Source of the DNA: Candidatus Dadabacteria bacterium
GTDB lineage: Bacteria; Desulfobacterota_D; UBA1144; Nemesobacterales; CSP1-2
Reading direction: 5' to 3'
DNA: 64,000 bases
Assembly: GCA_963805855.1 (NCBI GenBank)
Contig: CAWDVW010000002.1
Span: forward strand, 448,001-512,000
Position 1 is the first letter of the stretch. Each line of letters starts with the position of its first letter. The position numbers were made by a program, and so were the translations under genes. Below, piece by piece: positions 1-64,000 of the stretch. The notes beneath the pieces were generated by a model. It had not been told where the DNA came from. It saw nothing but the letters and a program-made list of their open reading frames with translations, and made no database searches.

Positions 1-167
1 TATTAATCCTTCGATCCGGCTTAGGGCAACTGGGTCATTGCCGCACATAATACTTGTTTTTTGCTATTTAGACTCTGGTGAGATCAGTAGAAATGCGGCT
101 CATTGATTATTAATTGAAGTTATTTAGAATTTAAATATTAATCTAACGATTTGAGGAGGCGTTCCCT

Positions 168-491
168 ATGGCGCTGTACGGTGTATATGGAAGTCATACG
201 ACTGAATCCTGTCCTTTAAATAACAAAGAAATAGCGACAAGGGTAGTCCAGTTATCAAAAATGGATTTATCCCCATTATTGACTAAATATAAAATCAATA
301 AGGTAGTCGCCCAATATCACTCGGCTTTAGAACACACATTGGTTTGGGTGTTTGAAGCCGAAGACCCGCATCTAATTCAGGGATTCTGTGTCGAATCAGG
401 ATTAGCCTCTTTTAACAAACTCACTATCGTACCTCTCATGACTTTTGGAGAAGGGGTTATACCTACTCTCAAAAAGATTCATAATCTTTGA
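168..491 (+). CDS. Small hypothetical protein, probably DUF3303/GYD-like alpha+beta fold
   Basis: 107-aa ORF with SD GAGGAGG at 153-159; HxxESCP N-terminal motif and EH-x4-FEA segment resemble DUF3303-like proteins (recalled, not searched). Confidence 0.6.
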   Translation: MALYGVYGSHTTESCPLNNKEIATRVVQLSKMDLSPLLTKYKINKVVAQYHSALEHTLVWVFEAEDPHLIQGFCVESGLASFNKLTIVPLMTFGEGVIPTLKKIHNL

Positions 492-651
492 TTTAAAGTT
501 GCGAGGCTCACCTCTCAGTACATTATAGGAGGGAGTGCCAGCAAAAAGGTTGAAGTTTTCTTCGAACAGGTTCTGTTTAACTTCGGGAAGGGACGCATCA
601 AGCTGTTAAGTTTTGTAACCTTTTCGATCATTATTTGGTTAATAATAAACA

Positions 652-679
652 TTGACTCATGAATTTTTTATTTTACACT
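652..679 (+). promoter_or_regulatory. Putative sigma70 promoter for the 706..1035 gene
   Basis: TTGACT(652-657), 16 nt, TACACT(674-679), then SD AGGAGGT at 690-696. Confidence 0.5.
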
Positions 680-705
680 TGAAGAAACCAGGAGGTCATA
701 CATAA

Positions 706-1035
706 ATGAACACAAAACTAAATATATTCTTGTTGGCTTTGGTTTTGGTAACATTGTCAGTTGGGGGAAAATCTGATTTTATCATCGAACCCGCGGAGTC
801 GCATGAGTCCTTAGACCTTAATCTAGTTGAAATAGATTTTGACCAAGCTCCCCTCGCATTTTTAGAACAGGAATCGAACTCCGAAATCATCTTGGCTGAG
901 AAGAATTGTGGAAATGAAAGCTGCTTTGACAGAGAATGTTGCTGTCTTAACGTTGAAACTGGCGCACAATGCTGCAGGCCCCGCGGCAACAGCGCAAATT
1001 GCATTGAAGCATGCAAAAAAAGCAAACCGTGCTAA
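706..1035 (+). CDS. Secreted cysteine-rich small protein (signal peptide, acidic segment, 10-Cys C-terminal domain)
   Basis: Strong SD, hydrophobic N-terminus, D/E-rich middle, C-terminal C-C-CCC-CC-C-C-C framework. Confidence 0.7.
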   Translation: MNTKLNIFLLALVLVTLSVGGKSDFIIEPAESHESLDLNLVEIDFDQAPLAFLEQESNSEIILAEKNCGNESCFDRECCCLNVETGAQCCRPRGNSANCIEACKKSKPC

Positions 1036-1160
1036 CGTAAAAAAGTAGTTCGGTAATGAGTCGGGTCCTAAATGACAAAATGAAAACCAACAAGAGATTC
1101 ACAATGAGAGTTAAAGAATTTTTTTATACTATCTATCAGCTAAATTTCTGAAAGTGCAGT

Positions 1161-1772
1161 TTATCCGATTCTTTTTGCAATTATAGTAAAATACTTAATC
1201 AAGTTCAGCGGGTGACATATTTTTTCCTTCATGATCTCAAAGCCGGAACTTTTCAAGCTTTCAATAAGGTCCATTCTTCTATACATTCTTTCATAGGGAT
1301 GTTTAGTCAGTTTTCTCAGGATTCTGCCGGTCGTCGTTTCAAATGTCTCTATTGAATAATCTTCGATCATTAACTCTCCACCTATTTTTAGAACCCTTTT
1401 CAATTCGTTTATGCAATCCTCCCAATTCGGTATATGATGAATAACCCCAAAATCAAATACGGCATCAAACTGTTCATCTATAAATCTCAACTTCGTGGCA
1501 TCACCCAATTCGAAAACTATGGAGTCATCGGCATTATTCATTTTAGCTATATCTACCATCCTTTGATCTAGGTCTATTGCATAAATCTTTTGTGGAGAAA
1601 AATATTTTTTGATCAATCTTGTTCCAATCCCGTTACCGCATCCAATTTCGAGTACGATTTTATTTGAGGGCAAAGACGATAATCTTCTAATTTCCTTTAC
1701 CTCGAATTTATCTTGGAGATAAGCCCTTACACGACTATTTATCACTAAGAACTCAAATCTATTAAGTATCAT
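1161..1772 (-). CDS. Class I SAM-dependent methyltransferase
   Basis: VLEIGCGNG motif I, AIDLD, GDA, FDAVFDFGVIHH, RVLKIGG. Confidence 0.9.
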   Translation of the reverse strand: MILNRFEFLVINSRVRAYLQDKFEVKEIRRLSSLPSNKIVLEIGCGNGIGTRLIKKYFSPQKIYAIDLDQRMVDIAKMNNADDSIVFELGDATKLRFIDEQFDAVFDFGVIHHIPNWEDCINELKRVLKIGGELMIEDYSIETFETTTGRILRKLTKHPYERMYRRMDLIESLKSSGFEIMKEKICHPLNLIKYFTIIAKRIG

Positions 1773-1823
1773 TATTTATCCAAACTCGCCGAAATAAGAT
1801 GTGACACCCGAAGGGTCAACGCA

Positions 1824-2450
1824 TTAGTTTGCCAACATCTCTACCGTGCCCCTCCCCGACGGTGAGCTCAAAATATAGGTCTCAGGACTATCGGGCAATA
1901 TCAGCGGGTAATTAATACCAAGCAGCACACCCACAAAGGAGTTATCTGCAGCTACCAGAAGAACGTACTTACCATCCTCAGGAATCTTCGTCTTCCATAA
2001 ACCCTCATAACTTAGCCCCGTCAATATAAAGTCGTGTTTTCTTTCCCATTCCCTAGGATCGGACGTTAATACATTACCGTTGTAATCCAATACGTAAGCC
2101 ACGGGATAGACAATGGTTTCTCTAAAAACCGATATACACTTACACGAGGTCGTAATCTTGAATGAAGCCATCCTACCAGCGCTTCCCGTGAATTCAAACA
2201 ATCTATAAAACGTTCGGTATCGATGACCGTTAGAAAGCTCAATAATAGAATTTCCTGTACCAAGCTCAAACTCTACAATCTCATTTGGAAAAATCTCCTT
2301 AGCCTGACTGAACTTAATCGCTTCTCTGAATTTATTAGCTACATTATTAGACTCAACAGACTCGATAGAATCATATAAGCTCTGCGGTGAAGCGGCGCAG
2401 CCTAAAAATATGAATAAAATTATGATGCACAATCGATTCTTTGATGTCAT
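1824..2450 (-). CDS. Hypothetical lipoprotein (possibly MalM-like beta fold); probable start ATG at 2450
   Basis: MTSKNRLCIIILFIFLGC lipobox-like signal; lies just downstream of priA on the same strand. Confidence 0.6.
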   Translation of the reverse strand: MTSKNRLCIIILFIFLGCAASPQSLYDSIESVESNNVANKFREAIKFSQAKEIFPNEIVEFELGTGNSIIELSNGHRYRTFYRLFEFTGSAGRMASFKITTSCKCISVFRETIVYPVAYVLDYNGNVLTSDPREWERKHDFILTGLSYEGLWKTKIPEDGKYVLLVAADNSFVGVLLGINYPLILPDSPETYILSSPSGRGTVEMLAN

Positions 2451-2495
2451 AATTTCTACTCTGTCCTCATCCTTTTCGATCCACAAAAAAAACAC

Positions 2496-4916
2496 TCAGT
2501 TAAAATTAAACGGATCCACATCGGTTTGAATCTTAACATTACGCGATATTCTGCTCTCTCTTAAGATCATCGAAAGCTTTTTTGAAAAATTATGAAGTGC
2601 CCTCACGTTCCTCGATTTGAGTAACATTTGATAACGGTATCGATTTCTTATCTTATAGATTGGAGCGGGTGAAGGTCCGAGTATTTTTATCACTCCAATA
2701 GGCATCTTCGACACCAATTTTCTCGCCAGTTCTCCCGCAATCCCGGCCGCGTTTATAGTGTCCGATTCCACTCTACCCTGAAACCTGAAGTTTACCAGCT
2801 TCGAGAATGGAGGGTATTCTAAATCGTCTCGAAGCTTCAATTCCTCTTTTAAAAATCCAACACTGTCCTGTTCTAAAGCGAATTTAATGCTGGGATGCTC
2901 CGGATTAAAAGTCTGAACAATTACCCTTCCCGGCTCATCCCCCCTTCCCGCCCTGCCGGCAACCTGGGTAACCAATTGAAACGTTCTTTCTCCAGCTCTA
3001 AAGTCGGGTATTCCAAGGGACTGGTCCGCGGATACTACTCCCACCAGGGTTACACCAGGAAGGTCGTGTCCTTTAGCAACCATCTGGGTTCCAATAAGGA
3101 CATCCACCTCGCCCTTTTCTAATCTATCATAAAGACGAAGCAGCTTATTTTTACCCACGACCGCATCACTGTCCATTCTGGATATTGCGGCTGTTGGTAA
3201 AATGCTTTTAACCTCATCCTCAATCCTTTGTGTACCCATTCCCAAGCCTCTTAGCTCCTTTCCACATTTCAAACAATGGTCAAACAACTGCTCTGAAATC
3301 CCACAGTAATGACATTTAATCGAATTATCCCTCATATGATATGTCAACGAAATACTACAGTTAGGGCAGGAGACTATCTCCCCACATGCCTGACATGCAA
3401 CGAAGCTTGAAAAACCCCTTCTGTTGAGGAAGAGTATGGTCTGTTTCCCATTATTAGCGTTCTCTATTATCGCTCCCCTCAGAATTTTGGAAAACACCTT
3501 CCGCTTCTCGTTTCTCATGTCAACGATCTCAAGGGCTGGAAGCGTCCTGTCTTCAACCCTCAGAGGAAGTGAAAGATATGTAAACCTCTGTTTTTCTGCA
3601 TTTGCATAAGTTTCAACAGAAGGTGTGGCGGAACCGAGTATCACGACTGAATTTGTCATCTTTCCCAAAACCAGTGCTAAATCCCTTGCGTTATAACAGG
3701 GACTTTCATCCTGTTTATATGATGCCTCATGCTCCTCATCCACCACTATAATCCCCAAATTTTTAAACGGAGCAAAAATAGCAGATCTTGCACCTATAAT
3801 TACACTCACGCTCCCTCTACTTGCCTGCCTCCAGGCGTCGAATCTATCACCTTCACTAAGAGCACTGTGAATAACCCCTACCTTCTTACCAAACCTTCCG
3901 CGAAACCTCTTTACAAGTTGAGGCGTAAGCGAGATTTCAGGCACCAAAACGATTGCCTCCTTTCCCCTTCCGATAACTTCTTCTATTACTCGCAAATAAA
4001 CCTCTGTCTTCCCACTCCCTGTGACACCGTGCAGCAGGTACGGAGCGAACTTTTCCCTGGCTATAGAGTCAGTTATTTCCCGAAACGCCAATTCCTGATC
4101 CGGATTAAGGATCGGTGGACTCTCATGATTTAAAGGGATTACCGAAAACGGATCCCTCGAGATCTCTACCTGTTCTATCTTAATAAATCCGCTTTTGCTT
4201 AATTCTCTAACATGACGGCGGACATCACCGAAAACCTCTTTGATGCTCGTATAAGGAACCTGCTCATGAGAGAGTACATATTCCAGGATCTTTGCCTTAG
4301 CCGGACTCCTCCTCCCAAAAGCTTCATTCATGTTTGAACCTTCTATAGGCGAAAGAATAGTTTCAGTCTTAATCTTAGGGTCCGAACGAAGTTCATAATC
4401 AAATTCGATGAGTTTCTTTCTTCTAAGGGAATTAAGCGTCTCATGAGTAAGTCCATCTAATATGTTAAAGAGCCTTTCAACTGTAATTCCAGGAATACTG
4501 GTTAAAGTTTTTAAAACAACTTCCTCATACTGGCTTAATCGCTTTTTATGTGCGACGTCTTTCTTATATTTGCATAACTTCACAACCCTCCTCAGGCTAA
4601 TCCCAAGACCCCCGGGATGTGCTGCTTTGAGCACAATTCCAAGCGAAGTCATGTAGTACCTTGAAACCCACTTCAGAAAATCAAGCCTCTTTTCGTCAAA
4701 GAGCGGCTCCTCGTCAACAATATCACTAGCATCTCTTAGGCTTATCCCCTCCGGAGGCTCGGCAAGTCCAACTATGAAACCCAGCATCTTCCGATTCTTA
4801 AACGGCACTACCACCCGCTTCCCTATCTCAATTCCCCCTCTGAGGTGAGAAGGAACTGAGTAAGAAAATGTATCTTCATTTGGTATGGGTAAAGCAACCT
4901 GTACGACTTCTTTCAT
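2496..4916 (-). CDS. priA: Primosomal protein N' helicase
   Basis: GVTGSGKTEVY Walker A, DEEH box, Cys-rich Zn region, PDFRAGER, C-terminal DVDP; ATG at 4916 (track uses TTG 4922). Confidence 0.97.
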   Translation of the reverse strand: MKEVVQVALPIPNEDTFSYSVPSHLRGGIEIGKRVVVPFKNRKMLGFIVGLAEPPEGISLRDASDIVDEEPLFDEKRLDFLKWVSRYYMTSLGIVLKAAHPGGLGISLRRVVKLCKYKKDVAHKKRLSQYEEVVLKTLTSIPGITVERLFNILDGLTHETLNSLRRKKLIEFDYELRSDPKIKTETILSPIEGSNMNEAFGRRSPAKAKILEYVLSHEQVPYTSIKEVFGDVRRHVRELSKSGFIKIEQVEISRDPFSVIPLNHESPPILNPDQELAFREITDSIAREKFAPYLLHGVTGSGKTEVYLRVIEEVIGRGKEAIVLVPEISLTPQLVKRFRGRFGKKVGVIHSALSEGDRFDAWRQASRGSVSVIIGARSAIFAPFKNLGIIVVDEEHEASYKQDESPCYNARDLALVLGKMTNSVVILGSATPSVETYANAEKQRFTYLSLPLRVEDRTLPALEIVDMRNEKRKVFSKILRGAIIENANNGKQTILFLNRRGFSSFVACQACGEIVSCPNCSISLTYHMRDNSIKCHYCGISEQLFDHCLKCGKELRGLGMGTQRIEDEVKSILPTAAISRMDSDAVVGKNKLLRLYDRLEKGEVDVLIGTQMVAKGHDLPGVTLVGVVSADQSLGIPDFRAGERTFQLVTQVAGRAGRGDEPGRVIVQTFNPEHPSIKFALEQDSVGFLKEELKLRDDLEYPPFSKLVNFRFQGRVESDTINAAGIAGELARKLVSKMPIGVIKILGPSPAPIYKIRNRYRYQMLLKSRNVRALHNFSKKLSMILRESRISRNVKIQTDVDPFNFN

Positions 4917-4991
4917 GCTCAATTTGAGAGTCTAAACAGTTTAGTTCTTACTATCAATAATCCTGATTTAAAAACGGAGGGGGTTTCTTTT

Positions 4992-5019
4992 GTAGGGGCG
5001 GTCAATTGAACGCCCCTAC
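4992..5019. repeat. GTAG-type REP-like palindrome
   Basis: GTAGGGGCG-N10-CGCCCCTAC. Confidence 0.75.
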
Positions 5020-5038
5020 TCTCGATGCCAATGACAGG

Positions 5039-5062
5039 GATAGGCGGGGTTTTCTAACCTCG
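5039..5062. repeat. Short palindromic repeat (GATAGGCGGGGTTTTCCAACCCCGC family)
   Basis: Similar copies at 59057-59081 and 28188-28209. Confidence 0.65.
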
Positions 5063-5069
5063 TATATCA

Positions 5070-5435
5070 ATTGGATTGGGACATAGTCGTCACGTAGTTG
5101 CCGTCCACCAGCAAGACTGGTGGGTCACCGCAAGACGCAACTTAGAGGGTTAGCCGATAGGATCACAATTGAGAAGTAGCTAGCCCCATCTATCATCATT
5201 CCATAGGGCGGAAGAACCGGGAATAGCAGAGGCTCTTTAAAATCCTAATCAATAGGGAATGAATATGTCTATTTTACCGGGTAGCACAGAGATAGGCAGT
5301 ACTTTCCAGTGCAGGATGAGAACCTGAAGAGTCGCGGCGACGTTCTAAAAAGATGAAATCCCTGCTGTCTGGAATAAAACTTTATCCGTCAAGGACGGAA
5401 TAGTAGCAAGTTCTTTGACAAGACCTACCCAGCGT
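5070..5435 (+). ncRNA. Candidate large structured RNA of unknown class (may instead be a mosaic of repeats)
   Basis: About 10 mutually compatible stems in two multibranch domains, G-U pairs favouring the + strand, no ORF of 60 aa or more. Confidence 0.35.
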
Positions 5436-5483
5436 TTATTACCGAATTAGATGTTCAAAGATCATAATTCGTGCTTTGTATTT

Positions 5484-5535
5484 GTAGGCACAGACTTGTC
5501 TGTGCTATTTTTGGCACGAACAAGTTCGTGCCTAC
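5484..5535. repeat. GTAG-type REP doublet
   Basis: GTAGGCACAGACTTGTCTGTGC ... GGCACGAACAAGTTCGTGCCTAC. Confidence 0.75.
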
Positions 5536-5612
5536 AATGATTGTATACCGTCGGAACTGGGCCCGGTTGAAATGCGCCTTTGATTTTTCAATCAAAAATC
5601 TACAATTTCATG

Positions 5613-5651
5613 CTTCGACAGGCCTGTGCTGAGCTATGCCGAAGTGCTCAG
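5613..5651. repeat. CTTCGACAGGCTCAG-family repeat with a nested opposite-orientation copy
   Basis: CTTCGACAGG[CCTGTGCTGAGCTATGCCGAAGTG]CTCAG. Confidence 0.65.
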
Positions 5652-5729
5652 TGTAAAAGGGTTTTTGAACACTCCAACGTCGAACGAACAAAGCGCCTCC
5701 GGGAGGTGAAAAATCTTTATATCTCTCAT

Positions 5730-6449
5730 TTACCTAGTAGCCCTGAGATTCATATTGAGAAGCCAGTTATGAATTGGCGACATATCTCGAAAGATATTGA
5801 AGCAGTAACCGATAAAATCTTGCGAGTATATTTCCCCGGGAAGGGGGTTTTCGCAATATACGCCTAATCCATTAAATAACAGCCAGTCGGCGTTTGGATG
5901 CCGGGAATCATAACCCCTGGGTACCTTCTTATAATACCTCCACCCAATTGTACATGACGGATTCTTTGTCGCTTCTCTTACAGCGTTTACCATTTCAGCA
6001 CCGTATTTGGGGTGGACGACGGATTCTCTATAAGCCTCTAGTAAATGCCTTGGAAAAATATGAAGACCGACTCCGATAAAGAGTTTCGATTTACTTAAAT
6101 GCAGATAGAATCCGGAGTTATCCAACTTCTTTCGTGGACCTTCCCAAAAGAAAATCCCGAGGTGCGTCTTATAAGGCGTCTTATCTGCACTAAACCTAGT
6201 ATCACGGTTGAGCCTGAAAATTGATCGGTCTCTCCTCGGATCGGCTACCACTCTCGGCGCTATTGACCGAAGCCTTTTCCCCATGTCTACAACAAACCCC
6301 TCCGCAGGTTTCATCACATATTTATCGAAACGCCCCCGGTTCTCCTCAAACCAGCTTTTGTCATTGTGCTTTTCGAGATCGCTGAAAAATTTAAAGAATT
6401 CTTTACTAAAGCCATGGAAGCTTAAATCTTTGAACATAAATTCCTCCAC
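5730..6449 (-). CDS. DUF2461 family protein (TIGR02453-like)
   Basis: HNDKSWFEENR, FRLNRDTRFSADKTPYK, KKVPRGYD..HP motifs. Confidence 0.9.
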   Translation of the reverse strand: MEEFMFKDLSFHGFSKEFFKFFSDLEKHNDKSWFEENRGRFDKYVMKPAEGFVVDMGKRLRSIAPRVVADPRRDRSIFRLNRDTRFSADKTPYKTHLGIFFWEGPRKKLDNSGFYLHLSKSKLFIGVGLHIFPRHLLEAYRESVVHPKYGAEMVNAVREATKNPSCTIGWRYYKKVPRGYDSRHPNADWLLFNGLGVYCENPLPGEIYSQDFIGYCFNIFRDMSPIHNWLLNMNLRATR

Positions 6450-6502
6450 TGCTCGCCTTTAAAGGTCGGATTGCAAAGATTACATAGGGAGTGGTATAAA
6501 CT

Positions 6503-7051
6503 TCATTTGAATGCCACAAAGATAAACAACGGGGGGATATTCAAAAAAACAAAATCATAGCTAATTTGACTGAAATATTTTTTCAAATAACCTACAACGG
6601 TTAGTGTAAATTGGTAGACTAAAAATGTCCCGTTGGTGGACAGAACCTTCCTGGTATTCCCCAATATCTTATGTTTTTCTTCCTTCTTGATAAAAGAGAA
6701 TGGGATACCAGATATGATATAGTCTGCAGTTTCTTCACCACACTGACGTAAGATGTCTTCCACATTTTCCGCCGTATCATTAAAAATTAAAACCCTCGGA
6801 TCCTTGATCTTCTTGAGAACTGAAATCATATCTGTATTTGTTTCAATCAGGATAAGCTTTGACTCAGGACTCATTCTTTCCAGAAGTATTTTTGTGAATA
6901 CGCCAGTCCCCGGACCGTACTCCACAATAATCTTCTTTCCGCTGAAATCCAATTTGTTACAGACCCGCTTGACGGCAAACTTAGACGAGGACACGATTGA
7001 GCCTATCTGTTTGTCCTTTAAAAAATTCTTAAAAAGGTATTTCTTTTCCAT
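6503..7051 (-). CDS. Phospholipid N-methyltransferase (PmtA-like) SAM methyltransferase
   Basis: IGSIVSSS, VEYGPGTGVFT, IISGIPF, FLVYQF, NIPP. Confidence 0.8.
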   Translation of the reverse strand: MEKKYLFKNFLKDKQIGSIVSSSKFAVKRVCNKLDFSGKKIIVEYGPGTGVFTKILLERMSPESKLILIETNTDMISVLKKIKDPRVLIFNDTAENVEDILRQCGEETADYIISGIPFSFIKKEEKHKILGNTRKVLSTNGTFLVYQFTLTVVGYLKKYFSQISYDFVFLNIPPLFIFVAFK

Positions 7052-7249
7052 TTGTCAGTCCTTAAAAAGTGTTTGGGTAATTAAACAGTATCGTAAAGAA
7101 ATGCTTGATTTTAAACTAAATATTCAGAAAATTCAATCAAACCTGTCAAATAGATTGGAATTTCATAATTTAGCGCCTGATTGTCATTTGAAAGGACTAA
7201 TGAAAACTATGATAACTGTCCTATTTTATTAGAACAGCTTAAAAATAAC

Positions 7250-7957
7250 TCATATTTTTCTTACCAGGGAGCTCACGACCTTAAAGGAATTTTTCGCTAC
7301 AACAGGCATAAACCTGTTAAAATCCTTAGGCGCAGTCCCATCTGCTTTGTCCGAGATCGTCCTGACTACAAGAAAAGGAACTCTGTTCAGAGTGCAAACC
7401 ATTGCTACCGCTCCTCCTTCCATCTCAATTGCATCTCCTTTTAGATCTTCTGTAAGATATTTACGACGTTTAGTTTCCTTTTCAGTCATGAATTGATCAC
7501 CTGTTAAAATTCTTCCTTCCATAATCTTCTTACGACTCAGCCTGACCTCCGAAGCAATCGTTCTCAGTTTATCGTCTGCCGCGAAAACCCTATAATCTGT
7601 GTATGGTATAGTTCCGCGGGAAAAACCAAGGGCCTGGACATCCATATCGTGCTGAATACAATCTCAACTGATTACGACATCTCCGATCTCTAACTTCTCA
7701 TTTAAAGCACCGGCCACCCCAGAAAAGACGATAGCCTTCGGGTTATATTGATCAATCAACCGTTCACAAACCATTGCCGCAAAGACTTTACCTACTTCAG
7801 ATTTCACTATTACAACCCTTCTCCCCTGTAATCTGGCCTCATGGAAAGTAAAGCCGCTCCATTACTTTTGCTTAATACCTGCCGAGTGCTCTAAAAACTG
7901 ATCAATTTCAGCATCCATTGAACCAATTATGCCTATTATCTGACTTTTTCGAATCAT
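7250..7957 (-). pseudogene. mtnN: MTA/SAH nucleosidase pseudogene with two in-frame stops
   Basis: Frame from ATG 7957: MIRKSQIIGIIGSMDAE..KQK*(TAA 7862-64)..VGKVFAA..FSGVAGAL..IGDVVIS*(TGA 7664-66)DCIQHDMD..TGDQF..EMEGGA..RTISDKAD. Confidence 0.85.
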
Positions 7958-8027
7958 CTCATTTTGTAAAGTAATCACTTGGATTTACAGGCTAAGGTCA
8001 ATATTAAGGGTTTATAAAATTGCCTGA

Positions 8028-9053
8028 CTACTTCTGTGGCTCGATTATGACCTTGATTGACTCTTTTGATTCAGCCACTAATTGAAAACCTATTCCGGTC
8101 TCCGCCAAGGGAAGCCTGTGAGTAACCATGTCTTTCACATTAACTCTTCCACTCCTTATAAAATCTATTGCCATTGCAAGATCATAAGGGGCCGCAGCGT
8201 ACGAGCTTGTTGTGGTAATTCCACTCCACCAAAGCTCATTGAAGGGTATCTCAATGGTTGTGCCAGGATCAGAGGGCGCAAAGAAAAGTATTGTGCCGCC
8301 CTGTTCAACCAAACCTAAGGATTGTTCGATAGCGGATTGAGCACCCGTACAAACTATTACGAGATCTGCAAGTCTTCCGTCGTTTTCATCGCGCAGTTTT
8401 GAACCTATTTCGTCATTTGCATTTATAATCGCATCCGCTCCAAAGCGCTTTGCGGCATCAAGCTTATAATCGTTGATATCCGTGGCAATAATCCTCCCCG
8501 CACCCTGGGCCTTCACAATCTGAAGATGTAGAAGGCCGGCTATACCGCATCCTATGATCAAAACACTGCTTCCTGAACGAAACCTCGCCAAACGCTGACC
8601 GCGTATAACGCAACCCAGAGGTTCAATAAAGGTACCTTCATCGAACGAAACGCTCTCAGGAAGTAAAAATACACCCCTATCGACATTTATCGCGGGAACC
8701 CTTATAAATTCAGAAAACCCACCGGGGTCGAAACTGGTCATTCTTAGAGTACTGCATGCTGAGTGATTACCCCTCAGGCAAAAATAGCACGTGTTACAGG
8801 GGACGTGATGGGTTGCCATTATCCTATCGCCCTCTTTGAAATGCTTCACCCCATCACCTACCTTTACGATGTCGCCGGAAACCTCATGACCGAGAACTAT
8901 AGGCGCCTTTGGAAGTCTATACCACTCCATTACATCGCTCCCGCAAACACCGCTGGCATGCACACGTAATAGTATCTCACCCGGCCCGATTTCTGGGACT
9001 GACACCTCCTCAATACGTATATCCTGATTGGTATAATACACCGCTACTCTCAT
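8028..9053 (-). CDS. Zn-dependent medium-chain dehydrogenase (sorbitol/threonine DH-like)
   Basis: GVCGSD, GHE, CxxCxxC-x7-C, GCGIAG Rossmann motif. Confidence 0.92.
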   Translation of the reverse strand: MRVAVYYTNQDIRIEEVSVPEIGPGEILLRVHASGVCGSDVMEWYRLPKAPIVLGHEVSGDIVKVGDGVKHFKEGDRIMATHHVPCNTCYFCLRGNHSACSTLRMTSFDPGGFSEFIRVPAINVDRGVFLLPESVSFDEGTFIEPLGCVIRGQRLARFRSGSSVLIIGCGIAGLLHLQIVKAQGAGRIIATDINDYKLDAAKRFGADAIINANDEIGSKLRDENDGRLADLVIVCTGAQSAIEQSLGLVEQGGTILFFAPSDPGTTIEIPFNELWWSGITTTSSYAAAPYDLAMAIDFIRSGRVNVKDMVTHRLPLAETGIGFQLVAESKESIKVIIEPQK

Positions 9054-9248
9054 GAAGGTTCCTTGTTTATGAGAACACCTGAATGAAAAATTTCATTGCG
9101 AACACTTAGATATCCCCACTTTAAAGGCTGATGAGCAATATCTTGAGGCCCAGGCAGGGTTGCTTCATTTTCCTTGCGATGACTCTCAGTTAGATAGAGG
9201 TCTAAAACTAATCGGTAAAATGGTTGAAGGTTGCTATTATTGCACACT

Positions 9249-10064
9249 CTATGCGCTGGCTAGCTTCTTACTTTCTTTCTCCTTAACATCCCTAAAAATA
9301 TCGTGCGCCTGTTTGGGTTTTAGGCCCTCATGAACTATTGAACGTATAGCCCTGATCATAGCCACCGGATGATCGTTTTGCCATATGTTTCTACCCATAT
9401 CTACACCAACAGCCCCCTGCTGTAGGGCATTGTAAGTCATATCGAGCACGTCCATCTCAGTTTCTAATTTTGGCCCACCAGCAATTACAATAGGAGCAGG
9501 ACAGCCAGAAGTGACTTTTTCAAAATCCTCACAGTAATAGGTTTTGACTATATGTGTGCCCAGCTCTGCGCAAATCCTGCAGCAAAGTGATAGAAATCGC
9601 GCATCTCTTTTCTCGAGTTCTTTGCCCACAGCAGTGATTCCCAAAACGGGGATTCCATACTCTTCGCCAGTGTTCACTAGCTCCGCAAGATTCAGTAGCG
9701 TTTGCCGTTCATGTTCAGTTCCAACAAATACCGAAATCCCGATTCCGGCAACATTAAGCCGTATCGCATCTTTAATTGAAGTTGTAATCCCCTCATCCGA
9801 AAGAGCAGGACCAATTATACTAACCCCCCCCGATACCCTTAAAACCACGTTTGTCGCCGACTTAGGATCAACAGACGTTCTCAATACACCCCTTGTTAAC
9901 ATAATCGTATCCGCGTAGGGCAATAATGGCTCAATCGTCTTTCTAGGCTCTTCTATCCGATGGGTCGGTCCTAAAAAGTAACCGTGATCTAGAGCAAGCA
10001 TAACAGTACGGCCGGTGTTAGGGTTGATGATTCTGGCCATTCGATTTTCCATACCCCAGTCCAT
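9249..10064 (-). CDS. lsrF: LsrF family thiolase / DhnA-type class I aldolase
   Basis: MDWGMENR, LALDHGYFLGP, KTYY, VIAGGPK, GVDMGRNIWQ. Confidence 0.9.
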   Translation of the reverse strand: MDWGMENRMARIINPNTGRTVMLALDHGYFLGPTHRIEEPRKTIEPLLPYADTIMLTRGVLRTSVDPKSATNVVLRVSGGVSIIGPALSDEGITTSIKDAIRLNVAGIGISVFVGTEHERQTLLNLAELVNTGEEYGIPVLGITAVGKELEKRDARFLSLCCRICAELGTHIVKTYYCEDFEKVTSGCPAPIVIAGGPKLETEMDVLDMTYNALQQGAVGVDMGRNIWQNDHPVAMIRAIRSIVHEGLKPKQAHDIFRDVKEKESKKLASA

Positions 10065-10267
10065 TTTCAGTCACCTCTCATCTGTTTTTTGAAAAAACTT
10101 TAAAATAAGGAGGTTCAAATGTCAACCTAAGCGATTTGCGACTAGGAGCACCGTACCATCATCACAGGAACGCCAGTACAGTGGAAATGCGAGTTCTCTC
10201 ATGCCGCAAAGTAGGGTTTTAAAAAGTCCACACTTCGACTCTGCTCTGTGAACGGAATATTCTAAGC

Positions 10268-10377
10268 CCGATACACGACAAACGAAACCGTGATGCATCA
10301 TGGATCCTGCATCGTGAATCATGCATCTTGAATCATGGATCCTGCATCGTGAATCATGCATCATGAATCATGCGACA
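10268..10377. repeat. Heptamer tandem repeat (TGNATCN x11-12) overlapping the bioF stop
   Basis: tgcatca tggatcc tgcatcg tgaatca tgcatct tgaatca tggatcc tgcatcg tgaatca tgcatca tgaatca from 10294; degenerate inverted heptamers at 10268-10289. Confidence 0.85.
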
Positions 10378-11545
10378 TGGAATCATAGGCAGCCTTAAAA
10401 GCGCTTAAGGCCTTTTCAATTTGCTCCTCAGTATGCGTCGCCATCAAGGTTGCTCTTATACGGCATTTACCCGGCGGCACGGACGGAGGCCGGACAGCAG
10501 GGGTATAAACCCCATTTTCTCTTAACCTTAGCGCAAAACCCAAGGCCGGTTCTGCTTCACCGATCAAAACTGGGACTACAGCTGAATAAGAAGGAAGTAC
10601 TTTGAGACCAATCTGTTCGAGTCCCAGCTTGAATTCCTTGATAACCCTCCAAAGGTATTCTCTTCGCTCCGGTTCATTCTCGATCATATCTATCGCCGCT
10701 AATGACGCGGCAAGGCAGCTCGCGGGTAGAGAGGTATCGAAAATGTAACTCCTAACCCTATTTCTTATAAAATCTATTAATCTGCTACTTCCGGCAATGT
10801 ATCCGCCAAGTGATCCGACCGCTTTAGACAGCGTACCCATGACTACCGGGACCCGGTCTTCTATTCCAAAGTGTTCCGTAGCACCACTTCCCCTGTTGCC
10901 CAGCACACCTGTGGCGTGCGCTTCATCGATCATGAGCATACATCCATTCTTCTCTGACATTTCCACTATTTCAGGTAGGGGGGCAAGATCCCCGTCCATA
11001 CTGAAAACGGTATCCGTAACTATAAGTTTTTTATTACACAAGTTTTTATCTGATTCAAGAATTGATTTTAAGTGCGCAATGTCACAGTGTTTATAAACCC
11101 TTATTTCCGCTTTAGAAAGCCTGCACCCGTCAATTATCGAAGCATGGTTCAGTTCATCACTGTATACAATGTCGCCCGGGCCAACTAGAGAAGAGATCGT
11201 CCCAACATTCGCAAGATATCCTGTGCTAAACAGAATTGCGGATTGGGTTTTTTTGAACTTGGCTATTCGTTCTTCAAGCTGCCTGTGCAGGTCTGTGCTT
11301 CCACTTACTAGGCGTGATCCGCCCGAGCCGGCTCCATATTTCTCTAAAGCTTCCATTGCAGCTTTTTTTACTTTAGGATCAACGCTGAGACCAAGGTAAC
11401 TGTTAGATGATAAGAGGATATAGACTTTTCCATCTATTTCGATCTCAGGGGATTGTCCAGTCTCGAGCTCAGTAAGTACTCGAAACAGGTCTTCGTCTCT
11501 TATGTTTTTTAACTCCTCTTCAATCCACAAAAGCGGGTTTTGCAT
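10361..11545 (-). CDS. bioF: 8-amino-7-oxononanoate synthase
   Basis: SSNSYLGL, GSGGSRL, DELNHASIIDG, FSMDGD, DEAH, GTLSKA, RPPSVP. Confidence 0.95.
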   Translation of the reverse strand: MQNPLLWIEEELKNIRDEDLFRVLTELETGQSPEIEIDGKVYILLSSNSYLGLSVDPKVKKAAMEALEKYGAGSGGSRLVSGSTDLHRQLEERIAKFKKTQSAILFSTGYLANVGTISSLVGPGDIVYSDELNHASIIDGCRLSKAEIRVYKHCDIAHLKSILESDKNLCNKKLIVTDTVFSMDGDLAPLPEIVEMSEKNGCMLMIDEAHATGVLGNRGSGATEHFGIEDRVPVVMGTLSKAVGSLGGYIAGSSRLIDFIRNRVRSYIFDTSLPASCLAASLAAIDMIENEPERREYLWRVIKEFKLGLEQIGLKVLPSYSAVVPVLIGEAEPALGFALRLRENGVYTPAVRPPSVPPGKCRIRATLMATHTEEQIEKALSAFKAAYDSMSHDS

Positions 11546-11629
11546 GCCTATATTTTAATCGAACGATATATCAATGGTTAATAAATAACCACGTATGAAT
11601 TTAATAATCAATTTAAACGACAAAGAATT

Positions 11630-11688
11630 GTAGCGCCCGTTCCCCGAACGGGGATTATTGATGGACTGATGAGGGCATCAGTCCCTAC
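11630..11688. repeat. GTAG-type REP doublet between bioA and bioF
   Basis: GTAGCGCCCGTTCCCCGAACGGG ... GGACTGATGAGGGCATCAGTCCCTAC. Confidence 0.7.
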
Positions 11689-11708
11689 ATTTTTTCTGCG
11701 GAAATAAC

Positions 11709-13064
11709 TTAGGTTTCAGTCGCCTCTTTAATCGCTTTGTATGTCACATTGAGTAGCTTTTTTAGGTGTTCAATATCTATCCCCAATGGGGGCATTAAGA
11801 CCACCACGTTTCCGAGCGGACGAATGAGAACCTCGTTTTGGATGGCAATCTCGGCGACCTTCCACCCCATTTTCTTTGAAAGCTCATACGGTTTTTTCGT
11901 CTCTTTATCTTCAACAAGCTCAATACCGGCCATAAGCCCCTTGTTTCTTACGTTCCCTACATGCTTTAGTCCCTCAAATTCCTTGAGCTCCTGCTCAAAG
12001 CATTCGATTTTTTCTTGCAGATACTCTAGGGTTTTATATTTCTTGAAAACTTCTAAATTCCCAAGAGAGGCGGCGCAGGATATTGGGTTTCCGGCATAGC
12101 TGTGTCCATGAAAAAATGTCTTAAATTCCTCATAATCACCCAAAAAGGCATCATATACCTTTTGATTTGTGATCGTTGCCGAGAGCGGAAGATAGCCTCC
12201 GGTCATACCCTTTCCCAGGACCATTATGTCAGGCGTAACTCCCTCATGCTGGCATGCAAACATCTCCCCGGTTCTGCCGAATCCGGTCGCTACCTCGTCA
12301 AGTATCATGAGGACATCATATCTGTCACAGTATTCCCTGATCATCTTCAGATAACCCTCTGGCGCAACGATCATGCCTCCAGCCGCCTGTACGTATGGTT
12401 CAAGAATTACGGCACAAACCTCATCGTGATGTGCCTTTAAAATGTTTTCGATCTCTTTCGCGCAAGCGATTTCACACGAAGGATACTCTTTCCCTAAAGG
12501 GCATCTATAACAATAATATGAAGGGGCTTTGTACGTTTCGAAAAGTAATGGCTTAAAGGTTGAGTGGAATAAATCTATTCCGCCAACCGACACCGCGCCG
12601 AGCGTATCTCCATGGTACCCATTCTCGAGGAACACAAACTTTGTCTTTTCTGGCTTACTATTATGCTGCCAGTATTGGAATGACATCTTAAGCGCCACTT
12701 CGACAGCGCTTGCTCCATCACCTGAATAAAAGACCCTTTTCAACCCCGGGGGACATATATCGATCAGTTCTTTGGCAAGTTCTACTGCTGGAGGATTTGT
12801 AGCCCCAAGTAATGTACTGTGGCTAAGTTTATCCACTTGCTCTTTTATTGCTCTATCTATTTCAGGAACTTTATGGCCGTGAATATTAACCCAAAGAGAC
12901 GATACGCCATCAATGTATTTCTTGCCCTCGGTATCGTAAAGATAAACCCCTTCTCCTCCCTCAATAACAATAGGATCGGTTTCCTCGTACTCCTTCATCT
13001 GTGTGAACGGGTGCCACAAAAACTCCCTGTCATACGCGCCCAATTTCTTCGTCTTATCAGCCAT
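11709..13064 (-). CDS. bioA: Adenosylmethionine-8-amino-7-oxononanoate aminotransferase
   Basis: LWHPFTQM, SSLWVNIHGH, YHGDT, DEVATGFGRTG, LGKGMTGGYLP, FHGHSY. Confidence 0.96.
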   Translation of the reverse strand: MADKTKKLGAYDREFLWHPFTQMKEYEETDPIVIEGGEGVYLYDTEGKKYIDGVSSLWVNIHGHKVPEIDRAIKEQVDKLSHSTLLGATNPPAVELAKELIDICPPGLKRVFYSGDGASAVEVALKMSFQYWQHNSKPEKTKFVFLENGYHGDTLGAVSVGGIDLFHSTFKPLLFETYKAPSYYCYRCPLGKEYPSCEIACAKEIENILKAHHDEVCAVILEPYVQAAGGMIVAPEGYLKMIREYCDRYDVLMILDEVATGFGRTGEMFACQHEGVTPDIMVLGKGMTGGYLPLSATITNQKVYDAFLGDYEEFKTFFHGHSYAGNPISCAASLGNLEVFKKYKTLEYLQEKIECFEQELKEFEGLKHVGNVRNKGLMAGIELVEDKETKKPYELSKKMGWKVAEIAIQNEVLIRPLGNVVVLMPPLGIDIEHLKKLLNVTYKAIKEATET

Positions 13065-13091
13065 AGTAATGACTCAGCGCAAAATTAACCA

Positions 13092-13189
13092 GGATCCACG
13101 ATGCATGATGCACGATTCACGATGAACGAGAGGTCAATAATATCCTGGATCCTGCATCATGTGCATCCTGTACCATGCATCTTGCATCA
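13092..13189. repeat. Inverted heptamer-repeat element (NGATNCA arm / TGNATCN arm)
   Basis: ggatcca cgatgca tgatgca cgattca cgatgaa, spacer, tggatcc tgcatca .. tgcatcc tgtacca tgcatct tgcatca. Confidence 0.8.
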
Positions 13190-13230
13190 ATTATGAGTGC
13201 GCTCTGTGGCTCAAGCAATAAAGCTTGGAG

Positions 13231-14220
13231 TTAATTGTTGATATCTTTTCTGACCGGGAGTTCCAGATCGTCCAGCATTCTTAGATCTTCTTCGGGAGAA
13301 CGACCGGGTGTCGTTAGGTAATTTCCAAGTATCATAGCATTCGCTCCTGCCATCAAACCCATAGCCTGTAAGTCCCGGAGGGTTACTTCTCTCCCCCCAG
13401 CCGTCATCAGAATCTTATCTGGAAGAATCAACCTGAAAATCGAGATAGTTTTAACAGCTTCTAAGGGATGTAGCATCTGACGATCAGCAAACGGGGTTCC
13501 AGGCCTTGGGTTTAAAAAGTTAATTGGAACCCATGTTGGATTTAGTTCTCGCAGTTCAAACGCAAGTTCCAGCCTCTGCTTCATTGACTCCCCCATACCA
13601 AGAATACCTCCACAGCAAAGGTGCATTCCCGTTTGTTTTACGAGTAAGGCCGTTTTCAGCCTATGATCATATGTATGTGTAGTACAGATATTCGGGAAAT
13701 AACTCCTGCAGGTTTCGAGATTGTGGTTGTATCTCCACACGCCATGATCCCTAAGGGTATATGCCTGTTCCTCCGTGAGATCGCCAAGAGAGCATCCGAC
13801 TTTGAGATTTGTTTCTCTCAACAAAAGATCCACTGCTTCCAAAACTTTACTAAATATTCTTGGTGTTGGCCCTCGAGAACTGATTACGATGCAAAAATCC
13901 ATCGCACCCATCTTTTCGGCCTGTTGAGCAGCCTTTAGTATCCTCTCAGCAGCCATCAGTGGATGCGCTTGAACCTCTGTATCGAAATGCGCTGATTGAG
14001 AGCAGAACGAACAGTCTTCAGGACAATTGCCGGTCTGTGCGCTTATGATGGAACGCAAGAACACTCCGTCACCCTTATATTTAAGAGTAACCTTTCTTGC
14101 TAATGAAATAAGGTCTGGCACTTCCGGTTTCGGAAGCTCAGTTAGCGTAACCGCCTCTTCGAATGTTATCGGTTCTTCTCTCTCTAATAGCTTTTCTCTT
14201 ACTATGTCTAATGTATTAAT
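13231..14220 (-). CDS. bioB: Biotin synthase (radical SAM); probable non-canonical ATT start at 14220
   Basis: CPEDCSFCSQSAH, YNHNLET, LCCGGILG, NYLTT; frame stays open and BioB-like for 33 codons upstream of the track's GTG (14121). Confidence 0.93.
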   Translation of the reverse strand: MNTLDIVREKLLEREEPITFEEAVTLTELPKPEVPDLISLARKVTLKYKGDGVFLRSIISAQTGNCPEDCSFCSQSAHFDTEVQAHPLMAAERILKAAQQAEKMGAMDFCIVISSRGPTPRIFSKVLEAVDLLLRETNLKVGCSLGDLTEEQAYTLRDHGVWRYNHNLETCRSYFPNICTTHTYDHRLKTALLVKQTGMHLCCGGILGMGESMKQRLELAFELRELNPTWVPINFLNPRPGTPFADRQMLHPLEAVKTISIFRLILPDKILMTAGGREVTLRDLQAMGLMAGANAMILGNYLTTPGRSPEEDLRMLDDLELPVRKDINN

Positions 14221-14387
14221 TTCTATACCCCCCAGGAATCACAGGTTAATTCATTTAACTGAAAGCATAATTCTTGTCAACTTTAGGATGAATCCAACCC
14301 TATAAGTAAACTTCAAGCTGATTAAGCGGCGCCCGAAAAATTTTCTCTTAGTCTACCCTTAGAAAGATGAGCACGCTGCTCCGATAC

Positions 14388-15977
14388 TTATCTTAATGGA
14401 TCCACGAGGACACCGGGATTTAAAATTCCAGCCGGGTCGAGGACTCTCTTGGCTGATTCAAGAATGCGTCCGAAACCCTCGGGCCGTTGTTTCAGATACC
14501 ATTCTCTATGATAGCGACCAACCGCGTGATGATGAGTAATAGTTCCACCGAGTCTGAGGAAGGCTTCCGATATGGCCGACTTTATCTCCTGACCCATTTC
14601 CAACAGACTGCCCTTCTTTCCTGGAGCGGTTATCGAATAGTAAGGCGCAGGCCCGTCAGGATATGCATAGGTGAATCTGCACGAAACAAACCCGCCGCCA
14701 CAAACCCTTTCCATTACCCGTTTTGCTTCACTCATTACCGACTGATGAAATTCTGGAAATCGATCCCATGTTATTGCACTCTCATAAGTCTCCGTGATCA
14801 TACCCATCGCGATTAACGCCTCCCAGATATATGGCATTCTAATAAATGCCTCCCGCCATGCATTAACCATGCCAGACCGATCCTCTTCTCGCTCTGGGAT
14901 CGTACCGCCATGATCCTGGCAACATTCAAGGGCGCGTTTTATCCATGCGTCTAGGGTATGATCAGCGGACTCAAATCCAAGTACCATAACGGCGACAGAT
15001 CCGTCAGCAACTCCATTAAACCATGCCTCACCGGCGTCCAGAATTCTAATATTCGAGGGATAAAGCCCGGCCTGAGAAATTGCCCTTACCGCCTCTGAAG
15101 CCGAGAGAAAATCGGGGAATGTCAACGCTGCATTTTCACGGAATTTAGGTCGGTGCTGAAGACGCATCCAGGCAGATGTGATGACTCCCATGGCCCCCTC
15201 TGACCCGATGAAAAACCTATCCGGACTTGGCCCCGCCCCTGACCCAGGCAGTCGGCGTGTTTCAATAGTTCCGGTCGGGGTAATGATACGTAAGCTTTCG
15301 ACAAAGTCATCGATATGCGTGTAAAGAGTTGCAAAATGCCCGCCGGAGCGTGTTGCAATCCAGCCGCCGAGAGTAGAGTACTCGAAGGACTGCGGGAAAT
15401 GACGTAGTGTCAAACCATGGGGACGAACGCCATTCTCCAAGGCCGGTCCGTAGATGCCGGCCTGTATATTTGCTGCTCGAGATATACTGTCTACCTCTAG
15501 TACCTTGTCCAGCCCTTTCATATCGATTGTTACAACACCTTTATAAGCGTCTCCAACATCGGGTTCGGTACCCTTGACCACGCTCGAACCGCCCCCGTAT
15601 GGTATGGCTGCAATCCCCTCGGATGAACACCAGTCAAGTACATCAATAATGTCCTGTTCGGTCTCCGGAAACGCTACCAGGTCCGGAGCGATCGAAAAAT
15701 CCCTTTGATAGGCCCTCACTAAATCGGGAAATCCTTTACCATATGTGTGTGAAGCACGCTCGAATGGTTCAATTGAAAATATGGACGAAAGGCTGCGAGG
15801 CGGTTCTATTCTTGACCTTGGGAGATCAAGTTCTTCCAGCCGGGGAGGTGGCGTTACTTCCAGCCCGCTTAAAGAGAATTGTTCTTCCATCCTCTTAGCC
15901 AAATCGCTCTTCTCTTGAGGGCTGATATCGGCCTCCTCTATGCCCCATCCCCAGAATTTTCTATGCGTGTTAGCCAT
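14388..15977 (-). CDS. FAD-linked oxidoreductase, alkyl-DHAP synthase (AGPS)-like
   Basis: PYGGGSSVV, HFPQSFEYSTLGGWIATRSGG, GSEG, TITHHHAVG, DPAGILNPG. Confidence 0.88.
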   Translation of the reverse strand: MANTHRKFWGWGIEEADISPQEKSDLAKRMEEQFSLSGLEVTPPPRLEELDLPRSRIEPPRSLSSIFSIEPFERASHTYGKGFPDLVRAYQRDFSIAPDLVAFPETEQDIIDVLDWCSSEGIAAIPYGGGSSVVKGTEPDVGDAYKGVVTIDMKGLDKVLEVDSISRAANIQAGIYGPALENGVRPHGLTLRHFPQSFEYSTLGGWIATRSGGHFATLYTHIDDFVESLRIITPTGTIETRRLPGSGAGPSPDRFFIGSEGAMGVITSAWMRLQHRPKFRENAALTFPDFLSASEAVRAISQAGLYPSNIRILDAGEAWFNGVADGSVAVMVLGFESADHTLDAWIKRALECCQDHGGTIPEREEDRSGMVNAWREAFIRMPYIWEALIAMGMITETYESAITWDRFPEFHQSVMSEAKRVMERVCGGGFVSCRFTYAYPDGPAPYYSITAPGKKGSLLEMGQEIKSAISEAFLRLGGTITHHHAVGRYHREWYLKQRPEGFGRILESAKRVLDPAGILNPGVLVDPLR

Positions 15978-15994
15978 CGTATATTTCTGCCCTC

Positions 15995-17182
15995 CTAGTC
16001 AAAGTCAGCGTATATTTCGCCGAAGTTTATCGTAGAAATATAAGAACCCTCATATTTTTCCTTATTTGAAATTATTGATTTATGTAGCTCTTTACTGCTA
16101 GCACCATTCTGGACCGCAGTGTAAGCCTCTATGAAAGCCGCAAGATCATCCAGCGCTTTAATTAGCTCTCCATCTCTAGGATTAAAGTCATCCTGATTAT
16201 ATTTCACGCCTATCTCCTGGCTAGCAACCCTCCTTCTCCTTCCATTTACAGTCACAATATTCTCGAATTCATTTTCCGTAAACATCCTGATTTCCGAATG
16301 AAAACTCTTTGGAATTAATCCGTAAACCTCATTCTCCATCTGCTCCTTTTCGTATTCTTTTATCAGATCGCTCAAACCTTCTATTGATCTCTTCACCGGC
16401 GATATTATATCTCTCGTAAGAACCTCCGGAAGATCATGAAATAGTCCAGTGAAGTAATTATTGAAGCATCTCCTTTCACAAGCTCCTATCTTCAATGAAA
16501 ACAGGTAAGACAGTATCGCTACGAACAACGTATGTCCCAATACCGACGTCTTCGGTATCCTGTGAAGATGTGCCCACCTGGTTTGAAATCTCAGTTGTCC
16601 GCACAGGTCAATAAAATCTTTATAGCTTTTATGCTTTTTCAATTGCCCCATGCCTTTCAAATCGTGGTACCTCTCTTCTTTCAATTTCAAATCTTCTCTG
16701 ATCATGTCAATCTCATACCCGTTGGGGTCAGCGCGTTCTATTATGTCAAACTCCCACTTTGAAGCGTAAAAATGGGAGGCGTATAAGATCCTTCTATTTA
16801 TACCATCTGCAGTACCGGCAAAATAATCCCTGAATCTCCCGCAAAACTCCGAACCTAACGGTGCTATAAAAGGCTCAAGCTCCTTAAAAACCCAATCGTT
16901 TAGCAGCTTATACTTACTGGGATCTTCTTTTATTCTATAAAAAATAGGCGGTTTCAGGTCGGTCACTACAATACGTTGTAGAAGTTCGAATAACCCACCC
17001 TCAATTATGTCAATCCAATTGAAATCGGGGGTTCTCTCTTCAAACTTTCCGAGAAAATATGCGATTATCATTTTATGAGCCTGTTTGTCTAACTCTATGA
17101 ACTCTATAGGACGGAGATGGTCATTCCATCTGTGCATGTAGGCGGCATCAAATATCTTTAAAAGCAAGGCCTTCCTTATCAT
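15995..17182 (-). CDS. HD-domain protein with tandem YfbR-like HD modules
   Basis: RWNDHLRP..ELDKQAHK and RW...SVLGH...FHDLPEVLTRDIISPVK. Confidence 0.85.
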   Translation of the reverse strand: MIRKALLLKIFDAAYMHRWNDHLRPIEFIELDKQAHKMIIAYFLGKFEERTPDFNWIDIIEGGLFELLQRIVVTDLKPPIFYRIKEDPSKYKLLNDWVFKELEPFIAPLGSEFCGRFRDYFAGTADGINRRILYASHFYASKWEFDIIERADPNGYEIDMIREDLKLKEERYHDLKGMGQLKKHKSYKDFIDLCGQLRFQTRWAHLHRIPKTSVLGHTLFVAILSYLFSLKIGACERRCFNNYFTGLFHDLPEVLTRDIISPVKRSIEGLSDLIKEYEKEQMENEVYGLIPKSFHSEIRMFTENEFENIVTVNGRRRRVASQEIGVKYNQDDFNPRDGELIKALDDLAAFIEAYTAVQNGASSKELHKSIISNKEKYEGSYISTINFGEIYADFD

Positions 17183-17316
17183 TTATCCTCATACTTATAC
17201 CACCGCTGGTATCGTTCAGTCAACCTTTTGAAAAATCTCTCTTCGTGATGATTTGTAACGATAGATAAGGTAATATTTGAATAACCAATCATATTTATCA
17301 GTCCTGGAGGAAAGAG

Positions 17317-18792
17317 ATGGCTAATACACTAAGAAAATACGGCCTTTTCATTAATGGCAAAGAGGTCAATTCGGTGAGCGGTAAGACATTTATCAGGGAA
17401 AATCCTGCAACCGAAGAACCGCTTGCCGAGATAGCCGAGGCACAGAAGGGAGATGTCGAGAAAGCTGTAAAGTCCGCAAAACAAGCATTTGAGAAATGGT
17501 CTCATTTACCTCCAAGGGAGCGTGCAAAGTTTATCTCTCGCCTAGCAGAAGCGCTCGACAAGCATACGGAGCAAATAGCAATGACAAACACGCTTGAGAC
17601 CGGAAAGCCCATCAGGGAAAGCCGTCTAGTAGAGGTTGGAAATTCCGTCAAAACTCTCGAGTATTACGCTGGAGCCGCCGGCAAACTGAATGGTGAAAGC
17701 ATGTCGATTTCGGATGATCAACTTACCATCACCCTTAAGGAACCCGTAGGCGTTGCCGCGCACATTATTCCGTGGAATTTCCCTCTTCTGCTTTCTTTCT
17801 GGAAGATAGGAGCCGCGCTGGCCGCAGGATGCACGATAGTTTTAAAGCCGGCAACTGATACCTCGTGCGGCATCATGGATTTTGCCCGGATAACTGAAGA
17901 AGCGGGGTTACCGGAGGGTGTCTTCAATGTGATACCCGGAAAGGGAAGTGTAGCGGGTCAAGCTTTGATTGAGCATCCGGACATTAGTAAGATCGCCTTT
18001 ACGGGTTCTACTGAAGTAGGAAAAGGTGTAATGAATACCGCTTCTCAGGGTATAAAAAGGGTATCACTTGAACTTGGAGGCAAGGCTCCCTGCATAGTTT
18101 TCAATGATGCAGAAATCGACGAAGCGGTTGAAGCAAATCTTAGAGGTGGTTTCTTCAATCAGGGTGAGAATTGCACTGCTGTAACCAGACTTCTTCTCCA
18201 TGAAGACATTTACGATGAATTCCTTTCCTCCTATATCGAAAGGGTTAAAAAGATACGCATTGGCGATCCCACCCGGGATGACACGGAAATGGGTTCCCTT
18301 GTTTCAAAATCTCAGTTCGATACAGTCAAATTCTATTTTGATAAGGGGATCGAAGAAGGTGCCAAGGTTCTAGCGGGCGGCGGTCGCCCAAAGGGATTTT
18401 CTAAGGGCTACTTTTTTGAACCGACAGTCCTAGCGGATGTGAAGCCCTCAGCCACAGTTGCATGCGATGAGATCTTCGGACCGATAGTGGCCGTCATGCC
18501 ATTTAAGACCGAAGAAGAGGCCGTAAGAATAGCTAATGACACAATCTACGGGCTTGCAGGAGGGATCTGGACACAGAATTTAAAACGCGCCCTGAATGTG
18601 GCAAAGGCCGTTAAAGCAGGCTATCTATGGGTGAACACCTATGGAGGAATTATTCCCGAGACACCCTATGGGGGGTTCAAACAGAGCGGTATTGGAAAGG
18701 AGCTAGGAACCGAAGGCCTGGATATGTACCTTGAGACGAAGGCGGTGAACATATACCTGGGAGATAAGATTCCGAGATGGTATACGGGTTAA
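17317..18792 (+). CDS. NAD(P)-dependent aldehyde dehydrogenase
   Basis: PWNFP, FTGSTEVG, LELGGK, NQGENC, EIFGP, PYGGFKQSG. Confidence 0.95.
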   Translation: MANTLRKYGLFINGKEVNSVSGKTFIRENPATEEPLAEIAEAQKGDVEKAVKSAKQAFEKWSHLPPRERAKFISRLAEALDKHTEQIAMTNTLETGKPIRESRLVEVGNSVKTLEYYAGAAGKLNGESMSISDDQLTITLKEPVGVAAHIIPWNFPLLLSFWKIGAALAAGCTIVLKPATDTSCGIMDFARITEEAGLPEGVFNVIPGKGSVAGQALIEHPDISKIAFTGSTEVGKGVMNTASQGIKRVSLELGGKAPCIVFNDAEIDEAVEANLRGGFFNQGENCTAVTRLLLHEDIYDEFLSSYIERVKKIRIGDPTRDDTEMGSLVSKSQFDTVKFYFDKGIEEGAKVLAGGGRPKGFSKGYFFEPTVLADVKPSATVACDEIFGPIVAVMPFKTEEEAVRIANDTIYGLAGGIWTQNLKRALNVAKAVKAGYLWVNTYGGIIPETPYGGFKQSGIGKELGTEGLDMYLETKAVNIYLGDKIPRWYTG

Positions 18793-18803
18793 GTCATCAT
18801 TTT

Positions 18804-18991
18804 GGCGATCTAAAAGTCGCCGCTACATCCAAAAAAAATAAGACCCCATCTTTTATCTTCCTCCATCAAGGGGGGAAGTAAGTTTTAGTAGCGGAGGACT
18901 TTAGTCCTCCAAATTCTTTGTCATGCCCGAGGCCGCAGTCGGGCAGCCAAGTATGTTTTCTGGATTCCCGCTAACTATCCGCGGGAATGAC
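18804..18991. repeat. Cluster of short palindromic repeats from several families
   Basis: GTAG-type at 18804-18826 and 18888-18910; CTTCCTCC..GGGGGAAG at 18857-18878; GTCATGCCCG..CGGGCA and GGATTCCCGC..GCGGGAATGAC at 18920-18991. Confidence 0.75.
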
Positions 18992-19155
18992 GGGGCGTGA
19001 TACGTCAGAACTGGAGTTGCCTATTCAAAATTTAATTCCTGAACGCTTGGTTATAATAAAGACCATTCCAACCCTTTACTGAACCTGGTCCTCATAATAA
19101 TCTTTGCAAGATAATTCACATACTATAGATTGTAAACAGAGATGTATAAGAAAAC

Positions 19156-20466
19156 ATGACTGACCCCAAACAATCTCCGAAACAATATCGAAAGGTGATC
19201 AACTCATGGGTGATGTACGATTGGGCTAATTCTGCCTTTGCCACAACCGTTATGGCCGCAATTCTTCCTGTCTATTACAGTAAGGTCGCCGGTGCAACTT
19301 TGAGTGGCAATAAACCGACATTTTATTGGGGTTACACCATTTCAATAGCCCTCCTCATCACTGCATTTCTATCGCCGATAATGGGTGCCATTGCCGACTA
19401 TACAGGAGCCAAGAAGCGATTTCTCATGATGTTTGCCGCAATCGGTATCTTCTTTACAGCGCTTTTATACTTTGTTACCACAGGGGATTGGTTGATGGCA
19501 TCTGTACTCTTCATCATAAGTAACGTTGGTTTTGCCGTATCGGATGTATTTTATAACTCCCTTTTACCGCATGTAGCAAAGCCCGAGGATATTGATCAGG
19601 TATCAACCAGGGGGTATGCGTTTGGATACATTGGAGGCGGTATACTCTTAGCTATCAATGTCCTCATGATTCAATTCATGGCAGACGGACAACTTGCCGC
19701 CCGTCTCTCCTTTGTAAGCGTTTCTATCTGGTGGGCGGCTTTCACTACCCCCTTGATCTTAAATGTTAGGGAGCCTTCACCCGCTTCAAACACTTTCGAA
19801 ACGTCAAATCCTATATCAGCCGGTTTTAAAAGGCTAGATAAAACATTCCGCGACCTCAGACAATATCGACAATTGCTCATATTTCTTTTCGCATTCTGGA
19901 TTTACAACGATGGAATCGGCACCATAATAAAGATGGCTACAATATACGGAGCCGAGATAGGAATTGGTGTTAATACACTTATAGGTACCCTATTAATGAC
20001 TCAATTTGTCGGAATTCCATTCTCTTTCGGATTTGGCTGGTTAGCAAAACAAATCGGTAGTAAGTCCTGTATATACATAGGCTTAATCGTTTATACCTTA
20101 ATTTCTATTTGCGGTTACTTCATTTCGACTGCATGGCATTTCTGGGTTTTGGGTTTCATGGTGGGTACAGTACAGGGGGGAACACAAGCCCTGAGCCGCT
20201 CTCTTTACGGGTCTATGCTTCCTAGGGCTAAGACGGCTGAATTTTTTGGATTTTACGGAATGAGCTCCAAATTTGCGGGAATATTTGGACCACTAATTTT
20301 CTCGATTGTAGCCCAAATTAGTGGAACCAGCCGTTTGGGCATCATCTTCTTGGTCATATTCTTTTCAGTTGGAGCAATACTATTGAGCAGAGTGGATGTT
20401 GAGCAAGGCATACATAGAGCCAGGGAGGAAGATATGAATGGAGCGACTTTATTAAATGAGAATTAG
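19156..20466 (+). CDS. MFS transporter, UMF1/Atg22-like family
   Basis: SWVMYDWANSAF, PIMGAIAD, FYNSLLP, YNDG, QALSRS, EFFGFY; about 12 TM segments. Confidence 0.9.
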   Translation: MTDPKQSPKQYRKVINSWVMYDWANSAFATTVMAAILPVYYSKVAGATLSGNKPTFYWGYTISIALLITAFLSPIMGAIADYTGAKKRFLMMFAAIGIFFTALLYFVTTGDWLMASVLFIISNVGFAVSDVFYNSLLPHVAKPEDIDQVSTRGYAFGYIGGGILLAINVLMIQFMADGQLAARLSFVSVSIWWAAFTTPLILNVREPSPASNTFETSNPISAGFKRLDKTFRDLRQYRQLLIFLFAFWIYNDGIGTIIKMATIYGAEIGIGVNTLIGTLLMTQFVGIPFSFGFGWLAKQIGSKSCIYIGLIVYTLISICGYFISTAWHFWVLGFMVGTVQGGTQALSRSLYGSMLPRAKTAEFFGFYGMSSKFAGIFGPLIFSIVAQISGTSRLGIIFLVIFFSVGAILLSRVDVEQGIHRAREEDMNGATLLNEN

Positions 20467-20563
20467 TATCCGTCAAACAACATCCGACTTAAACCTATAA
20501 CCTGGGAGGGGGTTGATACCGCGGCAATCGAGATGATATAATAGAGAACATGGAGGAGTTAAA

Positions 20564-21094
20564 ATGAACAATGACAACAGCTTAGCGAAACGGCTTCAGG
20601 CCAATGAGATTATCCTTATTGCATTAATAGCCCTGTCTGCCATAGGAATCGCCGTAACCGACTTCTCCCCTAAATATGGTTTTTGGTATTGGATGGCAAT
20701 GGTGCCCATATTTGGGGGCTTCAGCTTATATACCGGGTGGTCGAGGGCAACCAGTCAAGGCATAAGTGCATCAGCAGTAATACGAACCCAATTGCTTCAC
20801 TGGATTGGTTTACTGATTGCCATAGTCCTGGTTTTCTTCCTTCTCAGAACAGGAAGGATTAACAATATCGAGGCTGGACTTGTAGCACTATTGATGTTTG
20901 CATTTGCAACTTTTCTGGCCGGGGTCCACTTCGATTGGCGATACATGGTGGTCGGAATAATCCTTGGAGCGGCCGTAGTCGGCGCGGCTCTGGTACAAGA
21001 GTTTATTTGGATGATAATGATTCCCATCGTTGCAGCCGTTATACTCGCGATAATCTGGTGGTGGCGGACAAAAAAGAGGGTTGAGGAGATTTAA
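20564..21094 (+). CDS. Hypothetical integral membrane protein
   Basis: SD GGAGGAG; about 6 hydrophobic segments. Confidence 0.75.
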   Translation: MNNDNSLAKRLQANEIILIALIALSAIGIAVTDFSPKYGFWYWMAMVPIFGGFSLYTGWSRATSQGISASAVIRTQLLHWIGLLIAIVLVFFLLRTGRINNIEAGLVALLMFAFATFLAGVHFDWRYMVVGIILGAAVVGAALVQEFIWMIMIPIVAAVILAIIWWWRTKKRVEEI

Positions 21095-21290
21095 TGTGGA
21101 CCAATTTAAGCGTTTTTATAACAAGTTATGCCAATCGGGAGCTCATGTTTTGTAGGAGTTAATTGATAACGATCTCCGTTGCAAAAGATGGTGTGACAGA
21201 TGAAAATATTAAACACCATTTCCGTCATGCCAATAAACGTTTTAACAAGGCTATTGATTTGCCGAATCTGTATAATTTGCAATATCAACT

Positions 21291-21314
21291 GGGCACATTG
21301 CAATGTGCCCCTAC
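21291..21314. repeat. GTAG-type REP palindrome
   Basis: GGGCACATTGCAATGTGCCC-CTAC. Confidence 0.75.
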
Positions 21315-21725
21315 TTAATCGACAACAGGTGTTGCACCTATAACCTCAACGTATTTAACCCTGTAGTTTATTGATCCTGCCCCCATCGTGATACCATTCT
21401 TAAGATAGGTGTTATTGCTGTTAGGAGGGACTGTGACTGGGAGGGATCCACCCGTACTGGTAACTATCTGTCCGACACTGCCTGGAAACGTAGAGTAGTA
21501 GTAGGCCTTTACCTTTATATCCTTGTAAGCAATATCAGCCGTGTTCTCAATTTCAAAGTTACTGAATATCGCAACCCGGGCGGCAATAAAATATGAGAAG
21601 TCAACTACTTTGAGATACCACTCGGGATGAACAATCATTGACTTTGTAGGTTTGACTTCTTCAGCTTCAATAAACGGATAGTACAAAATAAAAACCATTA
21701 AAAATAATATGGCTTTCCATCGCAT
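21315..21725 (-). CDS. Hypothetical exported protein (beta-rich); probable start ATG 21725
   Basis: MRWKAILFLMVFILYYPFIEA signal-like N-terminus; IENTADIAYKDIKV. Confidence 0.6.
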   Translation of the reverse strand: MRWKAILFLMVFILYYPFIEAEEVKPTKSMIVHPEWYLKVVDFSYFIAARVAIFSNFEIENTADIAYKDIKVKAYYYSTFPGSVGQIVTSTGGSLPVTVPPNSNNTYLKNGITMGAGSINYRVKYVEVIGATPVVD

Positions 21726-21776
21726 CACAAATCTAAGTTTATGCGAAATAGGCAACCTTTCCAATTAGACCAAATA

Positions 21777-22298
21777 TCATTGTTCATTCTGAAATGAGTT
21801 ATCAATAATGTTTAGCTCCTCTTCTAATCTTGAGGTCACTTGAGAGATTTGCTCCTTTAATTGTTCGTACCTAAATTTAAATGAATTCCAGACGTCAGGC
21901 ATTTCAAAGAGTGGATCTGATGCACAAGATTGCATGAGCAACAGCAACATTGCTTTTCTCAGAGCAAACAACTGAGAGAGCAATTGACTATACTTGAGGT
22001 ATACCCTGCCCGGCTTTACCGATCCTATATTCTTCCCCAGGGTGCGAATTGTCTTATAAGAAGTTTTAGATTCCTTGCATAACTCAATAGCAAGGTCGAC
22101 ATCTGGATATTCAATTAATTCATTTATACGTGCAGACACTTCATTAAAATGAGTTGTCGCCGCAATTATCATTGGCAGAACCTTGAACTGGTACTGTAAA
22201 TCGTTTTGATCCAATTCTTCACAATAAGAAAGTTCCAGATTCGATAAAATAAGGAATAAAGGTATGGCCACAATTAAATTCTTGTTAACCTTCTTCAT
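21777..22298 (-). CDS. Hypothetical exported helical protein
   Basis: 173-aa ORF with N-terminal signal-like segment. Confidence 0.6.
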   Translation of the reverse strand: MKKVNKNLIVAIPLFLILSNLELSYCEELDQNDLQYQFKVLPMIIAATTHFNEVSARINELIEYPDVDLAIELCKESKTSYKTIRTLGKNIGSVKPGRVYLKYSQLLSQLFALRKAMLLLLMQSCASDPLFEMPDVWNSFKFRYEQLKEQISQVTSRLEEELNIIDNSFQNEQ

Positions 22299-22565
22299 CT
22301 AAACTTTTGCGAAGTTCACATGGATGTATCGTGCTCGATTGAAAAGACACAATAAACTATAAATAAATTTCTGACGTTGTAAATTAATAGACCGGATTGT
22401 ATCTGGTTGCAAAACTTTTAACTTCTATGTTTAGGAAAAGGCGGTAATGGAAAAAAGTTAAGGTTATACGACCACCGATGCTTTTGCGATCAGCAGTTGC
22501 GATGTCAATATCTGCCTTATTATTTGGTAAATGATTTTCCCCGTCCAGTATCAGCCGTTGAAAAT

Positions 22566-24146
22566 TTATCCAACGGGCTGATATTGAGGCTTGACAGTCG
22601 ATTCAATTGAGAGTTGCATCTTCTCTGATTTACTATAGACGTTGGAATTGTAATACAACGCTCCCTCGGGGAGCCACTCCCACAAGGGGCCCAGGTCATT
22701 TCGAATTCGATCCAAATAAAATTGTGGAAGTTCTGTTGTCTCCTGTTCAAAAAAGTCCCTGAACTTCCTATCATTACGGAGCCTGTTAAGCACTTCGGTG
22801 TGGTACTTGACGCGACCAGTGCCTTGCGAGGAAAATGCCCTCAACACGTTCATACACCGCCAGAGCATGGGTTTAATCACTCTGAAGCGATTGGTTATCG
22901 CTCGCAATGAAAATGTGTGCTGTGTAACATCAATCAGATGTTCGTAAAACTCAGGCCAGGAATAGTTTTTCGGCTTGACGTTCATGGCCTGTTGAGTATT
23001 TAGGAAATGGAATGGAAACGGAAGAATGCGATTGGCTCGCTCGTACTCGAGATTGAGCGGTGCTGACTCTCCAAATGCGGAGAGCATGGAATAGGCAGGG
23101 AACGCCCCTGGAGCGATATCCACAAATCGCTTTGTGAGTTCAAAAGGTTCCGGTCCTTCGTCTACGTCGAGCCCGAGCACAAAATTGGCCTGGAGGTATG
23201 GTATGTAGCTCAAGATCATGTTGATGTGCTCTGAGACCTGCAGGACTTTATCCATTCCACCCTTCTTGCCTGTCTTTGATTTGTTGCCCATTTCGTACCA
23301 CGACTCAATCCCCGGCATGATTACCTTGAATCCATTTCGTTTGAGTCGCTTGAGATGCGGTTCAGATAGCAAGGAGAGACTGCTTTCTGCATAGAAATCA
23401 ATACTACCGGGAGGTACGACTTCCTCGATAGCACCTATGCATTCGTCAAACCGCACACCAAAATTTGGATCGAACCAGCCCACGCGCGGCCTCTTGAACT
23501 TCTGTAACAGGAAGCGAAGATCTTCCTTCATCATATCCAGGCTAAGCTGCTGAAACGGTACAGTTGAGTCTATACAAAAGCTGCATGTGTAAGGACACCC
23601 AAGACTAGATATCATCGGAACAACCTTGATAACGGGTGAGTTATGGAGGTTTTTCTCAATAAATTTCCAACGCTGCCGTACACCTGGAAGCATCGAAGGC
23701 TGCTGATTAGCGCTGATACGCAGACCAAGCGGTCGATGCTCCGAGCAATCCTGTAAGACATCGCGAATCATATCCCTGTCAGTTAAGCCAAAAACATAGT
23801 CAAAGTATTTGGACGCGTCCTGTGGGTAGCTACGCGCATGGGGGCCACCGAGCGCGGTGACTGCACCTTTCGATCGAAAAAGGCTGCTTAGCGCATATGC
23901 CAGTTGAGCACACTGGGTATACGCGCCAATGAACACGATGTCGAAGTCATTTTGGAATTCTTCCGCCAAGTCTTCAAGGCCTCGGTAACACAGGTATGTA
24001 ACGTCATGACCCCCGTCTTCACACCATACGGCTATCGCCTGTGGCATGATATTTGCGAAATTCGCATACATGACGCGCGCCCACAATGAACGAGTAGGGG
24101 CATTAGTTACGAGTTCAATGATTCCAATTTTTAGCTTTCTTATCAT
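22566..24146 (-). CDS. B12-binding-domain radical SAM protein; probable start ATG 24146
   Basis: N-terminal ..ALGGPHA.. cobalamin-binding-like domain, GCPYTCSFC, PGIES, NFVLGLD; SD AAGGAGG before 24146. Confidence 0.88.
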   Translation of the reverse strand: MIRKLKIGIIELVTNAPTRSLWARVMYANFANIMPQAIAVWCEDGGHDVTYLCYRGLEDLAEEFQNDFDIVFIGAYTQCAQLAYALSSLFRSKGAVTALGGPHARSYPQDASKYFDYVFGLTDRDMIRDVLQDCSEHRPLGLRISANQQPSMLPGVRQRWKFIEKNLHNSPVIKVVPMISSLGCPYTCSFCIDSTVPFQQLSLDMMKEDLRFLLQKFKRPRVGWFDPNFGVRFDECIGAIEEVVPPGSIDFYAESSLSLLSEPHLKRLKRNGFKVIMPGIESWYEMGNKSKTGKKGGMDKVLQVSEHINMILSYIPYLQANFVLGLDVDEGPEPFELTKRFVDIAPGAFPAYSMLSAFGESAPLNLEYERANRILPFPFHFLNTQQAMNVKPKNYSWPEFYEHLIDVTQHTFSLRAITNRFRVIKPMLWRCMNVLRAFSSQGTGRVKYHTEVLNRLRNDRKFRDFFEQETTELPQFYLDRIRNDLGPLWEWLPEGALYYNSNVYSKSEKMQLSIESTVKPQYQPVG

Positions 24147-24652
24147 GGCCTCCTTAGCACTATTTATAGCCCTGCGCTCAGCTACATATTTTAGCAATCA
24201 CCAGGTTGCTTTTTTAAAGATAGAGTGCCGAAATCTTTGAATGGTAAGCCTAGTATACTACTACGATTGTTTCTCCTTCGTGTTAAGCGCTCTCCTACGA
24301 TATCTGGATCTTAATAATTTTCCCCTACGACTTTATAGCATACTTTTATAAAGTTATTTCAAGAAATCATTTTTTTGTTGGTACATACGATGCTAGATTA
24401 AAATCCCTTTGTCAATGCCTGGGACTAATATTCGTCAAATTGTTGAACAACAAATATTAGTCAAATGAGAGAATATTCAATGATCATGATAAAATACACA
24501 CGCCTCGTTTAGATTGGTTGTCTTTAAGATTTGGAACCAACTAGACCTTTTAGAATAGAAACCGAAGGAAATTGTATCACCTAAAATCGATCAATATATG
24601 TACTCTAATTAATAATCGCATTCGTAAAATATATTAGGGCCAAGGCTCAAAG

Positions 24653-26557
<1,905 letters not shown>

Positions 26558-26639
26558 TCACTACCCCTAAACAATAATTGAAATTTTTTACTCACCTCAC
26601 ACTGAATTCTGAAATAAGAGGCGTTTATCATGATCATTC

Positions 26640-26863
26640 TTTTCTTTAATCACCGAAAACAAAGGTGCACGGGAAATACCCTCCGCCAATCTATTCCCCT
26701 TTCAATGACGACACCCCCATTTTTTGCCATTGAGAGCAATAGCGAAGCTATGTACCCAAATTCAAAAGCCTATTGCCACGGGTGAAAATTCCCCATTTTT
26801 GCAATGACAATTAATTATACTATCTAAGAAAAGGATATTAAAGAACGGAACTATGGATGTCAA
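26640..26863 (-). promoter_or_regulatory. thiC promoter and long structured leader with no TPP riboswitch signature
   Basis: TTGACA(26863-58), 17 nt, TAATAT; second TATAAT at 26819-14; complementary segments GUCAUUG/CAAUGGC and GCAAUAG/CUAUUGC. Confidence 0.45.
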
Positions 26864-26910
26864 TGAGTTTATAATTTGTGAAAAACCCTTTATTTAGTAA
26901 AATTACTCTG

Positions 26911-27948
26911 ATGAACCCTCTGGTATTGGGAATAGAAACCTCTTGTGATGAAACAGCAGCCTCAGTAGTTAAAGATGGGAAATATGTGCTTTCAAATATT
27001 GTTTCGTCCCAAATTGAAATTCATAAGAAATACGGCGGGGTAGTGCCTGAATTGGCATCTAGAGACCACCTCGAAAAGGTCATCCCCGTAATCGAGGAAG
27101 CACTAAGAAAGGCCGGGGTTTCACTTACCGATATCTCGAGGATCGCCGTTACAAGTGGGCCCGGTCTTGTTGGATCTCTGCTCGTGGGTCTTTCAACTGC
27201 AAAAGCCATTTCATTCGGCTTGGGCATCCCATTTATTGGGATTGACCATCTTGAGGCGCACATCACTGCAGCTCACTTAGAACATGATGTGCCGTTTCCC
27301 TTTCTAGGTCTCATAGTATCCGGCGGACATACAAGCCTCTATACGGTTAATAGTTATACTGACTTTCGTCTGCTGGGAAAAACGAGGGACGATGCGGCTG
27401 GAGAGGCATTTGATAAAGCATCGAAGCTCCTTGGGCTTGGCTACCCCGGAGGAGTAGAGATCGATAGAATTTCCAAGGAAGGAGACCCGCGATCAATTAA
27501 CTTTCCGCGGCCTTTTAAAAACGCTTCCTCATTTGATTTTAGCTTCAGTGGTATAAAGACATCTTTGGTTTATTTTCTAAAGAAAAACCCTATTATTGAT
27601 GAGGATAGACTACGGGATATTTGTGCAAGCTATCAGGAGGCAATAGTCGAGACACTCGTCAGCAAAACCCTGAGTGCTGCGAAATTGAACGAAATTAGAA
27701 ATGTTGTGATATCTGGTGGAGTTGCAAGCAATTCGCGGCTCAGGGAGCTTGCGAAAGAAAGATTCGAACAAGAGGGTATCTCGCTTTTCATCCCCTCGCC
27801 AGAGTATTGTACGGATAATGCGGCGATGATAGGGGCCTTGGGCTATCATAAAAGCAGAAATGGAGAGTCTTCGCCTTTGGGCCTAGCCCCATATTCGACT
27901 ACGAGACCAAAGTACGTTCGGGGGAAGGGATTCGTCTCTGACAATTAG
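26911..27948 (+). CDS. tsaD: tRNA N6-adenosine threonylcarbamoyltransferase
   Basis: LGIETSCDET, GGVVPELASRDH, HLEAH, VSGGHT, DDAAGEAFDK, CTDNAAMI; ATG 26911. Confidence 0.97.
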   Translation: MNPLVLGIETSCDETAASVVKDGKYVLSNIVSSQIEIHKKYGGVVPELASRDHLEKVIPVIEEALRKAGVSLTDISRIAVTSGPGLVGSLLVGLSTAKAISFGLGIPFIGIDHLEAHITAAHLEHDVPFPFLGLIVSGGHTSLYTVNSYTDFRLLGKTRDDAAGEAFDKASKLLGLGYPGGVEIDRISKEGDPRSINFPRPFKNASSFDFSFSGIKTSLVYFLKKNPIIDEDRLRDICASYQEAIVETLVSKTLSAAKLNEIRNVVISGGVASNSRLRELAKERFEQEGISLFIPSPEYCTDNAAMIGALGYHKSRNGESSPLGLAPYSTTRPKYVRGKGFVSDN

Positions 27949-28209
27949 TAGCCGACGACATCGGTTCTAGGGAAAATGTCACGAGCAAGCCAGTCCTGAG
28001 CACGGTCGAAGGGACTCGTGATCTACCCAGTGATGGCATCGCTACCCGGGTAGCCGGCCAGTCTTGCTGGTCGGTTATTATTGTGGAACGAGCAAGCCTT
28101 CCCTGAGTCTTAATCCTTGGGCAAATCGAAGAATTCGCCAGATTTTGACGCGATTATATCGCAAGAAAAATCTCCCAAAATAATGAAAGGCGTGGTTTTT
28201 CAACCGCGC
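27948..28209. repeat. Cluster of nested short palindromic repeats
   Basis: TCACGAGCAAG[25-nt CTGAG..TCGAAG module]CTCGTGA; GTAGCCGGCCAGTCTTGCTGG; second module after GAGCAAG near 28097; AGGCGTGGTTTTTCAACCGCGC. Confidence 0.7.
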
Positions 28210-28286
28210 ATGAAAATCCATACGTTTCCTTGTCTAAAAATTCAACTTTTTTTCACGATCTTATTGAGATGATAAAATATTAGGAG

Positions 28287-28748
28287 ATGACTGAATTACG
28301 CTTTATTGCAGACTCCATGCTTGGAAAGCTTGCAAAGTGGTTGAGACTAGCTGGCTTGGATGTAAGTTACAAAAATGATATTGAGGATAATGTATTGATC
28401 GATCAAGCATTATCAGAGGACCGTATAATTCTCACAAGGGATAGAAATATAAAGAAGAGGAAGATCGTAAAAAAGTGTCTCCTTATACACAGCGACCATT
28501 TAGAAGAACAAATCAGACAATTCTTTGAAACCTATAGAATAAAAGGCACCGGAAGATCGTTTTGCAGATGCATACGTTGTAATACTCTATTAAAAGATGT
28601 AGATAAACGCGCATTAAAGGGCAAAGTTCCGGCTTATGTGTTGGAAACAAATGATAGATTTAAGCAATGTGACTCATGCAAAAGGATATATTGGGCGGGG
28701 ACGCACAGGGAAAACGCCGAGGGGTTCTTGAGAAGAATGATTCCCTAA
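28287..28748 (+). CDS. Mut7-C RNase domain protein
   Basis: FIADSMLGKLAKWLRLAG, ILTRD, RCIRCN, CDSCKRIYWAGTH. Confidence 0.93.
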   Translation: MTELRFIADSMLGKLAKWLRLAGLDVSYKNDIEDNVLIDQALSEDRIILTRDRNIKKRKIVKKCLLIHSDHLEEQIRQFFETYRIKGTGRSFCRCIRCNTLLKDVDKRALKGKVPAYVLETNDRFKQCDSCKRIYWAGTHRENAEGFLRRMIP

Positions 28749-29872
28749 GGATTAAACTTCCGCATCATTCTGATAAATTCATCAAAAAGATAGGACGAAT
28801 CGTGCGGTCCTGGTGATGCTTCGGGATGATACTGGACTGAGATTATTGGATATTTTGTGTGTCTTAGTCCTTCTACTGTTTTATCATTAAGATTGATATG
28901 AGTAATCTCCACATCTGATCCCAACGAGTCTGGGTCAACCGCAAACCCGTGATTCTGTGACGTAATTTCAACCTTCCCGGTCGATAAATTCTTAACCGGT
29001 TGATTTGCTCCCCTGTGACCAAATTTCAATTTAAAGGTTTTCCCACCAAGTGCTAATCCGAGTATCTGATGCCCTAAACAAATTCCAAATATCGGTTTCT
29101 TGCCCACTAGTTTTTCTACATTCTTTATTGCGTAGGAAACGGCAGAGGGGTCTCCCGGCCCATTAGACAATACGATACCATCCGGATCCATTGAGAGAAC
29201 TTCCTCGGAGGAGGTTTGAGAAGGAACTACCTTCACATGACAACCCACGTCAACAAGCCTTCTTAAAATATTCTGTTTTATCCCATAATCGTAGGCTACG
29301 ACTTTGTATCCTTTCAATAATTTCGGCTCCGTATTTAGAGACTGAGCTAAAACATCACTTCCATTTTCCCAGGTATAAGGCTTCCGGCAGCTTACCTCTG
29401 TTACAAGGTCTACATCCAATATGGAAGGAGACGAACGCACTTTCTTCAGTAAGCTATCATGCGAAAAGTCGACTGTAGAAATCACTGCACGCTGGGCTCC
29501 CTGAGAGCGTATTCTCCTCGTGATATCCCTCGTAGCTACATCCTGAATACCGATAATGTTATAATTTTTTAAATAGGATCCCAGATTCTCAGATGACCTC
29601 CAGTTACTGGGTTTACTGCAGTATTCACGAACGACGAAGCCTCTGACAAAGGGTCTTCTTGATTCTACATCCTCAGGATTTACTCCATAGTTTCCAATCT
29701 CGGGATAGGTCATTACAACAATCTGCCCGTTGTAAGAGGGGTCGGTGAGTATTTCCTGATAACCATACATTGAAGTGTTAAATACAATTTCTCCATAGGA
29801 TTCGCCATCGGCCCCGAAACCAAGGCCTTCGAACCTTGTCCCATCTTCTAAAACAAGTATCGCTTTTTTCAC
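28745..29872 (-). CDS. carA: Carbamoyl-phosphate synthase small subunit; probable start GTG 29872
   Basis: GEIVFNT, YQEILTDPSY, SNGPGDP, GICLGHQ, SQNHGF, QYHPE. Confidence 0.97.
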   Translation of the reverse strand: MKKAILVLEDGTRFEGLGFGADGESYGEIVFNTSMYGYQEILTDPSYNGQIVVMTYPEIGNYGVNPEDVESRRPFVRGFVVREYCSKPSNWRSSENLGSYLKNYNIIGIQDVATRDITRRIRSQGAQRAVISTVDFSHDSLLKKVRSSPSILDVDLVTEVSCRKPYTWENGSDVLAQSLNTEPKLLKGYKVVAYDYGIKQNILRRLVDVGCHVKVVPSQTSSEEVLSMDPDGIVLSNGPGDPSAVSYAIKNVEKLVGKKPIFGICLGHQILGLALGGKTFKLKFGHRGANQPVKNLSTGKVEITSQNHGFAVDPDSLGSDVEITHINLNDKTVEGLRHTKYPIISVQYHPEASPGPHDSSYLFDEFIRMMRKFNP

Positions 29873-30037
29873 GGGATCGTTGGGAAAATACACATGAAAA
29901 GGATCACTGTCAAATCTCTGTTTCTTCAATACAATAATAAGAAGTAAATGACGCTAAAACGCGAGTTAATAGAGGATTCATTCTCTCCTTTCAACTAAAC
30001 CTACACGCCCCAGCAATCAACGAGGGAGCGTCATTGC

Positions 30038-30386
30038 TGTAGATGTCAGATAGTTCGTGGACAAAATCCAAAAAGTAATAAATTCCCCGGAAATTTACTT
30101 TTCCGTCATCCTAGAATGTTTCTATCGGGGATCCATTGTTTAATCTTTTATTTTCTTTGTCTTGATACAAAGAAACAAAAATCAAGGGCTTACAAAAAAC
30201 GCTTGCGTATCGAGCAAGTGCGAGATATCTATTTCTATTGTTGATTAGTTCTCTCAGTCACTCTGTTCCCTCGAGATGACGTTAATGATTGTCACTTTTT
30301 TTAACGCTTCCGGAATTGATTTTGGAAATTTTTTGAATGCCCATTTAAGAACTAAAATACTGTCCCCGAATGACTTGACATCTACA
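30038..30386. mobile_element. Non-autonomous MITE with 26-bp imperfect terminal inverted repeats (TGT...ACA, IS481/IS3-like ends)
   Basis: Left TGTAGATGTCAGATAGTTCGTGGACA vs right reverse complement TGTAGATGTCAAGTCATTCGGGGACA (21/26 match); no transposase ORF. Confidence 0.7.
30152..30187. repeat. 36-bp repeat identical (inverted) to 57857-57892
   Basis: TTTCTTTGTCTTGATACAAAGAAACAAAAATCAAGG. Confidence 0.9.
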
Positions 30387-30455
30387 ATGCGAGTGCTGTC
30401 TAAGTGACCACATGTTGTTTTATGGGTTACGGATAAATCATGCCGCAGTAGAGAT

Positions 30456-31886
30456 TTAGTTCTCTGATAGAATTCTCTTTAAGGTTTCATTAACGATTTT
30501 TGGATTCGCTTTACCCTGCGTTGCCTTCATAACCTGACCAACGAAAAAGCCTAGCAGCTTATCCTCACCAGCATTATACCTGGCTACTTGGTCGGGATTT
30601 TTTTCTATAATATCCTTTATCAACTTCTCAATTTCACCCAGATCGGAAATTTGCTTTATCCCCTTCTCGCTTATTATCTCATTTGCTCCCTTTCCATGTA
30701 TGACCATTTCACCAAAAACCTCCTTTGCAATCTTTCCGCTTATCGTTCCATCTTCAATAAGATCCAATAAGTCACAAAGCATCTTCGGCGAGACTTTAAA
30801 AGACTTAATCTCATCCTCAGACTTTAATTCCCTTAGGACCTCGGTCATGATCCAGTTACTTACTAACTTTGGTTTGTCACAATACATCAAGCATTCCTCA
30901 AAATAGTCCGCAACGTCTCTCGATGCAGTTAAAACCCCTGCATCATATTGTGGAATTTCGAAGTGCTCAACATATCTTTCAAACCTCTGATCCGGCAGTT
31001 CTGGAAGGGATTTCTTAATTTGTTCAACCCACTCCCTGTCTACGGTCACAGGAAGAAGGTCAGGGTCAGGAAAATACCTGTAATCATGCGCTTCCTCCTT
31101 CGACCTCATTGAAAAGGTTAAATTACGATTTGAATCAAACAGTCTTGTCTCCTGGAGAACCGGCTTTCCGTTTTCCAAAAGCATTATCTGCCTTTTTATT
31201 TCATACTCGAGTGCCTTATATATAAACTTAAAGGAATTTACATTCTTAATCTCGGTTTTCGTCCCCAACTCTTCAACACCCGTGCGCCGAACGGAAACAT
31301 TTGCATCACATCTCAGGCTCCCCTCCTCCATATTTCCGTCACACACGCCAATATACATCAATATGGACCGAAGCTTTTTCATATATGCTACAGCTTCATC
31401 GAGCGTACTTATATCAGGTTCACTCACAATTTCTATGAGAGGAACACCGGCACGGTTGAGATCCACGTAGCTCATGCTTTCAGAATTCTCGTGAACCAGC
31501 TTTCCAGCATCCTCTTCGAGATGAATTCTCGTTATTCCGATCCTTTTTTTCGAACCGTTGGTTTCGATCTCAAGCCAGCCCCTTTCGGAAAGGGGCTCTT
31601 CGTATTGAGAAATTTGATACCCTTTAGGCAGATCTGGATAGAAATAGTTCTTACGGGCGAATCTAGATTTATCCGACACCTCACAGTTCGCGGCGACTGC
31701 CGCACGAACGGCATATTCGAGAGCCTTCTCGTTTAGAACGGGAAGAACTCCTGGCATCCCGAGGCATATCGGGCACACCTGAGAATTAGGTTTCGCGCCA
31801 AATTTTGTCGAACAAGCACAGAATATCTTAGTCTCCGTTAATAACTGTGCATGAACTTCCAGTCCAATTACAGGTTCGTATTCCAT
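30456..31886 (-). CDS. gatB: Asp/Glu-tRNA amidotransferase subunit B
   Basis: VIGLEVHAQL, RKNYFYPDLPKGYQISQ, HLEEDAGK, LRCDANVS, YRYFPDPDL. Confidence 0.98.
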   Translation of the reverse strand: MEYEPVIGLEVHAQLLTETKIFCACSTKFGAKPNSQVCPICLGMPGVLPVLNEKALEYAVRAAVAANCEVSDKSRFARKNYFYPDLPKGYQISQYEEPLSERGWLEIETNGSKKRIGITRIHLEEDAGKLVHENSESMSYVDLNRAGVPLIEIVSEPDISTLDEAVAYMKKLRSILMYIGVCDGNMEEGSLRCDANVSVRRTGVEELGTKTEIKNVNSFKFIYKALEYEIKRQIMLLENGKPVLQETRLFDSNRNLTFSMRSKEEAHDYRYFPDPDLLPVTVDREWVEQIKKSLPELPDQRFERYVEHFEIPQYDAGVLTASRDVADYFEECLMYCDKPKLVSNWIMTEVLRELKSEDEIKSFKVSPKMLCDLLDLIEDGTISGKIAKEVFGEMVIHGKGANEIISEKGIKQISDLGEIEKLIKDIIEKNPDQVARYNAGEDKLLGFFVGQVMKATQGKANPKIVNETLKRILSEN

Positions 31887-32043
31887 TTTCTATCTCATAG
31901 ATACGTTAATCAATTAATGTGATTTATCAAAAGAAGGTTGTCAAGGAAATAGATATTCTGCCGGGCAATAAGAAGATCCCCATGTCTTGATACTTCCTAC
32001 AAAAACCGATATTCAAAATCGGAGATTATACGGGCAACTTTTC

Positions 32044-32709
32044 TCATTTGGGAATGTGGCCAGTTCTTCGACTCCATAGGAGCAGATCAAGTTCATCAAT
32101 GCTGATCTCAATAGTGTCGGCAAACTGCTTCATTCTATTTTCTGTATCGATGTACTTATTTCTTTTTGTACGAGGCTTCATATCTTCAATTACTCCTAAT
32201 TCATAAAGAGATCTTAAAACGTTTTTATCAAGCAGTGCATAACCAAAAAACCCGACGTTCCTTAAAAAATGGCTCGCCTGCAAGTATCCTATCCCTTTAA
32301 TATCCCTGTTTGATGCGAAAAAGTCCCTCCTATCTATAGGACTTCCAAATGATAAGATCAAATGCTTTAATTCAAAGTTGTATTCACTCTTAAGATACTC
32401 TCTTGTATGCACGATATATACGGCTCTTTCAGGATACTTGTGCTCATCTTTAAGCTTCATATAAAGCTCTTGCTCACCCCCTTGGATTAATGCATCTTTT
32501 ATGGCATTAATAGCTTTGAATCCTATTCGGGGTCCCACTGCTGAGGTCAAGATACAAAATGTGAGCTCTTCAAAAATTCTTCTGTCATCGCCTTTTTCAA
32601 ATACCTCTTTGAACTCATCAAGACGAGATTTGATTATATCTTTCTTCTCTTCATAACTCGCTCTCAGCTCATAAATAAGTTTACTCTGTTCAGATAACCT
32701 AGACAGCAT
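32044..32709 (-). CDS. Ogg2-type N-glycosylase/DNA lyase paralog lacking the catalytic Lys
   Basis: FEELTFCILT, KGIGYLQASHFLRNVG, ALLDKN, LDLLLW, C-terminal Lys. Confidence 0.85.
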   Translation of the reverse strand: MLSRLSEQSKLIYELRASYEEKKDIIKSRLDEFKEVFEKGDDRRIFEELTFCILTSAVGPRIGFKAINAIKDALIQGGEQELYMKLKDEHKYPERAVYIVHTREYLKSEYNFELKHLILSFGSPIDRRDFFASNRDIKGIGYLQASHFLRNVGFFGYALLDKNVLRSLYELGVIEDMKPRTKRNKYIDTENRMKQFADTIEISIDELDLLLWSRRTGHIPK

Positions 32710-32763
32710 TTATCAAACGCAACAATAGTCAAATAATTATTGATTTTTTCTTAGCGACTGAAT

Positions 32764-33414
32764 TTACTTAATTATTTCACCTGTCTTCTCACTCCATAGG
32801 AGCAGATCCAGTTCATCAAAATCTATCTCCAACAATGCCGCCAATTTTTTTAACTTCCTTTCAATCCTCATATAATTAGACCTCGTCGTAGGAGGTCTTG
32901 GGTCGTCTATTAATTCAAGTTCATGAAGTGATCTCAGTATATGCTTATCGAGAATTGCATATCCCCCAAAACCGATATTCCGCAAAAAGTGGCTTGCCTC
33001 TTTATAACCTATTCCTTTTATACCCCTGTAATTTGCGAAAAAATCCCTCCTTTTTACTGGGCCATTCAAATAGAGTATCAAATCCTTTAGTCTAAAATCG
33101 TAATCTTTCCTGAGCCATTCCCTGGTGTGTAATACATAATTAGCCCTGCTATTTGGGAATCTATGGACTCCCTTAAGCCTCCTCGAAAGTTCCTGTGAGC
33201 CCGCAATCATCAGCACCCCTTTGACCGATTCTACCGATTTGACAGCCATCCTTGCACTTGCACCGGCAGCAAATATACAGAACGCAAGCTCCTCGAATAT
33301 TCTTACATCGTCCCCTTTCTCAAATGTATTTCTGAATTCACCGAGACGGTATCTGATGAGCTTTCTCTTTTCTATGTAACTCATCTTCAGTGTCAATAAG
33401 AAGTTATCATTCAT
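32764..33414 (-). CDS. ogg: 8-oxoguanine N-glycosylase/AP lyase (Ogg2 type)
   Basis: RFPNSRA, KGIGYKEASHFLRNIG, AILDKHILR, LDLLLW, C-terminal GEIIK. Confidence 0.9.
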   Translation of the reverse strand: MNDNFLLTLKMSYIEKRKLIRYRLGEFRNTFEKGDDVRIFEELAFCIFAAGASARMAVKSVESVKGVLMIAGSQELSRRLKGVHRFPNSRANYVLHTREWLRKDYDFRLKDLILYLNGPVKRRDFFANYRGIKGIGYKEASHFLRNIGFGGYAILDKHILRSLHELELIDDPRPPTTRSNYMRIERKLKKLAALLEIDFDELDLLLWSEKTGEIIK

Positions 33415-33469
33415 AAAGAAAGTATAATGGGAGGGAATAAATAAGATAAGAGAATAATTACAAAAGAGC

Positions 33470-35689
33470 CTAATCTACATTGATACTCAGCTTTTCGCCT
33501 GCAACAAGCCTACTGGTCTTGAGGTTGTTCCACCTTTTAAGGTCAGATACGGATACATCATATTGGCTTGCAATCTTCCATAGCGTTTCACCCCTTCTAA
33601 CACGATGGGAAATTGCACCGCTTCTACTGCTTGTCGAATTCCTAGCAACAATTTTTCCGTTTGGTATATTTAGGCTTTGGCCCACCATTATTGTGGAGCC
33701 CTTTAAACCGTTTGCTGATTTTATCGAGGCTACACTCACACCATTACGCGCTGCTATTGTCCCAAGTGTATCCCCACTCTTAACTTTGTATTTTAATGGT
33801 TTAGTCCCCGCCGAACTCGAATAACTACCACCAGAACCACCTCGTATAGTAAGTGTCTGACCTACCAATATCTTCGACCCGCTGATATTGTTTGCACTCT
33901 TAATGGATGAGACGCTCACTCCATGACGTCCAGCAACTGAACCTATTGTGTCCCCACGCTTGACCTTGTACTTTATGGTTGCTTTGCTATTGCTGGTCGT
34001 CCCAGCGTTTGAACCATTAGCACCAGGAATTCTAATCGTCTGACCAGCCATTATCGTCGAGCCGTTAATATTGTTTGCAGATTTTATAGCAGATACACTC
34101 ACACCATGGCGCTGGGCAATTTTTCCCAAAGTATCTCCACGACTTACCCTGTACTTACCGGGTGTGCCACTCCTCGCAACATATTTTGGAGCTACTGCAT
34201 CCGGTATGCTAAGAAATTGGCCTACAAATATTGCAGAACCCCTGATGTTATTTGCTCTCTTGATTGTTGATATACTCACCTGGTGTCTGGCAGCAATTGC
34301 CCCCAGGGTATCGCCACTATTGACCCTGTATCTAATTTTAACTCTATCATTACTCGCATAGCCATAATCGCTTCTAGAAGTATAGCCCCTACCCGGTATC
34401 GTAAGCATTTGACCAACCCTTATCGTTGAACCTTTTAATCTGTTCGCCTTTCTTAACGATGCGACACTGACATTGTAACGGTTAGATATCCGACCAAGTG
34501 AGTCACCCCTCTTAACCCTGTATCTTAAAGAATTTCCAGAACCAGAATAACCGACCGACGCAATTGTCCGAAGTGATGCAATTTCTAACTGTCTGGAAGC
34601 TACAACTCTCCCATAACCAGGTGGAACCTTAATCTCGTATAAGCCCCCGGGGGGAGTGACACTGTGCTTCAAATTAGGATTAAGTTCCATAAGAGTATTA
34701 CTGCTGGCACCGATAATCCGTGCGATATCATTAAGATTCTTTTGCGGAGGCACTGAAACCTTTTCGTATCTTAGGGGCTCACTGTAATATATGCCGCTAA
34801 AGCCATACTTTTGGGGATCCTTTGCAATTATCAATGCCGCCATCAGCTTTGGAACATAGTCCCTTGTTTCCTTGGGAAGGGCAAGATCCGATATAGCCCA
34901 ATAATCGTATAGGTTGTATGTATCAATCGCCGCCTGAACCCTCTGTTCTCCACAGTTATAGCCCGCGGCGGCAAGCTCCCAGGACTGGAACATTTCATAT
35001 AGATCGCCAAGATAATTTGCCGCTGCGATAGTGGATTTTTCAGGATCCATTCTCTCATCAACCCACGAATCGACCCTGAGCCCGTATCGCAACGCGGTAG
35101 GCCTTATAAACTGCCATGGCCCCACCGCAGCCGCGTGTGATCTGGCCTTCACATTAAACCCACTTTCAATCATGGCTAGGTAAACTAAGTCAGGCGGTAA
35201 TCCCTTTTTCTGCAAAATCTCAGACATCATGGGTATGTACTTCCCAGACCTTTGAAGCCATTTCTCGAAAAACTTGCGACCCGATGTTTGAAAGTAACCC
35301 ATATAGTATTGGACTCGGGAGTTTAAGACCACAGGAAGCTGCTTCCTTTTGGGATCATACTCAGGATAATTTTCAAAAATCTCATCCCTGAGATAGAAGA
35401 AATAATAATAGGCTCTCCAGGTTTGGGAATTAGCTTCGAGAAGAAAAAAACGCGAATCCTTCTGTTTTGCAAATAAATTCTCGCTCTCCGGTGGAAGAGC
35501 GTATTTCCTCCCTAATGAATCCATTCCAAGAGGAATTTCCTGTTCTTTCCCGTTAGGAACTCCATAGAGAGTAATACCACTTGATAGTGATGATTGATTA
35601 TAGTTAGTACGCGCGCAACCTAACAAACTCAGTATTATGAGGCTTAAGAGACAGGAATACCTTAAATGCATTGGCTCTTTTTTTATCAC
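33470..35689 (-). CDS. mltD: Membrane-bound lytic transglycosylase D with multiple LysM domains
   Basis: LLGC lipobox, LAMIESGF, GPWQF, AGYNCG, ETRDYVPK; six YxVxxGD/ETL-type LysM repeats plus one degenerate. Confidence 0.92.
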   Translation of the reverse strand: MIKKEPMHLRYSCLLSLIILSLLGCARTNYNQSSLSSGITLYGVPNGKEQEIPLGMDSLGRKYALPPESENLFAKQKDSRFFLLEANSQTWRAYYYFFYLRDEIFENYPEYDPKRKQLPVVLNSRVQYYMGYFQTSGRKFFEKWLQRSGKYIPMMSEILQKKGLPPDLVYLAMIESGFNVKARSHAAAVGPWQFIRPTALRYGLRVDSWVDERMDPEKSTIAAANYLGDLYEMFQSWELAAAGYNCGEQRVQAAIDTYNLYDYWAISDLALPKETRDYVPKLMAALIIAKDPQKYGFSGIYYSEPLRYEKVSVPPQKNLNDIARIIGASSNTLMELNPNLKHSVTPPGGLYEIKVPPGYGRVVASRQLEIASLRTIASVGYSGSGNSLRYRVKRGDSLGRISNRYNVSVASLRKANRLKGSTIRVGQMLTIPGRGYTSRSDYGYASNDRVKIRYRVNSGDTLGAIAARHQVSISTIKRANNIRGSAIFVGQFLSIPDAVAPKYVARSGTPGKYRVSRGDTLGKIAQRHGVSVSAIKSANNINGSTIMAGQTIRIPGANGSNAGTTSNSKATIKYKVKRGDTIGSVAGRHGVSVSSIKSANNISGSKILVGQTLTIRGGSGGSYSSSAGTKPLKYKVKSGDTLGTIAARNGVSVASIKSANGLKGSTIMVGQSLNIPNGKIVARNSTSSRSGAISHRVRRGETLWKIASQYDVSVSDLKRWNNLKTSRLVAGEKLSINVD

Positions 35690-35932
35690 ATATTAAATAG
35701 TATGTCAACAATTTTTTTTATTAGTTAGATAAAAAAGCTGAAAAAATCGTTGAACTCTCCGCGGAGATTTAGGAAAATTACCTAAGCAGGTCGTTCAGGT
35801 GTATTATTCCGATATTCCGAACCATACGAAGTTTTGTCTCTTCATTTATCTTGAATCTTACAGTCATCCATGGATAATTTAGGTTCAGCCTTGAGAATGT
35901 GAGCCCGAATAACTCGTGGTTGTGATCCTTTA

Positions 35933-37768
35933 ATGTACAAACTGCTGAGAAATTCTATTTTATTGACCATATTTTTATACCATCTCTCTTTTTTTTCAAA
36001 CAACTCGCTCGCTCAGAATGACTCCCTCAATGATAACTCTGAAGTAACCAGAATTTCAGGAATCAAAATTGAAGGTGATAAAGTCATTTCCGCAAAAAAA
36101 ATTAGAGAAAGTATTGCAACCGAGTTTCCCTCTTTAAAACCATGGGTAAAAAAACCCGAGTTTGATGAAGAAATCCTGAAAGACGACATGCTGCGAATTA
36201 AATCCCTATATGCAAACAACGGATATTATGATGCGACGGCACAATACGAGCTAAAACTGAATAAAAAGGAAAACAACGTAGATATTACGATCATCATTAA
36301 AGAGGGGGAACCTGTCATCCTCACCGTATTAGAATTGATTTATCAAGAGCAAATTGAAGATAAAACCAAAAGACTGATTTTAAAATCGGTACCACTGAAG
36401 GTAAATGGGGTATTTTCAGCAAAGAAATACGAGGCAACGAAGGATGTTATATGGAAATATCTATCTGACGATGGATACCCAAAGGCGCAAATCAAGGGTG
36501 AGGCACTAGTAAACAGAAAGGAAAAATGGGCAAGGGCTAATTATAAGATTAACCCCGGACCACTTTACAGATTTGGATCAATAAGGATCGAAGGTAACGA
36601 AAAAGCAAAAAAATCATTGATAGAGAGGAGGATCTTATATAAAAATGGCGAGATATACTCCGAACAAAAAATAGACGATACACAGAGCAAGATATTTCAA
36701 TTCGGTTTATTTAGATCGGTGCTGATAGATACGAATTTCAATGAAGATAACAAGACCGCTGATACAGTAATCAGAGTGTCTGAAAGAAAGTTTGGAACAG
36801 TGAAAATAGGTGGAGGCTTTGGCACTGAGGATAAATTAAGGGGGCAAATTGTTTGGACTCAGAGAAATTTATTTGGCAGTGGAAGAACTCTTCAAACATC
36901 TGCTAAAGCCTCTTTTATAACTCAAAGGTTCCAAACGGAATTGATTCAACCCTATATAGTTGGCAGAAATTCCGAACTCTCAACAAGTATTAACATAGCT
37001 AGAGACGACGTGCCGAGCTTTAAAGGCACAACACTAGTTAGCACGACTACGATGAGAAAAAGTTTTAAAAGGAAATACAGTACATTTGGGTCTTTTAATA
37101 TACAATATGCAAAGATCGACAGCAGTACAACCAGGACACCCCAAGAACAGAGTAGTGATAACGTCTTTCTAACATTTTTCAACTTCGGATTTGATAGAAT
37201 CACAACTGACAATCCACTAAATCCTACAAGAGGAACTTCAGTCTCTGTAGGTCTAGAATCGTCATTCAAAGCTCTTGCTTCTGACGTAAACTACATAAAG
37301 GGTATAATCGACCTCAGAGGGTATAAGACTATTTCAAATATAGTTTTTGCAAAAAGGCTTAGCCTCGGGGTAATTCAACCATATGGATCTACTGGCACGT
37401 TCGATGTGCCAGTATTCAAAAGGTTTTTTGCAGGTGGCAGCACCACCATGAGGGGGTTTCCTTTCCAAAAGCTTGGGCCCCTTGCCCGAGACGATGACCC
37501 ACTTGGAGGAAATTCGTTGCTGATCGGAAGCGTCGAGGGAAGATATCCAATTTACAAGGGTTTAGGCGGGGTGGTCTTTTTCGACTATGGAAACGTATAT
37601 GCAAGACAATGGAACTTTAAACTAGATGAGTTGAAATACGCACCGGGTGCCGGTCTGAGGTATGACACGATAATTGGGCCGATCAGATTTGACGTTGGTT
37701 ATGCACTCAACCCTGAGCCAGGGATCAGGAGGGTTCAGTTTTGGATCAGCATAGGTCAGGCATTCTAA
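35933..37768 (+). CDS. tamA: Omp85 family outer-membrane protein (TamA-like)
   Basis: Signal peptide, POTRA-like repeats, FFAGGSTTMRGF, GPIRFD, C-terminal SIGQAF; adjacent to tamB. Confidence 0.85.
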   Translation: MYKLLRNSILLTIFLYHLSFFSNNSLAQNDSLNDNSEVTRISGIKIEGDKVISAKKIRESIATEFPSLKPWVKKPEFDEEILKDDMLRIKSLYANNGYYDATAQYELKLNKKENNVDITIIIKEGEPVILTVLELIYQEQIEDKTKRLILKSVPLKVNGVFSAKKYEATKDVIWKYLSDDGYPKAQIKGEALVNRKEKWARANYKINPGPLYRFGSIRIEGNEKAKKSLIERRILYKNGEIYSEQKIDDTQSKIFQFGLFRSVLIDTNFNEDNKTADTVIRVSERKFGTVKIGGGFGTEDKLRGQIVWTQRNLFGSGRTLQTSAKASFITQRFQTELIQPYIVGRNSELSTSINIARDDVPSFKGTTLVSTTTMRKSFKRKYSTFGSFNIQYAKIDSSTTRTPQEQSSDNVFLTFFNFGFDRITTDNPLNPTRGTSVSVGLESSFKALASDVNYIKGIIDLRGYKTISNIVFAKRLSLGVIQPYGSTGTFDVPVFKRFFAGGSTTMRGFPFQKLGPLARDDDPLGGNSLLIGSVEGRYPIYKGLGGVVFFDYGNVYARQWNFKLDELKYAPGAGLRYDTIIGPIRFDVGYALNPEPGIRRVQFWISIGQAF

Positions 37769-37863
37769 ACACAAAACTAAGAAATGAGGATCTTTAAGGA
37801 AAGTCTTTAATCAAAAGGCTATTCAACGATTGATTTCATGTTAAACTTCAAATCAGATTTAAG

Positions 37864-40800
37864 ATGCGTTCAAAAATCCTGAAGACAATTGGCATATTCT
37901 TTTTATGCTTGATTATCCTATTTATTGGCTTCCTTTTATTTACTCAAACAGATTTATTCAGAGACACTATTAAAAAAGCCGCGGAAAAGGCGGTAAGGTC
38001 CCTCACGAATCAGAAATTCACAATTGGCAGCATCGAAGGAAACCTTTTTAATAGAATTAAAGTTAACGATATTAAATTCTCAATCGAAAATGAACCGTTT
38101 TTATACATAGCGGAACTCTCGATCGATTATTCACTCCCGATAATTTTCAATCGATTTATGTCATTCGACAGGGTGCTACCCGTAAATAAAATCCAGATAA
38201 GTGGATTAGATGTGAACCTAATAAAGTACGAAGACGGCGATTGGAACTTCCAAAAGCTTGTTCCGGAAAAGGAAAAGGCGGCTGATAAAAAAGAAGTTAA
38301 AAAGGACAATCTCCAAACTAAGTGGAGCATCATTCTTTCAAACCTCATACTTCGAGACTCTAAAATAAATATTGACGAGCGGAGAAAAAGCGAAGTCACC
38401 GAGATTGACATTCCTGAATTGGAGTTCGCGGTAAAGTTATTTGGAATTACCGAACAAATTGAGCTTGACTTGAAAAAGGCAAATGTAAATGCACCCAAAC
38501 AACATATCGAACTCAAAGAACTATCCGCAAAAGCCTTATATTCGAAAGAAAAGGCAAGTATAAAAAACCTAAAGGGAATAATAAACGGAGCGAAGGTTAA
38601 TTTCGATGGAGAGGCGATAAATCTCAAGCAGCCTGAATTTACCTTTCAGGCCTCCGCCTATGGCTACAATTTCGAAAAGATAGGTGAAATAAATGCGGAG
38701 ATAGAGGGTTCCGGTAAGTATATAAGCCCTGAGAACATCGATGCCGAGATAAAAATAAATGTGCCGGAATCAAGGATTTTCGAAAGAAAGGTTCGGGGCT
38801 CTATAGAAAAAATTAAAATGAGCGGTACCAGTATTTCAATAAATAATGCAAACGTGAAAACTGAATTTGGAGAGGCGAAATTCAGTGGTAATGCTGACCT
38901 AAAAAGGTTATTGACTAAAAATGGAACGAACGACTTTGGCATCAAACTCTCTTTGCAAGATATAAACACATCCGATGTGCTCACAATATTAGACAAAAAA
39001 ATTAACAAATGGCCGGATATATTAAACAACGATCTTAGTGCAACTCTTAATACCAGTCTAGATATCGAAGGATCTTGGAAGGAGGTTGAGGACTTTAAGG
39101 TTAAAGCCACCACAGAGAGTTTCACCATTATAGGTGACAGTCTGGGTGAGATTAAAACAGAGGGAACGGTGGATATTACAAAGTCGAATGCAAAATTAGA
39201 TCTGGTTTCATCACTGACAAATATAGATATCGCAGCTGTATTGGTTCAGGAAAATCTTAAAAGCAATATATCAACGAACCTTGCAACTAAAGCGTCAATA
39301 CCCATTAAAGGGGTCTTTTTAGATAATTTTGTAGCGAGTGTAAAGGGAGAGATTCTTCCATCGAGCTTTTCAGGCTTAAGAATATCGGACGGAAAGATAG
39401 ACGCGTCATTTAGCGATAAGACATTGGATTTACAGACACTTTACTTAAACTCAGATTCCTTCACAGTTAAGACAAAAGGGGCAAAGGTAAAAGGTAAAGG
39501 CGTGGATTTGGCATATGAATTAAAGGTCAATAATCTGAATCTTGTTTCAGAATTCGTTCCCAATACTAGCTTCAAGGGCACACTAAAAGCTGAAGGAAAG
39601 GTTCAAGGAGAGATTAACAAACCAAATGTTACAGTTTCAGCAGATGTTTCAGATTTTGAGTTCGACGAAAGATATAAAGCGAAATCTATAGAAATCAGGG
39701 GTGAGGGAACTTTAGATCTTAATAACCCGAATCTTGATGGAGAGATAAATGTCAATAAAATCTCAATCAAAGACAATGTCTTTGAAAGTGTAAACCTAAT
39801 CGTAAAAAGCAAAGGAAAGGATATTTCGTCCGAACTTTCAATTATAGAAGATGAAACCCGAAATTATGAAGTTGGGTTACAACTGAAAGACCTTAAATCA
39901 AAAGATAAGAAAATAGGGATAACCAAATTAGAGTTAAATCTTGACGACAAGGTTCTAAAAAATAGGGAAGATATTTTAATTACTTTAGCACCAAAAAAAC
40001 TTATTGTAGACGAATTTAACATTCACTATAACGACAGCTCGGTTGTTGCAAATGTACTATTGGATTTTAATGGGTTAATCGACGCTGATTTAAATGTGAG
40101 TAATCTAAATCTAAATGAAATTTCGGGCATCTTGAACCTTGAACCTCCATTAACAGGTATTGCTTCCGCCAACATTGCCATGAATGGAACAGTAGATGTA
40201 CCAATTATTAAAGCAAATATTAACACTCAAAACCTCGCTTATAGTAGGTTTGAAAGCGACGACACTAACTTAGGTATCAATTACCTGGATAAAAGACTCG
40301 AGCTTAAATTTGATATTGTTAAAGACAAAAGAGAGATCTTTTCGGCAAATGGCATCATCAATACAGATCTTAATCTAAAAAACATAGTCCCTAACATTAA
40401 GAGGGGCACTCTGAACCTCAAAATCAGCTCAAACGGGGTTGACCTAAGTCCTCTCGCTGGTCTAATTGAAGAAATCAAACAAATAAGTGGACTCCTAATC
40501 GCTGATTTAAGTGTCACCGGAAGCGTTGAGCGTCCCAGTATGAATGGCCAGTTAAAGCTTGAAGATGTTGATTTAAGATTACATTCACTCAGAAATGAAT
40601 TTAAGATTGCCAGCTCAATTATTGAATTCCAAGGACAAAAGGGGTTGCTAAGGTCCGCTGAAATATTATCAGACGGAGGCAAAGGCACATTTAGCGGCGA
40701 AATCTACCTTGATACGCTATCTTATTCCATCACTGGAAACCTGGATGATCTTCTTATCAAACCGAAAGCTGTTTCTGCGAACATCGATGGAAACATAGAA

Positions 40801-41703
40801 CTCAAGGGAAGCGGAGGGAAAATTAGCATTGAAGCCGACCTAAAAATTCCTAGGGCTCGTATCATAATACCCGATGAGCCGAAAAAGAAGTTGCCAGAAA
40901 TCAAATTTGTAGATGAAGATGAGAAAGGAGAGTTTGTAATTCAAGATACAAAGGAAACAGATTTCTTTGAAGACAATGTCGCGATCAATGTTCAAGCATC
41001 CATTCCCCGGAACACTTGGATAAAGGGGAGGGGCGCAAACATCGAAATAAAAGGGACATTCGATATAAAAAAGGAATACGGTGGACATATAAAAATATTC
41101 GGTACTGCAAACACAGTTAGAGGAAGTTATAAAATTTTGGGAAAGCTATTTACAATTCGGCGAGGTACTGTGAGTTTTCGCGGACTGGATGAAATCAATC
41201 CCTTACTTGATATCCAGGCACTTTACGAGGTATCGAGTGTAAACGCATTCATTAATATCGTTGGTACTGCCAAGAAACCCGAAATAAAGTTTAGCAGTGA
41301 TCCTCCGATGCAGGAATCCGATATTTTATCTTATATCGTGTTTGGCACTTCTACAGACAAGATCGGCTCGGGTGAGCGAAACTCACTGCAGGGTATTGCA
41401 GCAGGAATTGCGGGTGGTATAGCAGTAAATAAACTCAAGGGCGTACTTGGTGAGGATTTATCGCCGGATATTTTTAGAATAGGTAGCGGAGAGGCGGGTA
41501 CCGAAGTCGAGGTAGGTAAGTATTTGACAGACAAGTTGTACGTTTCGTATCAAAGAGGTTCGCAGAGCACGACACTTGGAACCAGCGCCCTTACCACCGA
41601 TTGGGTTTTTATCGAATATGAAATTTTTGATTTTTTAACATTGGATAGTACAGTTGGAGGTGAAAATTCAGGTGCAGATCTATTTTATAATTTCAACTTC
41701 TGA
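37864..41703 (+). CDS. tamB: Translocation/assembly module TamB (AsmA-like)
   Basis: N-terminal TM anchor, long beta-rich repeats, C-terminal NPLLDI..FSSDPP..ILSYIVFG..VEVGKYL. Confidence 0.88.
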   Translation: MRSKILKTIGIFFLCLIILFIGFLLFTQTDLFRDTIKKAAEKAVRSLTNQKFTIGSIEGNLFNRIKVNDIKFSIENEPFLYIAELSIDYSLPIIFNRFMSFDRVLPVNKIQISGLDVNLIKYEDGDWNFQKLVPEKEKAADKKEVKKDNLQTKWSIILSNLILRDSKINIDERRKSEVTEIDIPELEFAVKLFGITEQIELDLKKANVNAPKQHIELKELSAKALYSKEKASIKNLKGIINGAKVNFDGEAINLKQPEFTFQASAYGYNFEKIGEINAEIEGSGKYISPENIDAEIKINVPESRIFERKVRGSIEKIKMSGTSISINNANVKTEFGEAKFSGNADLKRLLTKNGTNDFGIKLSLQDINTSDVLTILDKKINKWPDILNNDLSATLNTSLDIEGSWKEVEDFKVKATTESFTIIGDSLGEIKTEGTVDITKSNAKLDLVSSLTNIDIAAVLVQENLKSNISTNLATKASIPIKGVFLDNFVASVKGEILPSSFSGLRISDGKIDASFSDKTLDLQTLYLNSDSFTVKTKGAKVKGKGVDLAYELKVNNLNLVSEFVPNTSFKGTLKAEGKVQGEINKPNVTVSADVSDFEFDERYKAKSIEIRGEGTLDLNNPNLDGEINVNKISIKDNVFESVNLIVKSKGKDISSELSIIEDETRNYEVGLQLKDLKSKDKKIGITKLELNLDDKVLKNREDILITLAPKKLIVDEFNIHYNDSSVVANVLLDFNGLIDADLNVSNLNLNEISGILNLEPPLTGIASANIAMNGTVDVPIIKANINTQNLAYSRFESDDTNLGINYLDKRLELKFDIVKDKREIFSANGIINTDLNLKNIVPNIKRGTLNLKISSNGVDLSPLAGLIEEIKQISGLLIADLSVTGSVERPSMNGQLKLEDVDLRLHSLRNEFKIASSIIEFQGQKGLLRSAEILSDGGKGTFSGEIYLDTLSYSITGNLDDLLIKPKAVSANIDGNIELKGSGGKISIEADLKIPRARIIIPDEPKKKLPEIKFVDEDEKGEFVIQDTKETDFFEDNVAINVQASIPRNTWIKGRGANIEIKGTFDIKKEYGGHIKIFGTANTVRGSYKILGKLFTIRRGTVSFRGLDEINPLLDIQALYEVSSVNAFINIVGTAKKPEIKFSSDPPMQESDILSYIVFGTSTDKIGSGERNSLQGIAAGIAGGIAVNKLKGVLGEDLSPDIFRIGSGEAGTEVEVGKYLTDKLYVSYQRGSQSTTLGTSALTTDWVFIEYEIFDFLTLDSTVGGENSGADLFYNFNF

Positions 41704-41756
41704 CCGATAACGAATATTATAAATATTTAATTTTGGTGTGAACATAACTGTAACTA

Positions 41757-42947
41757 CTAGATACCACTTGATAATACCTTTCTAATCCCTCTGACAGCCT
41801 GCATTATCCGCTGCTCGTTTTCAACAAGGGCAAACCTCACAAATCCTTCACCATACGTTCCAAAACCGATACCTGGGGATACGGCAACCTTTGCTTGCTC
41901 AATGAGTAACTTAGAGAACTCAAGAGAGCCAATGTTTTTGAATCTCTCAGGGATCTCTCCCCATACAAACATCGTTCCCTTTGGCTGTGGAATTTCCCAT
42001 CCGGATCGACTAAGACCCTCAATGAGCTTATCCCTTCTCAACATGTATCTCTCTCTAATCTGATTAACGCAATCCTGCGGGCCATTCAGTGCCAGAATCC
42101 CGGCAATTTGAATTGGTTGAAAAATGCCATAGTCAAGATAGCTTTTAACCCTCTTTAGAGCAGATATTACTTTAGAATTTCCTACCATAAAACCAACTCG
42201 CCATCCAGGCATGCTATAGCTCTTTGAAAGCGAGTAGAATTCAACGCCTACCTCTTTTGCACCGGGCACTTGAAGAAAGCTCGGAGCCTTGTACCCATCA
42301 AAGCATATGTCAGCATAAGCAAAATCGTGAACTACAATGAATCCAAATTCCCTGGCTAGTTCTGTTACATCCTTGAAGAAACTTAGGTCGACAACACGGG
42401 TGGTTGGATTGTTGGGAAAAGATATTATCAATACCTTGGGTTTAGGCCAGACCTCTTTAACCGTTTTTTCTATAGACTCAATAAAATCCTCACCGTCTAT
42501 CAGCGGCACGCTTTGAACTTCTCCCCTTGCTATGATTACCGAATACGAATGAATCGGGTAAGACGGATTGGGGACTATCACTGTATCACCAGGCGCGATA
42601 ATAGAAAGGATTAAATGAGAAATACCCTCTTTTGAACCAATTGTTACGACTGCTTCAAACTCAGGATCGAGATCAACCCCATAGTTTCTCTTATACCAAT
42701 TACAGATAGCAAGTCTCAGTTTTGGAATACCTGCAGAAGCAGAGTACCGGTGATTTTTTGGACTCCGAGAAGCCTCAATTAGTTTGTCAACTATGTGCTT
42801 TGGGGTTGGTTGATCGGGATTGCCCATCCCCAAATCTATGATGTCTTCTCCCCTAGCCCGCGCCTTCGATTTAATATCATTTACAATCGAAAACACATAG
42901 GGGGGCAGCCTTTGAATCAAGGAAAATTCTTCAACTGTATCTTGCAT
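41757..42947 (-). CDS. alaC: Class I PLP aminotransferase (AlaC/YfdZ-like)
   Basis: [48 protein letters not shown]. Confidence 0.85.
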
Positions 42948-43059
42948 AAGCTCTTACCATCAATAATTTAAATAATTGAATAATCTTATTATAATCATAA
43001 ATAAACTCAAGAAATATTGAAAAAAACTATCATCTTATGTTAAATTTAAGGCCGATATT

Positions 43060-43431
43060 ATGCTAAGATTAGTCTTGCTAATTTTTCTCCTTTCTGTTCC
43101 ACTGCATTACGATAAGGGTTTTGCTCTTGAGCATTATTCAAATATTGGACTTGCATCCTGGTACGGAATAAAGTTTCAGGGGAAAAAAACAGCAAGTGGA
43201 ACGCTCTTCGATATGCACGAATTTACGGCAGCCCACAAATTCTTACCATTCGGGACAATAGTTAAAGTTGTCAATCTGCGTAACGGTAAGGAAGTCATTG
43301 TAAACATAATAGATAGAGGTCCATTCTCAAAAAAACGGATCATTGACCTTTCACATGCGGCCGCAAAATCTATCGGATTAGTAAAGAGGGGAATTGCAAA
43401 AGTGAAGATCGAAGTAATCTCTACTCCATAA
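43060..43431 (+). CDS. RlpA-like DPBB lytic transglycosylase (short, no SPOR domain)
   Basis: GLASWYG, TASG, TAAHKFLPFG, IDRGPF, IIDLS. Confidence 0.9.
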   Translation: MLRLVLLIFLLSVPLHYDKGFALEHYSNIGLASWYGIKFQGKKTASGTLFDMHEFTAAHKFLPFGTIVKVVNLRNGKEVIVNIIDRGPFSKKRIIDLSHAAAKSIGLVKRGIAKVKIEVISTP

Positions 43432-43501
43432 GTGAATATTCAAGGATACTTTAAAAAGTATCTTCAAAATCATTTTTCATTATGATACAATCCTAGCAAT
43501 T

Positions 43502-44167
43502 ATGGATAGAGGAACTGGTCTCCTCCTGCTGGCCCTTCCCCTCCTTTTTTCGTGTGCTGCATTTTCAAAAAAAAGCGCCGATTCTGCAAAAGGCATAAAA
43601 GAGCATCCAATAGGTGGCAATTCTCAGATAGGAATAGCATCATGGTATGGGATTGATGAACACGGTTTGCCAACCGCTACGGGCGAGCGATTTAGTAAGA
43701 ACGCATTGACCGCAGCTCATAAGACCCTTCCGATGGGGACAATGGTGAGAGTGACTAATTTAGAAAATGGTAGGGATGTCATTGTTAAGATTAACGATCG
43801 GGGACCCTTTATCGAAGGCCGTATGATAGACCTTTCGTATACGGCGGCAAAGTCAATCGGTTTAATAAGAAATGGAACCGCTAACGTGAAAGTAGAAGTA
43901 ATCTCGGCCCCGGGAAGGTCTAGTAATTTCTTTGATCCCAAATACACCATACAGGTAGCGTCCTTCAGCGATAAAAATAACGCTTTGATGTTGAAAGACG
44001 AATTGGCTAATCGAATTGACGAAGACGTCAGGATAGAGACTTTTTATATAGAAGGAAAACACTATTACAGGGTAAGAATCGGACATTATGATCAAAGAGT
44101 AACGGCTGAAGAACTTTCAGTTAAATTAAGGGATTATGGATTAACAGGAAAGGTCATTTTGGAGTGA
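43502..44167 (+). CDS. rlpA: Septal ring lytic transglycosylase RlpA lipoprotein (DPBB plus SPOR)
   Basis: LFSC lipobox, [36 protein letters not shown]. Confidence 0.92.
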
Positions 44168-44344
44168 TAACCTTGAGATTACCGCTCCAACCAACCTCAG
44201 ACTTTTAGACGATTATAATATCACTTCAATCAATTAGAGAAGATAAAGCACAAACCTTTCGTGTGTGGAGAAAAATGCGAATCATGAGATGTTGTTTAAA
44301 ACCGCCTAAGAAATTCATTTGATTATCATAGCCATCGTAACTAT

Positions 44345-44372
44345 TTGACTTTTTTCTAGTGTTCTTTACTCT
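44345..44372 (+). promoter_or_regulatory. Putative sigma70 promoter of panBCD
   Basis: TTGACT, 16 nt, TACTCT. Confidence 0.45.
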
Positions 44373-44430
44373 ATAGTGTGAATTCTTACATTAGCTAAGT
44401 GCATTCTCGCACTTGAGAAGCAATTTACAA

Positions 44431-44465
44431 TCCCGCTCTGATCACCAGTGGTGACCGAGACGGAG
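44431..44465 (+). promoter_or_regulatory. pan RNA motif-like hairpin in the panB leader
   Basis: CCGCTCTGATCACC-AGT-GGTGACCGAGACGG bulged stem upstream of panBCD, like the described pan motif. Confidence 0.6.
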
Positions 44466-44535
44466 GCGCGGTTTGAAAAGAATGAAAAAAGGACGGAACA
44501 AGGTCCGTACCTGGTTCAGAGGTTTAATTACAATG

Positions 44536-44571
44536 CCAGCAAGGGGAATATTTCCCATTGCTGGTTTTTTT
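44536..44571 (+). terminator. Intrinsic terminator in the panB leader (attenuator)
   Basis: CCAGCAA..GGGAA-TAT-TTCCC..TTGCTGG followed by T7, 17 nt before the panB ATG. Confidence 0.75.
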
Positions 44572-44588
44572 ATATCTTGATCACTCAA

Positions 44589-45389
44589 ATGTCAAAAATA
44601 ACGGTTCCAATTATTGTTGAGAAGAAAAAACGTGATGAAAAATTAGTTGTATTGACCGCCTATGATGCTTCTACCGCAAACATAATCGACGAAACAGGGG
44701 TTGATATTATATTAGTAGGCGATTCTCTTGGCAATGTTATTCAGGGCCTAGGAAACACTCTCCAAGTGACGATGGATGAAATGCTTTATCATACAAAAAT
44801 TGTCGCAAGGGGGGTTAAGACTGCACATCTATGTAGCGATATGCCTTTTATGTCTTATCAAGCCTCAAAACACGATGCTGTAAGAAACGCCGGCCGAATT
44901 ATTAAAGAAGGCGGAGCAGAATCAGTAAAGATTGAATTAACGGACGCTTACGTTGAAAGCGTATATGCTATACAAAAGGCCGGTATACCTGTAATCGGCC
45001 ATATCGGACTCTGTCCACAATCGGTACTTAAAATGGGTGGCTATAAAATACAAGGAAGGGAGGAAATAGAGGCACAAGGTTTATTTGAACTTGCAAAAAA
45101 AGCGGAAGATGCTGGCGCTTTTTCGATTGTTTTGGAGAGTATCCCGCAGGGACTTGCAAAAAAAATAACAGAATCTATCAAAATTCCAACGATAGGAATT
45201 GGCGCGGGACCCTTTTGCGATGGACAGGTGCTAGTGATAAATGACATGGTTGGACTGTCACCAGAGCCGATTCCAAAATTTGTCAAAAAATACGCGAACC
45301 TGAGGCAGATTATGGCGAGGTCGGTTGAAGAGTTCAGAGACGAGGTGAGGAGTGGAGTATTTCCGAGTATGAATCACTCTTACGACTAA
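44589..45389 (+). CDS. panB: 3-methyl-2-oxobutanoate hydroxymethyltransferase
   Basis: LTAYD, ILVGDSLG, DMPFMSY, GHIGLCPQ, IGIGAG, DGQVLV; true start ATG 44589. Confidence 0.96.
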   Translation: MSKITVPIIVEKKKRDEKLVVLTAYDASTANIIDETGVDIILVGDSLGNVIQGLGNTLQVTMDEMLYHTKIVARGVKTAHLCSDMPFMSYQASKHDAVRNAGRIIKEGGAESVKIELTDAYVESVYAIQKAGIPVIGHIGLCPQSVLKMGGYKIQGREEIEAQGLFELAKKAEDAGAFSIVLESIPQGLAKKITESIKIPTIGIGAGPFCDGQVLVINDMVGLSPEPIPKFVKKYANLRQIMARSVEEFRDEVRSGVFPSMNHSYD

Positions 45390-45399
45390 TATTGGTTCG

Positions 45400-46239
45400 A
45401 TGAAAGTTTTAAGCTCCGTAAGCAAAATGCAGGAAGCAGCAAATGAGTTAAGAAAAGAGGGGAAAACTATCTCCCTAGTCCCCACGATGGGGGCTTTACA
45501 CGAAGCCCATCTACGCCTGGTAGGGGAAGCAATGAAAAGAGCGGATGTATGCGTCGTCAGCATTTTTGTAAATCCCACCCAGTTTGGCCCTAACGAAGAC
45601 TACATGAAGTATGCACGGGATTTAGACGGTGATATAAGAAAATTGGACAGATTTGGTGCCCATCTTGTCTTTGTACCCGAGACCGAAGAAATTTATCCAA
45701 AAGATTTCCAAACATTTGTGGAAGTAGAAAAACTCGACAACCATCTGTGCGGACTCCACAGAAATGGCCATTTCAGGGGTGTTGCTACCATAGTTCTTAA
45801 GCTATTTAATATCGTGAAGCCACACATCGCAATATTTGGAGAAAAGGACTATCAGCAACTAAAGGTAGTTCAAAGGATGGTAAAAGATTTAAATATTGAT
45901 CTCGACATAGTTAGCTGCCCAATTGTCAGAGACGAATCTGGTTTAGCATTAAGCTCTAGGAATTCATATCTTTCAACCGATGAGAAGAAATCGGCCACGT
46001 GTATTTTCAAAACCCTTCGTAAAATGAAAGAAGAATTTGATATGGGTTCGAACCTATCGAAAACGATAAAGCAGGCGGGTGGAAAACTTCTAAAAGAGGC
46101 TAATATTTTTGATATAGATTATGTGGAAATTTGCGATCCGGAAACGCTGGAGAGTAAGGATTTAGCCGAAAGCGGCGACTTATTAGCCATTGCGGTGAGG
46201 CTAGGTAGTACACGACTTATTGATAACATAAGGCTCTAA
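45400..46239 (+). CDS. panC: Pantoate-beta-alanine ligase
   Basis: [44 protein letters not shown]. Confidence 0.97.
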
Positions 46240-46253
46240 GGAGGAACAAGAAG

Positions 46254-46643
46254 ATGGAGAGGATACTCCTCAAATCAAAAATCCATAGGGTTACGGTAAC
46301 TGAAGCTGACGTCGAATACGAAGGAAGCATAACTATAGATAAAAACCTAATGGATGCTGCTGATTTAAATCCCTACGAAAGGGTCGATATATTTAACGTG
46401 ACCAATGGCCATAGATTTTTCACGTACGTTATCGAAGGGAAGAGGGGATCTAATGAAATATGCGTGAACGGAGCGGCTGCGCATTTAGCAAGAAAAGGCG
46501 ACTCTCTAATAATTGCAAGCTTCGCAACGTATGGTGACGAAGAATGCAGGCAACACGAGCCACGATTGGTTTACGTTGATCTCAAGAATAGGATAAAAGG
46601 GACAAAACCTGGATTACGAAAGCTGAGTGTAGCAAAGAGCTGA
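46254..46643 (+). CDS. panD: Aspartate 1-decarboxylase
   Basis: [28 protein letters not shown]. Confidence 0.97.
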
Positions 46644-46910
46644 AGATCTTGTAATCCAAGACCTTGATTAAATTTTTGAAGCCTTAGAGTGAATTAAGGC
46701 TCTAAATCTTTTTGAATCTTAACTCGCTAAAACTTAACTAAACTTTTCATTAAAATAGCATAAATAAATTCACTAAGCTCGAAGATCTTGTGAAATACTA
46801 CACAGAGAACTGCCCAATTTGACACAAAAAATCAGAAAAAACATCAAATATATTGACATAACCCTTTTGGGAGGTTATAAATGTTAGCAATAAAAGGAGG
46901 AAGGACAAGG

Positions 46911-47003
46911 GTGTACCTTGATGGCTTATTTCTCTCTAACGACCTTCTAATTAAAATCATAAGGTTCGAAAAAAATCACACTAAGGATGGAAAGATTATA
47001 TGA
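46911..47003 (+). CDS. Possible 30-aa leader ORF translationally coupled to the next gene
   Basis: SD AAGGAGG 46894-900, GTG 46911, stop overlaps ATG 47000 (ATGA). Confidence 0.3.
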   Translation: MYLDGLFLSNDLLIKIIRFEKNHTKDGKII

Positions 47004-47773
47004 AAGCAGTGATACTGGCAGCGGGCAGAGGCAAAAGATTATATCCCTATACAAAATATATACCAAAGTGCCTACTCGACATCGGTGGCGAAACAATACT
47101 TGAGCACCAAATAAATCATATAAGGGATTGTGGTATCGACGAAGTAGTGATAGTGGTAGGATTCGGCTTTGAAAAAGTTGAGAATTTTCTGAGGAATTAC
47201 GATGGGTTAGGAATGAAAATAAAGACACTCTATAACCCCTTTTATCAATCTACCAATAGCCTCATTTCACTTTGGATAGCCAGGGGAGAAATGGATCATG
47301 ACATCGTTGTTATGAACGGTGACGATGTTTTTGAGATCGAGGTACTCGAACAAGCTCTTGGGGCAAGGGAGGAGAAGGTCTGTTTGCCCATCAAGGTTAA
47401 GAAAAATTATGAAGAGGAAGATATGAAGGTTCATGTGCGGGGAAAAAGAATTATCGAAATTGGGAAATCCCTAACAAATCGTTCATCCGCTGAATCGGTT
47501 GGTATTAGGGTTTTTAGAGACACCGGAGTGGAATTTCTTAAAAGAGCAATCGAAGAAGAAATGAGGATAGATGGCGCGGAAAATAAGTGGTATATTTCTG
47601 CTATACACAGACTAATTAAGAAAGGATATAAGGTAAAATCACTCGACATCAATGATTTGTTCTGGATGGATGTAGACTATCCTAGTGACCTATTTAAGGC
47701 ACGTTTCAATTCTAATAAATTTATTAAAAAACCATTTACAGAAAGGATACTAAGGGTTGTAGATTCGAATTAA
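47000..47773 (+). CDS. Phosphocholine/inositol-phosphate cytidylyltransferase family (LicC/IPCT-like)
   Basis: AVILAAGRGKRL..PKCLL, YNPFY..NSLISL, NGD, EEDMKV, WMDVDYPSD. Confidence 0.88.
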   Translation: MKAVILAAGRGKRLYPYTKYIPKCLLDIGGETILEHQINHIRDCGIDEVVIVVGFGFEKVENFLRNYDGLGMKIKTLYNPFYQSTNSLISLWIARGEMDHDIVVMNGDDVFEIEVLEQALGAREEKVCLPIKVKKNYEEEDMKVHVRGKRIIEIGKSLTNRSSAESVGIRVFRDTGVEFLKRAIEEEMRIDGAENKWYISAIHRLIKKGYKVKSLDINDLFWMDVDYPSDLFKARFNSNKFIKKPFTERILRVVDSN

Positions 47774-47778
47774 TCAAG

Positions 47779-49101
47779 ATGGACCATGCAATAGTTGTAG
47801 CAGCCGGCACTGGCTTCGATGGGGAAAAGCTAAGCCAATTTGGTCAAATAGTATATGGAGAAATATCCCAGTTTAAACGTCTCATCATTACGGCTCAAAA
47901 GGCCGGTATCAAAAGATTTTCTATTATAATTGAAAAGGACGATACATCCTTAAAAAACCTGGTGGTTAATGACAGACGGATAGACAGCGATATCGAATGG
48001 CACTCCCTGGGAACACCTGTCAGTTTTAGTTCAAATCCCTCATTGATACTGCAGTCAAATCTGGTAACTACGCCCAGTGCACTATCAGATTTTATTAGCA
48101 ATAATATAGTCAATCAAGATGAAATCTTACTCCTGATAGATCAAACTCGGGATGCATGGGTAAAATCAATAGGCGACCGTATAGAGGATCTATTCCCAAG
48201 CGGGGGTAAAGCGGTTGGAGCCTTCATGGCTTCAGGCAAACTTCTCGAAAAAGCTATAATGGACTCTATGGATCTTAGGTCCTGGTTCCAGGAGCTAATC
48301 AGTAGAGATAAAGTAAGATTCACAAACTTTTCAGATGGCTACTGGATGAGACTTACCTCGGATGAAAAATCACCCAAGATGGCAGAAGATCTATTATTTT
48401 CGCACGTCGGTAAAACAATGACCGGGTGGATATCAAAAAACATAAACAGCAAAATTTCTCTGCGCCTAAGTCGATATCTTGTTCGCACTCCGCTTTCACC
48501 AAACATGATCAGCATTTTAATTAACGTAATCGGGATGCTCTGCGGTCCGTTTTACGCCATTGGACACCCAGTATGGGGTGCCGTTTTTCTTCAGATCGCA
48601 ACTGTCCTGGACAGATGTGATGGAGAGGTGGCTCGGATAAAGCTCATGGAGACAAAGAAGGGTCAGTGGGTAGATACCGTCTCGGATCAGTTGACGATAC
48701 TTTCATTCATAATTGGCGTGACCATCGGATATTATAACATTACAAGGAGCCCTTTGGTTTTAGTTTTCGGGTTCCTGAACCTGGGGATTTTTATATTCTT
48801 TTTAATCTGGTCATTCTATTTCCTGCATAAATATACAAACTCAGGCAGTTTGGTATCATACTTCAAAGTGGATAAAATGGTAGGAAAAGAAAACACATCA
48901 ATCGTTCACAAATTGATTTTGATCATTCGTCCGATGGGCAGGAGAAATTTTTACTCTCTCGCATTTCTAGTAGCCGCTATTTTAGTAGGTTATCCTCTTG
49001 TCTTTCTGGGTCTTACAATATCCTTGATACTATTTCTGATACACCAAGTCGAAGATATTATCTTGATTAAAAGACTAAAACCTGCTACCTCAACTGATTG
49101 A
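47779..49101 (+). CDS. CDP-alcohol phosphotransferase with a degenerate N-terminal nucleotidyltransferase-like domain
   Basis: SPNMIS, DRCDGEVAR..GQWVDTVSD signature; N-terminal AIVVAAG. Confidence 0.88.
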   Translation: MDHAIVVAAGTGFDGEKLSQFGQIVYGEISQFKRLIITAQKAGIKRFSIIIEKDDTSLKNLVVNDRRIDSDIEWHSLGTPVSFSSNPSLILQSNLVTTPSALSDFISNNIVNQDEILLLIDQTRDAWVKSIGDRIEDLFPSGGKAVGAFMASGKLLEKAIMDSMDLRSWFQELISRDKVRFTNFSDGYWMRLTSDEKSPKMAEDLLFSHVGKTMTGWISKNINSKISLRLSRYLVRTPLSPNMISILINVIGMLCGPFYAIGHPVWGAVFLQIATVLDRCDGEVARIKLMETKKGQWVDTVSDQLTILSFIIGVTIGYYNITRSPLVLVFGFLNLGIFIFFLIWSFYFLHKYTNSGSLVSYFKVDKMVGKENTSIVHKLILIIRPMGRRNFYSLAFLVAAILVGYPLVFLGLTISLILFLIHQVEDIILIKRLKPATSTD

Positions 49102-49125
49102 TATAGGGTTACTTCGGAGTTTTCT

Positions 49126-49935
49126 TTGATGAACGAACCGACAAAACACACAGGCACCGGTGAGCATTTAAAAGAAAACTCGTCAAGCATAAAACAAAAA
49201 GAGCAATATAACCCACCTAAGAATTATGCGCCTAAGTTTATATCAGCGATTATAAATTGGGCTGAGGGTCTGATTGAGCGATATTCAGTGTATGGCAACC
49301 CTCCTATCTATGACAATTCTATCTTCCCCTGGGTCAGAGAAGTAGATGAAGAATGGATGAAAATTAGAGCCGAGCTTGAAAATGTAATGCAAAGAAGAGA
49401 GGAGCTTCCTAATTTTCATGAAATAACAAGTCAGGCAAAACCCATTACAAACGACAATCAATGGAAAACATATATGCTCGCAGGTTATGGATTAGAAGGC
49501 GAAATGAATTCTAAGAGCTGCCCCGAAACAGCTCGTATCCTGAAGAAAATCCCTGGTATGAAAACTGCCTTTTTTTCTATACTTTCGCCAAATAAACATA
49601 TCCCTGCTCATAAGGGACCGTATAATGGGGTGCTTCGCTACCATCTAGGTCTGATAGTGCCCGAACCCCAGGAGCAATGTCGTATTCGCATCTGTGATGA
49701 AATAAAACATTGGGAAGAGGGGAAAAGCCTGATCTTTGATGACACGTTCAATCATGAGGTTTGGAATGACACATCTGGATTCCGTGCGGTTCTATTCGTT
49801 GACTTCGAAAGACCTCTGAAATTTCCTATCAATATCCTGAATCAGTTCATATTAAAAGCAGCTATATTCACACCTGTTATAAGAGAGGCTGCCGAGAACT
49901 ACAAAAGGTGGGAAAAGAGGTTTTACAAGCAGTAG
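49126..49935 (+). CDS. Aspartyl/asparaginyl beta-hydroxylase family (LpxO-like) Fe(II)/2OG dioxygenase
   Basis: CPETA, FFSILSP..HIPAHKGP, RYHLGL, WEEG..FDDTFNHEVWN, VLFVDF. Confidence 0.9.
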   Translation: MMNEPTKHTGTGEHLKENSSSIKQKEQYNPPKNYAPKFISAIINWAEGLIERYSVYGNPPIYDNSIFPWVREVDEEWMKIRAELENVMQRREELPNFHEITSQAKPITNDNQWKTYMLAGYGLEGEMNSKSCPETARILKKIPGMKTAFFSILSPNKHIPAHKGPYNGVLRYHLGLIVPEPQEQCRIRICDEIKHWEEGKSLIFDDTFNHEVWNDTSGFRAVLFVDFERPLKFPINILNQFILKAAIFTPVIREAAENYKRWEKRFYKQ

Positions 49936-49988
49936 GGCCCTTCGAGAAATCGAATGGTTTTTAATTTATACTTGCGCTACTTCTTTTT

Positions 49989-50129
49989 TCATCGCTCCTC
50001 ATTGCTATTATTGTCAACTAAAACAGCTGCAGAATCGGGATTTCTAAACAGCATCGTGAAGCAAAAAACAAGTATCCCAATTATAAGACCCCACGAGGAA
50101 ATCATAAATATGAAAGCATCAAGCTCCAT
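49989..50129 (-). CDS. MetS-like small subunit of the NSS transporter (46 aa, not in ORF track)
   Basis: [46 protein letters not shown]; single TM; start overlaps the transporter 3' end. Confidence 0.7.
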
Positions 50130-51675
50130 AACCTTCTTTCTTCTTCCTCCTTTCTGCAACGAATACAAGTACTGCTAGAAATATAAATAGCCCTATTAAA
50201 TATACTCTAGCGACCCAGATTGTCCAGTCAGGCTTTTCAATTAATTTGGGAAGTGCTTTGTAACCCCAGGTTCCAAGTAATATCATTAGATAACAAGGTG
50301 TGACATATCTTAGTATGTAATAGAATACCCTCGGGATTTTAATTATTCCCTCTCTATTTATCTCTTCCCATGCCCTATTACCGCCGAAAACCCACATAAA
50401 TATGATAAGCTCTAAAAATCCAAACAAAACGATACCTATTGTACCAGCCCAAAAGTCCATCTCATCAAGTGTTTTATTTACGAATATTATCAAGGGTGCG
50501 CTTATAAGAATAATAGCCCCAGTGAACAGAACAGCAGTTCTCCTTGATAGCCTAAACTCGTCTTGAAAAAACGATATTACTGGTTGGGTAAGAGCAACGG
50601 AAGAGGTCAATCCCGCGAAAAAAAGCAAAAGAAACCATAAAAAGCCTAAAAATTTACCGGCCGGAATACTCGCAAATATTGCCGGAAGGCTGATGAACCC
50701 CAGGTTGAACGCCCCGGATTTCGCAATTGATACAGCTCCTGCGACGCCAAAAAAAGCAACCGCTGCAGGAATAGCAATTGATCCACCGAGCACCACCTCT
50801 GCAGTCTCATTAAGGGAGGCGGCAGTAAGTCCGCTCAGGGTTATATCCTGGTCCTGTCTCACGTATGATGCATATGTTATGATAGCTCCAAAGCCAAGGC
50901 TAAGAGTAAAAAATATCTGCCCCGCCGCTGCAATCCAGACATCTGGAGATCTAAGGGCAGCAAGGTTTGGGTTCCACAAAAAATTTAGCCCCTGAATCGC
51001 AGTCCCATACTGAGTCTTTAAGGTCAATACACGAACAAATAATACCAAGGCCAGGACAAAGAGAGAAGGCAATGCTATCTTTGCCACGATTTCAATTCCT
51101 TTTGAAATACCCCTTATAAGTATTGAGATATTCAGTGCGTACGTAACAATAAAGGCTGAATAGGCCATTAGGGACGGATAGAAAAAATTCCCTCCTCTGA
51201 CGCCTATATAATCGTTAAGGAAATCACTGAAGGGCTTTAGGTAACCCTCGACATGCAAAGCTGGACTATTCGGCAACTCTGGACTATAACCAATTAGAAA
51301 GGATATAGAATATCCCAGCGCCCAGGACTCAATATAAATATAGTAAACCGCCACTACGAGTGGTATCCATAAGCCAAATACACCCACAAATTTAGCAATC
51401 GGACTATTCCACAATAGACTAAAAATTGCCGGAGAAGTGCCATGTCCCCTAGCCCCTCCATACCTTCCCATTCCCCATTCAACCCACATAAGCGGAATCC
51501 CAATGATAAAGAAAGCGATAATATAAGGTATCATGAAGGCACCGCCCCCGTTTTCTGCGGCTTGGACGGGAAACCGCAAGAAATTTCCCAAACCAATTGC
51601 ATTGCCAGCCATGGCTAGAATAAGTCCAGTCCTGCTTAGCCAAAACTCTCTTTGATTGGTATCTCTTGTTGACAC
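50119..51675 (-). CDS. Sodium-dependent transporter, NSS (LeuT-like) family
   Basis: [49 protein letters not shown]. Confidence 0.95.
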
Positions 51676-51997
51676 GTTGTTTTCTCGAAAAAAACCTTCT
51701 TATTTTAAGTAAATATTTCCCATATGCAAGAAGAACAGTCACATAGATAAGCACTCTAATTCACAATAGTTTCCTGCTGTCACAGCCAAATTTCTCGTTT
51801 CCTTCTTGAACATCTCTCTTAAATAGGATCTTATTTTATAATTGCTTCAAATTCCCAGAAAGAAAATAAATGAGTCTAATTCAAAAGTTAATAAATACTC
51901 TTGACAAACCTATGAATACCCTTATCTTAATATCCTTCTTATTGATAGTGTACGATTGCCAAATCCAGAAAATCTAAATAAGTCAGGATCAGAACTT

Positions 51998-52510
51998 ATG
52001 GCCCAAAAGAAAAATCTCAGAAAACCTAAAAAAGTAATGAAAGATAAGCAGATTCCAAAAAAAACATCTAAGAAAAAAGCTACGAAACCACTTTCCAAAA
52101 TTAAGAAAGTGGCCAAAGCAACTACCAAACAGAAGAAAAACAAAGGAAAACCATCACAATCGCGATTCAAGAATCAAATCAAAGACATCCTCTTCCAGAT
52201 GAGAAAGGAGCTCATTGAGGACGTTTCTCAATCTATCAAGGCAGAATCCGATTATCTCAGGTTTGACGTAGGGGACTTTTACGACCATGCAACGAGCGAT
52301 AGGGCTCGAGAGTTGTCTCTCATGCTCACCGACCGAGAACGTCAGAAGCTCGTACAGATAGAAGAAGCCCTTAAGAAAATCGATGAAGGAAGTTACGGAG
52401 TTTGCGAAAGCTGTGGTGACGACATAGACGATGAGAGGTTAATAGCAATGCCATTCGCAAAACTTTGCCTTTCATGCAAAATTGATTTAGAAAGGCAGGG
52501 CAATCTATAG
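51998..52510 (+). CDS. DksA/TraR family C4 zinc-finger protein with Lys-rich N-terminal extension
   Basis: GDFYDHA, YGVCESCG..RL.AMP..LCLSC; ATG 51998; TTGACA-16-TATCTT at 51901-28. Confidence 0.9.
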   Translation: MAQKKNLRKPKKVMKDKQIPKKTSKKKATKPLSKIKKVAKATTKQKKNKGKPSQSRFKNQIKDILFQMRKELIEDVSQSIKAESDYLRFDVGDFYDHATSDRARELSLMLTDRERQKLVQIEEALKKIDEGSYGVCESCGDDIDDERLIAMPFAKLCLSCKIDLERQGNL

Positions 52511-52513
52511 TCA

Positions 52514-53548
52514 CTACAGCAGCGCTTTTAGACTTACCGTATACGGTGCCATTGCTATACCCTTTTCTGTAATAATAGAAGTTACATTCTCATTTGGGGT
52601 AATATCAAAGGCGGGGTTTAATACGTTGACTTCAGGAGCAATACGACTGCCCATTATATGGGTAATTTCCTTTTTATCACGTTCCTCAATCGGGATTAGC
52701 TCCCCACTCGGGCAATTAAAATCTATTGTAGACGTAGGGGCGGCTACATAAAACGGAATCCCGTGAACCTTTGCCAGAACAGATAGTGCATAGGTCCCGA
52801 TCTTATTGGCAACATCTCCATTTGAGGCAATCCTATCTGCCCCAACGATAACAGCATCTATCATGCCTTTGCTTATGACATATCCCGCCATACCATCCGT
52901 TATTAGTGAAACCGGCACTCCGTCTTTATCCAACTCCCATGCGGTAAGCCTGGCGCCCTGGAGAAACGGCCTAGTCTCCGTCGCAATCACCTTAATCCTT
53001 TTTCCACTTTCGAATGCATTCCTCACAACCCCAAGGGCGGTTCCATAATCTGCGGTCGCTAGAGAACCGGCATTGCAGTGTGTAAGAATAACGGAGCCAT
53101 CCTCAATAAGCTGTCCGCCCACACTGCCGATCTTCTTACATATGTCTACATCCTCTTCATATACCCTCTTTGCCTCTTCAACCAACCTCATTTTTATAAA
53201 ATCAATATCCTCTTCATGACTCTTGTCTACTACATCCTTCATTCTACTCAACGCCCAGAAAAGATTCACAGCCGTGGGCCTAGTTTTTGACAGTTCAGTG
53301 GATATTTCTTCGATCTCTCGAAGAAATTCGGCCTTATTCTTCCTTTCGCTTTTCAATGCGCCAAGCGCAACCCCCATCGCGGTAGCAACACCGATAGCGG
53401 GAGCACCGCGTATAACCATTTCTTTTATCGCCCTAGCTACATCTTTATATGTTAGACATTCTACGTAAACTTCCTCCACAGGTAATTTCGTCTGATCTAT
53501 CATCACTACCCTATCATCTTTCCATTCAATTGTTTTAAAGGAAGACAT
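52514..53548 (-). CDS. mtnA: S-methyl-5-thioribose-1-phosphate isomerase
   Basis: RGAPAIG, TRPTAVNL, LTHCNAG, ETRP..QGARLT, GADRI, NKIGTY, NPAFDITP. Confidence 0.96.
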   Translation of the reverse strand: MSSFKTIEWKDDRVVMIDQTKLPVEEVYVECLTYKDVARAIKEMVIRGAPAIGVATAMGVALGALKSERKNKAEFLREIEEISTELSKTRPTAVNLFWALSRMKDVVDKSHEEDIDFIKMRLVEEAKRVYEEDVDICKKIGSVGGQLIEDGSVILTHCNAGSLATADYGTALGVVRNAFESGKRIKVIATETRPFLQGARLTAWELDKDGVPVSLITDGMAGYVISKGMIDAVIVGADRIASNGDVANKIGTYALSVLAKVHGIPFYVAAPTSTIDFNCPSGELIPIEERDKKEITHIMGSRIAPEVNVLNPAFDITPNENVTSIITEKGIAMAPYTVSLKALL

Positions 53549-53617
53549 CTCGACGACCTCTCGTACAAGACTGGTTAACTCATGCAAATTTTTCTTAAGT
53601 TTACGCCAGTCAAGATT

Positions 53618-54490
53618 TTAATCAACACCGAAAACCAGGGCTATCCAATCTCCATCCCTGAACTCTTCCCGTAAGACTAATGAAGTCGTCTCCATTCCAG
53701 AAAGCAGCTCATCCCTCCTCGAAAACGGGATTCCCGACAATATCAGTAAGCCCGCCTGGCCCAACCTAGATTCGAGCTCATCCCTCATATGTAGCAACTC
53801 CTCCACTGATATATTCGCGATCATCAAATCAAATTTTCCTTTAATGCTTTCTATGTATCCACAAACCAGATTCACCTTGTCAGAAATCGAGTTTCTTTTT
53901 AAATTCTCTTCTGCCTCCTTCACCGCAACTTTGTCCATATCAAAGGCGACAACTCGCTTCGCGCCAAGTTTCGCCGCAACGATCGAAAGTATTCCGCTTC
54001 CACAACCCGCATCGAGTACTCTCTTAGAATAGGGAGCGTCAAGTAATCGCTCGATAAGCCTTATACACAGTGTTGTTGATTCGTGATGACCGGTCCCAAA
54101 AGCCAGCGAAGGGTTAATTTCAATTACGATTTCCGAATCGGTGGGATGATATTTTTCCCACGGAGGTCTTATGATTATCCTGTCGCTGATCCTTACTTGT
54201 TTCAATTTCTTCTTCCACAAGTCCCAACTCGATTTATCAAGCTCCTCTGTTTTTATATTATCAACAGAAAACCCCTCCATAATACTTTGCAAAAAGCCGA
54301 CGTAATCCTCTAGCCTCTCCATGACATGATTAATATCAATCGCCTGCGAGAAATATCCAGAGACCTCGACTTTCCCGTTATCCAGTAGATCCTCAGCAAC
54401 AGAAAATGCATCGAGTCCGAGAAGAAAATCGGAAAGTAATGACTTGCCCTCTCCGCGGACAATGATAGACAATTTCACCAGCTTAAGCAT
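53618..54490 (-). CDS. prmA: Ribosomal protein L11 methyltransferase
   Basis: PSLAFGTGHHEST, LDAGCGSGILSI, IANI, ILSGI. Confidence 0.93.
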   Translation of the reverse strand: MLKLVKLSIIVRGEGKSLLSDFLLGLDAFSVAEDLLDNGKVEVSGYFSQAIDINHVMERLEDYVGFLQSIMEGFSVDNIKTEELDKSSWDLWKKKLKQVRISDRIIIRPPWEKYHPTDSEIVIEINPSLAFGTGHHESTTLCIRLIERLLDAPYSKRVLDAGCGSGILSIVAAKLGAKRVVAFDMDKVAVKEAEENLKRNSISDKVNLVCGYIESIKGKFDLMIANISVEELLHMRDELESRLGQAGLLILSGIPFSRRDELLSGMETTSLVLREEFRDGDWIALVFGVD

Positions 54491-54678
54491 TATTCCTTCT
54501 CAACAGCTTATGTTTATTTAAATTAATTATACACGAGTAAGGAGATCACTTTTGCCTCTATTTGCGGGTAACGATACTCTCTTGCGGCTTGGATGAGAGA
54601 AGGATTCTAAAGGTTAAGCCTTTTGGAGATTGAGAATATGTACATTTACAGATCATCCTGAAATGATATAATTTCGTC

Positions 54679-55041
54679 ATGGAGTTTTCGAAGCGCCTGT
54701 TTTTCAAGGACCTGTTAGAAGGAAAAATAAATCAGCTTTTAGGCTCTGCTGGAAAAACCATGAGTCAAATGATCAAAGAAGGTGACCCTTTTCCCGACCC
54801 AGTCGACAGAGCAATGTCTGAATCCGGAAGAAACATTGAGCTAAGAAAACGCGATCGAGAAAGAAAGCTGATTCAAAAAATTGCCAAAGCAATTCAAAAA
54901 ACCGAAGATGGAACCTATGGTGTTTGCGAAGAATGTGGAAACGAGATCTCGGAAAGTAGGCTTAGAGTGAGACCGGAAGCGACACTTTGCATTAAATGCA
55001 AAGAAGAACAAGAAGAAAAAGAAAAGCAGTTTGGTTTATAA
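54679..55041 (+). CDS. dksA: RNA polymerase-binding factor DksA
   Basis: FPDPVDRA, RDRERKLI, YGVCEECG..RL.VRP..LCIKCK. Confidence 0.92.
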   Translation: MEFSKRLFFKDLLEGKINQLLGSAGKTMSQMIKEGDPFPDPVDRAMSESGRNIELRKRDRERKLIQKIAKAIQKTEDGTYGVCEECGNEISESRLRVRPEATLCIKCKEEQEEKEKQFGL

Positions 55042-55056
55042 AGCAATTACGTACCT

Positions 55057-55512
55057 TCATCTTTTCCCACCAAAAACAAAACCATCAAGGAAGTCGGCAT
55101 CCGATTCTTTAATTATTCTCCATTTACCGTCAATCTTCTCAAATACGAGGTTTTCACTAAGCCTGAAGGCACCCTTATCTTTATCAATTCGTAATTTCAC
55201 GTCCGTTCTCTGTGCGACATTCGCCCTATTACCCTCTATATATATGCTTTGATCCTTGCTACTTATTTGAATATCATCAAAAAGCGATACGTTTGTCTCA
55301 AACTGCTTCTTTAACTTATCAATATCAATGACCTCGCCATTTTTATCCACGCGGTAGCCAGGCGAGATACATTCGAGATAGAGTTCGAGGTTCTTAGTTT
55401 CTAATGCCCTCTGCCTTTGCGAAAGTACTGATTCTATCTCTTTTCTATCGGAGTTACCGCAAGAACCGACCAAGACTATCAAGCATATAAAGAGTAAGGA
55501 TATTCTGATCAT
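55057..55512 (-). CDS. NTF2-like (DUF4440/SnoaL-type) lipoprotein
   Basis: VGSC lipobox; C-terminal LVFEKIDGKWRI; overlaps the bamD stop. Confidence 0.75.
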   Translation of the reverse strand: MIRISLLFICLIVLVGSCGNSDRKEIESVLSQRQRALETKNLELYLECISPGYRVDKNGEVIDIDKLKKQFETNVSLFDDIQISSKDQSIYIEGNRANVAQRTDVKLRIDKDKGAFRLSENLVFEKIDGKWRIIKESDADFLDGFVFGGKR

Positions 55513-56321
55513 CCCTCTTTCGATTCTTCTTTAGCGTTGGTGTCAATTTTCTGAAGTAAAGTTTCCGCCTTTCTGCGGTATTCCGTATCGGGAAATTCAT
55601 CTACAACCCGCTTAAGTGTAGCTCTAGCCAGGATATTATCACCCATTCTGAAATAAGAATTTCCTAAAAGATACAGCGCTTTTTCAAACTCTTTTGTATC
55701 ACTATACTGGCTCACAACCACATTATATCTATTTGCGGCAGCTTTGAAATTTTTTCTCTTCGAATAATAATTACCTATGTATATTTCACGCATTGCGAGC
55801 CTGTTACGACATTCTGAAATCTTTTCATTAGCCTTGCCTATCAGAGGCGATTCCGGATATTTTTCAACAAAAAATTCAAACCATTTCAGTGCTTCTCTGG
55901 TACTGGTAGGATCCCTATCCGGCTTTTTCACCTGCCTATAGTGCGAAAGCGCTAACCTGTAGGTCGCATATGAGGCTTCATCGCTTCCCGGATGGCGTTT
56001 TAAGAATTCTTCGTATTCTATAGCCGCTTGCTCATACTCCTCTTTTTTAAAATAGGCGTCAGCAGTCTTAAGTTCGGCAAGAATAGAGTACTTGCTATAT
56101 GGATCTCTTAGTTGTATTTCCTTTAACATCTTGAACAAGGTTTTATAATCCGTTCCGGTAAATATCCAGGGAAATCCCCTCTTTTCACTTTCAAGCATCT
56201 CAACAGCCTGCTGATACAGTTGTTCATCACTCAGCCCCTGATCAATTCTCTTTTTCCCACAGCCGAATGATAAGAGGACCAATAGTGTTAAAGCTATGGA
56301 TAGGACCTTAGACGAATTCAT
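55509..56321 (-). CDS. bamD: Outer membrane protein assembly factor BamD
   Basis: SFGC lipobox, TPR helices, PYS, F..RHP, DRDP, E.YIGNYY, AAANRY. Confidence 0.9.
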   Translation of the reverse strand: MNSSKVLSIALTLLVLLSFGCGKKRIDQGLSDEQLYQQAVEMLESEKRGFPWIFTGTDYKTLFKMLKEIQLRDPYSKYSILAELKTADAYFKKEEYEQAAIEYEEFLKRHPGSDEASYATYRLALSHYRQVKKPDRDPTSTREALKWFEFFVEKYPESPLIGKANEKISECRNRLAMREIYIGNYYSKRKNFKAAANRYNVVVSQYSDTKEFEKALYLLGNSYFRMGDNILARATLKRVVDEFPDTEYRRKAETLLQKIDTNAKEESKEG

Positions 56322-56684
56322 TTTATTAATTAGGTTTTAAATTGTTGGCGTGGTAACAGTTTCGTAACAATATACCAATTATGAAGGTATTAAACAACTG
56401 GAGCTTGTGCCCCTTTGCACCATGACGTTTACCGTGTTGGGTGTAACGGGAACCCTATCTCATGGATCTTTCTCCCTTTTGGTACTCCAATTGTCAAATT
56501 AACCAAGTATAATCATTAGATTTTCATAAACATAACCTATTAGAATTATTAATACTAATTTTGCCTAAAAATTCGAACGCCATTTTGTAACGGGATCAAA
56601 ATTTCATTATATTTCTGTTAATTACAGTCCGTGAATTCAAACCTTTATAAAGATTACGAAATAGTATAGATAAGTAGCTATAGA

Positions 56685-57707
56685 ATGGTCAGATTTATCG
56701 ACGAGGCAAAAATAAATGTTCGATCAGGCAGAGGTGGTAATGGATGTGTGAGCTTCAGGCGTGAAAAGTTCGTCCCCCGAGGAGGTCCAAACGGGGGCGA
56801 CGGAGGTAATGGTGGAGACGTTGTGCTCAAAGCCGCAGCAAATAAGAATTCCCTCCTTGACTTCAGATATAAACAGCACTACAGGGCAAGAAATGGTCAG
56901 CATGGAAGGGGCAAGAATCAGCACGGGAAAACAGCTCCATCCCTGACAATCCCGGTTCCGATGGGCACCGTCGTCAAGAACTATGAAACGGACGAAATCA
57001 TGGGGGATCTTGTATCAGACGGTCAAGAAATAGTAGTGGCGAAGGGTGGACGGGGAGGAAGGGGGAATTCACACTTTAAAACGTCAGTAAACAGGGCCCC
57101 AAAGTATGCTGAGCAGGGTGGAGAAGAGGAAGAAAAGACCATCAAGCTCGAGCTCAAACTCCTTGCCGACGTAAGCGTGATTGGTTTCCCGAATGCGGGA
57201 AAATCGAGCCTGATCACCAAAATTTCTGCAGCACGTCCAAAAGTCGCAGACTATCCCTTTACGACACTCATCCCAAATCTAGGAGTCGTAAGCTACGACG
57301 AAGGGAAGACATTTGTAGTAGCCGACGTCCCCGGTTTGATAAAAGGGGCACATACGGGCGCTGGTTTGGGCATAACATTCCTAAAACACATAGAAAGAAC
57401 AAAGATTATTATTCACCTTATCGATATATCACCCCTTACCAAACGAGATCCTGTAGGAGACTACAAAATCTTGAACAATGAGCTCGAAGCGTATAGTCCC
57501 GACCTTAAAAAAAAGCCTCAGATTGTCGCCTTAAACAAGATCGATCTCAGGGAAGCAAATAAACGACTGGTGGAGATAAGAAAAAAATTTAAAAAAATTG
57601 GAGTCGAAGTCTTCCCCATTTCAGCCGTAACCGGCGAGGGAATAAATGAGCTTATAAAACAGACGGCCAGGGAATTAAAAGTCGTTGAACCAGATAATTC
57701 TAAATAG
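56685..57707 (+). CDS. obgE: GTPase Obg/CgtA
   Basis: FRREKFVPRGGPNGGDGG, GFPNAGKS, DYPFTT, DVPG, NKID, ISA. Confidence 0.98.
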   Translation: MVRFIDEAKINVRSGRGGNGCVSFRREKFVPRGGPNGGDGGNGGDVVLKAAANKNSLLDFRYKQHYRARNGQHGRGKNQHGKTAPSLTIPVPMGTVVKNYETDEIMGDLVSDGQEIVVAKGGRGGRGNSHFKTSVNRAPKYAEQGGEEEEKTIKLELKLLADVSVIGFPNAGKSSLITKISAARPKVADYPFTTLIPNLGVVSYDEGKTFVVADVPGLIKGAHTGAGLGITFLKHIERTKIIIHLIDISPLTKRDPVGDYKILNNELEAYSPDLKKKPQIVALNKIDLREANKRLVEIRKKFKKIGVEVFPISAVTGEGINELIKQTARELKVVEPDNSK

Positions 57708-57729
57708 TACAACCTTCACTCAATGCTAT

Positions 57730-57895
57730 TTTTTAATGGCCTTCCAAAAATTGCGTTAAGAAAATCGCGAACGAAGACGTATAGAAAAATTTGCGGGATG
57801 CGGTTGAATTAAATTTTTTAGTCGGAGTTCATGATTTTCAGCAAATTTTTGGGCAGCCTTGATTTTTGTTTCTTTGTATCAAGACAAAGAAAGAA
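57730..57895. repeat. About 165-bp intergenic element related (inverted) to 30150-30350
   Basis: 36-bp identity at 57857-57892; similar distal end (TTAACG..AATTTT..GCCATT on the opposite strand). Confidence 0.65.
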
Positions 57896-58003
57896 AAAAA
57901 TAGGCAATAGAAGATAGGTGAATAGCCCCGTGGGAAGCCGGGGCGGATTCGCGACTTCATTAAGCCTATTCTGAGCTATTCAAGAAAATTTACATCTCTC
58001 TTT

Positions 58004-58312
58004 TCAGGCCTCTATTTCTTTGTTGATCCTCTCGGCTGTTTTTTTCGCGTCTATTATCGCATAAATCCACAATATAAGCCCGGCCACGGTATAACCTAGA
58101 ACGATGTATAATGCTGACATGTCGGACATCGACCCCCCGGACTCCATAATAGCCTCGAGCGGGCTAATTAAAAGGTAATTGATAATCAAATTGAGAACGA
58201 TAAGAACCACGCCCTTCGGTATCTGCTTGACATATATCTGACCAAGACCAGGAAATATCGCAGAGAGAATAAGGGCAATTGTAGGATTCTTCCTTTTTTG
58301 TTCGTCAGCCAT
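58004..58312 (-). CDS. Small membrane protein (TM2/DUF5683-like); probable start ATG 58312
   Basis: KNPTIALILSAIFPGLGQIY..KG, WIYAIIDA. Confidence 0.8.
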   Translation of the reverse strand: MADEQKRKNPTIALILSAIFPGLGQIYVKQIPKGVVLIVLNLIINYLLISPLEAIMESGGSMSDMSALYIVLGYTVAGLILWIYAIIDAKKTAERINKEIEA

Positions 58313-58472
58313 TTTTTTTATCTCCATATGAATAATGATCTCTATTTTCGCATTTTTTAAGACATATTCTAACACATAAAGAGAAAACTTTATCCGTTAT
58401 ACTCTGCTTTGATTATTTGTCTGATAAGACGTACAATAAATAGCATCCCCAGTCAAAAGGAATCCTAAGAGT

Positions 58473-58874
58473 ATCTCAAAAACTGTCACGCTCACCGTAG
58501 ACCCTATTATAATCACAAGCGATAAAAAATTAATCCTGGTAAAAAGGAGTTTTGACCCCTACAAGGACTGCTGGGCATTTCCGGGAGGAATCGTTGAATA
58601 TGGCGAAACTGTCGAGAGTGCGGCAATTAGAGAAGCAAAGGAGGAAACCGGTCTCGATGTAAGAATAGAAAGACTTCTGGGAGTCTATTCCGATCCAAAG
58701 AGAGACCCCAGGGGTCATTACGTGTCGGTTTGTTTTCTATGCGAACCGGTGGGTGGAACATTAAAGACCAGTGAGGAAACAAAAGAGGTAAAGGGATTTA
58801 CAAAAGAGGACTTGATATCCGTAAAACTCGCATTTGATCATAGAAAGATCCTGGACGACCAAAATTTAGTCTGA
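58473..58874 (+). CDS. Nudix hydrolase (ADP-ribose pyrophosphatase-like) lacking an ATG/GTG/TTG start; not in ORF track
   Basis: LTVDPII..LVKR..WAFPGGIVEYGETVESAAIREAKEETGL..YSDPKRDPRGH..LAFDH; ATC at 58473 is in the expected start position. Confidence 0.85.
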   Translation: MSKTVTLTVDPIIITSDKKLILVKRSFDPYKDCWAFPGGIVEYGETVESAAIREAKEETGLDVRIERLLGVYSDPKRDPRGHYVSVCFLCEPVGGTLKTSEETKEVKGFTKEDLISVKLAFDHRKILDDQNLV

Positions 58875-58958
58875 ATTATCAAAATCATATTTGAGAATTG
58901 TTATTTAAACCACATAATTTTAAATTCAACCTTACCTACTAAATTATGCGACAACCCA

Positions 58959-59198
58959 CCGTTCATCCTGAGCTCCGTCGAAGGATGGTAAGCCCTAGGT
59001 ATCATCACACTTCGACAGGATCAGCGTGAACGGATTTACCTGCTAACAGACCAATCGATAGGCGGGGTTTTCCAACCCCGCATCAACGCCTCTGCACCCT
59101 TCGACGGAGCTCAGGGTGATCGGGTTGGATGATGACATTTTTTTGGAGGCACTGACACTAGCTGATAATTGCAATGTAGCGGCGGACTTGAAGGCTCC
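58959..59198. repeat. Cluster of short palindromic repeats
   Basis: CCGTTCATCCTGAGCTCCGTCGAAGG / CTTCGACAGGATCAGCGTGAACGG pair; GATAGGCGGGGTTTTCCAACCCCGC; CCCTTCGACGGAGCTCAGGGTGA; GTAG repeat at 59176. Confidence 0.75.
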
Positions 59199-59247
59199 AA
59201 ATCTATCTTGCGACGATGGCGTGAACCACAGAACAGGCTAAAGAGGA

Positions 59248-60030
59248 TTAATTGCACTCAGAGAGCAGCTTTCGGAGCTCTTCACCAGGCTCAGGAGCCC
59301 TCATAAATGTCTCTCCGACAAGTAAAACATTTATACCCGCGGCCTTCAGTCTTTTTATATCATCACTAGAACTAATTCCACTTTCGCTGACGATGATTTT
59401 TTCCCTTGGGATTAGCTTGCAAAGTCTTATAGATGTCTCAAGACTCACGTCGAAAGTCTTCAGGTCCCTATTGTTTACCCCAATTATTTTGCCGTCCGCT
59501 TCAATTGCTTTATCCAGTTCCCGTTCGTCATGTATTTCGACGATCGCATCCATATCCAACGAATGTGCGAGTTCCAGGAGTTCTCTTAGGATTGTGGAAT
59601 CGAGGGCCGCTACAATAAGAAGGATAGCATCGGCTCCATATAATCTTGATTCATACACCTGGTAGGGATCGATGATAAAATCCTTTCGCAAAAGGGGCAA
59701 TACTACAGCAGATCTGACATCGCTCAGGTGATCTAAGCTCCCCTTAAAAAATCTAGGATCCGTAAGGACTGATATCGCACTGGCTCCCCCTCTGGCATAG
59801 CTTTTAGAGATTTCAACAGGATCAAAATCCGGCCGTAATACCCCCTTCGAAGGAGAAGCGCACTTAATTTCAGCTATAACCTTCGTACTCCCATCAGGAC
59901 TTATGCTTTCATAGAAGCTCTTTGTATTGTCAAGATTTTGCAACTCACTTTTCAAGAAATCGAGTGGTTTGGATTTCTTTGTCCTCTCAACCTCGGATTT
60001 CTTGTTATCGATGATCTTATTAAGAATCAT
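59248..60030 (-). CDS. trpC: Indole-3-glycerol phosphate synthase
   Basis: IAEIKCASPSKG, SVLTD, LRKDF, GADAILLI, GVNNRDL, SESGI, LVGE. Confidence 0.97.
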   Translation of the reverse strand: MILNKIIDNKKSEVERTKKSKPLDFLKSELQNLDNTKSFYESISPDGSTKVIAEIKCASPSKGVLRPDFDPVEISKSYARGGASAISVLTDPRFFKGSLDHLSDVRSAVVLPLLRKDFIIDPYQVYESRLYGADAILLIVAALDSTILRELLELAHSLDMDAIVEIHDERELDKAIEADGKIIGVNNRDLKTFDVSLETSIRLCKLIPREKIIVSESGISSSDDIKRLKAAGINVLLVGETFMRAPEPGEELRKLLSECN

Positions 60031-60061
60031 TTCGGAGAGAATATCCGGAATTTGCCGCTAT

Positions 60062-61087
60062 TTAATTATCTTTCCAAGAAACTGTAAATTTGGTCAGGCT
60101 ATTCAGTTTGTTCAGTGCGCTGCCCGTGTCAATCGACTCTTCGGCCAAGGCAACCCCCTCTTTCATATCCGATGCTTTTCCCGCTACCACCAGAGCCGCT
60201 GCTGCATTCAAAACTGATATATCCCTTTTTGCTTCTCTCTCCTCGCCTTTGAGGACTGAAAGCAAAGTCTTCGCATTTTCGACTGTATTCCCACCCCTGA
60301 GCTCTTCCAGTTTCCTCCTTTTAAAACCCAGATCCGCGGGATCAAATTGATATGATTTAACCATTCCATCCTTTAACTCAGCTATGTCCGTCTTTCCGGT
60401 AACGGTAATCTCATCGAGTGAGTCGGAACCGTGAACAACCATTGATCTGACGCATCCCAAGTTCCGAAGCACCTTAGCCATAGGCTTTAGTAAAACGCCC
60501 GAATATATCCCCATAACCTGATGTTTAACACCGGCAGGATTCGTAATTGGACCCAATAAGTTAAAAATTGATCGGATGCCTATCTCCTTCCTCGGCTGCG
60601 AGACAAATCTCATCGCCGGATGATAAATTGGAGCGAAAAGAAAGACAATCCCCACTTCATTCAGGCAGTTTTCAGCTCCCGCCGGCGAAATATTTATATT
60701 GACACCCAACTCTTCTAACACATCGGCGCTACCCGACTGACTGGATACTGAGCGATTCCCATGTTTTGCAACTGGAACCCCAGCCCCCGCAGTGATTAAT
60801 GACGCAACTGTTGAAACATTAAAAGTCATTTGCTGATCGCCCCCGGTGCCACAAAGATCCACAACAGTTTTGTGCCTCGATATAATCCTCTTTGATTTGT
60901 TGATCATTACCTTGGCCGCACCGGTAATCTCTGGTATGGATTCACCTTTCATCCTCAATCCGACAAGCAGTGCAGAAATCTGGCTCGGAGTTGCTATCCC
61001 TTCCATCATCTTCTCCACCACCTCAGACATCTCATCCTCTTCAAGGTCAATTCTCTCAACAACTTTATAAATCGTCTCCTTCAGCAT
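60062..61087 (-). CDS. trpD: Anthranilate phosphoribosyltransferase
   Basis: DLCGTGGD, FNVST, KHGNRSVSS.SGSAD, FNLLGP, LDEI. Confidence 0.97.
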   Translation of the reverse strand: MLKETIYKVVERIDLEEDEMSEVVEKMMEGIATPSQISALLVGLRMKGESIPEITGAAKVMINKSKRIISRHKTVVDLCGTGGDQQMTFNVSTVASLITAGAGVPVAKHGNRSVSSQSGSADVLEELGVNINISPAGAENCLNEVGIVFLFAPIYHPAMRFVSQPRKEIGIRSIFNLLGPITNPAGVKHQVMGIYSGVLLKPMAKVLRNLGCVRSMVVHGSDSLDEITVTGKTDIAELKDGMVKSYQFDPADLGFKRRKLEELRGGNTVENAKTLLSVLKGEEREAKRDISVLNAAAALVVAGKASDMKEGVALAEESIDTGSALNKLNSLTKFTVSWKDN

Positions 61088-61088
61088 T

Positions 61089-61529
61089 TCAGAGCTCCTG
61101 TCTTTCTAGTGCTATCCTAATTCTATCCAGAATTCCGTTTATGAATGACCCAGACTCTTCGGTCCCAAATTTCTTTGCCAGTTCCACGGCCTCGTTTATG
61201 GTAACAGGGGGTGGTATATTCCTCAAGTATGCCAGCTCGTAAGTCGCCATGCGTAGAATATTCCGGTCGATGGTTGGCATTCGCGATAGTCGCCAATTCT
61301 TTGAATACTTACTTATTATCTGATCAATCCCTTCCATATTTTCACATGAGCCCGTTATAAGAACAGTCGCGAACTCTTTTACATCTTCATTGATTGAAGC
61401 ATCTTTCGCCGACCAGAATAGATTGATCTGTTGTTTTATATCTGAGTCTTCTAGGCAGGTTTCTCTTTGGGAGTCATACTGGTAAAGAAATTGAAGTGCA
61501 ATTTCTCGAGCTCTTCTCCTTTTACCCAT
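61089..61529 (-). CDS. nusB: Transcription antitermination factor NusB
   Basis: RRRAREIALQFLYQ, IDRNILR, INEAVELAK, FINGILD. Confidence 0.96.
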   Translation of the reverse strand: MGKRRRAREIALQFLYQYDSQRETCLEDSDIKQQINLFWSAKDASINEDVKEFATVLITGSCENMEGIDQIISKYSKNWRLSRMPTIDRNILRMATYELAYLRNIPPPVTINEAVELAKKFGTEESGSFINGILDRIRIALERQEL

Positions 61530-61541
61530 GTCGGCGGGATA

Positions 61542-62018
61542 CTATTTCTTCCTTGGAAGAACCTTCTTAAGATTTGCCATCTCTATGGCGCTAAGGGCAG
61601 CCTCTCCACCTCGGTTTCCAGACTTAGTCCCCCCCCGCTCAATAGCTTGTTCTAGGGTTTCTGTGGTTAATACACCAGAAACAATTGGGATGCTATATTC
61701 CAAACTCAGTGAGGCAAGATTATTGATGACCGTCGAGGATAAATAGTCGAAATGAGGGGTTTCTCCCCTTATTATTACCCCTATAGCAATTATTGCATCG
61801 TAAATTGAAGAGCTAGCAGCTACCTTCACAGCAAAGGGAATCTCGAATGAACCTGGAACCTTAATAATATCAATGTCTGACTCCGAAGCGTTATGCCGCT
61901 GGAGCACATCCAATGCCCCATAAACCATGTGATTTGTAATGAAGTCATTGAATCGGCTCGCAACAATGGCAAATTTAAGCCCTTTTGCGTTGAGTTTTCC
62001 TTCATAAATTTGAGGCAT
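61542..62018 (-). CDS. ribH: 6,7-dimethyl-8-ribityllumazine synthase
   Basis: SRFN, VPGSFEIP, GVIIRGETPHFD, QAIERGG. Confidence 0.97.
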   Translation of the reverse strand: MPQIYEGKLNAKGLKFAIVASRFNDFITNHMVYGALDVLQRHNASESDIDIIKVPGSFEIPFAVKVAASSSIYDAIIAIGVIIRGETPHFDYLSSTVINNLASLSLEYSIPIVSGVLTTETLEQAIERGGTKSGNRGGEAALSAIEMANLKKVLPRKK

Positions 62019-62030
62019 GCGTTTTCCTTC

Positions 62031-63239
62031 TCAGTCTACCATAGATAAAAGGTGTCCGAGTTTGTCCTTTTTTACCTTGAGATAATTAGAGTTTCTTTCA
62101 TTAGGGGGGATCTCGATGGGCACCCTTTCAACAATCTGAAGACCAAAGCCCTCTAGTCCCTTTATCTTTTTCGGGTTGTTAGTCAAGAGCCTCATATTTC
62201 TCACGCCAAGATCATTCAGGATTTGTGCGCCTATGCCGTAATCCCTCAGGTCAGGTTTAAATCCCAAAACTTCATTAGCCTCTACTGTATCAAAGCCATT
62301 ATCCTGAAGCGCGTACGCCTTTATCTTGTTGATCAGGCCAATCCCCCTTCCCTCCTGACGCATATATAGAATGACACCCATTCCCTCCTCTTCGATTATA
62401 CGCATCGCCTGACGAATTTGCGGACCACAATCACACCTCAGTGAGCCAAAAACATCACTCGTAAGACACTCGGAATGCACCCTCACGAGTATATCCCTAT
62501 TCGAATCGATTTCACCCTTTACGAATGCAACATGATGCTGAGGATCTATTTCATTTTCGTAGACTATCGTATTGAACTCCCCAAAAGAGGTCGGGACAAT
62601 AGCCGATGCTGCCCTGCTCACCAGGCATTCAGCCCGGAGTCTATAACTGATAAGCTCTGCGATTGTTACCATCTTGATACCATGCTTTTCAGCAAATGTT
62701 TCCAGATCAGGCAATCGCGCCATGTCACCATCATCCTTCATGATCTCGCAAATCACAGATGCGGGTTTCAATCCCGTAAGTCTAGCGAGATCAACTGAAC
62801 CCTCGGTATGTCCTGCCCTGACCAAAACACCTCCCCGCCTGGAAATAAGTGGAAAAACATGCCCGGGCCTTACAAAATCCTCTGGCTTTGCGTGGTCTGA
62901 GATTGCTAATTGAATAGTTGACGACCTGTCGTATGCGGATATGCCCGTTGTAATATCCTTCCTTGCATCGATTGGAATGGTAAACGCAGTGTACTGAGGA
63001 ACGGAACTATTTTCGGGTTTAATCGGCTGGAGGCTCAAAGAATCTGCTTTTTCCTGGGTAATCGCCAAGCATACCAGCCCCCTTCCGTGTTTTGCCATGA
63101 AATTTATTACCTCGGGCGTGGCAAACTCGGCAGCGATCACGAGGTCACCCTCATTTTCCCTGTCCTCATCATCCACGAGGATGACCATTTTCTTGTTTCT
63201 TATGTCTTCAATAACTTCTTCAATCGAAGAAATTGCCAT
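62031..63239 (-). CDS. ribBA: Bifunctional DHBP synthase / GTP cyclohydrolase II
   Basis: DDEDRENEGD, RPGHVFPL, GHTE, RVHSECLT..RCDCG, QEGRGIG, TNNP. Confidence 0.98.
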   Translation of the reverse strand: MAISSIEEVIEDIRNKKMVILVDDEDRENEGDLVIAAEFATPEVINFMAKHGRGLVCLAITQEKADSLSLQPIKPENSSVPQYTAFTIPIDARKDITTGISAYDRSSTIQLAISDHAKPEDFVRPGHVFPLISRRGGVLVRAGHTEGSVDLARLTGLKPASVICEIMKDDGDMARLPDLETFAEKHGIKMVTIAELISYRLRAECLVSRAASAIVPTSFGEFNTIVYENEIDPQHHVAFVKGEIDSNRDILVRVHSECLTSDVFGSLRCDCGPQIRQAMRIIEEEGMGVILYMRQEGRGIGLINKIKAYALQDNGFDTVEANEVLGFKPDLRDYGIGAQILNDLGVRNMRLLTNNPKKIKGLEGFGLQIVERVPIEIPPNERNSNYLKVKKDKLGHLLSMVD

Positions 63240-63465
63240 ATCACTGCCTTCTCATCTCTTGAAAAAAAAAGAAAAACACCTAAATTAGTAGTCTAAAATA
63301 ATAAGCTAATAAGGAATTTTGTCAACTAAATCATCCAACACGAAAGATACCTATCTTTAACACTATAATGCGATAATCAGGGTTCTTTAATACCATTGCG
63401 CACGTAATAGAACCGCCTAGTTGCATTTTACTTAAATGGATACTAGGGGCCCCTGCGCACGATAA

Positions 63466-64000
63466 TCAATTTATTAACCTAAATTCTGTCACAAGCTGCT
63501 CGAATGTCTCGTTGTAGAAAATCCCGCCGTCAGAGAAAACAATGAAAGCCCCGACCATGCTGTGGTTCTCCAGAAAATTAATGGCCCTTTTCCTGCCCAT
63601 AGCAAACAGAGCGGTCGAATATGCATCGGTAAGGGCACTATTACCTTCCATAACCAAGGTTATACTTTGAAAGTCAGTCCCGGATGAACCGACTTCTGGA
63701 ACAAGGATGTGGTGATAACCCTTTCCACCCACCTTCACCTTTCTTTCATAATCACCGCTTGTTGAGACTGATAGATCCTTTCCTCCGTTTGTAAAGGAGG
63801 CTATAAATCCCTCCCTCCTAGGATGTTTAACATATATAATCTGATCATCTCCGAATACCCTTAAGTCACCTGAGATAGATACAGAGCCCTTCGTAATGCC
63901 CCGCTTCTTAAGCAGGTCTACAGCCTTATCGACCGCAAACCCTTTTCCAATTCCACCCAGGTCGAGCATCATTCCTTCCTTTTCAAGAAAAGCCTCATTA
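63466..64000 (-). CDS. apbE: FAD:protein FMN transferase ApbE (5' end outside the window)
   Basis: DLGGIGKG, SGD, STSGDYER, YHHIL, DAYSTALF; frame open to the window edge. Confidence 0.9.
   Translation of the reverse strand, partial: NEAFLEKEGMMLDLGGIGKGFAVDKAVDLLKKRGITKGSVSISGDLRVFGDDQIIYVKHPRREGFIASFTNGGKDLSVSTSGDYERKVKVGGKGYHHILVPEVGSSGTDFQSITLVMEGNSALTDAYSTALFAMGRKRAINFLENHSMVGAFIVFSDGGIFYNETFEQLVTEFRLIN

Follow-up and report, generated by a model that had tools for sequence, protein, structure and literature searches.

A strain-specific 300-nt insertion in a REP unit beside the target core of an IS110-family element in a Candidatus Dadabacteria genome

The locus described here lies between priA and a DUF2461 gene of a Candidatus Dadabacteria bacterium. 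All positions refer to the window, the whole stretch of 64,000 nucleotides that was analyzed (G000:C2:448001-512000), which comes from a genome of 3.1 Mb in 9 contigs (hereafter G000). The two genes flank an intergenic spacer of 807 nt (4923-5729), in and around which the following features were annotated.

2496..4922, minus strand: priA (primosomal helicase), downstream of the spacer, with the Pfam domains PriA_3primeBD, PriA_C, DEAD and Zn_ribbon_PriA
4929..4957, minus strand: promoter-like site, TTGATA-17-TAGACT, 9 of 12 matches
4992..5019, strandless: REP palindrome of 28 bp with GTAG...CTAC ends (inverted repeat I2), 93% complementary, about 8 BLAST copies in the genome
5040..5062, plus strand: the commonest REP hairpin of the genome, 60 copies in G000 at no more than 4 mismatches
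5097..5124, plus strand: left part of a two-hairpin REP unit, comprising a remnant of hairpin 1, hairpin 2 (5105-5123) and one G
5425..5468 (44 nt), plus strand: CTACCC foot of the REP unit and a conserved tail, 84-91% identical in the related genomes G006, G012 and G010
5482..5538, strandless: REP-like imperfect palindrome forming the right bracket (inverted repeat I1), 24-nt arms, 83% complementary, 3-5 BLAST copies
5730..6449, minus strand: DUF2461 gene, the upstream neighbor of the spacer (Pfam PF09365, E 1.1e-47)

Orthologs of priA in five relatives are 65-91% identical. The two genomes of the same genus, G001 and G002, have PriA proteins 91% and 85% identical to that of G000, with flanking DNA at 82-89%, and their similarity to the window ends at 4975 and 4966, respectively, to resume at 5716. 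The part of the spacer conserved within the genus is therefore the priA side to about 4975 only, a 50-nt segment that holds the promoter-like site. Since this conservation stops at about 4975, priA is not dependent on 5070-5435 upstream. At the matching priA-DUF2461 spacer G001 has 438 nt of unrelated sequence, and the syntenic spacers of G001, G002 and G007 are all unrelated to 5070-5435. This stretch is single-copy in G000, and comparison with 61 relatives, then with 120 genomes of the class and phylum, returned only repeat pieces of up to 46 nt. DNA nearly identical to that of G000 is present in salt-marsh, marsh and soil metagenomes. The priA-DUF2461 spacer is REP-filled and fast-changing.

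The REP hairpin at 5040-5062 gives many matches of 20-27 nt across 9 related genomes. The components of the two-hairpin REP unit are, in order, GGGTAG, hairpin 1, hairpin 2, G or A, and CTACCC; its hairpin 2 occurs in 14 copies in G000 at no more than 2 mismatches, with further copies in relatives. In intact copies from G000 and four other genera, (G/A)CTACCC comes immediately after hairpin 2. A 44-nt tail matching 5425-5468 follows the unit in G006, G010, G012 and G014, and in other genera (G006, G010, G012) the tail starts 1 nt after hairpin 2. In the window, hairpin 2 and the CTACCC with its tail are 300 nt apart. The pieces 4992-5019, 5040-5062 and 5097-5124 together with 5425-5430 have the characters of REP/BIME sequences, whereas the intervening 5125-5424 is single-copy and does not. 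Nested repeats are common in the relatives, where hairpin-2 loops hold another hairpin at loci L003 and L004. A k-mer repeat profile (k = 11, one mismatch) was too noisy for repeat mapping and was set aside.

The stretch 5070-5435 had drawn attention as a possible large RNA. The original prediction placed in it two multibranch domains, each closed by a helix, and every complementary segment that it named was found in place by a sequence check.

GACATA 5080-85 and TATGTC 5264-69, plus strand: closing pair of domain 1
AGTTGCCGTC 5096-5105 and GACGCAACT 5134-42, plus strand: arm of domain 1
5143-54 and 5179-92, 5196-5205 and 5253-62, plus strand: further arms of domain 1
GATTGG and CTAATC, plus strand: complementary segments of the proposed pseudoknot
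GGGTAG 5279-84 and CTACCC 5425-30, plus strand: closing pair of domain 2, whose inner stems are likewise in place

Other parts of this description were also borne out. The stretch is non-coding, the longest stop-to-stop frame inside 4923-5729 being at most 54 aa, and REP-like palindromes lie on both sides of it. Matches to known RNA classes were absent here as well: at the gathering score Rfam (the families at stake being RNase P, tmRNA, SRP, 6S, introns, HEARO, riboswitches and others) gave 0 matches anywhere in the window of 64 kb. A cutoff of E up to 10 brought 8 matches in 4850-5800, which all score far below gathering and all lie outside 5070-5435. The weak Rfam noise falls only in the right-bracket palindrome, 5482-5538.

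The claims that the stretch is highly structured and that its G-U pairs and purine-rich linkers favor the plus strand did not survive comparison with shuffled sequence. On the plus strand the minimum free energy of 5070-5435 is -97.6 kcal/mol and that of shuffles -95.2 +/- 5.5 (z -0.43); 33 of 100 shuffles are at least as stable. It is the minus strand that folds better (z -2.10, equaled by 2 of 100 shuffles). The 300-nt core 5125-5424 gives a folding z of -0.02 on the plus and +0.05 on the minus strand, and 5125-5264 a z of -0.53. The stems themselves are at chance level, with 14 complementary 6-mer pairs against 14.2 +/- 4.6 in shuffles and at least 14 in 264 of 500 shuffles. Stems picked by eye in REP-rich spacers can equal the level expected by chance.

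Metagenome contigs reveal what the stretch is made of. Contigs from four public runs, three of them DNA runs from three studies, were compared with 4600-6100. One contig in each of X1, X2 and X12 joins 5124 directly to 5425, at joint depths of 3.3, 20.5 and 2.9 and with sides of 30, 207 and 72 nt, respectively. No letters are shared at the joint, and the flanks of these contigs differ from the window by 0-12 letters. Segment 5125-5424 is a discrete 300-nt presence/absence polymorphism without target duplication, and it splits the REP unit one base after hairpin 2, before the CTACCC foot. As all other intact REP units are uninterrupted, insertion is the likelier direction of the change. A further joint in X2, which skips 5060-5103, was rejected, having a side of 20 at 85% likeness and probably stemming from another REP context. 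In the RNA run X20, matches fall on the REP pieces only, with mismatches, and the insert is uncovered, which says nothing about its transcription. The four runs examined have no depth on 5161-5415, and at most 0.54 of the words of the 807-nt spacer are present in any of 21 listed runs, values that are no proof that the filled form is absent in nature. No contig of the filled site was seen in the runs examined, and the G000 assembly is its sole witness.

The stretch thus consists of a REP hairpin, a 300-nt insertion and the remainder of a REP, and is not the single unit first drawn. Three main helices of the proposed fold, namely the two closing pairs (GACATA/TATGTC and GGGTAG/CTACCC) and the arm AGTTGCCGTC/GACGCAACT, pair the insert with its flank, and therefore cannot belong to a pre-existing RNA gene. 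The features found in the insert itself are as follows.

5125..5424, plus strand: strain-specific insertion, with empty-site joints in X1, X2 and X12 and a single copy in G000
5225..5283, plus strand: segment resembling an IS110 left end, 46 of 63 columns identical to positions 152-211 of the resident element described below, spanning a ribosome-binding site and start codon
5265..5327, plus strand: stub reading frame of an ATG, 20 codons and a stop, where an IS110 recombinase gene would begin
5347..5410, plus strand: diverged copy of the resident repeat R3, 49 of 64 identical to G000:C6:313889-313944, E 0.006 genome-wide

Searches for relatives of the insert returned little. Neither nhmmer nor sensitive BLAST found a second copy in G000, and among 119 other genomes of the phylum one 35-nt piece was the only match; a distant BLAST against plasmids and phages gave none. 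Three exact words of 22-24 nt from the insert had 0 occurrences in collections of metagenome, genome and viral contigs, from which records of the genome itself were possibly excluded. A full-length homolog, for which the original prediction had proposed a search, was thus found neither in 120 genomes of the phylum nor in plasmids or phages, and without homologs there is nothing for a test of covariation. By composition the insert passes for native DNA, ranking at the 34.6th percentile among 300-mers of the genome, and it differs from uniform random sequence. The R3 copies, six of which are listed, are the best genome-wide matches for insert positions 201-300, and a further R3-like match to 5347-5410 lies at C6:239647. 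Positions 5286-5306 (21 nt) are 76% like the abundant REP, and none of the repeat families of the genome accounts for about 220 of the 300 nt.

With no Rfam match, folding at the level of shuffles, no homologs, some stems that are genome-wide REP copies, and a 300-nt core absent from otherwise near-identical DNA in three metagenome studies, the idea of a new large non-coding RNA is not supported. That 5070-5435 is not a conserved structured RNA, and that it holds a mobile-DNA insertion and no RNA gene, is secure. The alternative put forward in the original prediction, the RNA of a non-autonomous mobile element, fares better: the core is a discrete piece of inserted DNA at an IS110 target site and has a weak collinear likeness to the bridge-RNA-bearing left end of a resident IS110-family element. 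The core looks degenerate, however, and is missed by a covariance model of the resident element's bridge RNA.

A census of transposases in G000 gave 7 IS110 hits, 10 Y1 transposase (Y1_Tnp) hits, one of them about 390 nt from a copy of hairpin 2, and 0 TnpB-type genes. One of the IS110-family elements bears directly on the locus.

G000:C7:605094-606523, 1430 nt: IS110-family element with a 409-aa recombinase frame carrying PF01548

This element sits in another copy of the same REP unit, with the arrangement GGTGGG-CT|IS|CT-ACCC, and a truncated second copy lies in a further REP copy on contig C5. Among the 14 hairpin-2 copies in G000, 3 are interrupted within 2 nt of one another. In addition, a contig of X1 has a loose end just before 5425 whose 30 nt are the last 30 nt of the C7 element; as the two are identical, the full element also occupies the window site in nature. 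Its left end, 195 nt in length, is non-coding and contains bridge-RNA-like guides. The first half carries the left target plus core and then the reverse complement of the core plus the right target, and the second half carries the element's own right end and then the reverse complement of its own left start. This order of four guides is the bridge-RNA layout given by Durrant et al. (2024; PMC11208160). Rfam gave no match to any bridge-RNA family even on the resident IS110 element. In a protein search, relatives of the recombinase at 93-56% identity came from metagenomes only, and the best relative within the phylum outside G000 is 28% identical; no related loci of the element were confirmed in genome and viral contigs. 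The other IS110 type of G000 (363 aa, 3 copies), which differs both in its ends and in its target, was discarded as a candidate.

The junction of the 300-nt segment lies 2 nt from the CT core used by this resident element. The insert shares with it the REP unit and the orientation. Its junctions read GGG|TC on the left and AC|CT on the right, with TC where an IS110 insertion should leave CT, so that the core dinucleotide is not found at both, and its ends do not match those of the resident element.

How far the insert resembles the element internally was assessed by alignment. Insert and element align collinearly and share their orientation with respect to the REP. When the insert was aligned locally with the element's first 260 nt, the score was 67; shuffles gave 30.6 +/- 5.4, with 0 of 300 as high, and all of about 6000 random genome segments also scored lower. 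Of 3000 random segments, 0-2 equaled the alignment in each of five scoring schemes and 12 in a sixth. The likeness is concentrated in the middle third (insert 101-200 against element 151-260; z 8.0-8.8, 0 of 2000 random segments as good). The right third (insert 201-300 against the last 150 nt) gives z 3.8-4.4 with 6-8 of 2000 as good, and the left third (insert 1-100 against element 1-150) z 1.5-2.1 with 85-251 of 2000; off-diagonal controls gave z of about -1. The right end, 5347-5410, matches R3 better than it matches the element, to which R3 is unrelated.

Unbiased genome-wide scans temper these values. In them the left end of the IS110 element comes no higher than 2nd to 5th among about 13,000 chunks, and other chunks score almost the same; one of these is an evident chance match of equal score inside an hflX-like gene. 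The rank-based p for the similarity is about 1e-3, a figure to be read in the light of the several candidate relatives that had been examined. A high-scoring match at C6:222313-222638 proved unrelated to the element, consisting of a gene's 3' end and an R3 repeat. The similarity between insert and element is not reported by nhmmer or BLAST, and the covariance model of the resident bridge RNA, in effect built on one sequence, finds no match in the window at E up to 10. As for the protein, recombinase HMMs (from 82 and 8 proteins) detected no remnant in the insert among 120,041 six-frame peptides, and tblastn searches of the insert with 14 transposase frames of G000 and with 40 IS110 proteins yielded noise only. 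An apparent C-terminal recombinase relic (AVW-NKT...AS) failed the HMM tests, and no recombinase frame or remnant was found in or beside the insert. By our reading of the alignment, the insert has a shortened equivalent of the donor-binding loop, and its loops disagree with the REP target: the left target is not copied in it, the corresponding loop lacks a CT, no match to the insert's own ends was found, and in the corresponding 3' loop GTAG only is kept.

That the insert is a strain-specific insertion in a REP at an IS110 hot spot, and not an RNA gene, is secure; its origin is a matter of weighing. The best-supported reading, to which we give somewhat more belief than doubt, is a REP spacer with a degenerate and functionless gene-less derivative of an IS110-family element that carries an R3 repeat. 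The 300 nt would have arrived by IS110-type site-specific recombination at the REP target, or by an aberrant version of it. From a related IS110-family element they may have retained a shortened left end, the ribosome-binding site, the start codon and the 20-codon stub. The recombinase gene would have been lost, and a diverged R3 copy would now stand near the right end. The stems listed above would then be REP hairpins, leftovers of bridge-RNA helices, or chance complementarity between insert and flank, and the 300-nt segment would have no present function.

Next comes a reading that we find unlikely yet worth serious attention, in which the 300 nt are unrelated to IS110 and are REP-mosaic or filler DNA that became lodged in the REP unit, either through the REP-spreading machinery, with Y1/HUH RAYT-type nicking at the hairpin foot, or through repair of a break there. 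The genome has the Y1 transposases that nicking would call for, one of them close to the same hairpin, and repeats nested in repeats are common in relatives, as at L003 and L004. The right part of the insert is a diverged R3, 5286-5306 is REP-like, and the insertion lies at a hairpin foot beside a GTAG/CTAC motif and a CT. TnpAREP enzymes recognize GTAG and cut at a CT adjoining REP hairpins (PMC8266576), and the CT duplication expected for IS110 is lacking here. However, the cut lies 5' of the CT, which is not a position shown for RAYTs, some 220 of the 300 nt belong to no repeat family of the genome, and there is no second copy, unlike the situation with REPs or PATEs. Moreover, the collinear likeness to the IS110 left end would need to be chance.

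A live rather than a degenerate element is doubtful. The 300 nt would in that case be a gene-less IS110 mini-element, an orphan bridge-RNA-like module moved as a circle by a recombinase acting in trans. Its donor core might have been TC and the target core CT, in a mismatched-core or half-match event; such a pairing would give exactly the observed junctions and a net gain of 300 nt.

It is rather improbable that the filled form is ancestral and that a precise excision or a deletion removed the 300 nt from the metagenome strains. Presence and absence alone give no direction, and precise excision of IS110 elements is described as possible (PMC13626964). Nevertheless, the other intact REP units, in G000 and four genera, have hairpin 2 directly before CTACCC, and the 44-nt tail likewise adjoins hairpin 2 elsewhere, so the unit existed uninterrupted before. 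There is no flanking repeat to drive a deletion, the joint has no shared letters, and a CAAGAC microhomology would yield a different product. Even if this account were true, the 300 nt would still be a mobile segment.

A functional RNA, either an orphan bridge-like guide working with the resident recombinase in trans or a strain-specific regulatory RNA, is very improbable. The insert does have two stem-enclosed non-coding modules at the places of the target- and donor-binding loops of the resident element, and its GGGTAG at 5279-84 is complementary to the right-flank CTACCC; this GGGTAG, however, comes after the start codon, outside the loop region. Gene-less RNA modules are known to ride on IS110 machinery, as with ssr9 of ISPpu9 (PMC12288879). 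Against this stand a folding z of about 0, the failure of the resident covariance model on the insert, loops that lack the left-target guide and the CT core, a shortened donor-loop region, ends that match no guide, and a single-copy segment with no homolog that conspecific strains lack. Very improbable as well is an assembly artefact that spliced 300 nt into the contig by error: the zero depth on 5161-5415 in 4 runs, the share of words of at most 0.54 in any listed run and the exactly round length of 300 would fit it, but the segment is complex and unique, its composition is native-like, and one of the repeats of the lineage is present in it as a diverged copy. Its position coincides exactly with the foot of a hairpin already proven to be a hot spot of insertion, the contig is back in the same locus after it, and two exact joins would be required for a chimera.

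The locus is a small but clean example of the use of a REP as a hot spot. A single REP hairpin has three natural alleles, namely empty, occupied by 300 nt of debris and occupied by a full IS110 element, which agrees with recent work in which IS110 elements read a sequence together with the stem-loop next to it. With guide segments that can be read and a target that is known, the resident element would lend itself to a laboratory test. Were the 300 nt a live mini-element after all, they would represent a non-autonomous, RNA-guided transposon in nature, seen as a polymorphism of recent date in a wild population.

PATEs are gene-less derivatives of IS200/IS605. Like them, the insert is short, gene-less, beside a hairpin and without target duplication. 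Unlike them, it has no ends in common with any Y1 element or locus of the genome and no further copies, and the transposase census of G000 holds no TnpB-type gene.

Several described systems resemble other sides of the locus. The flanks have GTAG/CTAC feet, a high copy number and a clustered arrangement, as do the REP/BIME sequences served by RAYT (TnpAREP) enzymes (PMC8266576, PMC3333891), and Y1 transposase genes are present in G000; the 300-nt core differs in being single-copy and mostly unique sequence. The description of IS110/IS621 (PMC11208160) offers a second set of likenesses: site-specific insertion into a REP beside a core dinucleotide, the absence of terminal inverted repeats and of target duplication beyond the core, and, in the resident element, a long non-coding left end before the recombinase start. 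The insert shares the orientation, lies 2 nt from the core and aligns weakly with the resident left end. It differs in having no recombinase gene, a TC left junction and a single copy, in loop regions that are shortened and match neither the REP target nor its own ends, and in escaping the covariance model of the resident bridge RNA.

In Pseudomonas putida, ssr9 of ISPpu9 is a gene-less non-coding module of an IS110-family element (PMC12288879). Modules of this kind are found alone in REP targets and are thought to use the recombinase in trans; several copies exist, they are transcribed, and the A' and B' end boxes of the parent element are preserved in them. The 300-nt insert, by contrast, shows no shared end boxes, no second copy and no transcript. 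As a gene-less, IS110-associated module in a REP target, ssr9 is nevertheless the closest parallel described, and the accessible literature on non-autonomous or miniature IS110 derivatives yielded no closer case. For ISPpu10, the target is a repeated intergenic sequence with a GC-rich stem-loop immediately 5' of the recombination site (bioRxiv 10.64898/2026.03.19.712850). There a role of the hairpin in the choice of target was tested. The geometry here is the same, with hairpin 2 directly 5' of the insertion site both for the resident IS110 element and for the 300-nt insert.

Apart from the 300-nt insertion that splits it in the window (5125-5424), the REP unit (GGGTAG, hairpins 1 and 2, G or A, CTACCC foot) is also the target of an IS110-family element resident in the same genome (G000; C1, C2 and so on are its contigs). 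One copy appears intact and a second is shortened:

G000:C7:605094-606523 (1297-2726 of excerpt L065), apparently intact IS110-family element, 1430 nt, with a 409-aa recombinase frame
near G000:C5:922140-923108 (excerpt L064), shortened copy, ending at ~947 nt

The left end of the C7 element carries all four predicted bridge-RNA guide segments, which match the REP target and the element's own ends, and TTGACA lies 8 nt from its right end. Like the C7 copy, the C5 copy adjoins a REP foot. The nearest protein relatives of the recombinase (93-56% identical) all come from metagenomes only, and none exceeding 28% identity was found among 120 genomes of the phylum. A second IS110-family type, of ~1.44 kb, is present as three identical copies whose ends are unlike those of the 409-aa element:

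G000:C2:116093-117181, 363-aa frame
G000:C7:152355-153443, 363-aa frame
G000:C7:641113-642201, 363-aa frame

It is flanked by ...ACTGAGGAA on one side and GCCTGTCGAA... on the other; a similar, unoccupied motif, CTTCGACAGGC...GCTGAGC, lies in the window at ~5613-5634.

The CTACCC foot is followed by a 44-nt tail. At least four genera share it, with 82-91% conservation, and it lies at unrelated loci, such as after radA or after dnaK. Its copy number is low (one in G000), and its + strand contains a promoter-like TTACCG-18-CATAAT.

Window 5425-5468, 44-nt tail
L003 1041-1084; L004 222-267; L037 1501-1543; L038 1501-1539; L002 ~1528-1575, the tail in other excerpted loci

Repeats are also nested within one another. 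In relatives G006 and G012 a small hairpin repeat occupies the loop of hairpin 2 (L003 ~1110-1150, L004 ~270-315), and these hairpin 2 copies are a repeat within a repeat. R3, a family of ~100 nt with a diverged copy inside the 300-nt insertion, forms a long hairpin (arms CGAAGCAATCT / AGATTGCTTCG) with a conserved 3' part, and its copies frequently lie within or adjoin other REPs:

G000:C1:25107, C6:313905, C6:246175, C6:239662, C6:238250 and C6:222334, - strand starts of R3 copies

One contig of the metagenome run X2 skips 44 nt at window 5059-5104, with a side of just 20 nt at 85% likeness; it is probably no second polymorphism but a REP junction from a different locus or a different organism.

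Abundant-REP copies flank two Y1 (RAYT-like) transposase frames on the window's contig:

G000:C2:679304-680163, 191 aa
G000:C2:684678-685147, 164 aa

A hairpin 2 copy is also present at one of these two loci, which is thus a candidate REPtron.
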